Below are positions 1-29,841 of a stretch of DNA of 29,841 bases, in pieces. The position numbers and the translations under genes were made by a program. Origin of the DNA: Clostridia bacterium (GTDB lineage: Bacteria; Bacillota; Clostridia; Oscillospirales; Acutalibacteraceae); contig JAGAZW010000255.1 in NCBI GenBank assembly GCA_017939855.1, positions 1-29,841 on the forward strand, given 5' to 3'. Positions within the stretch are counted from its first letter, which is position 1. Each line of letters begins with the position of its first letter. The notes beneath the pieces are model-generated. The model worked only from the letters and a program-made list of their open reading frames with translations, did no database searches and had not been told where the DNA came from.

Positions 1-786
1 GTCGAAGAAAGAGCTAAGGTGCGCCATCATTTAATTGAATTTTTGAGTTTTGAGGACAGCTTCACTGTTGCACATTATATACAAGCGGCAAAAAAAGCTA
101 TCGCCGATATTCACAGTCGAGGAAAAATCCCGATAGTCGTGGGAGGAACGGGACTTTATATTAATTCCTTAGTTGATAATATTATCTTCGCCGACTTTAA
201 AACCGATTTTGAGTTAAGAAAAAAGCTTGAAGATGAGATGGAAACTGTCGGTGCTGATGCGATGCTTTCAAGGTTGTATGAAATTGACCCTGAAACTGCA
301 CAGAAGCTTCATTCAAACGACCGAAGAAGGATAATAAGAGCCTTTGAAATCTATTACGGCTGCGGTATGACAAAGCATCAGCAGGATGTTCTTTCAAAAT
401 CTGAGGAATCCCCGTATGATGCGGTTATGATAGGAATAAATTATCGTGACCGAGAGAAATTGTATGAAAGAATAAATAAACGGGTCGAAAAGATGATTGA
501 AGAAGGCCTTTTGAGTGAGGCCAAAGCGGCATATAATCGCAACATAAAGCATACGTCCGGAGCTGTTCAGGCGATAGGTCATAAGGAGCTTTTTAAATAT
601 TTTATGGGGGAAAAATCCTTAGAAGAGTGTATAGAAAATCTTAAACGCTCTTCTCGCCGTTATGCCAAAAGGCAGATAACCTGGTTTTCGAAGGACCCTC
701 GTATAAATTGGATATATCCTGACGAATGTGACGATATATCAGCCCAAGCGCTTGAATTTATCCAGAAAGGAGTAAATGGTAGATGA
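1..786 (+). CDS. miaA: tRNA dimethylallyltransferase, 5'-truncated by the window edge
   Basis: Frame is open from base 1 (VEERAKVRHHLIEF). MiaA motifs: PIVVGGTGLYINSL, NDRRRIIRAFE, QAIGHKEL, RRYAKRQITWF. Confidence 0.96.
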   Translation, partial: VEERAKVRHHLIEFLSFEDSFTVAHYIQAAKKAIADIHSRGKIPIVVGGTGLYINSLVDNIIFADFKTDFELRKKLEDEMETVGADAMLSRLYEIDPETAQKLHSNDRRRIIRAFEIYYGCGMTKHQQDVLSKSEESPYDAVMIGINYRDREKLYERINKRVEKMIEEGLLSEAKAAYNRNIKHTSGAVQAIGHKELFKYFMGEKSLEECIENLKRSSRRYAKRQITWFSKDPRINWIYPDECDDISAQALEFIQKGVNGR

Positions 787-1994
787 AGGAACATTTTGTT
801 ATAAAAATATTGGCAATTTTAGGCATTACGGTATTTGCTGCCCATCAGATTTACTCCTCTGTATATAAACCCATAACAACCGAAAGTGCCGTAGCTTATA
901 CCGCTACAGACGGTCTTAATATAACCGGCGTACTTATACGTCAAGAGCAAATAGTCTCTAGTGATGATAAAGGGGTACTTCATTTTGAAACCTCTGACGG
1001 CAGTCGTGTTGCGAAGGGCGGCGTTATTGCGAATGTTTATAGTGACGCTGAGGATTCGGTTAATGTAAACAGACTTCGTGAAATAGAAGAACAAATAAAG
1101 GATATTGAGGAAATTCAAGGATACAACAATCTTCAGGCCTCCGACCTCGACCTTGCAAGTAGCAGAGTAAATACAGCGTTGAGTAATTTTGTCTTTAATT
1201 GTTCGGCGGGGAATTTCTTATCTGCCCACGAAGACAGTGCGGTGCTTTTATCTGCTACCAACCGCAAACAGATTATAACGGGAGAAGAAATAGATTTTTC
1301 AGAGAAGTTATCGAGCCTTAAAGCCCAAAGGGATAAGATATCCGAATCTCTTTCAAGCCCTATTGATACTATTACGGCCGACGAGTCTTCCGGATACTTT
1401 GTTTCCTCAACCGACGGATACGAGCAGGTGCTTTCTTGCGAAAATCTGGATAAACTCACACCCGAATATTTAAGCGATATTAAACCTAAAAGTGTCCAGA
1501 AAAATGCGATAGGTAAAATAGTTTCGGATTATGAATGGTATATAGCAGCACGAATCTCTCTGAATGACTCTCTTAAGTATAAGCAGGGAGAATCCCTTAC
1601 AATTCGCACGTCAGACAAGACTATGGAACCATTGCCTGTCACTGTCAAACAAATAAACATATCTGAAAAATCTTCGAGTGCGGTGGTTATATTCTCCTGT
1701 CAGCAGATGAACAGCACCCTCGCTTGTATGCGAACGGGTGCTATGACGGTCATAAACAAGGAATACACAGGGCTTAAAGTGAGCAAAAAGGCGTTAAGGG
1801 TAGTAAAAGGAAAAACGGGAGTTTATGTGCTGTCCGGAATTAATATCAGGTTTTTGCCCGTCGAGGTCATATATACGCACGAGGAATATGTTATCTGCAA
1901 ACAAATAAAGGAAAACGCTGATAATATTTTAAGGCTCTATGACCAGGTGGTTGTGAAAGGAAAGAATTTATATGACGGAAAAGTCATCGGTTGA
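783..1994 (+). CDS. HlyD/membrane-fusion-protein-like (periplasmic adaptor family) protein with N-terminal membrane anchor
   Basis: N-terminal hydrophobic helix, lipoyl-like half-motifs (DKGVLHFETSDGSRVAKGGVI; ITADESSGYF) flanking a coiled-coil, and an MFP-like C-terminus (GLKVSKKALRVVKGKTGVYVL). ATGA overlap with miaA. Confidence 0.75.
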   Translation: MKEHFVIKILAILGITVFAAHQIYSSVYKPITTESAVAYTATDGLNITGVLIRQEQIVSSDDKGVLHFETSDGSRVAKGGVIANVYSDAEDSVNVNRLREIEEQIKDIEEIQGYNNLQASDLDLASSRVNTALSNFVFNCSAGNFLSAHEDSAVLLSATNRKQIITGEEIDFSEKLSSLKAQRDKISESLSSPIDTITADESSGYFVSSTDGYEQVLSCENLDKLTPEYLSDIKPKSVQKNAIGKIVSDYEWYIAARISLNDSLKYKQGESLTIRTSDKTMEPLPVTVKQINISEKSSSAVVIFSCQQMNSTLACMRTGAMTVINKEYTGLKVSKKALRVVKGKTGVYVLSGINIRFLPVEVIYTHEEYVICKQIKENADNILRLYDQVVVKGKNLYDGKVIG

Positions 1995-2682
1995 GATTTT
2001 TGAGGAAAATTTTGCTCAAATAAAGAAAAACATCAAAATTGCAGCAGAGAAAAGCGGCAGAAGCGAAAAAGACATTATTCTACTTGCTGCAACTAAGACG
2101 GTGGATTGTGAAACTATAAACTATGCAATAAATGCTGGTGTAAAGTATATAGGCGAAAACAGGGTTCAGGAGTTTTTATCTAAAAAGGATTCACTTTGCG
2201 AGTGTCACCGTCATTTTATAGGTCATCTTCAGACCAATAAGGTAAAGGACATAATCGAGCACGTCGAGCTTATTCATTCGGTAGATTCTGTTCGCTTAGC
2301 ACGAGAAATTTCAAAGCAAAGCATAAAGCATAATAAAACAATGGACATTTTGCTTGAGGTAAATATAGGTGCCGAAGAAAGCAAGTCCGGTTTTTTGGAA
2401 GAAGAACTCATATTAGCAGCAGAAGAAATATCCAAATTACCTTCAATTCGTATTCGTGGACTTATGGCAATCCCTCCTGTTATGGAGTCTGAGGGGGATA
2501 ATGATAAATATTTCATAAAAATGAAGAAACTGTTTATTGACATTGGTAGCAAAAAAATGGATAATAGTAGTATAGATATACTTTCTATGGGTATGTCCGA
2601 TGACTATGTCGCCGCTATAGAAGCGGGCTCAAATCTCGTAAGAATCGGTACAGCTTTATTTGGAAAGAGAATATATAAATAA
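1972..2682 (+). CDS. yggS: YggS/YlmE pyridoxal phosphate homeostasis protein
   Basis: LLAATKTV (PLP lysine), IGENRVQE, HFIGHLQTNKVK, IRGLMAIPP, LSMGMSDDY, GSNLVRIGTALFG. Confidence 0.96.
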   Translation: MTEKSSVEIFEENFAQIKKNIKIAAEKSGRSEKDIILLAATKTVDCETINYAINAGVKYIGENRVQEFLSKKDSLCECHRHFIGHLQTNKVKDIIEHVELIHSVDSVRLAREISKQSIKHNKTMDILLEVNIGAEESKSGFLEEELILAAEEISKLPSIRIRGLMAIPPVMESEGDNDKYFIKMKKLFIDIGSKKMDNSSIDILSMGMSDDYVAAIEAGSNLVRIGTALFGKRIYK

Positions 2683-2718
2683 AAGCCGAAAGGTTTTAAA
2701 AGATAAAGGAGTGTAAAT

Positions 2719-3186
2719 ATGGGTCTTTGGGAAAGCTTTAAAAACATAATGACTATCCCCGATGAAGATGATTATGATGAAGAGGTGGCAGAGACTGTAG
2801 CAGGTGAAGAAAAGAAAAAGAGTTATGATGACTCTTTTTCCGCTAAAACTTCAGAGTCTCCAAGACTTATTAAATCTAAAGCAGGTTCGTCTTCTCGTGC
2901 GGCAGCTCCTCAACTTCAGGTGGTTTTGGTTAAGCCCGACCGCTTTGAAGATGTAACCTCCATTGCAGACCATCTTAACGAAAAGAAGACGGTTGTTCTG
3001 AATTTGGAGGCGGCAAACCGTGATGTTTCCCGCAGAATAATTGACTTTTTAAGCGGTGTTGCCTATGCAAATCACGGCAATATCCGTAAAGTTGCTAACA
3101 GCACCTTCATTATTGTTGCTCATGACGTGGATGTTATGGGAGAACTTATGCTTGATGATTACGAAGAAGGTAAACTATACTTTTAA
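2719..3186 (+). CDS. sepF: Cell division protein SepF
   Basis: C-terminal SepF domain (VVLVKPDRFED, VVLNLE, RRIIDFLSGVAYA); AAGGAG RBS; position after yggS. Confidence 0.95.
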   Translation: MGLWESFKNIMTIPDEDDYDEEVAETVAGEEKKKSYDDSFSAKTSESPRLIKSKAGSSSRAAAPQLQVVLVKPDRFEDVTSIADHLNEKKTVVLNLEAANRDVSRRIIDFLSGVAYANHGNIRKVANSTFIIVAHDVDVMGELMLDDYEEGKLYF

Positions 3187-3920
3187 TGGATAGAGAAATT
3201 CTTCTTGCACGTGCAGAAGACACCGCTGATAAATGCGAAAAAACATCTGCTCCTGCTTTTTTAGGGTTTCTGACAGATGAAGAGGCGGCGTTAATAGCAG
3301 CCTTTTTCGGTGGCAAAAAAATCAAATTCGGATTTTTCGGAGGATTTGATGACGCTACTCGTAAATATCTTGCGTGTTTACCTGACTGGTGTGAAGATAC
3401 AGCTTATCCTATAATGGCCGTTACATTTACTTTCAGAGAATGCGACGTGTTGTCTCATAGGGATTTTTTAGGTGCGCTTATGGGACTTGGCATCTCGAGG
3501 GAAAGTGTAGGAGATATACTTGTTGAAAAAGCGAGAGCCGTTGTGTTTTTAAGCCGTGAAATAGCAGGGTATGTATTTAGTCAAATAAAAAAGGTAGGCT
3601 CAGTGGGTGTAAAATGCGAAGAAGGCTATTCCTATCCGTTACCCCAGTTTAGTAAAAGAGTAGAGGCTTGTTGTACAGTGTCGTCGTTACGGCTTGATAA
3701 TGTTGTATCAGCCATTTGCAGCATATCCAGAAACGAAGCGGCGCAATTGTTGGAAGAAAAGAGAGTTTCGCTTTGCGGACTTACCGTCCAAAAGACAACA
3801 AAGCTTGTATCTTCAGGTGATAAAATCAGCATCAGAGGCAAGGGCGTATTCTATATAACCGATACCGAATCTCTTTCAAAAAAGGGCAGAATTATTTTAA
3901 GATACGAAAAATTCATATAA
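3186..3920 (+). CDS. ylmH: YlmH/Sll1252-family S4 RNA-binding protein
   Basis: LSHRDFLGALMGLGISRESVGDI, SSLRLDNVVS (S4), GDKISIRGKG; TAATG overlap with sepF. Confidence 0.92.
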   Translation: MDREILLARAEDTADKCEKTSAPAFLGFLTDEEAALIAAFFGGKKIKFGFFGGFDDATRKYLACLPDWCEDTAYPIMAVTFTFRECDVLSHRDFLGALMGLGISRESVGDILVEKARAVVFLSREIAGYVFSQIKKVGSVGVKCEEGYSYPLPQFSKRVEACCTVSSLRLDNVVSAICSISRNEAAQLLEEKRVSLCGLTVQKTTKLVSSGDKISIRGKGVFYITDTESLSKKGRIILRYEKFI

Positions 3921-3937
3921 TAAACGGAGATGATTTA

Positions 3938-4705
3938 ATGCTTTCCTCAAAGGAAATTCGCACAATCAAATTTTCTAATGCGGTTGGCGGCTATAAAAAA
4001 GAAGAGGTTGATATACTCCTTGATAAGTTAGAGGTCGACCTCGATAAGTATGAAAGAATTTTCGCAGAACAAAGCGCAAAAATTGAGGCGCTGAACATGG
4101 AAATTGAAAACTATAAGGTTTCTCAAAACAGTATTCAGAACGTTCTGCTTTCCGCCCAAAAACTTGCTGACCAGATTGTTGAAGAAGCAAAGTTGAAGAG
4201 TGAGCAGATTGTTAAAGAGGCAGAAGCGAGTATAGAGCTAATAACTGCCAAAGAAAAGGAGCTTTCCTTTGCTTTTGACAGAAAAGCGGGAGAGAGGAAG
4301 GCAAAACTGGAGGAAGAAATCGAGCAGTATTTGACTCTTTCCAAAGAACAGGCAACAAAAATAGAAAAGGCTACCGAAGATTGTGTAGAACGTCAACAGG
4401 CAATATTTGAAAGAACAAAATTGGAAATTGCCAACTTCAAAGCTGATATAACCAAGCGTTATAAGGAGCATCTTGAAATGCTTTCAAAGCTTCCCGACAC
4501 AGCTGACGTTGATCCTCGTCTTGCTGCGAAAGCAATAAAGGGAAATGAAGACAACAATTTTGATATGAATAGTTTTTCACCCGAGCAGCAGCTCGAAAAA
4601 ACCGAAGTATCGTCACAAGCGGTTATAGAAGCCTTTAATGACGGTATGGAGGAGCTTGAACAAGACTCTGCTGGATTTACAGTGGACGATAATATTAAAG
4701 AATAG
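3938..4705 (+). CDS. divIVA: DivIVA domain cell-division protein
   Basis: N-terminal DivIVA motif (EIRTIKFSNAVGGYKKEEVDILLD) followed by a long coiled-coil (VLLSAQKLADQIVEEAK). Confidence 0.9.
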   Translation: MLSSKEIRTIKFSNAVGGYKKEEVDILLDKLEVDLDKYERIFAEQSAKIEALNMEIENYKVSQNSIQNVLLSAQKLADQIVEEAKLKSEQIVKEAEASIELITAKEKELSFAFDRKAGERKAKLEEEIEQYLTLSKEQATKIEKATEDCVERQQAIFERTKLEIANFKADITKRYKEHLEMLSKLPDTADVDPRLAAKAIKGNEDNNFDMNSFSPEQQLEKTEVSSQAVIEAFNDGMEELEQDSAGFTVDDNIKE

Positions 4706-4722
4706 AGAGTGTGAAGAGTTAA

Positions 4723-5232
4723 TTGATTTCTTATATACTTGCTGTCCTTGTGGGTCTGGGCATTATATCGCTTGATCAGATAAGCAAATGGATAGTATCA
4801 TCAAATATGGAACTGGCAGGAAAACCTATAGGCTTTATTGACGGGTTTATCGAATTTTCATATATTCATAATGATGGTGGTGCCTGGGGCTTTATGAGTG
4901 GCAACACATGGCTTTTGGTGTCTATGACGGTCATTGCTATGCTCATATGTCTTGCCTTGCTTCTTCGTCACGGGCTTTGCAATAAGCTTTTGTTTTGGTC
5001 AATGATATGTATTCTTTCAGGTGGAATCGGTAATCTTATAGACCGAATTTTCCGTTCGGGGAACGTAATAGACTTTATAAATTTTCAGTTCATTGACTTT
5101 CCGGTTTTTAACATAGCGGATATAGCGGTTTGTGTTGGTACGGGTCTGCTCGTTCTTTATTTTGTGTTGGATACTTTTAAGGATATAAAGGCCAGAAGAG
5201 AAAACGTAAAGATAAAAGAAAATGGAAATTAA
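4723..5232 (+). CDS. lspA: Lipoprotein signal peptidase II
   Basis: LDQISK, HNDGGAWG, GGIGNLIDR, VIDFI, PVFNIADIAV; TTG start. Confidence 0.95.
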   Translation: MISYILAVLVGLGIISLDQISKWIVSSNMELAGKPIGFIDGFIEFSYIHNDGGAWGFMSGNTWLLVSMTVIAMLICLALLLRHGLCNKLLFWSMICILSGGIGNLIDRIFRSGNVIDFINFQFIDFPVFNIADIAVCVGTGLLVLYFVLDTFKDIKARRENVKIKENGN

Positions 5233-6136
5233 GGTATGCTTTGACGGCAAAATAGGTTGCCGACTTGATGTTTTTGTATCTGAGGCAGCCTGTGTTTCAC
5301 GGTCGAGAGCCGTTTCGCTTATTGAGCAAGGAGCTGTGAGGGTAAATAGTACAAAATGTCCTAAAAATTTTAAGTTGAAACCGGAAGATAAAATTGAAAT
5401 TTTTGTCCCGGAACCCGAAGAATACACCGCAAAAGCCGAAAACATTCCCCTAGATATAGTTTATGAGGATAATGACGTTTTAGTTGTGAATAAGCCTAAA
5501 GGAATGGTAGTTCATCCCGCCTCCGGAAACTATAGCGGCACCCTTGTTAATGCAATAATGTATCATTGTGGTGACAGCCTTTCGGGAATAAACGGTGTTA
5601 TGCGTCCGGGAATCGTACATCGCATTGATAAAAATACAAGCGGACTTTTAATGATTGCTAAAAACGATAATGCACATAATTTTTTAGCGCAACAAATAAA
5701 AACGCATTCCTTTACCAGAGAATATGAGGCAGTAGTATACGGAAACATTAAAGAAGAAAGTGGGACTGTCGATGCGCCTATTGGACGTCATCCGGTAAAG
5801 CGTAAGCAAATGGCTGTTACAGATAAAAACAGTAAAGAGGCTGTGACTCATTTCTCCGTTTTAAAAAGAATGGAAAAATTTACCCATATAAGACTTAAAC
5901 TACAAACGGGCAGAACTCATCAGATAAGGGTACATATGTCTTATATAGGGCATCCTGTTGCAGGAGACGAAGTGTATGGTCCCACGAAGGTTATAAAATC
6001 TCTCGGAGGTCAGTGTCTACACGCTAAAAAGATAGGCTTTGTCCATCCAAACGGTGAATATATGGAATTTGAAAGTGACCTGCCCGAATATTTTAAATTG
6101 TTTTTGGAAAAGGAAACTAAAAATGAAGCTTTTTGA
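5222..6136 (+). CDS. rluD: RluA-family pseudouridine synthase (RluD-like, N-terminal S4)
   Basis: RLDVFVS (S4), VVNKPKGMVVHP, RPGIVHRIDKNTSGL (catalytic Asp), LQTGRTHQIRVHM, LHAKKIGF. Confidence 0.93.
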   Translation: MEIKVCFDGKIGCRLDVFVSEAACVSRSRAVSLIEQGAVRVNSTKCPKNFKLKPEDKIEIFVPEPEEYTAKAENIPLDIVYEDNDVLVVNKPKGMVVHPASGNYSGTLVNAIMYHCGDSLSGINGVMRPGIVHRIDKNTSGLLMIAKNDNAHNFLAQQIKTHSFTREYEAVVYGNIKEESGTVDAPIGRHPVKRKQMAVTDKNSKEAVTHFSVLKRMEKFTHIRLKLQTGRTHQIRVHMSYIGHPVAGDEVYGPTKVIKSLGGQCLHAKKIGFVHPNGEYMEFESDLPEYFKLFLEKETKNEAF

Positions 6137-6974
6137 GGGTTGGCTTATTGCGGCGGATGTAGACGGTACGTTAATGACAAATGGAGTAATACCGCAAAGA
6201 AACATTGAAAAAATAGAATGGTTTTTATCTGAGGGCGGATTTTTTTCACTCTCTACCGGAAGAACTCCGGGAGCTGTGGGCGACATCAGAGAGAAAATTA
6301 AAAATATATCACCGTCAATAATGGGCAACGGTGCAATGATATATGATTTCGAGAAAGATGAGCTTGTATATAATCGTTGCTTACCGCAGGAAGATAAAAT
6401 AGTCATAAAGACAATTTATGACGAATGTAGTGATCTGGGAATGGAAATCCATTCGGGAGTAAATGTTCTGGTTCCCAGAAGAAGCGAGGAAACAGATATT
6501 CACGAAAGCTATGAAAGTCTAGAGGTCTCTAATCCGTCTATGGAAAAGGCTATGGAATATCCTTGGACTAAGGTTTTGGTAGCTTTAAAAGATGAGAACG
6601 ATGCTCTGAGGGTAAAAGAAATAGTGTCACGCTTTGAGTTAAAATCAAGGTTTTTAAACACAACTGCGAGAATAGACGGTAAAGATTATCATTATTTAGA
6701 GCAGGTGTGCGAGGGAACATCAAAGGCATCGGCACTAAAAGAACTTTGCAAGATTCTCAATATAAAAAACGGGCGTTGTTGTGCTATAGGGGACTATTAT
6801 AACGATTTTGAAATGCTTTTGTCTGCCGATATTTCGGCGTCCCCCCTAGATGCACCCGACGATATAAAAGAAAAGGTTAATTTCATATGTTCAAAGGCTG
6901 AATACGGCGCAGTTGCCGATTTCATAGATTACATACAAGAGGCTATAAGAAAGGAAACAAAAAATGGACGCTAA
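6123..6974 (+). CDS. Cof-type HAD-IIB family hydrolase
   Basis: DVDGTL, STGR, SKASAL, AIGDYYNDFEML. Start placed at ATG 6123 (MKLFEG, after AAGGA) rather than the ORF-track start at 6039. Confidence 0.9.
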   Translation: MKLFEGWLIAADVDGTLMTNGVIPQRNIEKIEWFLSEGGFFSLSTGRTPGAVGDIREKIKNISPSIMGNGAMIYDFEKDELVYNRCLPQEDKIVIKTIYDECSDLGMEIHSGVNVLVPRRSEETDIHESYESLEVSNPSMEKAMEYPWTKVLVALKDENDALRVKEIVSRFELKSRFLNTTARIDGKDYHYLEQVCEGTSKASALKELCKILNIKNGRCCAIGDYYNDFEMLLSADISASPLDAPDDIKEKVNFICSKAEYGAVADFIDYIQEAIRKETKNGR

Positions 6975-7800
6975 TTTAAAGAAAGAACTTTCAAAACAGG
7001 CAGTAAAAGTCAGAATGGGCATAATCGATGCCGTGCATTCTGCAAAATCGGGACATCCGGGAGGCTCACTTTCGTGTGCAGATATATTGACATATCTATA
7101 CTTCGAAAAGATGAACATAGACCCTAAAAATCCTGATAAAGCAGACAGGGACAGATTTGTTTTATCAAAGGGTCACGCTTCCCCGGCTCTTTATTCTGTA
7201 CTCGCTAATCGAGGTTTTTTTGAGGTTGAGGAGCTTAAGAATTTCCGTCAGATAGGCTCAATGCTTCAAGGTCATCCCGACAAGAAAAAGGTACCGGGTG
7301 TCGATATGACAACTGGCTCTCTCGGTCAGGGAATATCTGCTGCAGTTGGAATGGCGCTATCGGCTAAACATTTTGGTGATGATTTCAAAGTTTATGCCGT
7401 TTTAGGTGACGGTGAGCTTGAAGAGGGTCAGGTATGGGAGGCAGCAATGTTTGCTGCAAACAAAGGACTTTCTAATTTGATTGCGTTTATTGATAACAAT
7501 AATCTTCAAATTGACGGAACTATTGATGAAGTAAACTCCGCAAAGCCAATAGATAAAAAATTCGAGGCTTTTAACTGGAAGGTAATATGCATCGACGGCA
7601 ATGACTTTGATCAAATAGAGGCTGCCGTTAATGAGGCTGAAAAATCAGATAAACCTGTTGCAATAGTTTGTAGCACGGTTAAAGGCAAAGGCGTTTCCTA
7701 TATGGAAAATGCAGTTAATTGGCACGGTTCAGCTCCAAATGATGAGTTGTATCAGGTTGCAATGGGTGAATTAAACGAAGCCCTTGCAAAATTAGCATAA
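6964..7800 (+). CDS. tkt: Transketolase, N-terminal (TPP-binding) subunit
   Basis: SGHPGGSLS, RDRFVLSKGHASPALY, LQGHP, TTGSLGQG, GDGELEEGQVWEA. Confidence 0.95.
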   Translation: MDANLKKELSKQAVKVRMGIIDAVHSAKSGHPGGSLSCADILTYLYFEKMNIDPKNPDKADRDRFVLSKGHASPALYSVLANRGFFEVEELKNFRQIGSMLQGHPDKKKVPGVDMTTGSLGQGISAAVGMALSAKHFGDDFKVYAVLGDGELEEGQVWEAAMFAANKGLSNLIAFIDNNNLQIDGTIDEVNSAKPIDKKFEAFNWKVICIDGNDFDQIEAAVNEAEKSDKPVAIVCSTVKGKGVSYMENAVNWHGSAPNDELYQVAMGELNEALAKLA

Positions 7801-7813
7801 GGAGGTTGCAAAA

Positions 7814-8761
7814 ATGGGAGAAGTTAAAACAGCGGCAACCAGAGCAAGTTTTGGTAAGGCTTTGGTACAGCTTGGAGAAAAAAGAAACGATTTTATAGTT
7901 ATGGATGCGGACCTTGCTGCAGCAACGCAGACAGGTATGTTCAAAAAGGCATTCCCCGAGAGATTTTATGACTGCGGAATAGCTGAGCAGAATATGATAA
8001 GTATTGCTGCAGGTATTGCCACAACCGGCAGAAAGGTGATAGTTTCATCTTTTGCTATGTTTGCTGCAGGAAGAGCGTTTGAACAAATAAGAAATTCCGT
8101 TGGATATCCAAACCTTAATGTTATTATCGGTGCTACACATGCGGGTATTTCTGTCGGCGAGGACGGTGCTACCCATCAGTGCTGTGAGGATATAGCCTTG
8201 ATGCGTACCATACCGGGTATGACTATTATTAATCCCGCTGATGAGACTGAAGCAATTAAAGCAGTTCATGCGGCTATGGAGGTAGACGGACCTGTTTATA
8301 TGCGCTTTGGAAGACTCGCAGTACCCTTCATATTTGACGAGGACTATGATTTTAAAATCGGTAAGGGCGTAGAGCTAAGAAATGGTGACGATGTGACCAT
8401 AATTGCAACCGGTCTTATGGTAAACGAAGCTTTACAGGCTCACGATATCCTAAAAGAACAGGGCATTTCTGCAAGAGTTATCAATATTGCTACCATTAAG
8501 CCTCTGGATGAGGAAATTGTCATAAAAGCAGCTAAGGAAACAGGCGCAATTGTTACTGCCGAAGAGCACACAGTTATAGGAGGCCTTGGTTCTGCAGTAG
8601 CTGATGTTGTTTGTGAAAACTGTCCTGTTCCGGTTATTAAATTGGGCGTTTATGATGTATACGGTCATTCAGGTCCCGCACCGAAGCTTCTTGATGAGTT
8701 TGGTCTTCGTGCAAAAGACATCGCTGAAAAGGCAAAGAAAGCATTAGAGCTTAAAAAGTAA
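7814..8761 (+). CDS. tkt: Transketolase, C-terminal (pyrimidine-binding) subunit
   Basis: DADLAAAT, CGIAEQNM, RAFEQIRNS, VGEDGATHQ, EEHTVIGGLGSAVA. Confidence 0.95.
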   Translation: MGEVKTAATRASFGKALVQLGEKRNDFIVMDADLAAATQTGMFKKAFPERFYDCGIAEQNMISIAAGIATTGRKVIVSSFAMFAAGRAFEQIRNSVGYPNLNVIIGATHAGISVGEDGATHQCCEDIALMRTIPGMTIINPADETEAIKAVHAAMEVDGPVYMRFGRLAVPFIFDEDYDFKIGKGVELRNGDDVTIIATGLMVNEALQAHDILKEQGISARVINIATIKPLDEEIVIKAAKETGAIVTAEEHTVIGGLGSAVADVVCENCPVPVIKLGVYDVYGHSGPAPKLLDEFGLRAKDIAEKAKKALELKK

Positions 8762-8817
8762 GAATTTAACATCGTGCAAAACGTGGAACATATCATTTTG
8801 TTTTGTCACGATAATAC

Positions 8818-8849
8818 AAAAAGGAGATGCCGAAAGGCATCTTCTTTTT
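8818..8849. terminator. Rho-independent terminator after the transketolase operon, probably usable on both strands
   Basis: AAAAAGGAGATGCC-GAAA-GGCATCTTCTTTTT hairpin with A and T tracts. Confidence 0.9.
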
Positions 8850-8910
8850 GCGCTTGGCGACTTAAAATCCCTGAGTTACAGTTAGCGTTGCAACACTAGA
8901 GGATATGATG

Positions 8911-8938
8911 ATTATAACATATTTTTGCGAAATATCAA
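8911..8938 (-). promoter_or_regulatory. Putative sigma-A promoter on the minus strand with no annotated gene downstream
   Basis: Minus strand reads TTGATA (8938-8933), 16 nt, TATAAT (8916-8911), with TG in the extended -10 position. Confidence 0.5.
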
Positions 8939-8995
8939 GTACTCGAAGTATTTTTCTTGAAAAAACTTTTATAATTATATCAAGTAAATGAAGTA
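8932..8995. repeat. Pair of 19-bp direct repeats upstream of the XRE gene (candidate operators)
   Basis: ATATCAAGTACTCGAAGTA (8932-8950) and ATATCAAGTAAATGAAGTA (8977-8995); 16/19 identical, starts 45 bp apart. Confidence 0.75.
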
Positions 8996-9008
8996 AGGGA
9001 GTATTGAT

Positions 9009-9248
9009 GTGCAGTTAAATGAGGCTATTTCAAAAAGAATAGATGAGTTGTTGAGAGAAAGGAAGCTGACTCAGTATAAGCTTTCGAGAAAAAGCGGTGT
9101 ACCGCAGTCAACATTAAGTACTATAAAGAGTTGCACTTTCCACAGTATGAAACTGCGTATTATTTATGAGATTTGCGAGGGTTTGGAAATAGAAATGAAA
9201 GATTTCTTTGATTCGCCGCTTTTCGCTCGTGAAAACCTTATAGATTAG
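9009..9248 (+). CDS. Small XRE/Cro-family HTH transcriptional regulator
   Basis: 79 aa; LLRERKLTQYKLSRKSGVPQSTLSTI HTH pattern, EICEGLEIEMKDFF tail; GTG start after AAGGGAG. Confidence 0.88.
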   Translation: MQLNEAISKRIDELLRERKLTQYKLSRKSGVPQSTLSTIKSCTFHSMKLRIIYEICEGLEIEMKDFFDSPLFARENLID

Positions 9249-9255
9249 ATGACAC

Positions 9256-9290
9256 AACAAAGACCTCGGAGTTAATCCGAGGTCTTGTTT
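9256..9290. terminator. Terminator hairpin between the convergent XRE and CDF genes
   Basis: AAGACCTCGGA-GTTAA-TCCGAGGTCTT perfect 11-bp stem. Confidence 0.85.
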
Positions 9291-9291
9291 A

Positions 9292-10470
9292 TCAACTGGT
9301 AAAATCGTTGTCAAGGGTTATAACACAGCAGTAGGTTTCGTCTATGATATGGGCGAGGGTAGCGATTCTTTCCTTCAAATCGTCATCTGGTATGCTGAAA
9401 TCAGAGGGGACTACTACATCAAATATAAGGTTAGTGCGTCTGTCAGAATGCGGAGTCATACGAAAATCGTGTAGTGAAAGACGTTTATCTATAGTATGAA
9501 TGGCGTCGAGCATTTTCTGCTTTGTATTTTTTAAAACTTCGCTTTCATTGTCTATTGGGTCCATGTGGATAACAAGCATAATCCCCATTTTTTCCTGGAT
9601 AACCTTTTCACAGATGTCTATCTGTTCGTGACATTTAACAATATCGACGTTTTGCGGAACCTCGACGTGTACCGAAGCAAACTGTCTGCCTGGACCGTAG
9701 TTATGTACTATTAAATCGTGAATACCTATAAAATCCTCGAAGGCGAGAATGTTTTCTTGAAGCTGCTCTATAAACTCTTTTTCAGGCGGCTCCCCCAAAA
9801 TTTGATTAAGGGTATTTTTTGCAGAGGATAGCCCTGACCAAAGAATAAATACAGCTACCGCTATGGTCATAACTGCATCAAGATTAAAGGGGAGATTTGT
9901 AAGCGAAGTTATAAGTGCGGCAACGAGAATTGCGAAAGTAGATATACAGTCGTTCAAAGAATCCTGAGCAGTAGCAATTAAGGCGGCAGACTTGATTTTT
10001 CTGCCCAAGTATCTGTTAAATAAAAACATCCAGAATTTCAAAAAAATTGAAATTGCCAATACAACACCTGAGAAGATACTATATTTCGGTGAAGAGCTGC
10101 CGTCAATCAAAGAAGTTACAGCTTCTTTGATAAGTTCAAAGCCCACAAGCAGTATAAGCAAGGATACTATAAACGCCGAAATATACTCCATTCTGCCATG
10201 TCCAAACGGGTGATCCTTGTCAGCAGGTTTTGCTGCGAGTTTAAAGCCTAACATTGTAACCAAAGACGAACCCATATCGGTAAAGTTGTTGAGACCGTCG
10301 GCAATAATGGACATACTGTGTGTCAATGCTCCGGCAAACATTTTGATGATACAAAGAATGATATTTGTCGCAATTCCCACATAACCGCCCAGAGTTCCGT
10401 ATTTGTGCCGGACTGCTCCATCTGAACAATCATTGTTTTTAATGAACAATTTAATTAATAGTTTTGTCAT
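9292..10470 (-). CDS. Cation diffusion facilitator (CDF) family transporter, MntE-like
   Basis: SIIADGLNNFTD, KPADKDHPFGHGRMEY, DSLND, IHDLIVHNYGPG, ASVHVEV. Start placed at ATG 10470 (MTKLL, after AAAGGGAG), 1 nt after the ddl stop. Confidence 0.93.
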   Translation of the reverse strand: MTKLLIKLFIKNNDCSDGAVRHKYGTLGGYVGIATNIILCIIKMFAGALTHSMSIIADGLNNFTDMGSSLVTMLGFKLAAKPADKDHPFGHGRMEYISAFIVSLLILLVGFELIKEAVTSLIDGSSSPKYSIFSGVVLAISIFLKFWMFLFNRYLGRKIKSAALIATAQDSLNDCISTFAILVAALITSLTNLPFNLDAVMTIAVAVFILWSGLSSAKNTLNQILGEPPEKEFIEQLQENILAFEDFIGIHDLIVHNYGPGRQFASVHVEVPQNVDIVKCHEQIDICEKVIQEKMGIMLVIHMDPIDNESEVLKNTKQKMLDAIHTIDKRLSLHDFRMTPHSDRRTNLIFDVVVPSDFSIPDDDLKERIATLAHIIDETYCCVITLDNDFTS

Positions 10471-10471
10471 A

Positions 10472-11665
10472 TTAAAGCTTTGCTCCCTTTGAGCCTTTTG
10501 TGCCAAAGGAAACTCCCGAAAGAATATTTGTGTCGATAGTAAATGTCAAATTCTCACGGTTTCTTTGCCTTTTGAAAGCTATTTCGATAAGACGGTCTAT
10601 CATATCGGTGTACTTAAGGCCGGTTGCTTCCCAAAGGTAAAAAGCGAGGGAACCGGGAATGGTATTTATTTCGTTGGCATAGACCTTGCCTGTTTCGGTA
10701 TCTAAAAGAAAGTCAATTCTAACAACACCGCTGGAATTGGTAGCCTTGAAAATTTCACAAGCAAGTTCTCTTATTTCCTGCGCCTTTTCTTCTTCAAGGT
10801 CGGCGGGGATTTTTCTTTCTAGAGATGCCATACCCTTACTGGGAGCTTTTGATTTTCCACCCGACATATATTTATTTTCATAGGATAAAATTTCATCATT
10901 CATAAAGGGTTCTTCGCAAACACTTGCCTCACAGGAATCGGCGTCGCCTAAAACCGAGCAGTTGATTTCTCTTAGTGAGGTTATAGCTTTTTCGGCTAAA
11001 ACAACATCTGCAAAGGATACAGCAAGTGAGATTGCCTCGTCTAATTCTTCCTCGCTTTTGACCTTGCTTATTCCCACGCTAGAACCTAAGTTTACGGGTT
11101 TTATAATAAGGGGGAACCCTATTTTTCCTTTGATTTCGTCTATTGTCTCTTGCTTGTTGGTGCGATATTTACGAGAACGGAAACAAACACAGTCAAGCAC
11201 CGGAAGCCCATTGGCGTTAAGTACATCTTTAAAGACCTTTTTGTCCATACCGACTGCTGCAGAAAGTATATCACAGCTTATGTAGGGAAGACCCAAAAAC
11301 TCGAAGTATCCCGCCATCGTGCCGTCTTCACAGTTGGTGCCGTGAACGATAGGAAAGGCAATATCAATATTAATATCCTTTTTCTTGGAAAAAAGTCCGT
11401 TTTCGAGGTAGTGCATAGAAACACTGTCGCCGTCTTTAATCAGGGTTACCTTCTTCGAAACTTTTAAAAGCTTATCTAAATCGCTGTAGTTTTCTATTTC
11501 GAAAAGTTCGTCTGATGTATACATAGTCCCCGACTTATCTACATATATAGGTGTAACGTCATATTTTTCTCTGTTGATTGCCCTCATAGCCTGAACTGCC
11601 GAGATAATGGACACTTCATGCTCAACGCTGCGACAACCGTAGAAAACGGCAATATTTGTTTTCAT
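10472..11665 (-). CDS. ddl: D-alanine--D-alanine ligase
   Basis: GCRSVEHEVSIISA, HGTNCEDG, MDKKVFK, IKPVNLGSSVGISKV, SYENKY, RIDF, NEINTIPGS. Confidence 0.95.
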   Translation of the reverse strand: MKTNIAVFYGCRSVEHEVSIISAVQAMRAINREKYDVTPIYVDKSGTMYTSDELFEIENYSDLDKLLKVSKKVTLIKDGDSVSMHYLENGLFSKKKDINIDIAFPIVHGTNCEDGTMAGYFEFLGLPYISCDILSAAVGMDKKVFKDVLNANGLPVLDCVCFRSRKYRTNKQETIDEIKGKIGFPLIIKPVNLGSSVGISKVKSEEELDEAISLAVSFADVVLAEKAITSLREINCSVLGDADSCEASVCEEPFMNDEILSYENKYMSGGKSKAPSKGMASLERKIPADLEEEKAQEIRELACEIFKATNSSGVVRIDFLLDTETGKVYANEINTIPGSLAFYLWEATGLKYTDMIDRLIEIAFKRQRNRENLTFTIDTNILSGVSFGTKGSKGAKL

Positions 11666-11680
11666 AAAATCTTACCTTTC

Positions 11681-13255
11681 TTAATTAAGATAGTTATCGG
11701 GAAGGTCGTTTTCCAATAAAACGACACTTTTGTTTGTAATAAATTGCGAATAGATTTGCATAGCTTCAGCAAAACCGGCAGCGACAAAAACCTTATCTTT
11801 ATTAAAGTTTGTGGTATCAATAGCATCAAGCATAGGCTTTGCCCTGTTTTTGCCCACAAGAATAATTATATCACAATACTTTGTACATTCAAGTGCTAAC
11901 TGATAATTACACTCATACTCTTTATCACCGAGCTCAATAAGACCGGGTGTAATAACGGTTTTTTGCATACCGTCAAAGCAGCCCAGCACTCTTACCGCTT
12001 CAAGACAACCCACAGGGTTTGAGTTATACGCATCGTCAATAAGCAAGGAACCGTTTTTAAAGGGCTTCAGCTCAAGACGATGTTCAGTAGCTTTCAGTGC
12101 TGCTATTGCAAACTTAATATCGTCGGCCTTAACTCCTAACTTATATGCCATAGCCGCCGCCGCTACAATGTCTGCCACCGAGTGAAGACCTAGAAGTTTT
12201 GTGGTAACCTCTAAAACCTCTTCGTTAAGATAAAGTCGGAATTTCGAACCATCGGGTCCGTAACGGATATTTTGCGCTCGATAGTCAGTATCGTTCCCAA
12301 ATGGTATAAGGGTGTTGTCTGTCTTATCATATCTTGATAAAATATCGGGCGAATCATTGTTTATAAGCGTGAATCCGCCTTTTTTCTTTATAGCGTCTGC
12401 CAACTCAAACTTAGTTTCAAAAACATTGTCGACAGATTTAAACGTTTCAAGGTGTTGTGCACCTACAGAGGTTATAATACCGCAGTCGGGGTTCACTATA
12501 TCACATATTTCCTTGATGTCGCCTTTGTTTTTAGCGCCCATTTCACATATAAAAATTTGGGTTTTCGGTTTGATGCTTTCACGAATTGTTCTGACAACAC
12601 CCATCGGAGTGTTAAAGCTTTGGGGTGTGCAGACAGTATTGTATTTTTCACTTAAAATGCGGTTAAGTATAAATTTGGTTGTTGTTTTACCAAAGCTTCC
12701 GGTAATGCCTATAACTTTTAAATTTGTATGATTTTTAAGTATCCTTTTGGCATCGCTGATATAATAAAAACCGAAGGCTTTTTCTAAAGGATAGGTAATA
12801 ATCCAAGAAATGAGCATTAAAGCGGGGGAAATAAAGGATAGTGCAAGGCAGCTTATCTTCATTATTTCTCCCAAAAGGGTGTTTTGGGTAAAGAAGAAAA
12901 CGGTAATTAAAGCGGCGATTATTATAATTGCTGCGGCATAAAGCCTTTTGATACGGGAAGTAAAGACTAAAGGCTTAATCGATTTTTTTTGCGTGTTAAG
13001 ACATCGGAAAATTCTGATTATGAGAATAAACGCTGAAATTATGGTAGCGATAAGAGCCTTGTTTGCCGAAATAAGCACCGAGCAAAGACAAAAAAGGCAG
13101 GAACAAAAGCAAAGCTCAATAACATAGGAATTGTTCATCCATTTATAGTATCTGCTAGGGTAATATGAATTTTGTTGAAGCATCTGAAACTGTCGGGTAA
13201 CGGAAAATATTCCGGATAGCGCCATTAAAATCAGACAGATAAGTATATATACCAA
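11681..13255 (-). CDS. murF: UDP-MurNAc-tripeptide--D-Ala-D-Ala ligase (MurF) with a multi-pass hydrophobic N-terminal region
   Basis: P-loop ITGSFGKTTTK, SFNTPMGV, CEMGA, HLETF, HRLE, IDDAYNSNP, TPGLIELG; first ~155 aa are strongly hydrophobic. Confidence 0.88.
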   Translation of the reverse strand: MVYILICLILMALSGIFSVTRQFQMLQQNSYYPSRYYKWMNNSYVIELCFCSCLFCLCSVLISANKALIATIISAFILIIRIFRCLNTQKKSIKPLVFTSRIKRLYAAAIIIIAALITVFFFTQNTLLGEIMKISCLALSFISPALMLISWIITYPLEKAFGFYYISDAKRILKNHTNLKVIGITGSFGKTTTKFILNRILSEKYNTVCTPQSFNTPMGVVRTIRESIKPKTQIFICEMGAKNKGDIKEICDIVNPDCGIITSVGAQHLETFKSVDNVFETKFELADAIKKKGGFTLINNDSPDILSRYDKTDNTLIPFGNDTDYRAQNIRYGPDGSKFRLYLNEEVLEVTTKLLGLHSVADIVAAAAMAYKLGVKADDIKFAIAALKATEHRLELKPFKNGSLLIDDAYNSNPVGCLEAVRVLGCFDGMQKTVITPGLIELGDKEYECNYQLALECTKYCDIIILVGKNRAKPMLDAIDTTNFNKDKVFVAAGFAEAMQIYSQFITNKSVVLLENDLPDNYLN

Positions 13256-13271
13256 AATAAATCAATCCTTT

Positions 13272-14030
13272 TTATTTTATGAAACTTCTAAGTATTGCGT
13301 GGGCCTCATAAGGCCTTTCGCAAAAAGAATAGTGCCCCGTTCCTTTTAAAACGCAAAGACCGGCATCAGGGATAAGCTTTTCTATCGTCTTTGCATCCTC
13401 AAGCGGTGTTGCGGTGTCGTTTTCGCCCCAAATTAAAAGGGTTGGACAGGAAATGTTCGGGATAATGTCACGAAGGTCTGTGTTCACAAGGGAAACAAGG
13501 GTCTTGCGAAGTACAGGGGGTGCGGCATTATAGTCGGCTGAACCGTAATGATTTCTTGCCTTTTCCAAAAGAGCTTGGGAGTGATTCTTTATAACAGGCA
13601 GTGACAGCACCTTTTTAATTGTCTTGAAATTTCTTGCTCGCTGCTTTTGTTTAAATGTCTTTTTAGGAATAAGTCCGGCAGAGTCGAGCAAGACAATTTT
13701 TTCGGGGCTTAGTTTTTTTGTGGCTGCGAGTTTTAAAATTACCCTTCCGCCGTGAGAATGACCCATCAGTATGGGGTTATCGAGGTTTATCTTTTCAATA
13801 AATTTAATTATAAGATTACAATAATCGTCTAAGCTCCAGGGCGTTTTCATTGTGTCGGAATTTCCGCAGCCGGGGAAATTAAGTCGAACGCAGCGGCAAC
13901 GGTCGGATAAAGCCGCCACGATTCCGTTATATACATCAAGGCTCGAACCCCAACCGTGAAGCATTAAAAGGGGGATTCCGCAGCCTTCATCTTTGTATTC
14001 AATTTTAAGTCCGTCAATAACAATTTCCAT
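13272..14030 (-). CDS. Alpha/beta-fold serine hydrolase, cytoplasmic, substrate unknown
   Basis: LHGWG, GHSHGG nucleophile elbow, WGENDTATP (Asp), GTGHYSF (His); no signal peptide. Start placed at ATG 14030 (MEIVID), 10 nt after GAGG. Confidence 0.92.
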   Translation of the reverse strand: MEIVIDGLKIEYKDEGCGIPLLMLHGWGSSLDVYNGIVAALSDRCRCVRLNFPGCGNSDTMKTPWSLDDYCNLIIKFIEKINLDNPILMGHSHGGRVILKLAATKKLSPEKIVLLDSAGLIPKKTFKQKQRARNFKTIKKVLSLPVIKNHSQALLEKARNHYGSADYNAAPPVLRKTLVSLVNTDLRDIIPNISCPTLLIWGENDTATPLEDAKTIEKLIPDAGLCVLKGTGHYSFCERPYEAHAILRSFIK

Positions 14031-14074
14031 TAAAAACAATCCTCAAAACATATCTTTAGTATATAATTAAATAT

Positions 14075-14083
14075 ATTATACCA
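14075..14083 (-). promoter_or_regulatory. Putative extended -10 promoter for hydrolase-murF-ddl-CDF
   Basis: Minus strand TGGTATAAT; no good -35 seen. Confidence 0.5.
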
Positions 14084-14137
14084 AATGTTGCCTGAAAAAA
14101 GAAGTCTTTTTTTAAATAAATGTAAATATTATATTAG

Positions 14138-14166
14138 TTGCAAAATGGGTGAAAATGTGGTAATAT
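14138..14166 (+). promoter_or_regulatory. Putative sigma-A promoter for the murI operon
   Basis: TTGCAA, 17 nt, TAATAT, with TG in the extended -10 position. Confidence 0.5.
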
Positions 14167-14205
14167 ATTATGAAACTTTATACACTTTGAGAAAGGGGCC
14201 GGTTT

Positions 14206-15024
14206 ATGGCAGACAGTAGGGCAATCGGGATATTCGATTCGGGTCTTGGCGGACTTACGGTTGCAAAGGAAATTATGAAACTGTTACCGAATGAAAACAT
14301 AGTTTATTTCGGTGATACAGGCAGAGTGCCTTACGGTACCAGAAGTGCCGCTACTATACAAAAATATGCAAGTGAGGACGAAAGATTTCTTCTTTCAAAG
14401 GACGTTAAACTTATAGTGGCTGCTTGTGGTACAGTGTCATCTGTAGCGGCAAATACCGCAAAAGATTTGCCCGTCCCTTTTATTGAAGTTATTTCTCATT
14501 CGGTTGATGCAGCGGTTAAAAACACCAAAAATAATAAAATCGGAATCCTTGCTACAGCCGCTACAATAAGAAGCGGTGCTCATAAAAGGATGATTATGGA
14601 AAGACTGCCCGGAGCACAGGTGGTCGAAAGTAGCGGAACGCTCTTAGTGCCTTTGGTTGAGGAAGGCTGGACAGATAAAGAAGACAGTGTTGTTTTGCAA
14701 ACGGTGCAGCGATATGTAGAAGAGATGAAAAGGGTGGGTGTAGATACCGTTATCATGGGTTGCACACATTTTCCTGTTTTAGCAGAGGCCATCTCTGAGG
14801 TTATGGGTCAGGATGTGTTTCTTGTTAATATGGGTGTTGCCACAGCAAATGCGGTAAGACGGCTTTTGGAAGAAACCGATGCTTTAAACGAAGGGCTGTC
14901 ACACGCAGACCATAAATTTTTTGTCAGTGACCGTACTGCTGCGTTTGAAAGTACGGCGTCAGTGTTGCTGGGCGAAAAAATAGACAATTTCATTGTTGAG
15001 CAGGTGGATATAAACAAGCTATGA
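14206..15024 (+). CDS. murI: Glutamate racemase
   Basis: IGIFDSGLGGLTV, YFGDTGRVPYGTRS, ACGTVSS (first Cys), MGCTHFP (second Cys). Confidence 0.95.
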   Translation: MADSRAIGIFDSGLGGLTVAKEIMKLLPNENIVYFGDTGRVPYGTRSAATIQKYASEDERFLLSKDVKLIVAACGTVSSVAANTAKDLPVPFIEVISHSVDAAVKNTKNNKIGILATAATIRSGAHKRMIMERLPGAQVVESSGTLLVPLVEEGWTDKEDSVVLQTVQRYVEEMKRVGVDTVIMGCTHFPVLAEAISEVMGQDVFLVNMGVATANAVRRLLEETDALNEGLSHADHKFFVSDRTAAFESTASVLLGEKIDNFIVEQVDINKL

Positions 15025-15455
15025 AGGATGTTTTGATTAAAATAAAAGGAATCCAAGAGCCCGATAGCTCACAAAACGAAGCAATTGAATTTTCCACCGA
15101 CGGCAAAATGGAAATAAATGAGGATACAATAACTATTTTTTATAATGAGGGTGAAATGCTGGAGGGCGCCGATATAAAGACCAAAATGCAGATAATCGGC
15201 AACCATACAGTTATAACCGAGCGTAATGGAAGTATGAATTCTCGTTTGGTCGTGCAAAAGGGCGTAAGAAACACCTGCTTTTATTCCACTCCCTATGGTG
15301 AGCTTAGTATGGGAATCTACGGAGAGGAAATAGAAAACGATCTTAACTCAAACGGCGGTAAACTTAAAATGAAATACTCAATAGACACAAATCTAAGTCT
15401 TTTGAGTAAAAATGAAGTTGAAATAACAGTTCGTGAAATAGAAACAGAGGTATAA
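15021..15455 (+). CDS. DUF1934/YwiB-family protein
   Basis: 144 aa beta-rich pattern (IKIKGIQ, YSTPYGELSMGI, LKMKYSI); sits directly upstream of argS, the usual ywiB-argS order. Confidence 0.8.
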   Translation: MKDVLIKIKGIQEPDSSQNEAIEFSTDGKMEINEDTITIFYNEGEMLEGADIKTKMQIIGNHTVITERNGSMNSRLVVQKGVRNTCFYSTPYGELSMGIYGEEIENDLNSNGGKLKMKYSIDTNLSLLSKNEVEITVREIETEV

Positions 15456-15457
15456 AA

Positions 15458-17149
15458 ATGTCGGTATTAGTAGAAAAAGCAAAGAAGCAGTTAAACGAAG
15501 TGGTGTTGTGTCCTGTAAATAATGCTATCGAAAAAGGAGCATTACAACCCTCCCAACCACTAAATGATTTTTCGATTGAGGTTCCCTCAAAGCGAGAACA
15601 CGGTGATTATGCAGTAAACGCTGCGATGTGTTGGTCGAAGGCGTTTAAAACGGCACCTAGAGCAATCGCAGAAATTTTACTCGAATATGCAGATTTTAGT
15701 GATACTTATATTGAACGAGCCGAGATAGCGGGTCCGGGCTTTATTAATTTCTTTTTGAATGATGGCTACTATGCAGACATAGTTGCCGATATCAACGAAA
15801 AGGGTGCCGATTACGGAAAAAGCAATTTTGGCGACGGGAAAAGAATCTTGGTAGAGTTTGTGTCTGCCAACCCCACAGGTCCTATGCACATAGGCAATGC
15901 CCGTGGAGGTGCTTTGGGTGACTGCTTGGCGGCAGTATTGGAAGCTGCCGGTTATTACACCGAACGAGAATTTTATATAAATGATGCCGGAAACCAGATA
16001 AACAAGTTTGGACTCTCTCTTGATTTAAGATATCAACAGCTTTACAAAGATGGAATTGAGATGCCGGAAGATTCTTATCACGGCGAGGACATTATTAATC
16101 ACGTTAAGGCTTATGCACAAATAAACGGTGACAGCCTTATGAACGTCTGCGAAGAGGAAAGAAGGGCGAAACTTGTAGAATTTGCGCTTCCTAAAAACAT
16201 ACAGGGTCTGCATGATGACCTTCTAAAATACCGTATTGAGTATGACACCTGGTTTAAGGAGAGTACACTGCATCAAAACGGAGAAGCTAAAAAAATAGTA
16301 GAGCTTTTGAAGAAAAGCGGTCACACATATATGAGCGAAGATGCCTTATGGTTTAAAGCGACCGATTTTGGTTGCGATAAGGATTTTGTTTTAGTAAGAG
16401 CAAACGGTATCCCAACATATGTTGTGCCCGATATCGCATACCACTACAATAAGCTTGTAACGAGAAAATTCGATAAGGCGATAGATATCTTAGGTGCCGA
16501 CCATCACGGTTATGTACCTCGTCTGAAAGCGGCACTCACAGCATTAGGCGTAGATTCAGACAAATTGGATGTCGTACTTATGCAGATGGTACGTCTTGTG
16601 CGTGACGGCGAGGTTATAAAGGCTTCAAAGCGTTCGGGTAAGGCGATAACCCTTGTAACGCTTCTTGATGAAGTTCCGATTGACGCCGCCAGATTCTTCT
16701 TTAATCTAAGAGAGCCCAACAGCCATTTCGATTTCGATTTGGATTTAGCCGTTAATGAGTCGAACTCTAACCCTGTTTACTATGTTCAGTATGCACACGC
16801 CAGAATTTGCAGCATTATGAGAAATCTTGAAGCAGAGGGTATAAAATGTGATGATAATGTGAGTGTTAATTTGAAGGTTCTCAATTCTCCGGAGGAAAGA
16901 GAACTTATAGTACAGCTTGGGGCATTCACAAATGAGATTATCCAGTCAGCCAAGTGCTATGATCCTGCAAAAATTACCCATTATGTTAGTGAAGTGGCAA
17001 CTAAATTTCATAAATTCTATGCTTCTTGCAGGGTAAAGGGTATAGACAGTGAGCTTATGATGGCACGGTTGCGTCTTTGCAAGGCAACTGCCACAGTTAT
17101 TAAAAATGTATTGACAATGTTGAAAGTTGACGCACCGGAAAAGATGTAG
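15458..17149 (+). CDS. argS: Arginine--tRNA ligase
   Basis: HGDYAVN, IAGPGFINF, VEFVSANPTGPMHIGNARG (HIGH), GADHHGY, NPVYYVQYAHARI. Confidence 0.97.
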   Translation: MSVLVEKAKKQLNEVVLCPVNNAIEKGALQPSQPLNDFSIEVPSKREHGDYAVNAAMCWSKAFKTAPRAIAEILLEYADFSDTYIERAEIAGPGFINFFLNDGYYADIVADINEKGADYGKSNFGDGKRILVEFVSANPTGPMHIGNARGGALGDCLAAVLEAAGYYTEREFYINDAGNQINKFGLSLDLRYQQLYKDGIEMPEDSYHGEDIINHVKAYAQINGDSLMNVCEEERRAKLVEFALPKNIQGLHDDLLKYRIEYDTWFKESTLHQNGEAKKIVELLKKSGHTYMSEDALWFKATDFGCDKDFVLVRANGIPTYVVPDIAYHYNKLVTRKFDKAIDILGADHHGYVPRLKAALTALGVDSDKLDVVLMQMVRLVRDGEVIKASKRSGKAITLVTLLDEVPIDAARFFFNLREPNSHFDFDLDLAVNESNSNPVYYVQYAHARICSIMRNLEAEGIKCDDNVSVNLKVLNSPEERELIVQLGAFTNEIIQSAKCYDPAKITHYVSEVATKFHKFYASCRVKGIDSELMMARLRLCKATATVIKNVLTMLKVDAPEKM

Positions 17150-17173
17150 TGCAGAAAAGTGAGGAAAAAGAAG

Positions 17174-18631
17174 ATGAAGATAGATAACCGCAATCTTACT
17201 ATGCTTATGGACCTGTATGAGCTTACAATGTCTAACGGCATTTTTCAAAGTAGATTAAAAAATACCATAACCTATTTCGATATGTTTTTCCGCCGAGTTC
17301 CAGATAATGGTGGATATGCCATAATGGCAGGTATTGAACAGCTTATTGAATATCTCAATAATCTTCATTTTGATAAGGATGATATTGAGTACCTTAAAAG
17401 TTTAAATTTGTTTTGTGACGAATTTATAGATTATTTGAAAGATTTTGAGTTTGTGTGTGATGTTTGGGCTATCCCCGAAGGCACACCCATATTCCCGCAA
17501 GAACCTATTGTGACTGTTAAAGGTCCTGCAATTCAGGCTATGATGATAGAAACAATGGTTTTACTTACAATAAATCATCAATCCCTTATTGCAACAAAGG
17601 CGAACCGCATTGTTCGTGCGGCCCAGGGCAGACCTGTTATGGAATTTGGTGCTCGAAGAGCGCAGGGTGCAGATGCTGCATACTATGGAGCCAGAGCAGC
17701 AATAATCGGGGGCTGTACCGGTACATCCGATGTAAAAACAGCTAAAGATTTCGGCGTTCGAGCATCGGGTACTATGGCGCACAGTTGGGTCCAGCTTTTT
17801 GACAGTGAATATGAGGCGTTTAAAATTTATGCCGAAACATATCCCGATAGCTGTATGCTTTTAGTTGACACCTATAATGTTTTAAAATCAGGTATACCGA
17901 ATGCAATAAAGGTTTTCAACGAGGTGCTGGAGCCCTTGGGTAAAAGGCCGTTGGGAATTAGAATCGATAGCGGAGATATTACATATATAACAAAAAAGGC
18001 AAGAAAAATGTTGGACGATGCAGGATATCCCGATTGCAAAATATGTGTTTCTAACTCCCTTGATGAGCATCTTATAAGGGATATGATTTTCCAAGGTGCT
18101 ATGGTGGATAGTTACGGTGTGGGCGAAAGACTGATAACAGCCTCCAGTGAAGCGGTTTTCGGAGGTGTTTATAAACTTGCAGCAACCGAGCTAGACGGAG
18201 TTGTTACACCTAAAATAAAAATCAGTGAGAACACTGCAAAAATAACAATTCCAGGAGTTAAAATTCCTTGGCGTCTTTTTGATAATAACACCGGCAAAGC
18301 TATTGCTGATGTTATCACCCTTAACGATGAAATTATAGACGATACAAAGCCTTATGAAATTTTTGACCCCGTCTATACATGGAAACGAAAGACAATAACG
18401 AATTTTACTGCCCAAAAGCTTCAAAAGCGTATTTTCAATAAGGGCAGTCAGGTTTATACTTCACCAACCGTTCAGGAAATTTCAGACTTTAGGGCAGCAC
18501 AGGTAGAAACTCTTTGGGACGAGGTAACCCGTTTTGAAAAGCCTCATAACTATTATGTGGATTTATCCCAAAACCTATGGAATCAGAGAAATGATTTACT
18601 CAATAAGTTTAATAAAGGAGAAAAATCATGA
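17174..18631 (+). CDS. pncB: Nicotinate phosphoribosyltransferase
   Basis: MLMDLYELTM, MEFGARRAQG, GTMAHSWV (phospho-His), LLVDTYN, GIRIDSGD. Start placed at ATG 17174 after GAGG; GTG 17159 is an alternative. Confidence 0.95.
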   Translation: MKIDNRNLTMLMDLYELTMSNGIFQSRLKNTITYFDMFFRRVPDNGGYAIMAGIEQLIEYLNNLHFDKDDIEYLKSLNLFCDEFIDYLKDFEFVCDVWAIPEGTPIFPQEPIVTVKGPAIQAMMIETMVLLTINHQSLIATKANRIVRAAQGRPVMEFGARRAQGADAAYYGARAAIIGGCTGTSDVKTAKDFGVRASGTMAHSWVQLFDSEYEAFKIYAETYPDSCMLLVDTYNVLKSGIPNAIKVFNEVLEPLGKRPLGIRIDSGDITYITKKARKMLDDAGYPDCKICVSNSLDEHLIRDMIFQGAMVDSYGVGERLITASSEAVFGGVYKLAATELDGVVTPKIKISENTAKITIPGVKIPWRLFDNNTGKAIADVITLNDEIIDDTKPYEIFDPVYTWKRKTITNFTAQKLQKRIFNKGSQVYTSPTVQEISDFRAAQVETLWDEVTRFEKPHNYYVDLSQNLWNQRNDLLNKFNKGEKS

Positions 18632-19230
18632 GAAGGATAATAACTTTATTGCTTTCGTTAATCGTTGCTTTGTGTTTTGTATCCTGCTCAAAAGCAGAAA
18701 AACAAAAGCAGTCTAAAATAGGCATAGATGTTGAATACTATGCAAAGGCAGGACAAATACCCGAATGTGAATATCATTTAGGTCAAAATGTAGATGAAAT
18801 GCTTTTGCAGCTTCAGCAAAGACAAGAAGCTGCCGAAGAGGAGCTCGGAGAGGGTACTCATCATCATAGCGCCGAGCTTGATAAAAACTTCTATTATCAT
18901 AACGAGGAAATGGGTCTTATAATAACCTACGGTGAGAACGGTTGTACGTACCGTTATGATACCGATGAAAAACAAAAGGGAATAACCCATATTATTTCAT
19001 CAAACACCGCCTACGAGTTTGAGGTAAGTGATGTTTCTACCGAAATTAAAAAGGCTATGAGCTCTTATGGTTTTAATACCGAGGAAAGAGCCCTTACCGA
19101 GAATGAAATATCTTATTATGGTGCAGCCGAAAATGCGACCGCACTCGAATATAAATTCAGCGGAAAGACAGTTTTGTTTATTTTCAACGACAACGCTCTT
19201 TTCGCAACCGCCCTTTATTACGCAGATTAA
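18628..19230 (+). CDS. Hypothetical lipoprotein
   Basis: Signal peptide MRRIITLLLSLIVALCFVS-C with lipobox-like FVSC; AAAGGAG RBS; ATGA overlap with pncB. No family recognised. Confidence 0.75.
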   Translation: MRRIITLLLSLIVALCFVSCSKAEKQKQSKIGIDVEYYAKAGQIPECEYHLGQNVDEMLLQLQQRQEAAEEELGEGTHHHSAELDKNFYYHNEEMGLIITYGENGCTYRYDTDEKQKGITHIISSNTAYEFEVSDVSTEIKKAMSSYGFNTEERALTENEISYYGAAENATALEYKFSGKTVLFIFNDNALFATALYYAD

Positions 19231-19242
19231 AAGGAGAAACTA

Positions 19243-21639
19243 ATGCCAACCGAAGAAAAAGTAATGCCAACAACCTTGCCGGTTGTCGCACTCAGAGGTC
19301 TAGTCGCCTTTCCGAATATGATGCTCACTCTTGATGTGGGTAGAAAAAAGTCGGTTAAGGCGCTTAATAGTGCGATGGATTCAAATCAACTGATATATTT
19401 GATAACACAAAAGGATATAACCGTAAACGAACCGAAATGTGACGATTTATATGAAATCGGATGCGTTTGCAGAGTGCGTCAGGTATTCAAAATGGGAGAA
19501 AATGTGAAGGTTCTTTGCGAGGGACTATACCGAGCAAAGCACATCACATTTGCCGACACAGGTTCGCATTTTGTGTCTATGGTACAAAAATGCGAAGAAA
19601 AAGAAATAAAAAATCGACCTGTATATATTGAAACTCTTTTAAGAAAGGTAAGAGCAGCGTTTGAAGGATATTTACAGGTCAATTCCTCCCTTGCGGCAGA
19701 TATCGCCTTGACGGTAGCAACAGCCGACGACATAGCATATTTATGTGATTTTATAGCCTTTAATATTCCGGCTCCGTTTGATGACAAGCAGTATGTTTTA
19801 GAACAGCTTTCTCCTGTAACACGAGCAAAAATTTTGTTGGAATTGCTTTCAAAAGAAAAAGAGATTTGTGAAATAGACAATCGCATAAGCGAAAAGACAC
19901 GTCATCGTCTCGACGATAATCAAAAGGATTATTATTTAAAAGAACAAATTAAGGTTATAAGCGATGAGCTTTACGGTGATGACAGTGCCGATGAAATAGA
20001 TAACTATTATGCAAAGACCGATGCTTTAAAAGCACCCGAAAGCGTTAAGGAAAAGATGCGTTCGGAAATTAATAAACTTGCTAAAATGCCTCAGGGTTCT
20101 CATGAGGGAACGATTTCAAGAGGCTGGTTGGATCTTTGTCTGGATTTGCCTTGGAACACCTTTGATGAATCCTCGGTAAATATAAAACGTGCCGAAAAAA
20201 TTCTCAACAGAGATTTTCACGGTATGAAAAAGGTTAAAGAAAGAATTCTTGAGATGCTTTCGGTTTATGCCTTGAATCCTGATATAACCGGTCAGATTTT
20301 ATGTCTTTCGGGTCCTCCCGGGGTAGGAAAAACATCTATCGGTAAAACTGTCGCAGAATGTATGGGAAGAAAATTTGCGAGAATTTCTTTAGGCGGGATG
20401 CACGATGAAGCCGAAATTCGTGGTCATAGAAAAACCTACATAGGCTCTATGCCGGGAAGAATCATAAATGCTATAAAGCAGTCGGGCGCATCAAATCCGC
20501 TTATACTTTTAGACGAAATCGATAAACTTTCAAGTGATTATAAGGGTGACCCCGCTTCAGCACTTTTGGAAGTTTTGGATCCGGAGCAAAATCATAGTTT
20601 CTGTGATAATTTTTTAGAAATTCCTTATGATTTAAGCCGTGTTGTATTTCTCACAACAGCCAATAATCTTGATACCATTCCGGCACCACTGCTTGATCGT
20701 ATGGAGGTTATTTCTCTCGAAGGATATACAAGAGAAGAAAAATTCCATATTGCAAAGAAACATCTTGTTTCAAAACAGATTAGACGTCATGCTATGGATA
20801 CAAAAAAATGCAAAATAACCGATGGTGCGCTTTACGGTCTTATAGATTTCTACACAAGAGAAGCGGGAGTGAGAAAGCTTGAGCGTTCAATAGCTTCTCT
20901 TTGCTCGAAGGCAGCAAAACGTATTGCGTCGGGGGATGCTAAAAGTGTTACAATAAAAGAAAATGACCTTGAACTGCTTTTAGGACAACACAAATATAAT
21001 CCCGAAGAAATTTTGAAAAATGACGAAGTAGGTATTATAAACGGTCTTGCATGGACTGCTGTAGGCGGGGAAATTATGCAGCTTGAGGTTGCGGCGTTTA
21101 AGGGCACAGGTAAAATTCAACTCACAGGCTCTCTCGGCGATGTTATGAAGGAATCGGCAAATGCTGCAGTGACCTTTGTTCGCTTAAATGCAGCCAAATA
21201 CGGCATTGACCCCGATTTTTATAAAGATATGGACATTCATATCCATGCTACCGAGGCGGCGGTCCCAAAAGACGGACCTTCTGCAGGTGTTACCATAACG
21301 ACTGCTTTGATTTCTGCTCTGACAGGCAGAGAAGTGCGTCGGGACATTGCTATGACAGGAGAGGTAACCATTCGTGGTCGAGTGCTTAGAATCGGTGGGC
21401 TTAAAGAGAAGTCTATGGCAGCGTATAGAGGTGGAGTAAAGACTGTATTTATTCCGCAAAGCAATCTTCCGGACATGGAGGAATTAGACGATGTTGTTAA
21501 ACAAAATGTTCGTTTTGTTCCGGTAAGTTATGTGGGAGATATTATAGATAATGCGCTGTTGGGAGTAGAGCACAAAAGTGAAAGCAAAGAATACTCTCCT
21601 ATAGCCGCAAACACGGCAAAATCAGGTATAAGACAATGA
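19243..21639 (+). CDS. lon: ATP-dependent Lon protease
   Basis: LPVVALRGLVAFP, Walker A GPPGVGKTS, Walker B LLDEIDK, KDGPSAG (catalytic Ser), IGGLKEK (catalytic Lys). Confidence 0.97.
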   Translation: MPTEEKVMPTTLPVVALRGLVAFPNMMLTLDVGRKKSVKALNSAMDSNQLIYLITQKDITVNEPKCDDLYEIGCVCRVRQVFKMGENVKVLCEGLYRAKHITFADTGSHFVSMVQKCEEKEIKNRPVYIETLLRKVRAAFEGYLQVNSSLAADIALTVATADDIAYLCDFIAFNIPAPFDDKQYVLEQLSPVTRAKILLELLSKEKEICEIDNRISEKTRHRLDDNQKDYYLKEQIKVISDELYGDDSADEIDNYYAKTDALKAPESVKEKMRSEINKLAKMPQGSHEGTISRGWLDLCLDLPWNTFDESSVNIKRAEKILNRDFHGMKKVKERILEMLSVYALNPDITGQILCLSGPPGVGKTSIGKTVAECMGRKFARISLGGMHDEAEIRGHRKTYIGSMPGRIINAIKQSGASNPLILLDEIDKLSSDYKGDPASALLEVLDPEQNHSFCDNFLEIPYDLSRVVFLTTANNLDTIPAPLLDRMEVISLEGYTREEKFHIAKKHLVSKQIRRHAMDTKKCKITDGALYGLIDFYTREAGVRKLERSIASLCSKAAKRIASGDAKSVTIKENDLELLLGQHKYNPEEILKNDEVGIINGLAWTAVGGEIMQLEVAAFKGTGKIQLTGSLGDVMKESANAAVTFVRLNAAKYGIDPDFYKDMDIHIHATEAAVPKDGPSAGVTITTALISALTGREVRRDIAMTGEVTIRGRVLRIGGLKEKSMAAYRGGVKTVFIPQSNLPDMEELDDVVKQNVRFVPVSYVGDIIDNALLGVEHKSESKEYSPIAANTAKSGIRQ

Positions 21640-22223
21640 ATTGGAATAATGTAAACTTTGAAGCAGCCTTCGGCACTTTAGAGCAAATTTTTCCCTCTGA
21701 TCTTCCTGAAATCTGCTTTTCGGGACGTTCGAATGTGGGCAAATCCTCGCTGATAAATAAAATACTTAACCGAAAATCTATAGCTCGGGTAAGCTCGACT
21801 CCCGGTAAAACCGTTACGATAAATTTTTATAAATTAGACGGTTTGCGGTTAGTGGATCTACCCGGTTATGGGTATGCTAAGGTAAACGACAGCGAAAAAC
21901 AACGCTGGGCGTCCTTGATGGAAGGGTATTTTAGAAGCGGCAGAAATATTAAGCTTGTTTTTCAGCTTATCGATATGCGCAGGGGAGCTACAGAATACGA
22001 TATATCCATGATAGAGTTTATGCGATATATGAAAATTCCTTTCGCCATAGTTCTAACAAAGTGTGACAAATTAAATAAAGGTGAGTTTAATAATTCCTTA
22101 AAGGATATAAAAGAACAGCTTAAAGAGATAATTGAGCAGAGTCCTGTACTGCCGTTTTCTGCACTAAAAAACATAGGTGTTGAAGATATAAGACAGACGA
22201 TAATTAAAAGCATAGAAAAGTAA
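21636..22223 (+). CDS. engB: Ribosome biogenesis GTPase EngB/YsxC/YihA
   Basis: GRSNVGKSSLIN, SSTPGKT, DLPGYG, TKCDK; follows lon. Confidence 0.96.
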   Translation: MNWNNVNFEAAFGTLEQIFPSDLPEICFSGRSNVGKSSLINKILNRKSIARVSSTPGKTVTINFYKLDGLRLVDLPGYGYAKVNDSEKQRWASLMEGYFRSGRNIKLVFQLIDMRRGATEYDISMIEFMRYMKIPFAIVLTKCDKLNKGEFNNSLKDIKEQLKEIIEQSPVLPFSALKNIGVEDIRQTIIKSIEK

Positions 22224-22226
22224 GGA

Positions 22227-22254
22227 TTGACTTTTTTATAAAAAATGGTATAAT
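22227..22254 (+). promoter_or_regulatory. Sigma-A promoter of the T-box-asnS-asnA operon
   Basis: TTGACT, 16 nt, TATAAT, with TG in the extended -10 position. Confidence 0.8.
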
Positions 22255-22270
22255 TTGAATATATTTAGAA

Positions 22271-22534
22271 AAGGCTATGACAAAGAAAAGTAATAAAGAA
22301 AACGGTGTAAAGTGAGTCGCAGGTAGTGAAAATGCGAAGATACGCTCTTTATGAAGAACACTTTAGCAGCTGTAAACTGAAAAACTTTTGGTTTAGTAGG
22401 TACGCCGTATCCTCTGCGTTAAAGGGGTAAAGGTTTTTGTGACCTGATAAGGTGACTGCTTTGCAGTAATTTAGGTGGCACCGCGGATAATGCGTCTATT
22501 CGTCCTAATTTTTAGGGCAAATGGGCGCTTTTTT
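22271..22534 (+). ncRNA. T-box riboswitch, asparagine specifier
   Basis: T-box AATTTAGGTGGCACCGCG at 22468-22485; specifier loop GAAG-AAC-A with AAC (Asn) at 22357-22359; AGTA and GCGTTA elements; terminator GCGTCTATT...AATGGGCGC-TTTTTT at 22492-22534; upstream of asnS. Confidence 0.93.
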
Positions 22535-22557
22535 AATAATAATAACGGAGTGATATT

Positions 22558-23931
22558 ATGAAACATATCGACATTTATGAAATTTTAGATGGCAAATATA
22601 CAGAGCAAAAAGTGACCGTTTGCGGATGGGTGCGTACTTCTCGTGATTCTAAAAATATGGCATTTTTAGAGCTGAACGACGGCACTAGCTTAAAGCATCT
22701 TCAGATAGTTATTGACAAGGCGGTTTTAAGTGAAATTTCGGAATTTATGAAGCTGGGCACCTCCTTAAAGGTGGAGGGTACGGTTGTAAAGTCTGTGGTA
22801 GCACAGGACAGCTTTGAAGTAAATGCTGAAAATATCGAGGTTTTAGGCAAGTGTGACGCAGAATACCCGCTGCAGAAAAAACGCCATACGCTTGAGTATC
22901 TTCGCACAATGCCCGCTTTGCGAGTGCGAACAAATACTTTTAATGCAGTATTTCGTGTACGCTCGGTTGTATCTGCCTGTATTCACGAGTTCTTTCAGAA
23001 AAGAAGATATACCTATATTCATACACCCCTTATTACCGCTTCCGACTGTGAAGGTGCTGGTGAAATGTTCAGGGTAACGACCCATGGCTTTAACACCGAG
23101 TTTAAAACCGAGGAGGAATATAATGCGGCAGATTTCTTTGGAAAAAAGGCTGCCCTTTCGGTTTCGGGTCAGTTAGAGGGCGAGGTAGCTGCAATGGCGC
23201 TCGGCAAGATTTATACCTTCGGACCCTCCTTCCGTGCAGAAAAAAGCAACACCCCACGTCACGTAGCGGAATTTTGGCATGTTGAACCGGAGGTCGCTTT
23301 TGCAGAACTCCCCGATATAATCGAAATAGCACAGGACCTTATTAAGCATATAATAAATACAGTTCTTAATGAATGTGCTCAGGAGCTGAAATTCTTTGAT
23401 GCGCATTTTGAAAAGGGACTTATCGAAAAGTTAAAATCTGTTGTCTCTAATAATTTTGCGGTTATGACCTACACAGAGGCTATCGAAAAGCTGCTCGAAA
23501 GCGGTGAAAAATTCCAATATCCTGTAGAATGGGGTTGTGACCTTATGACCGAGCATGAGCGCTATATATCTGAGGTCATATGTAAGCGTCCTGTTTTCTT
23601 GACAGATTATCCTAAGGAAATAAAGTCCTTTTATATGAAGCAGAATACCGATGGCAAAACAGTTGCCGCAACCGACCTTTTAGTACCTGGAGTAGGCGAA
23701 ATTATTGGTTGCAGTGAGCGTGAAGCAGACCTCGATAAGCTGCTTGAGGCTATGAAGGTAAGGGGTATGAATATAGACGATTATAATGATTATATCGCTC
23801 TTCGTCGTTTCGGCTCGGTTCCTCATAGTGGTTTCGGTTTAGGACTTGAAAGAATGATTATGTATGTGACAGGAGTTCAGAATATACGTGATGTTATTCT
23901 CTATCCGAGGACGGTAGGAACCATATCGTAA
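22558..23931 (+). CDS. asnS: Asparagine--tRNA ligase
   Basis: VCGWVRTSR, LQKKRHTLEYLR, SDCEGAGEMF, FRAEKSNTPRHVAEFW, PHSGFGLGLER. Confidence 0.96.
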   Translation: MKHIDIYEILDGKYTEQKVTVCGWVRTSRDSKNMAFLELNDGTSLKHLQIVIDKAVLSEISEFMKLGTSLKVEGTVVKSVVAQDSFEVNAENIEVLGKCDAEYPLQKKRHTLEYLRTMPALRVRTNTFNAVFRVRSVVSACIHEFFQKRRYTYIHTPLITASDCEGAGEMFRVTTHGFNTEFKTEEEYNAADFFGKKAALSVSGQLEGEVAAMALGKIYTFGPSFRAEKSNTPRHVAEFWHVEPEVAFAELPDIIEIAQDLIKHIINTVLNECAQELKFFDAHFEKGLIEKLKSVVSNNFAVMTYTEAIEKLLESGEKFQYPVEWGCDLMTEHERYISEVICKRPVFLTDYPKEIKSFYMKQNTDGKTVAATDLLVPGVGEIIGCSEREADLDKLLEAMKVRGMNIDDYNDYIALRRFGSVPHSGFGLGLERMIMYVTGVQNIRDVILYPRTVGTIS

Positions 23932-23943
23932 AGGGAGGCAGTT

Positions 23944-24933
23944 ATGGAAAGATATATTTCAAAGCTGGATATTCTTGAAACACAGAGTGCAATAAAGATA
24001 TTGCGTCACCGTTTCGAAGATGAATTGAGTGCGGCTCTTAATCTGAGCCGTGTTTCAGCACCTCTTTTTGTTAAAAAGGGAAGTGGACTCAACGACGATT
24101 TAAACGGTGTTGAACGCCCAGTTTCTTTCGATATTGCCGAAACGGGTGAGGTTGTTGAGGTAGTTCATAGTCTTGCTAAGTGGAAAAGAATGGCATTGGC
24201 AGAATATGATGTTCGGTTAGGCTCGGGTATCTATACCGATATGAATGCTATTCGTCGTGACGAAAAATGCGATAATATTCACTCTCTTTATGTAGACCAG
24301 TGGGATTGGGAAAAGGCAATTTCAAAGGAAGACAGAAATGTTGAGTATCTTAAAAATACAGTAAGAGATATTTATGCAGCGATTTTAAAAGTCGCCGATG
24401 AGATAGAGCAGAAATACCCGACACTTGATAACTATCTACCGCAAGAAATTGCTTTTATAACCTCTCAGGAGCTTGAAGATAAATATCCTTCCCTTTCCTC
24501 CAAAGAAAGAGAAAATGCAGTGGCTAAGGAATATGGTGCAGTATTTTTAATGCAGATAGGCTCAAAGCTGAAAAGCGGCAAAAAGCATGATGGCAGAGCC
24601 CCCGATTATGACGATTGGTCCTTAAACGGTGATATCCTTGTGTATAACAGAGTTTTAGACGCATCCTTTGAGCTTTCCTCAATGGGAATAAGGGTAGATA
24701 AAAATACCCTTATGCGCCAATTGCAAGAAGAATCTGCCCAAGAAAGATTAACACTACCTTTCCATAAAGCATTAATGGAGGATAAGTTGCCACTATCAAT
24801 AGGCGGTGGTATAGGTCAGTCAAGGCTTTGTATGTTGCTGCTGCATAAGCTTCATATAGGTGAAGTGCATGTATCTGTCTGGCCTGAAGCCGAAAGAAAG
24901 CGCTGCGAAGAATTAGGTATTAAGCTGTTATAA
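23944..24933 (+). CDS. asnA: Aspartate--ammonia ligase (asparagine synthetase A)
   Basis: LNDDLNGVERPVSF, VHSLAKWKR, YVDQWDWEK, HDGRAPDYDDW, IGGGIGQSRL. Confidence 0.96.
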   Translation: MERYISKLDILETQSAIKILRHRFEDELSAALNLSRVSAPLFVKKGSGLNDDLNGVERPVSFDIAETGEVVEVVHSLAKWKRMALAEYDVRLGSGIYTDMNAIRRDEKCDNIHSLYVDQWDWEKAISKEDRNVEYLKNTVRDIYAAILKVADEIEQKYPTLDNYLPQEIAFITSQELEDKYPSLSSKERENAVAKEYGAVFLMQIGSKLKSGKKHDGRAPDYDDWSLNGDILVYNRVLDASFELSSMGIRVDKNTLMRQLQEESAQERLTLPFHKALMEDKLPLSIGGGIGQSRLCMLLLHKLHIGEVHVSVWPEAERKRCEELGIKLL

Positions 24934-24942
24934 CCATCATAA

Positions 24943-24974
24943 AAAACCTCGTGCCGAAATCGGCACGAGGTTTT
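24943..24974. terminator. Bidirectional terminator between asnA and acpP
   Basis: AAAACCTCGTGCCGA-AA-TCGGCACGAGGTTTT perfect inverted repeat. Confidence 0.92.
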
Positions 24975-24988
24975 AAAAATATTATAAA

Positions 24989-25216
24989 TTATGAATTGTT
25001 TTGAATATATTCAACAAGACTGCCTATAGTCTTAAGATTTTCAATTTCTTCGTCAGGTATTGTAACGCCGAATTCGTCCTCAATAGCCATAAGCATTTCA
25101 ACAACATCAAGACTGTCGGCACCCAAATCGTCGGCGATATCGGTTTCCATAGTCATTGATTCTAAATCGGCATCAAGCTGCTGAGCTAACATTTCTTTAA
25201 TTTTTTCGAATACCAT
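24989..25216 (-). CDS. acpP: Acyl carrier protein
   Basis: 75 aa, acidic, DLGADSLDVVEM phosphopantetheine Ser motif; AAGGAAGG RBS. Confidence 0.95.
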   Translation of the reverse strand: MVFEKIKEMLAQQLDADLESMTMETDIADDLGADSLDVVEMLMAIEDEFGVTIPDEEIENLKTIGSLVEYIQNNS

Positions 25217-25258
25217 AAGTAAAAGGCCTTCCTTTCAAAATAAAAAGTTTCTAATAAA

Positions 25259-25287
25259 ATAATATTGCGTTTCAGCGGATTTGTCAA
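25259..25287 (-). promoter_or_regulatory. Sigma-A promoter of acpP
   Basis: Minus strand TTGACA (25287-25282), 17 nt, TATTAT (25264-25259). Confidence 0.7.
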
Positions 25288-25311
25288 CATATTTTTTTAC
25301 GAATAAAAATG

Positions 25312-25340
25312 TTGCAAAAAGCGGCATTATAAAGTATAAT
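25312..25340 (+). promoter_or_regulatory. Sigma-A promoter of proS
   Basis: TTGCAA, 17 nt, TATAAT. Confidence 0.7.
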
Positions 25341-25385
25341 ATATCATATGTGTAAAAATTTTCAAAATATACTAGGGGTATAGAA

Positions 25386-26819
25386 ATGGCAAATGAAAAA
25401 ATGGTGAAAGCAATAACCTCAATGGAGGAAGATTTTGCGAAGTGGTATACCGATGTTTGTATAAAGGCAGAGCTTGTTGACTATTCGTCGGTTAAGGGCT
25501 GTATGATAATCCGGCCATACGGTTATGCAATATGGGAAAACATTCAAAGGATAATGGACGACCATTTTAAACAAACAGGACATGAGAATGTTTATATGCC
25601 TATGTTTATTCCCGAGAGCCTTTTGCAAAAGGAAAAGGATCATGTTGAAGGATTTGCTCCGGAGGTTGCCTGGGTGACTCACGGAGGGGATGAGAAGCTG
25701 GAGGAGCGTCTTTGCGTACGTCCTACCTCCGAAACCTTGTTTTGCGACCATTTTAAAAATATAGTTCATTCATATAGAGATTTGCCAAAGCTTTATAATC
25801 AGTGGTGTAGTGTTGTGCGTTGGGAGAAAACTACACGTCCTTTCCTGCGTTCTCGAGAGTTTTTGTGGCAGGAGGGTCATACTCTCCACGCAACCGCCGA
25901 GGAGGCAAAGTTAGAAACCGAGCAAATGCTTAATGTTTATGCTAAGGTTGCAGAGGAATATTTTGCAATGCCGGTAGTAAAGGGTCAGAAGACCGAAAAA
26001 GAGCGTTTTGCAGGAGCTGAGGCTACCTATACCATTGAAGCTTTAATGCACGATGGCAAGGCTCTGCAAAGCGGCACATCCCATTATTTCGGTGATGGTT
26101 TTTCACGTGCATTTGATGTATGTTATACAGATAAGGATAATAAACCTGTTCATCCTTTCCAGACTTCATGGGGTACCACTACTCGTCTTATTGGTGCTGT
26201 TATTATGACTCATGGCGATGATAATGGTCTTGTTCTTCCACCTGCGATTGCTCCGATTCAGGTGGTTGTCGTTCCGATTGCCTCGCATAAACCGGGAGTT
26301 AATGAAAAGGCTGAGGAAATTTATGAAACGCTCAAAAAGGTAAGCAGAGTCAAACTCGACAACTCCGACCAGTCTCCCGGATGGAAATTTGCCGAATATG
26401 AAATGAAGGGCGTACCGCTTAGAATCGAGATAGGTCCCAGAGATATCGAAAACGGCTGCTGTGTTGTTGTTCGCAGAGACAACAGGGAAAAGATCGTTGT
26501 CGCTCTCAGTGAATTGGAAACTAAAATTCCCGAGCTTTTAAAGGCTGTCAGAGATGGTCTTTATGAAAAGGCTCTTGAGCGCAGAGCAAATATGACCTAT
26601 GATGTTAAAACTCTCGACGAAATGAAAAAAAACGCCGACGAAAAGCCAGGGTTTATCAGAGCTATGTGGTGCGGCGACAGAGAGTGTGAGGATAAATTGA
26701 AGGAAATTTGCGGCGTAACCTCTCGTTGTATTCCTTTCGAGCAAGACAAGATTTCAGATACCTGTGTTTGCTGCGGCAAAAAAGCTGATAAAATGCTCTA
26801 TTGGGGCAAAGCATACTAA
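25386..26819 (+). CDS. proS: Proline--tRNA ligase, archaeal/eukaryotic type (no INS editing domain, C-terminal Cys cluster)
   Basis: [38 protein letters not shown]; C-terminal CGDREC...RCIPF...CVCC and terminal KAY. Confidence 0.96.
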
Positions 26820-26852
26820 TAAAAAGGTTCCCGAAGTTCGGGAACCTTTTTT
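26820..26852. terminator. Bidirectional terminator between proS and the CofE-like gene
   Basis: AAAAAGGTTCCCGAA-G-TTCGGGAACCTTTTT perfect inverted repeat. Confidence 0.92.
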
Positions 26853-26879
26853 GCGTATGGATATTTATTAGTATAGCGA

Positions 26880-28070
26880 TTAGTCGGTCATATTATCGAA
26901 GTAACCCTGAACAAGTATAACAGGTGTTCCCTTATCGCCCGAGCCGCTTGTGAGGTCGCATAGCGAACCTATAAGGTCGGTGAGTCTTCTGGGGGTAGTT
27001 CCCTGAGACGCCATATTGCCCACAAGGTCACTGCCCTTTTCCTTGATAGCGTTTTCGATAGCCTCCTTGAGCTCTTCACCCTTAAGGTCAGCAAAATCGT
27101 TATCTGCAAGATATTTGAGCTTGAGCTCGTTTGGCGTACCCTCTAAGCCCTTAGTGTAGGCGGGGGAAACAACAGGGTCTGCCAACTCCCAAATTTTACC
27201 AACAGGATCCTTAAAGGCACCGTCACCATACACCATAACCTCAATATTCCTGCCCGAACGCTTCAAAAAGCTCTCTTGAATGGTGTTTACAAGGTCAAAG
27301 CAGTCCTGAGGGAATAGCTTTACGGTGTTTTCGGTGGATTTATTGGAGCCCAACAAACCGTATTTTGAGTTAAAACCGCTACCGGATATGGATTCGTTTA
27401 GTATCTCGTCGAGACCTACAACACGTTTTGCACCTGCTGCACGTAAAATACGCTTTGTACGTGCACGGGAATGGATATCGCAGTTTAATACATTGTCGGT
27501 GTAATTGAGGATAACTCTCGGGTCATTAGCTAAAATAATTTCAGCTTCTGCGCCGCAGGAACGGATAAGGTCACCATAATATTTGATGTAGTCAACACCT
27601 GTGAACGGATGAGGATTTTCACCGAACAATTCACGATATTTTGCTTCGGTCAATATATCTGAATAGGGGTTAATACCTGCTTCGTCTAACTGATCAAGGG
27701 AAACCAAAGCGTTACCCACTTCGTCACTGGGGTAGTTAAGCATAAGCACTATCTTTTTGGCGCCCATAGCTATGCCACGTAGACAAATAGCAAAACGATT
27801 TCGGCTTAAAATGGGGAATATAACACCTATAGTCTCGCCGCCGAGCTTTGTCTTAACGTCTTGAGCAATTGCATCAACCGACGCATAATTTCCCTGAGCA
27901 CGTGCAACAACAGATTCTGTTACTGCTACTACATCACGGTCACGAAGCTCAAAGCCTTCGTACTCTGCCGCTTCTATAACGCTGTCAACAACAATAGCAG
28001 CGATGTCGTCTCCCTCACGGATAATAGGGCATCTGATGCCACGAGATATTGTACCTACTTTTCTTGCCAT
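26880..28070 (-). CDS. CofE-like (coenzyme F420-0:gamma-glutamyl ligase family) protein, enlarged, true substrate unknown
   Basis: GIRCPIIREGDDIA, DRDVVAVTESVVARAQG, GLLGSN...KLFPQD, LTDLIGSLCDLTSGSGDKGTPVILVQG match CofE blocks; GGAGG RBS. Confidence 0.82.
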   Translation of the reverse strand: MARKVGTISRGIRCPIIREGDDIAAIVVDSVIEAAEYEGFELRDRDVVAVTESVVARAQGNYASVDAIAQDVKTKLGGETIGVIFPILSRNRFAICLRGIAMGAKKIVLMLNYPSDEVGNALVSLDQLDEAGINPYSDILTEAKYRELFGENPHPFTGVDYIKYYGDLIRSCGAEAEIILANDPRVILNYTDNVLNCDIHSRARTKRILRAAGAKRVVGLDEILNESISGSGFNSKYGLLGSNKSTENTVKLFPQDCFDLVNTIQESFLKRSGRNIEVMVYGDGAFKDPVGKIWELADPVVSPAYTKGLEGTPNELKLKYLADNDFADLKGEELKEAIENAIKEKGSDLVGNMASQGTTPRRLTDLIGSLCDLTSGSGDKGTPVILVQGYFDNMTD

Positions 28071-28088
28071 AAAATTGCCTCCAAGGTA

Positions 28089-28117
28089 TTGAATTTTCTT
28101 ACATTATTAATTATAAT
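28089..28117 (+). promoter_or_regulatory. Putative sigma-A promoter of lysR
   Basis: TTGAAT (28089-28094), 17 nt, TATAAT (28112-28117). Confidence 0.65.
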
Positions 28118-28138
28118 ACAATTACAGTCATTAGTCAA
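28110..28138 (-). promoter_or_regulatory. Putative sigma-A promoter of the CofE-like gene
   Basis: Minus strand TTGACT (28138-28133), 17 nt, TATAAT (28115-28110). Confidence 0.7.
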
Positions 28139-28160
28139 TTAGATAGAACTTACAATAGTA

Positions 28161-28175
28161 ATAAGGTGAGCTTAT
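28161..28175. promoter_or_regulatory. Candidate LysR recognition site (T-N11-A)
   Basis: Palindrome ATAAG-GTGAG-CTTAT, centred about 65 bp upstream of the predicted CofE-like start site and covering the lysR RBS. Confidence 0.7.
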
Positions 28176-29048
28176 ATGAAAACCAAACTTGATTATTATC
28201 GTGTTTTTTATGAAACTGCACGTTTTTCCTCCTTTTCAATTGCGGCAAGACACCTGTATGTGTCTCAATCGGCAATATCACAATGTATAAGTCAGCTGGA
28301 AAAGGATTTGGGTGCTCATCTTTTTGTGAGGTCACGAAGAGGCGTTAGTCTTACAAAAGAGGGTATTCTATTGTTTCAAAAGGTTGAGAATGCTATGCAG
28401 TCTATTGAGCAGGGTGAGACCCTACTTGCACGCCTGCACCATTTGGATAGTGGTTCGCTTATAATAGCGGCAGGCGATACCATAACCGGACAGTATCTAC
28501 TACCTTATCTTGAGCAGTTCCACGAAAATTATCCCAATATACGTATAGAAATGGCCAACTCTTATTCATCGAGAATGCTTCAATGTGTAAAAGAGGGGAA
28601 AGCAGAACTTGCCTTTGTCAACCTACCTGTAACAGACGATGAGCTTTGTATAAAACCTTGCCTTGAGATACATGATATTTTTGTGTGTGGGTCTGAATAT
28701 AGTGCCAAAAAAAGTTACACTTGGAGCGAAATAGCTCAACTGCCCCTTATACTTTTGGAGGAAAATTCAAATTCACGTCGATATATTGACGAAAAATTCA
28801 AAGAAAAGAAAATAATACTCAAACCGCAAATAGAAATGGCGGTACACGACCTTTTAATACGCTTCGCTTCAATTCATTTAGGCGTATCCTGTGTGGTAGA
28901 GGAATTTTCAAAGGAAAGTCTTGACAGCGGTATAATAAAACCTTTAAATCTTAATCCGCCTTTGCCACCGAGAAGTATAGGCTGTGCATATTTGAAGCAT
29001 AACTCTTTGTCTCCAGCCGCAAAAGCCTTCTTGAAGCTTATAAAATAA
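28176..29048 (+). CDS. LysR-family transcriptional regulator
   Basis: N-terminal HTH (FSIAARHLYVSQSAISQCISQLEKDLGAHLFVRSRRGVSLTKEG), 290 aa, divergent from the CofE-like gene. Confidence 0.96.
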   Translation: MKTKLDYYRVFYETARFSSFSIAARHLYVSQSAISQCISQLEKDLGAHLFVRSRRGVSLTKEGILLFQKVENAMQSIEQGETLLARLHHLDSGSLIIAAGDTITGQYLLPYLEQFHENYPNIRIEMANSYSSRMLQCVKEGKAELAFVNLPVTDDELCIKPCLEIHDIFVCGSEYSAKKSYTWSEIAQLPLILLEENSNSRRYIDEKFKEKKIILKPQIEMAVHDLLIRFASIHLGVSCVVEEFSKESLDSGIIKPLNLNPPLPPRSIGCAYLKHNSLSPAAKAFLKLIK

Positions 29049-29049
29049 T

Positions 29050-29090
29050 AAAATACGACAACACCCTACTTGGATGTTGTCGTATTTTTT
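29050..29090. terminator. Bidirectional terminator between lysR and the PHP gene
   Basis: AAAATACGACAACA...TGTTGTCGTATTTT 14-bp inverted repeat. Confidence 0.88.
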
Positions 29091-29096
29091 ATCTGA

Positions 29097-29819
29097 TTAT
29101 TTGAGCACGATGTTCCCGCAAATTTCAATCAAAAAATCTCCTTTTTTGAGAAGCTTTGCAAGATCAAAGGAGTCGGATGGCAGATATTTGCTCCTTATTG
29201 CCGCAAGTCCTTCGTGGTTCTTGTGCGGATGATGAAAATCAGAACCTGCAGTTATAATTGAAAGATTATTTTGTTTTGCCCAATCTGCGACCTGTCCTAT
29301 TCTTGAATTGTGACCGGGATGCATATTGAAAACTTCGACACCGTCTAAAATTTCAGGATCAACCTTTTCTATGCCGTCTCTCAGGGGGTGTGCCTGGAGA
29401 AAAATGCTGTGTGGCAACGAATAATTATTTCTGAAGTTTTCAACCCCAAAGGGAAGAAAATCATAAATTTCCTCAAGCATTTTTCGGCTTATTCCGAAAA
29501 CGAGGTACTCATTACGATTTTCCTCAAAGCATATTTCTGCGCCCAGATAAACCTTAACTCCAATCGCCTTTCCGAATTTTTCAGTTTCCTCAAAGTCTTT
29601 CAAAAAGAAGTCAATATATTCTTCTTTTGTCAGTTTGCTATGATTGTGAGAAAAATGATTTGTCACAGCTACAGCATGAAATCCGAGTCTTTTATAGGTT
29701 TTGACTATTTCTCTGGGTGAAATTTCGCTACATCTACTAGCAGGACTTGTATGGGCATCAAGCTCTATTTTGTATTTATAGTCGTGGCATAAAGTATCTT
29801 TAATTTCTTGTAAATTCAT
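29097..29819 (-). CDS. PHP domain-containing protein (metal-dependent phosphoesterase family)
   Basis: YKIELDAHTS, VAVTNH, LGAEI, QAHP, EVFN, GSDFH: the PHP motif order. Confidence 0.88.
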   Translation of the reverse strand: MNLQEIKDTLCHDYKYKIELDAHTSPASRCSEISPREIVKTYKRLGFHAVAVTNHFSHNHSKLTKEEYIDFFLKDFEETEKFGKAIGVKVYLGAEICFEENRNEYLVFGISRKMLEEIYDFLPFGVENFRNNYSLPHSIFLQAHPLRDGIEKVDPEILDGVEVFNMHPGHNSRIGQVADWAKQNNLSIITAGSDFHHPHKNHEGLAAIRSKYLPSDSFDLAKLLKKGDFLIEICGNIVLK

Positions 29820-29841
29820 ATTCTGTCTCGTTTTCTCGATA

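Follow-up and report, generated by a model that had tools for sequence, protein, structure and literature searches.

Can the enzyme that adds D-Ala-D-Ala to the peptidoglycan stem peptide be built into the membrane, and if so, on which acceptor does it act? MurF is essential, has long been pursued as an antibiotic target, and in the model organisms of the textbooks is described as a soluble enzyme. The window analysed here, a stretch of 29,841 nucleotides from a gut-dwelling Clostridia bacterium (contig JAGAZW010000255.1), raises this question through one gene, hereafter TM-murF, whose product joins a hydrophobic N-terminal region to a Mur ligase core (Table 1).

The reading frame itself appears sound. 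An AGGA lies 10 nt 5′ of the start codon, and the position of this codon is common to a 74%-identical homologue. Two possible artefacts, a misplaced start codon and a gene fusion, were considered and rejected, as thousands of full-length homologues span residues 1-524 and the junction is a confidently modelled helix. Kyte-Doolittle hydropathy (19-residue window) peaks above 2.0 at residues 1-19, 45-63, 68-86, 105-123 and 131-154, and its maximum within residues 170-524 is 1.29. AlphaFold2 (pLDDT 90.5 for the full protein, 96.9 for residues 1-176 modelled alone) places helices at residues 2-28, 33-43, 45-63, 67-91, 100-122 and 127-141/143-175, and in both models the final helix passes directly into the ligase core. 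The membrane helices proposed in an earlier note on this DNA are therefore borne out, and its count of four to five becomes five, plus one interfacial helix. To compare relatives we aligned 33 diverse homologues (34-74% identity). Their mean content of Lys and Arg is 4.0 in loop 1, 7.2 in loop 3 and 4.5 in the stretch following TM5, and 0.1 at the N-terminus, 0.6 in loop 2 and 0.4 in loop 4, a pattern that predicts an external N-terminus and cytoplasmic ligase domains. In the linker helix, P156 and E158 are nearly invariant. Hydropathy, structure models and this positive-inside pattern thus agree with the note's further suggestion that the enzyme acts at the membrane, and make it an integral membrane protein.

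No fold was assigned to the membrane domain. Residues 1-176 match no Pfam family at E≤1, and comparing this domain by itself with 48,161 PDB representatives yielded no convincing fold match; we read the best hit (Z 5.7) as helical-bundle noise, inside which a few CDP-alcohol phosphotransferases also fall (Z 4.6-5.4).

Table 1. Features of the TM-murF locus (positions are those of the window).
Feature	Position	Strand	Remarks
TM-murF ORF	11681-13255	-	TTG start, 524 aa
Membrane domain, residues 1-155	12791-13255	-	5 TM helices + 1 interfacial helix; N-terminus predicted to be external
Loop 1 motif, residues 21-36	13148-13195	-	consensus HMLQQNSY...RY (33 homologues)
Loop 3 motif, residues 90-104	12944-12988	-	consensus KKxKKPLVxTxRVKRL (33 homologues)
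Linker helix, residues 156-176	12728-12790	-	TM5 extended out of the membrane into the core; helix 143-175 in the models
Mur ligase central ATP-binding domain, residues 184-370	12146-12706	-	PF08245, E 3.2e-36
Mur ligase C-terminal domain, residues 392-514	11714-12082	-	PF02875, marginal by sequence: 27.7 bits, just below the 28.4 cut-off
C-terminal tail ENDLPD, residues 515-520	11696-11713	-	invariant N516-D517-L518-P519 (33 homologues)
D-Ala-D-Ala ligase (Ddl), 397 aa	10472-11665	-	long DdlA-type; downstream of TM-murF, 15 nt gap
Alpha/beta serine hydrolase, 255 aa	13272-14039	-	PF00561; upstream of TM-murF, 16 nt gap
Promoter-like site	14128-14155	-	TTTTCA, 16 nt spacer, TATAAT; upstream of the hydrolase gene; consensus scan only
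Asp/Glu racemase-family gene	14206-15024	+	PF01177; divergent from the trio

The ligase part is that of a MurF. The central domain carries the P-loop G186-S-x-G189-K190-T191 (G186, S187, G189 and K190 invariant and T191 nearly so in the 33 homologues) together with E238, H268 and K282, the last falling on K202 of E. coli MurF in the alignment to 1GG4. The C-terminal domain carries R393, DDxYNxNP and TPGxxELG, and its DDxYNxNP and ELG motifs align with their E. coli MurF counterparts. Foldseek aligns 353-364 columns to the MurF structures 4QF5, 4QDI and 1GG4; its top 10 chains are all MurF (E 1e-19 to 2e-24), as are the best 7 of 10 sequence matches in the PDB (E 2e-33 to 1e-26). Among NCBIfam models the best is murF (TIGR01143, 222.6 bits), with murD at 67.3, murC at 66.6, murE at 54.9 and MurT at 28.1 bits. 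The whole-protein score lies below the curated cut-off of 288.6, a trait common to all membrane-type relatives. In a phylogenetic tree, membrane-type sequences (24 rows) form one group with support 99 and soluble MurF (22 rows) another with support 98, and the two stand together against MurE (support 100), a reading that disregards two Poribacteria rows, which are MurE neighbours.

The TIGR01143 match begins at residue 172 and covers profile positions 67-401 of 418, leaving positions 1-66 unmatched, and the alignment with E. coli MurF begins at residue 97 of the latter. These starting points demonstrate that domain 1 has been replaced, as the earlier note held, and not merely preceded by helices. 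Furthermore, a search of the rest of the genome for the domain 1 of canonical MurF gave a single match, inside MurE, and no stand-alone copy. The central and C-terminal domains are hence MurF-type, with the ATP, Mg and dipeptide-site motifs kept, and domain 1 with its uridine-ribose pocket is replaced by a five-helix membrane domain that holds the cytoplasmic core on a rigid linker helix. As an integral membrane protein without the UDP-binding domain, TM-MurF must carry out its reaction at the membrane's inner face.

TM-murF is co-transcribed with the sole Ddl found in a search of the window's own genome and with a triad-intact serine hydrolase. The Ddl scores 323.5 bits with NF002528 (cut-off 262) and 273.7 bits with TIGR01205 (cut-off 245.65). 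A vancomycin-type D-Ala-D-Lac or D-Ala-D-Ser module was also considered and rejected, since the Ddl passes these D-Ala-D-Ala cut-offs and falls far under every Van ligase cut-off. In the hydrolase, the triad S95, D208 and H236 is invariant in 70 of 70 orthologues, and the best NCBIfam match is the EstV family lipase, at 119.7 bits and under the cut-off of 300. The association is widespread: of 80 loci, 65 have the hydrolase gene directly upstream of the ligase gene and on its strand, and 58 of 80 named loci, which come from several phyla, show the order hydrolase-MurF-Ddl on one strand. A search for longer hydrolase-MurF or MurF-Ddl fusion proteins found none, which is weak evidence. The presence of a hydrolase outside the textbook reaction hints that the chemistry may differ in some way, and the membrane form of MurF may specifically require it. 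The divergent gene is probably the glutamate racemase gene murI, judging from sequence and context.

To what extent this enzyme carries the main pathway can be read from its distribution. The window's genome is a metagenome-assembled genome (MAG), 88.65% complete, in which TM-murF is the only MurF-like gene found; the soluble MurF that the earlier note suggested looking for was not found there. The same genome has MurC, MurD, MurE and MraY, and its murE and mraY are immediate neighbours, leaving no murF in between. Within the genus, the membrane type is the best MurF match in 37 of 41 genomes and the only one in 36, and one congener (G056) has the membrane type plus a weaker second MurF-like frame. 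We also examined a sample of the same class, comprising some 200 genomes, each at least 90% complete: of 201, 30 have the membrane type, with scores of 443 bits or more, and about 166 have the soluble type, which scores no higher than 263 bits; none of the 30 membrane-type carriers has a second MurF match. Cultured isolates with the membrane type only include Gracilibacillus massiliensis, Butyrivibrio sp. FCS014 and Pseudalkalibacillus sp. R45. In two Poribacteria the order is (PBP-)murE-hydrolase-TM-murF-ddl-mraY-murD, so that the three genes stand where murF would be expected in the dcw cluster. Sole occurrence in most sampled genomes of the genus and exclusivity with soluble MurF across the class sample place the enzyme in the main pathway. 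TM-MurF is thus very probably a membrane-embedded, main-pathway D-Ala-D-Ala-adding enzyme, and the best explanation as a whole, a housekeeping MurF in a membrane-embedded ('Helicobacter-type') form, has in our estimate a probability of about 0.7. It would receive D-Ala-D-Ala from the adjacent Ddl and, on the inner side of the membrane, ligate it to the stem tripeptide in an ATP-dependent reaction; the pentapeptide precursor would thereby be made next to MraY.

How such an enzyme could dispense with domain 1 is suggested by the conservation of its cytoplasmic loops. Across the 33 homologues, Q27 and Y31 of loop 1 are invariant and R35 and Y36 nearly so, while T99, R101 and R104 of loop 3 are invariant; all five invariant residues lie on the predicted cytoplasmic side. 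Conservation reaches 0.56 in loop 1 and 0.63 in loop 3, the best-conserved stretch of the whole N-terminal region, and stands at 0.55-0.59 in the catalytic core and 0.26-0.34 in the helices. The helices could then be a mere scaffold, and the loops (through Q27, Y31, R35 and Y36, and T99, R101 and R104) would stand in for domain 1 together with the linker, taking over the gripping of the diphosphate end of the acceptor. We see an even chance that the loops bind a UDP-linked substrate in this manner, a role suggested by their conservation.

As for the acceptor itself, we favour UDP-MurNAc-tripeptide over a lipid-linked tripeptide at odds of about two to one, the use of a UDP-linked acceptor being an assumption for an enzyme that lacks domain 1, to which uridine binds in all MurF structures solved so far. 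Two congeners (G003 and G008) offer a natural swap that bears on this choice. Each carries a soluble ddl-murF cassette at another genomic location, and at the syntenic site only a membrane-domain ORF is left, the ligase part and the adjacent ddl being gone; the upstream hydrolase was not found in either genome. This interchange of soluble and membrane forms within one genus mildly favours the same UDP-linked product for both.

The alternative is that the same essential enzyme works after MraY. MraY would first move phospho-MurNAc-tripeptide onto undecaprenyl phosphate, and the membrane domain would hold the undecaprenyl-diphosphate end while the core ligates D-Ala-D-Ala to the lipid I or lipid II tripeptide, which would change the textbook order, as the earlier note already suggested. 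The exchange of a uridine-binding domain for a polytopic membrane domain speaks for it, as do the invariant Arg, Thr, Tyr and Gln residues at the membrane-cytosol interface, which would fit a diphosphate-lipid head group. MurT, the other Mur-fold enzyme without domain 1, acts on lipid II, and the additional linked enzyme, the hydrolase, suggests non-textbook chemistry. However, a basic interfacial site would suit UDP-diphosphate equally well, and the helices are poorly conserved, with no conserved intramembrane groove. Moreover, soluble and membrane forms swap freely among close relatives, even within a genus, and the murE-mraY neighbourhood in the window's genome is otherwise ordinary, observations most easily understood if both forms deliver UDP-MurNAc-pentapeptide. 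We hold a reaction after MraY to be unlikely, and it is rather unlikely that TM-MurF acts on the lipid I or II tripeptide with the hydrolase doing a step of a reordered pathway.

It is also conceivable, though quite doubtful, that the membrane domain only places MurF beside MraY and the elongation machinery, much as is the case with H. pylori Csd5. UDP-MurNAc-tripeptide would then be held by nothing but the central and C-terminal domains, and the loops would bind partners such as the hydrolase, Ddl or MraY. In H. pylori, MurF has been co-purified with two membrane proteins, Csd5 and Csd7, and the helices evolve fast, like a simple anchor. The leftover membrane-domain ORFs of the two swapped congeners are still open and keep Q27, Y31 and R101 after loss of the ligase. 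But their rate of evolution is 5-10 times that of the neighbouring genes (dN 0.55 vs 0.04-0.12), and T99, R104 or E158 is lost in one or the other, so that they look like decay after ligase loss. Positioning alone also leaves unexplained why domain 1 is deleted in every member, when helices could have been added to a complete MurF, and why loop conservation equals that of the active site.

That TM-MurF is an accessory Mur-type ligase serving a different membrane-bound acceptor (teichoic acid, capsule, recycling or salvage), with the true MurF in an unassembled part of the genome, is very improbable: the score under the murF cut-off, the incomplete MAG and the second MurF-like frame of G056 could be cited for it, but the mutual exclusivity of the two types in about 200 near-complete genomes, complete isolate genomes with the membrane type only, the dcw murF slot in Poribacteria and the replacement by a soluble ddl-murF pair in two congeners all oppose it, and the salvage role entertained in the earlier note is not supported.

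The housekeeping, membrane-embedded MurF that we favour shares its core fold with soluble MurF (TIGR01143; 1GG4, 2AM1, 3ZL8, 4QF5/4QDI, 4CVK-4CVM) at 24-28% identity, including the P-loop, E238, H268, K282, DDxYNxNP and the ELG motif. Like that of soluble MurF, its gene either neighbours ddl or occupies the murF position in the dcw cluster, and the enzyme apparently performs the same essential step. Unlike soluble MurF, it lacks domain 1 and the uridine-ribose pocket, possesses instead five membrane helices joined by conserved cytoplasmic loops, has a linked and apparently obligatory hydrolase partner, and forms its own clade in the tree. The conserved ENDLPD tail, which lies beyond the end of the alignments with E. 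coli and S. pneumoniae MurF, may be a further difference; pLDDT in the full-protein model is low from residue 519 onward.

The closest known counterpart is in H. pylori. The EstV-family model that best matches the window's hydrolase is named after H. pylori EstV, and the neighbours of H. pylori murF are, we assume, ddlA (HP0738) and estV (HP0739). H. pylori MurF (HP0740, gene of 1485 bp) is reported to be an essential inner-membrane protein (PMC9448923, PMC9507126, PMC6501431), with four predicted N-terminal transmembrane domains according to PMC9448923, which cites Blair et al. 2018. The size of the gene lies between the soluble type and the window's TM-MurF, which is 30 aa longer than the H. 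pylori protein and has five helices plus the interfacial one. The likeness is drawn from the published description. In the H. pylori papers the helices are treated as serving the interaction with cell-shape proteins rather than as standing in for the substrate-binding domain. Helicobacter probably also has a membrane-type MurF. Look-alikes of the membrane domain in the Atlas include a Campylobacterota cluster; cluster and contig look-ups gave the named taxa Endothiovibrio, Cyclobacteriaceae and Oscillospiraceae. Membrane-type MurF is hence of a kind already known from the H. pylori report and little studied. Literature searches on membrane-bound, membrane-anchored or atypical MurF turned up no paper about this family, those on EstV/HP0739 or on HP0738-HP0740 together found nothing useful, and no enzymology was found for any membrane-type MurF.

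Two other unusual Mur enzymes deserve comparison. MurT (the subunit that forms lipid II isoglutaminyl synthase together with GatD; 6GS2, 6H5E, 9SQ9) is the functional analogy behind the lipid-substrate idea, being likewise a Mur-fold enzyme at the membrane without domain 1, but it is soluble, has GatD as partner and amidates instead of adding a dipeptide. TM-MurF scores 28.1 bits with the MurT equivalog NF045635 (cut-off 800), and MurT structures come far below MurF in the fold search (E ~1e-15 vs 1e-24). The MurF'-Alr chimeras of Bacteroidota are another non-standard MurF architecture (PMC13726279). One Muribaculaceae genome has a membrane-type MurF along with an 833-aa fusion of the MurF'-Alr type, in which a MurF-like part with domain 1 still present (profile positions 1-418) is joined to alanine racemase, and which has no membrane domain.

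Membrane-type MurF occurs in about 15% of the sampled class, in Bacteroidota, Bacilli and Poribacteria, and in a Gammaproteobacterium (Endothiovibrio). A form without the uridine-binding domain is the only MurF in many gut Clostridia and some Bacteroidota and Bacilli and, by report, in H. pylori. Annotation or pathway models that demand a match at the level of TIGR01143 would label the genomes that carry it MurF-less. The best-known MurF inhibitors occupy the uridine-ribose pocket of domain 1 (PMC11569785) and should find no site on the membrane type, whose membrane domain and loops offer a different, lineage-selective drug site. One possible answer to the questions of acceptor and hydrolase would reorder the peptidoglycan pathway: if the acceptor were lipid-linked, a large share of bacteria would perform the D-Ala-D-Ala step later than that of MraY.

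The frame encoding the membrane-type ligase has its start at the same position in a 74%-identical homologue, and the feature under study covers the first 155 of its 524 codons. Hydropathy (19-residue window) peaked above 2.0 five times, at residues 1-19, 45-63, 68-86, 105-123 and 131-154, with a maximum of 1.29 over the other 350 residues. AlphaFold2 models built from alignments of 33-35 homologues were confident (pLDDT 90.5 overall and 96.9 for residues 1-176 modelled separately) and placed helices at 2-28, 33-43 (interfacial), 45-63, 67-91, 100-122 and 127-141/143-175, the last of which leaves the membrane and continues directly into the ligase core, at its first strand and P-loop. Across the family, predicted cytoplasmic loops carry on average 4.0, 7.2 and 4.5 Lys+Arg and those on the opposite side 0.1, 0.6 and 0.4; the N terminus is therefore predicted to lie outside and the ligase on the cytoplasmic side, where an enzyme that depends on ATP has to be. 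The membrane helices that the earlier note had placed before the ATP-binding domain are thus confirmed by hydropathy, models and family-wide charge pattern. A Pfam search matched no family to the membrane domain and a fold search gave no convincing relative (best Z 5.7). A scan of 1.8 billion representative proteins found this domain only as the N-terminal part of MurF-like proteins of ~520-540 aa, or as short fragments and stand-alone pieces.

The remainder of the protein is a MurF-type ligase. Pfam recognised its central Mur ligase domain (E 3e-36) and gave a marginal match to the C-terminal one; the best NCBIfam model was murF (222.6 bits), well above murE, murD, murC and MurT. This score lies under the cut-off of 288.6 because profile positions 1-66 have no counterpart. 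By both sequence and fold, the nearest solved proteins are the MurF enzymes of E. coli, S. pneumoniae, A. baumannii, T. maritima and P. aeruginosa (24-28% identity). Homologues keep the P-loop, E238, H268, K282 (aligned with K202 of E. coli MurF), R393, DDxYNxNP and the ELG motif with little or no variation. A tree of the catalytic parts pairs the membrane type (support 99) with soluble MurF of the same class (support 98) as sister clades, and a long branch (support 100) separates both from MurE. The unmatched profile positions and the placement of the membrane domain at MurF-like N termini show that, as the earlier note had proposed, domain 1, the canonical N-terminal domain, was replaced and not merely added to.

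All invariant residues of the N-terminal region lie on the predicted cytoplasmic side: Q27 and Y31 (with R35 and Y36) in HMLQQNSY...RY, T99, R101 and R104 in KKxKKPLVxTxRVKRL, and P156 and E158 on the linker. Conservation of the loops (0.56-0.63) equals that of the catalytic core (0.55-0.59), whereas the helices are variable (0.26-0.34), which argues against a mere tether and would fit a polar site on the membrane surface that binds a ligand and is held by a variable scaffold. The C-terminal ENDLPD motif may serve to dock a partner.

Features of the window and of related genomes
Feature	Location	Strand	Remarks
Transketolase, N-terminal subunit	window 6964-7800	+	
Transketolase, C-terminal subunit	window 7814-8761	+	
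Strong terminator-like hairpin	window 9260-9286		after CDF gene
CDF cation-efflux gene	window 9292-10506	minus	longest frame overlaps ddl end by 35 nt
Promoter-like site	window 10521-10549		in ddl 3' end
Membrane MurF, 524 codons	window 11681-13255	minus	TTG start, AGGA 10 nt upstream
ENDLPD motif	window 11696-11713	minus	extreme C terminus; invariant across family; modelled with low confidence from residue 519
ORF, 396 aa	window 26880-28070	minus	no NCBIfam match at E<=1e-15
ORF, 240 aa	window 29097-29819	minus	no NCBIfam match at E<=1e-15
Membrane-domain-only ORF, 178 aa	L023:3949-4485	minus	homology to membrane domain
Membrane-domain-only ORF, 220 aa	L024:4029-4691	+	homology to membrane domain
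Second MurF-like frame, 515 aa	G056, C23:38138-39310		weaker match, profile positions 26-413, 201 bits, under cut-off
833-aa frame	G060 (Muribaculaceae MAG with locus L049), C25:50893-52167		murF profile positions 1-418, 249.9 bits

The window belongs to a 1.27 Mb MAG (88.65% complete), whose closest named relatives are Acutalibacteraceae/Ruminococcaceae MAGs. It encodes MurC, MurD, MurE and MraY, and on a PBP-murE-mraY fragment mraY directly adjoins murE with no murF between. No soluble MurF, which the earlier note had asked to look for, was found in this genome; a search for domain 1 of soluble MurF matched only within MurE, and the Ddl adjoining the membrane MurF is the only one found. The membrane type is the main MurF, not an extra copy. 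It is also the best MurF match in 37 of 41 sampled genomes of the genus (two have soluble MurF); one of the 37, G056, shows a rare co-occurrence with another MurF-like frame.

In a class sample of 201 genomes, nearly all at least 90% complete, 30 carry the membrane type (>=443 bits with the family profile) and ~166 the soluble type (<=263 bits), patchily within families, and none of the 30 gave a second match. With this exclusivity and the sole copy, the salvage role once proposed is not supported. Named carriers include Acutalibacteraceae, Lachnospiraceae, Butyrivibrio, Gracilibacillus, Pseudalkalibacillus, Haloplasma and Tissierellaceae (Bacillota), Muribaculaceae, Cyclobacteriaceae and other Bacteroidota, Poribacteria and one gammaproteobacterium; three cultured isolates have the membrane type alone. 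All five genomes of family f56 (G104, G134, G161, G188 and G214; 0.8-1.0 Mb) carry it, four with shorter frames (474-489 aa) matching the family profile only from position 53-87, which may have fewer helices. The 833-aa frame of G060 is of the MurF'-alanine racemase chimera type (PMC13726279); since this genome also carries the membrane type and has no MurF above cut-off, the working MurF of such Bacteroidota may be the membrane type.

In 58 of 80 named loci the genes for the alpha/beta hydrolase, the membrane MurF and the long Ddl follow one another in this order on one strand, separated by a median of 12 and 15 nt (16 and 15 nt in the window). The hydrolase, best matched by the EstV family lipase model of NCBIfam, has a conserved GSxDY cap motif and keeps its Ser95-Asp208-His236 triad in 70/70 orthologues. 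Two Poribacteria have the trio between murE and mraY, the exact murF slot of the dcw cluster. Given its overlap with ddl, the true start of the CDF gene is probably further in. Elsewhere in the window, transketolase is split into two genes, as is common in Clostridia, and at ~27-28 kb the GC fraction increases to 0.44-0.45 and the skew becomes negative.

A natural replacement is seen in two congeners, G003 and G008. In both, a soluble ddl(351 aa)-murF(456 aa) cassette lies at another genomic position, and the locus syntenic with the window, again upstream of the CDF transporter, retains a lone ORF with homology to the membrane domain, having lost ddl and the ligase part. The hydrolase was found in neither genome (two other congeners have it, at 70-73% identity). 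The remnant ORFs are 42% identical to one another versus 82-94% for flanking genes, with dN of 0.55 versus 0.04-0.12, and one or other lacks T99, R104 or E158. In one of them the tail after TM5 looks like the basic C-terminal tail of the missing Ddl, suggestive of an internal deletion. From this exchange, the trio would do the same job as soluble Ddl and MurF, the hydrolase would be needed by the membrane form only, and the membrane domain alone would be largely dispensable.

We take as established that the core is of MurF type, that domain 1 is lost, that the protein is embedded in the membrane and present as a sole copy, that its gene shares an operon with those of Ddl and hydrolase, and that it and soluble MurF exclude each other. 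On this basis we favour a membrane-embedded, main-pathway D-Ala-D-Ala-adding enzyme (probability about 0.85). On the inner membrane face it would act on the stem tripeptide, with the loops standing in for domain 1. The loop pattern is compatible with the UDP-diphosphate or undecaprenyl-diphosphate end of an acceptor, or with a partner protein. That the loops hold UDP-MurNAc-tripeptide has an even chance, and the chief reason to expect an unchanged UDP-linked product is that the two forms interchange freely between close relatives. A lipid-linked tripeptide, the acceptor first proposed, is unlikely, despite the two main arguments for different chemistry: the unexplained hydrolase and the missing uridine pocket, which in soluble MurF lies in domain 1 (PMC11569785). 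Loops that bind partner proteins only are improbable. The first interpretation is partly supported: models and profile bear out the membrane enzyme without domain 1, and salvage finds no support.

Published work on cell shape in H. pylori (PMC9448923, PMC9507126, PMC6501431) describes its MurF (HP0740, 1485 bp) as an essential inner-membrane protein with 'four N-terminal transmembrane domains' that co-purifies with Csd5 and Csd7, a likeness at the level of these descriptions. Our literature search found no paper that treats this family or reports its loss of domain 1, its loops or its link to the hydrolase. The window thus holds one more member of a kind already known but uncharacterised, ordinary in role, the housekeeping D-Ala-D-Ala step, and unusual in architecture.

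Follow-up and report, generated by a model that had tools for sequence, protein, structure and literature searches.

A 29,841-nucleotide stretch of DNA from a gut Clostridia bacterium, referred to below as the window, carries the gene of an enlarged, CofE-fold ligase. Within the CofE / F420-ligase superfamily, the ligase belongs to a long-form branch that is large and uncharacterized. Judged by sequence comparison and gene content, this protein is not an F420 ligase, contrary to its database label. Conservation across related loci indicates that the LysR-family regulator encoded divergently from it is a real and dedicated partner within one clade of the family, where the ligase and the LysR form a two-gene unit. 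Across the family as a whole, the commonest and apparently older partner of the ligase is a GMP synthase whose glutaminase (GATase) domain is missing or no longer functional. Taken as a whole, the explanation that we favor, and consider reasonably probable, is that the long-form CofE-fold ligase acts on a probably phosphorylated or nucleotide-like acceptor, has a role in guanine-nucleotide or ammonia-nitrogen metabolism and is controlled in the window by a LysR switch. The features on which this explanation is built are listed in Table 1.

Table 1. Coordinates of the ligase gene, its inserted segments, the control region and the flanking genes in the window
Feature	Position	Strand	Basis or remark
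Long-form CofE-fold ligase gene	26880..28070	-	396 aa + stop; open reading frame, PF01996 match, structure model
Inserted Rossmann-like alpha/beta/alpha domain, aa ~77-221	27408..27842	-	Folds alone in the model, pLDDT 95.1
Second insertion, charged helical segment, aa ~312-356	27003..27137	-	Model helices; invariant K317 and K319
Control region shared by ligase and lysR, 105 bp	28071..28175	.	Aligned across 53 species
Putative LysR box, dyad CTTA-N9-TAAG of the T-N11-A type	28149..28165	.	Read from sequence; conserved in the 53-locus alignment
Putative sigma-70-like promoter into ligase, TTGACT-17-TATAAT	28110..28138	-	Consensus match only, 11/12
Putative sigma-70-like promoter into lysR, TTGAAT-17-TATAAT	28089..28117	+	Consensus match only, 10/12
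LysR-family transcriptional regulator, 290 aa	28176..29048	+	HTH_1 and LysR_substrate domains
proS, convergent, downstream of ligase	25386..26819	+	

A CofE core with two insertions

The presence of a CofE catalytic core in the window protein is supported by both a Pfam profile and a fold comparison. The full PF01996 profile was matched at 194.4 bits (cut-off 25), with profile positions 1-218 placed on aa 11-389. The AlphaFold model of the full-length ligase has a pLDDT of 93.4, and its best matches in Foldseek were three structures of the Archaeoglobus fulgidus CofE (2PHN, 2G9I and 7ULD), all at probability 1.0 and with 2PHN first (E 1.9e-7). The VIA alignment of the model to 2PHN spans model residues 6-392 (Z 16.3, rmsd 3.2, 172 aligned residues, 19% identity). 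A PDB sequence search with the single ligase sequence gave no matches, and with a profile of the ligase family the CofE entries appeared no better than E 0.38; it is solely the fold comparison that links the ligase to the solved CofE structures. An ESM Atlas search with the ligase returned only clusters of its own family.

In addition to the core fold and the Pfam family, the ligase and CofE (TIGR01916) share the collinear core motifs TES..QGN, GLLGSN, KL.P and GDG and a C-terminal SGS..TP..G. While CofE is a compact, single-domain protein of ~250 aa, the ligase is enlarged by two insertions. TESVVARAQG, which the first-pass annotation had read as the counterpart of the CofE SKIVSKAEG-type block, is found at aa 51-60, with ARAQG at aa 56-60, and GLLGSN is found at aa 238-243; the 177 residues that separate ARAQG from GLLGSN agree with the about 178 aa given earlier, as do the open reading frame and the length of the protein. 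The likeness to CofE that had been proposed from these sequence blocks is borne out by the full PF01996 match and by 2PHN as the best structural match.

The first insertion, ~145 residues between the first two CofE core motifs, is predicted to be a discrete, autonomously folding domain, given the pLDDT reached when it is modelled alone. In an alignment of 31 ligase sequences with identities down to 35%, it contains the invariant motifs S89-R-N91-R92, D116-E-x-G-N120, H154-P-x-T157 and H200-x-R202 as well as invariant Y161 and Y165. Foldseek returned nothing for the insert at E <= 0.001, and its best matches by VIA are universal stress proteins (USP) with Z of 8.1 and 8.0, which is the generic or background level, so a specific fold assignment was dropped. 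It had been proposed earlier that roughly 120 inserted residues form a new domain: a discrete domain is indeed predicted, but it is longer than proposed and of a generic Rossmann/USP-like kind rather than a new fold. F92 of CofE is part of the deazaflavin pocket (PMC10861534), and by position the stretch of CofE that contains F92 and contacts the deazaflavin would be the region that the insert replaces in the ligase.

The second insertion, ~45 residues near the C-terminus, corresponds to the charged helical segment that was noticed at aa ~312-360. The model places helices at aa 318-325 and 331-344, with a pLDDT of 57-72 around aa 341-360, and both K317 and K319 are invariant in the same 31-sequence alignment. 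FbiB of mycobacteria is also an enlarged bacterial CofE-family protein, but its CofE-like domain is N-terminal and its extra domain is C-terminal, FMN-binding and nitroreductase-like, whereas that of the ligase lies within the core and is Rossmann/USP-like; NF009810, used for the FbiB comparison, matched the ligase over aa 15-66 only, at 21 bits.

Comparison with F420 and folate ligases

Close homologs of the ligase are named 'coenzyme F420-0:L-glutamate ligase' by PGAP. That public annotation, the PF01996 match and the CofE fold would all agree with a genuine F420-0:L-glutamate ligase, which we nevertheless consider extremely improbable. The NCBIfam CofE equivalogs matched the ligase over aa 14-70 only, with 38.1 bits for TIGR01916 (cut-off 180.65) and 38.4 bits for NF009809 (cut-off 274), i.e., 38 bits against equivalog cut-offs that span 180-304 bits. 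Also against this annotation are the E value of 0.38 at which the family profile matches solved CofE structures and the inserted domain that stands where the deazaflavin-pocket stretch would be. CofE proper accompanies an F420 pathway, whereas none was detected in the host genome of the ligase: cofC, cofD, cofG and cofH (PF01983, TIGR01819, TIGR03550, TIGR03551) were not found in this 88.65%-complete genome. The first-pass annotation had seen no cofC, cofD, cofG or cofH, F420-dependent enzyme or nitroreductase near the ligase, and F420- or nitroreductase-related genes are indeed absent from the entire window.

CT611/FolC2 of Chlamydia trachomatis (COG1478; TIGR04132) shows that the CofE fold may come to serve a different acceptor. 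This CofE homolog, which like the ligase belongs to the CofE superfamily but has a host that lacks F420, can stand in for FolC in an E. coli folC mutant (PMC1971073; PMC4161248). By this precedent the ligase could be a FolC2-kind polyglutamylase of folate or another pterin, i.e., a second folylpolyglutamate synthase beside FolC, and 12 sampled genomes do possess the ligase without a FolC above cut-off. We regard this as very unlikely. TIGR04132 describes a short form of 241 positions, to which the ligase was unmatched at E <= 0.01 and the whole genome at E <= 10. A C-terminal fragment of FolC is found at a contig edge (contig C83) of the ligase's own genome. In the order sample, the ligase is about as frequent with FolC (79 of ~171 FolC-positive genomes, 46%) as without it (12 of 29 FolC-negative genomes, 41%), and 17 sampled genomes lack both. 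Folate genes are found neither in the window nor among the recurrent neighbors of about 100 related ligase loci. FolC2 is short, belongs to a folate operon and substitutes for a missing FolC, whereas the ligase is long, has no folate neighbors and occurs alongside FolC. Because TIGR04132 is unmatched and canonical FolC co-occurs, the ligase is not of the Chlamydia FolC2 type, and replacement of FolC by the ligase, for which anti-correlation with FolC was also lacking, was ruled out. No publication on the long-form ligase or on a link between CofE and guaA was found in the literature that was searched; since FolC2 belongs to a different, short-form branch, its published function is not that of the subfamily which the first-pass annotation had put forward as a candidate for a new pathway.

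The divergent LysR and the shared control region

The ligase gene is monocistronic, as had been noted, with the LysR gene divergent at 105 bp upstream and proS convergent downstream. The N-terminal HTH_1 domain of the window LysR scored 69 bits with PF00126, and its LysR substrate-binding domain scored 118.5 bits with PF03466, while no NCBIfam equivalog was matched at its cut-off (best 144 bits, cut-off 250). Conservation of this arrangement was assessed in a set of 53 loci with ligase identity >= 82% and upstream sequence present. A divergent LysR is found 104-341 bp upstream of the ligase in every one of them (53/53), and no other neighbor is conserved. Many columns of the control region are >= 95% conserved across the 53 species even though the flanking genes differ; the -10 block of the ligase promoter is among the conserved elements. 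The dyad lies upstream of the -35 element of the ligase promoter and, in the lysR direction, directly precedes the LysR ribosome-binding site, and its position between the putative lysR promoter and the lysR start is a layout that fits autorepression.

All 57 LysR-linked ligases fall in one clade (SH-aLRT 92), and the LysR-linked copies possess the conserved CTTA-N9-TAAG dyad and putative promoter. The survey of ortholog neighborhoods that had been suggested earlier therefore finds the LysR pairing conserved, but confined to one sub-clade. In its head-to-head genes, ~105 bp control region and T-N11-A dyad that is located upstream of the target -35 and inside the regulator leader, the ligase/LysR pair resembles well-known divergent LysR/target pairs such as GltC-gltAB and CynR-cynTSX, but the window LysR differs from these named regulators in belonging to none of the NCBIfam equivalogs.

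Distribution of the ligase

The ligase family has > 8000 candidate homologs, which is a lower bound, and roughly half of the genomes sampled in the order carry a member. Its conservation is unusually high, with 76-90% ligase identity across loci that are labelled with several different families. Distant long-form homologs are not confined to this phylum; one of them is a Woesearchaeota record (P0168). Within the genus of the window, 133 of 211 genus-mates carry the ligase. The first three genus-mates sampled were without it, which raised the possibility of a mis-binned contig; this was ruled out, as the asnA and proS blocks of the window match 210 of the 211 genus-mates at 71-78% DNA identity. 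Replacement of glutamine synthetase (GS) by the ligase, to which initial tallies had pointed because GS seemed to be missing from ligase-bearing genomes, was similarly rejected as an artefact of E-value cut-offs. The weak PF00120 matches are to ~700-aa GS-III-like proteins, one of which is present in the window's genome in two parts, at the ends of contigs C238 and C242, and ligase-bearing and ligase-less genomes differ in the type of GS, not in its absence.

Association with GMP synthase lacking the glutaminase domain

In 15 of the 39 loci outside the LysR-linked clade, a GATase-less guaA gene is found immediately downstream of the ligase gene with a gap of 5-60 bp, and in several loci of only 5-17 bp. 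Operon-tight spacing of this kind is found repeatedly, on both main branches of the ligase phylogeny and in members of several families, Erysipelotrichaceae among them. The ligase-adjacent GuaA is the true C-terminal half of GuaA (TIGR00884, 432-463 bits; cut-off 339), and in the 430-aa forms the GATase domain is reduced to a stub that matches positions 1-76 of the GATase model, which has 188 positions. Breznakia and Neglectibacter have kept a full guaA and possess, in addition, a GATase-less paralog beside the ligase gene. One protein of 727 aa (P0271) is a fusion of the ligase and GATase-less GuaA, although this single record could be a sequencing artefact. A 720-aa open frame in another genome (G072), which was considered as a second such fusion, was ruled out: it consists of an N-terminal extension that is not annotated, and the gene that comes next encodes an M18 peptidase.

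Phyletic tallies, made by hand from tool tables on 201 genomes of the order and 212 of the window's genus, gave the same association. The GATase domain of GuaA is absent from 127 of 134 ligase-positive genomes of the genus, compared with 29 of 78 ligase-negative ones. In the order tally, where any additional C-terminal copy of GuaA was counted as GATase-less (confirmed in two genomes only), 66% of the genomes with GATase-less GuaA carry the ligase, compared with 25% of those without. The corresponding odds ratios are ~5.7 for the order and ~31 for the genus. The order tally also includes 35 genomes with GATase-less GuaA and no ligase, and 25 with the ligase and no GATase-less GuaA; among these 25 are 8 genomes without any GuaA match, two of which are 95-99% complete. 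Because the association within the genus, with full-length GuaA in ligase-less genomes and the GATase-less form in ligase-bearing ones, seems to follow a division of the genus into two sub-lineages, it represents few independent events.

The sole GuaA of the window's genome is likewise GATase-less. It has 326 aa (G000:C148:431-1411), matched NF000848 positions 191-512 at 442.6 bits and is encoded on another contig than the ligase, following a SIS-domain (GlmS-like) gene, while no match to the guaA-type GATase (TIGR00888) was found in the genome. Among five other hosts of the LysR-linked ligase, four also possess GATase-less GuaA only. The window ligase itself is not upstream of guaA, being flanked by LysR and proS. 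This frequent partner of the ligase resembles the stand-alone, ~330-aa ATP-pyrophosphatase unit of the two-subunit archaeal GMP synthetase. The archaeal enzyme, however, has a separate GATase subunit, whereas none was found in the window's genome, and in the ligase-guaA loci the upstream gene encodes the CofE-fold ligase instead of a glutaminase. As read from gene order and co-occurrence, the guaA link points to purine or nitrogen metabolism rather than to an arbitrary inducible small molecule, and the ligase is probably tied to guanine-nucleotide or ammonia-nitrogen metabolism.

The ligase and the GATase-less GMP synthase could constitute a direct two-protein system in which the ligase stands in place of the lost glutaminase, supplying or delivering nitrogen or otherwise enabling GMP synthesis, with the LysR-linked form being the same enzyme under separate nitrogen- or purine-responsive control. 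We consider this possible, if doubtful. The order of the ligase and guaA genes in the closely spaced loci mirrors that of the GATase and ATP-pyrophosphatase domains in normal GuaA, and the GATase remnants, the P0271 fusion, the strong co-variation and the GuaA forms of the window's genus argue in the same direction. The CofE fold, however, is a ligase fold that is not known to catalyze amidohydrolase reactions or the release of ammonia. Free ammonia can serve stand-alone GuaA ATP-pyrophosphatase units as nitrogen source, so a GATase-less GuaA strictly needs no partner. The 35 genomes with GATase-less GuaA alone, the 8 without a GuaA match and the unlinked genes of the window also argue against such a system. 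The still bolder proposition that the ligase is the functional partner of the glutaminase-less GMP synthase in a previously unknown module, which replaces the class-I glutaminase domain and provides a two-enzyme route to GMP or a GMP-related compound, is in our view rather unlikely. If it were true, these gut bacteria would rely on another nitrogen donor, or on activation chemistry of another kind, to make GMP or such a compound, and the LysR-linked form in the window would be the same module under its own metabolite-sensing switch. Conversely, the acceptor of the ligase might have nothing to do with guaA, and the link between the two genes might reflect only shared regulation, ancestral gene order or ecology, such as that of the ammonia-rich gut; the gene context would then carry no information about the substrate. 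The many genomes in which the ligase or GATase-less guaA occurs alone, the confounding of the association by relatedness, the complete loss of guaA linkage in the LysR-linked clade and the variety of other ligase neighbors (a 2-hydroxyacid dehydrogenase with an amidohydrolase, EamA, an M18 peptidase) would all be consistent with such a coincidental link. We find it distinctly unlikely, given the recurrence of tight operon spacing in both major branches and several families, the fusion protein and, where a normal guaA is kept, the specific placement of the GATase-less paralog next to the ligase.

Proposed function and significance

Based on the CofE precedent and the guaA association, we propose that the long-form ligase may use a nucleoside triphosphate (GTP by analogy with CofE) and a divalent metal to convert a carboxylate into an acyl phosphate, which would then be joined to an amine (L-glutamate by the same analogy). 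The insert, which has many invariant Arg, His, Asn and Ser residues and would take the place of the deazaflavin-binding stretch of CofE, may bind a different acceptor that is probably phosphorylated or nucleotide-like. The acceptor, or the role of the enzyme, would lie within guanine-nucleotide or ammonia-nitrogen metabolism. In the LysR-linked clade, the LysR may bind the dyad, repress lysR and, on sensing a related metabolite, activate the ligase promoter.

Annotation pipelines uniformly call this family an F420 ligase, in bacteria without an F420 pathway. If the substrate were known, thousands of annotations would be corrected and a metabolic step that is common in gut and rumen Clostridia would come to light. 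The LysR pair offers a handle on that substrate, as the ligand of the regulator should chemically resemble the substrate or product of the ligase. The pairing with guaA, in turn, raises a testable question about how nitrogen is handled in the purine synthesis of small-genome anaerobes.

Gene Context and Sequence Motifs

The source genome is a 1.27-Mb, 88.65%-complete metagenome assembly, of which the window is the entire contig C215. The first-pass annotation had described a monocistronic gene with CofE sequence blocks, a divergent LysR gene and no F420 context, and each of these features was recovered. The motifs TESVVARAQG (aa 51-60) and GLLGSN (aa 238-243) are both present in the predicted protein with 177 residues in between, and the whole Pfam F420_ligase profile (PF01996) matches it (profile positions 1-218 over aa 11-389, 194 bits). 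The ligase gene stands alone, without an operon partner in the window, between the LysR gene and proS. No F420- or nitroreductase-related genes are found in the window, and no CofC, CofD, CofG or CofH was detected across the 88.65%-complete genome. The remaining genes of the window are ordinary housekeeping genes: miaA, a sepF-divIVA cluster, a split transketolase, ddl and genes for a Mur ligase, ArgRS, NAPRTase, Lon, a class-II aaRS, asnA, ACP and ProRS. The class-II aaRS belongs to the Asp/Lys/Asn group, and its gene immediately precedes asnA, which encodes the ammonia-dependent asparagine synthetase (22558-24933 for the pair). The ProRS is of a 477-aa type with a ProRS-C_1 C-terminal domain.

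Features of the ligase locus (nucleotide positions in the window unless marked aa)
Feature	Position	Strand	Description
Long-form ligase ORF	26880-28070	-	396 aa
LysR-family gene	28176-29048	+	head-to-head with ligase gene, 105 bp upstream of it
proS	25386-26819	+	convergent with ligase gene, on its downstream side
Dyad CTTA-N9-TAAG	28149-28165		immediately ahead of the ribosome-binding site of the LysR gene
Putative sigma-70-type promoter	10 bp past dyad		TTGACT-17-TATAAT, 11/12 consensus match, directed into ligase gene
First insert	aa ~77-221		predicted five-stranded alpha/beta/alpha domain; folds confidently alone (pLDDT 95.1)
Second, smaller insertion	aa ~312-356		predicted helical; lower model confidence

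Predicted Fold and Inserted Domains

An AlphaFold model built from an alignment of 31 long-form homologues (lowest identity 35%) has a pLDDT of 93.4 and a pTM of 0.89. The CofE core in this model is real but interrupted, as both Foldseek and an all-against-all structural aligner place CofE on top: the best Foldseek matches are the Archaeoglobus fulgidus CofE structures 2PHN, 2G9I and 7ULD (probability 1.0, E ~1e-7), while the aligner returns 2PHN at Z 16.3 (172 residues, 19% identity, model residues 6-392), followed by a second-best match at Z 7.2. The helical segment previously placed at aa ~312-360 appears in the model as the second insertion.

The first insert had been proposed to be a substrate-binding domain. 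It does form a separate predicted fold and carries invariant motifs, but its best structural matches, which are universal stress proteins and other nucleotide-binding domains of the HUP/Rossmann type, reach only Z <=8, a generic level by the aligner's own warning. Much of the invariant sequence in the 31-sequence alignment sits in this insert, including S89-R-N91-R92 immediately past its first strand, D116-E-x-G-N120, H154-P-x-T157, Y161, Y165 and H200-x-R202, and this concentration of motifs argues for a ligand-binding role. In CofE, F92 is one of the deazaflavin contacts (PMC10861534). Judged by position between the first two motifs rather than by residue-level superposition, the insert probably takes the place of the F92-bearing stretch of CofE.

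Comparison with CofE and FolC2

Although the predicted core is that of CofE, the long form falls outside both the F420-ligase and FolC2 memberships. The NCBIfam CofE equivalogs match the window ligase over aa 14-70 only and score 38 bits, the cut-offs being 180-304, which together with the missing cof pathway genes speaks against an F420 ligase; the family sequence profile barely links to the solved CofE structures (E 0.38). To our knowledge, CT611/FolC2 of Chlamydia represents the sole published non-F420 function within the superfamily. Its gene is located in a folate operon and complements an Escherichia coli folC mutant (PMC1971073, PMC4161248). The FolC2 model TIGR04132, with 241 positions, describes a short form, unlike the much longer window ligase; it is not among the matches to the ligase and finds nothing in the whole genome, even at E <= 10. 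The genome also has a FolC of its own, of which only a C-terminal piece of 113 aa remains at one end of contig C83 (positions 1-342); a family search of the whole genome would therefore miss it and falsely call FolC absent. In a hand tally of 201 genomes of the order, the ligase is equally common with FolC (79 of ~171) and without it (12 of 29). A FolC2-type function was rejected on these grounds. The literature searched contains no paper that treats the long form and, because the long form is not of the FolC2 type, it yielded no published function for this subfamily.

LysR Partner and Control Region

The LysR partnership extends well beyond the window. Of 80 loci recovered by scanning species-representative genomes, 53 have a ligase at least 82% identical to that of the window and have upstream sequence present; in all of these 53, the same LysR gene (65-81% identity) is divergent from the ligase gene at a spacing of 104-341 bp, mostly 106-108 bp; no other window neighbor recurs across these 53 loci. 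In a maximum likelihood ligase tree (quick IQ-TREE search), the 57 LysR-linked copies group in a single clade (SH-aLRT 92) together with one copy that lacks upstream sequence, and at most two changes on the tree account for the pairing. The control region is conserved well above the expectation from flanking coding DNA (71-78% identity). The arrangement of its dyad and predicted promoter is the classical one for a self-repressing LysR activator, and from it we infer binding and regulation.

The LysR-linked clade and the species relationships do not match. Only four of 211 genus-mates have the LysR-linked type, the 68-79% type without LysR occurs in ~129, and genus-mates fall in at least three separate places of the ligase tree. 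In hosts whose ligases are 84-90% identical to that of the window (LysR identity 65-81%; window 26880-29048 against loci L005-L058), ProRS is just 65-78% identical or of another type; an ortholog of the 477-aa ProRS type is missing from one host of the LysR-linked ligase, which carries the label Candidatus Aphodoplasma. The high ligase and LysR identities against the lower ProRS identity, together with the scattered genus-mates, suggest either horizontal movement of the two-gene unit or unusually strong constraint on it.

Association with a GATase-Less GuaA

At 15 of the 39 loci without LysR, a GMP synthase gene lies directly downstream of the ligase gene on the same strand, with gaps of 5-60 bp. 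This pairing, which the first-pass annotation had missed, is spread over the two main branches of the ligase tree and over several families, Erysipelotrichaceae among them. The partner GuaA passes the TIGR00884 equivalog for the ATP-pyrophosphatase and dimerisation half (432-463 bits; cut-off 339). Forms of ~330 aa have no glutamine-amidotransferase (GATase) domain, and forms of ~430 aa retain only a remnant (positions 1-76 of a 188-position model); the lost stretch presumably includes the catalytic cysteine. Remnant-bearing paralogs with an intact ATP-pyrophosphatase half are found at L083:7204-8496 (Breznakia), L060:4288-5577 and L074:7278-8588. Breznakia and Neglectibacter have a normal 512-position guaA elsewhere, and it is the GATase-less paralog that adjoins the ligase gene. 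A single NCBI record of 727 aa (P0271) contains a whole ligase, 78% identical to that of the window at 99% coverage, and a GuaA half (PP-loop, GMP_synt_C), and is either a natural fusion or the product of a lost stop codon.

The sole GuaA of the window's genome is a 326-aa GATase-less form (C148:431-1411), encoded on a separate contig from the ligase, where its gene follows a GlmS-like gene that encodes two SIS domains; no guaA-type GATase domain was found in this genome. Four of five other hosts of LysR-linked ligases checked likewise have only a GATase-less GuaA, while ligase-less genus-mates have a normal GuaA of 512-537 aa. Counted by hand over 212 interrelated genomes of the genus, where the pattern looks like two sub-lineages, the GATase domain of GuaA is absent in 127 of 134 ligase-bearing versus 29 of 78 ligase-less genomes (odds ratio ~31). 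In the 201 genomes of the order, also interrelated and hand-counted, the ligase occurs in 67 of 102 (66%) with a GATase-less GuaA versus 25 of 99 (25%) of the rest (odds ratio ~5.7), a second GuaA C-terminal copy being counted as GATase-less, as verified in Breznakia and Neglectibacter only. Many fairly complete genomes have the ligase without a GATase-less GuaA, or the converse. The co-variation makes a functional tie more likely than mere co-regulation of neighbors, but it does not prove one.

An apparent lack of glutamine synthetase in ligase-bearing genomes was rejected as an artefact of cut-offs: the excluded weak PF00120 matches are GS-III-like proteins of ~700 aa, which PF00120 detects at only ~1e-19 to 1e-21 and stringent cut-offs miss. 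That of the window's genome is split over contig ends (C238:737-1690 and C242:1-897); ligase-less genus-mates have a different type (E ~1e-85, ~405-aa frames).

A third recurrent context is found in Lachnospiraceae, where the ligase gene is followed by one for a D-2-hydroxyacid dehydrogenase (L072:7191-9505, L077 and L079), with an amidohydrolase gene in at least two; a MerR/TipAS regulator gene lies upstream of the ligase gene at L072, L078 and L079. At L114:1306-3372, the ligase lies within a 688-aa open frame. Its N-terminal extension of ~290 residues matches no Pfam family and may reflect a mis-called start or an added domain.

Proposed Function

The earlier interpretation of a CofE-like ligase in a new glutamylation pathway holds in part, for the fold, the enlargement, the absent F420 context and the LysR pairing. 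By analogy with CofE, the ligase would activate a carboxylate in an NTP- and metal-dependent reaction and ligate it to an amine. The inserted domain, of a predicted nucleotide-binding type, would hold the acceptor, which would be anionic and probably resemble a nucleotide, and the dedicated LysR, with its conserved putative operator-promoter layout, may sense a metabolite related to this chemistry. The association with GATase-less GuaA is family-wide; that the ligase serves as a working partner of this glutaminase-less GMP synthase seems to us rather unlikely. AsnA and the GATase-less GuaA together fit a metabolism leaning on free ammonia. The long-form ligases are a real, abundant and mis-annotated family of CofE-type enzymes, which may function in guanine-nucleotide or ammonia-nitrogen metabolism.
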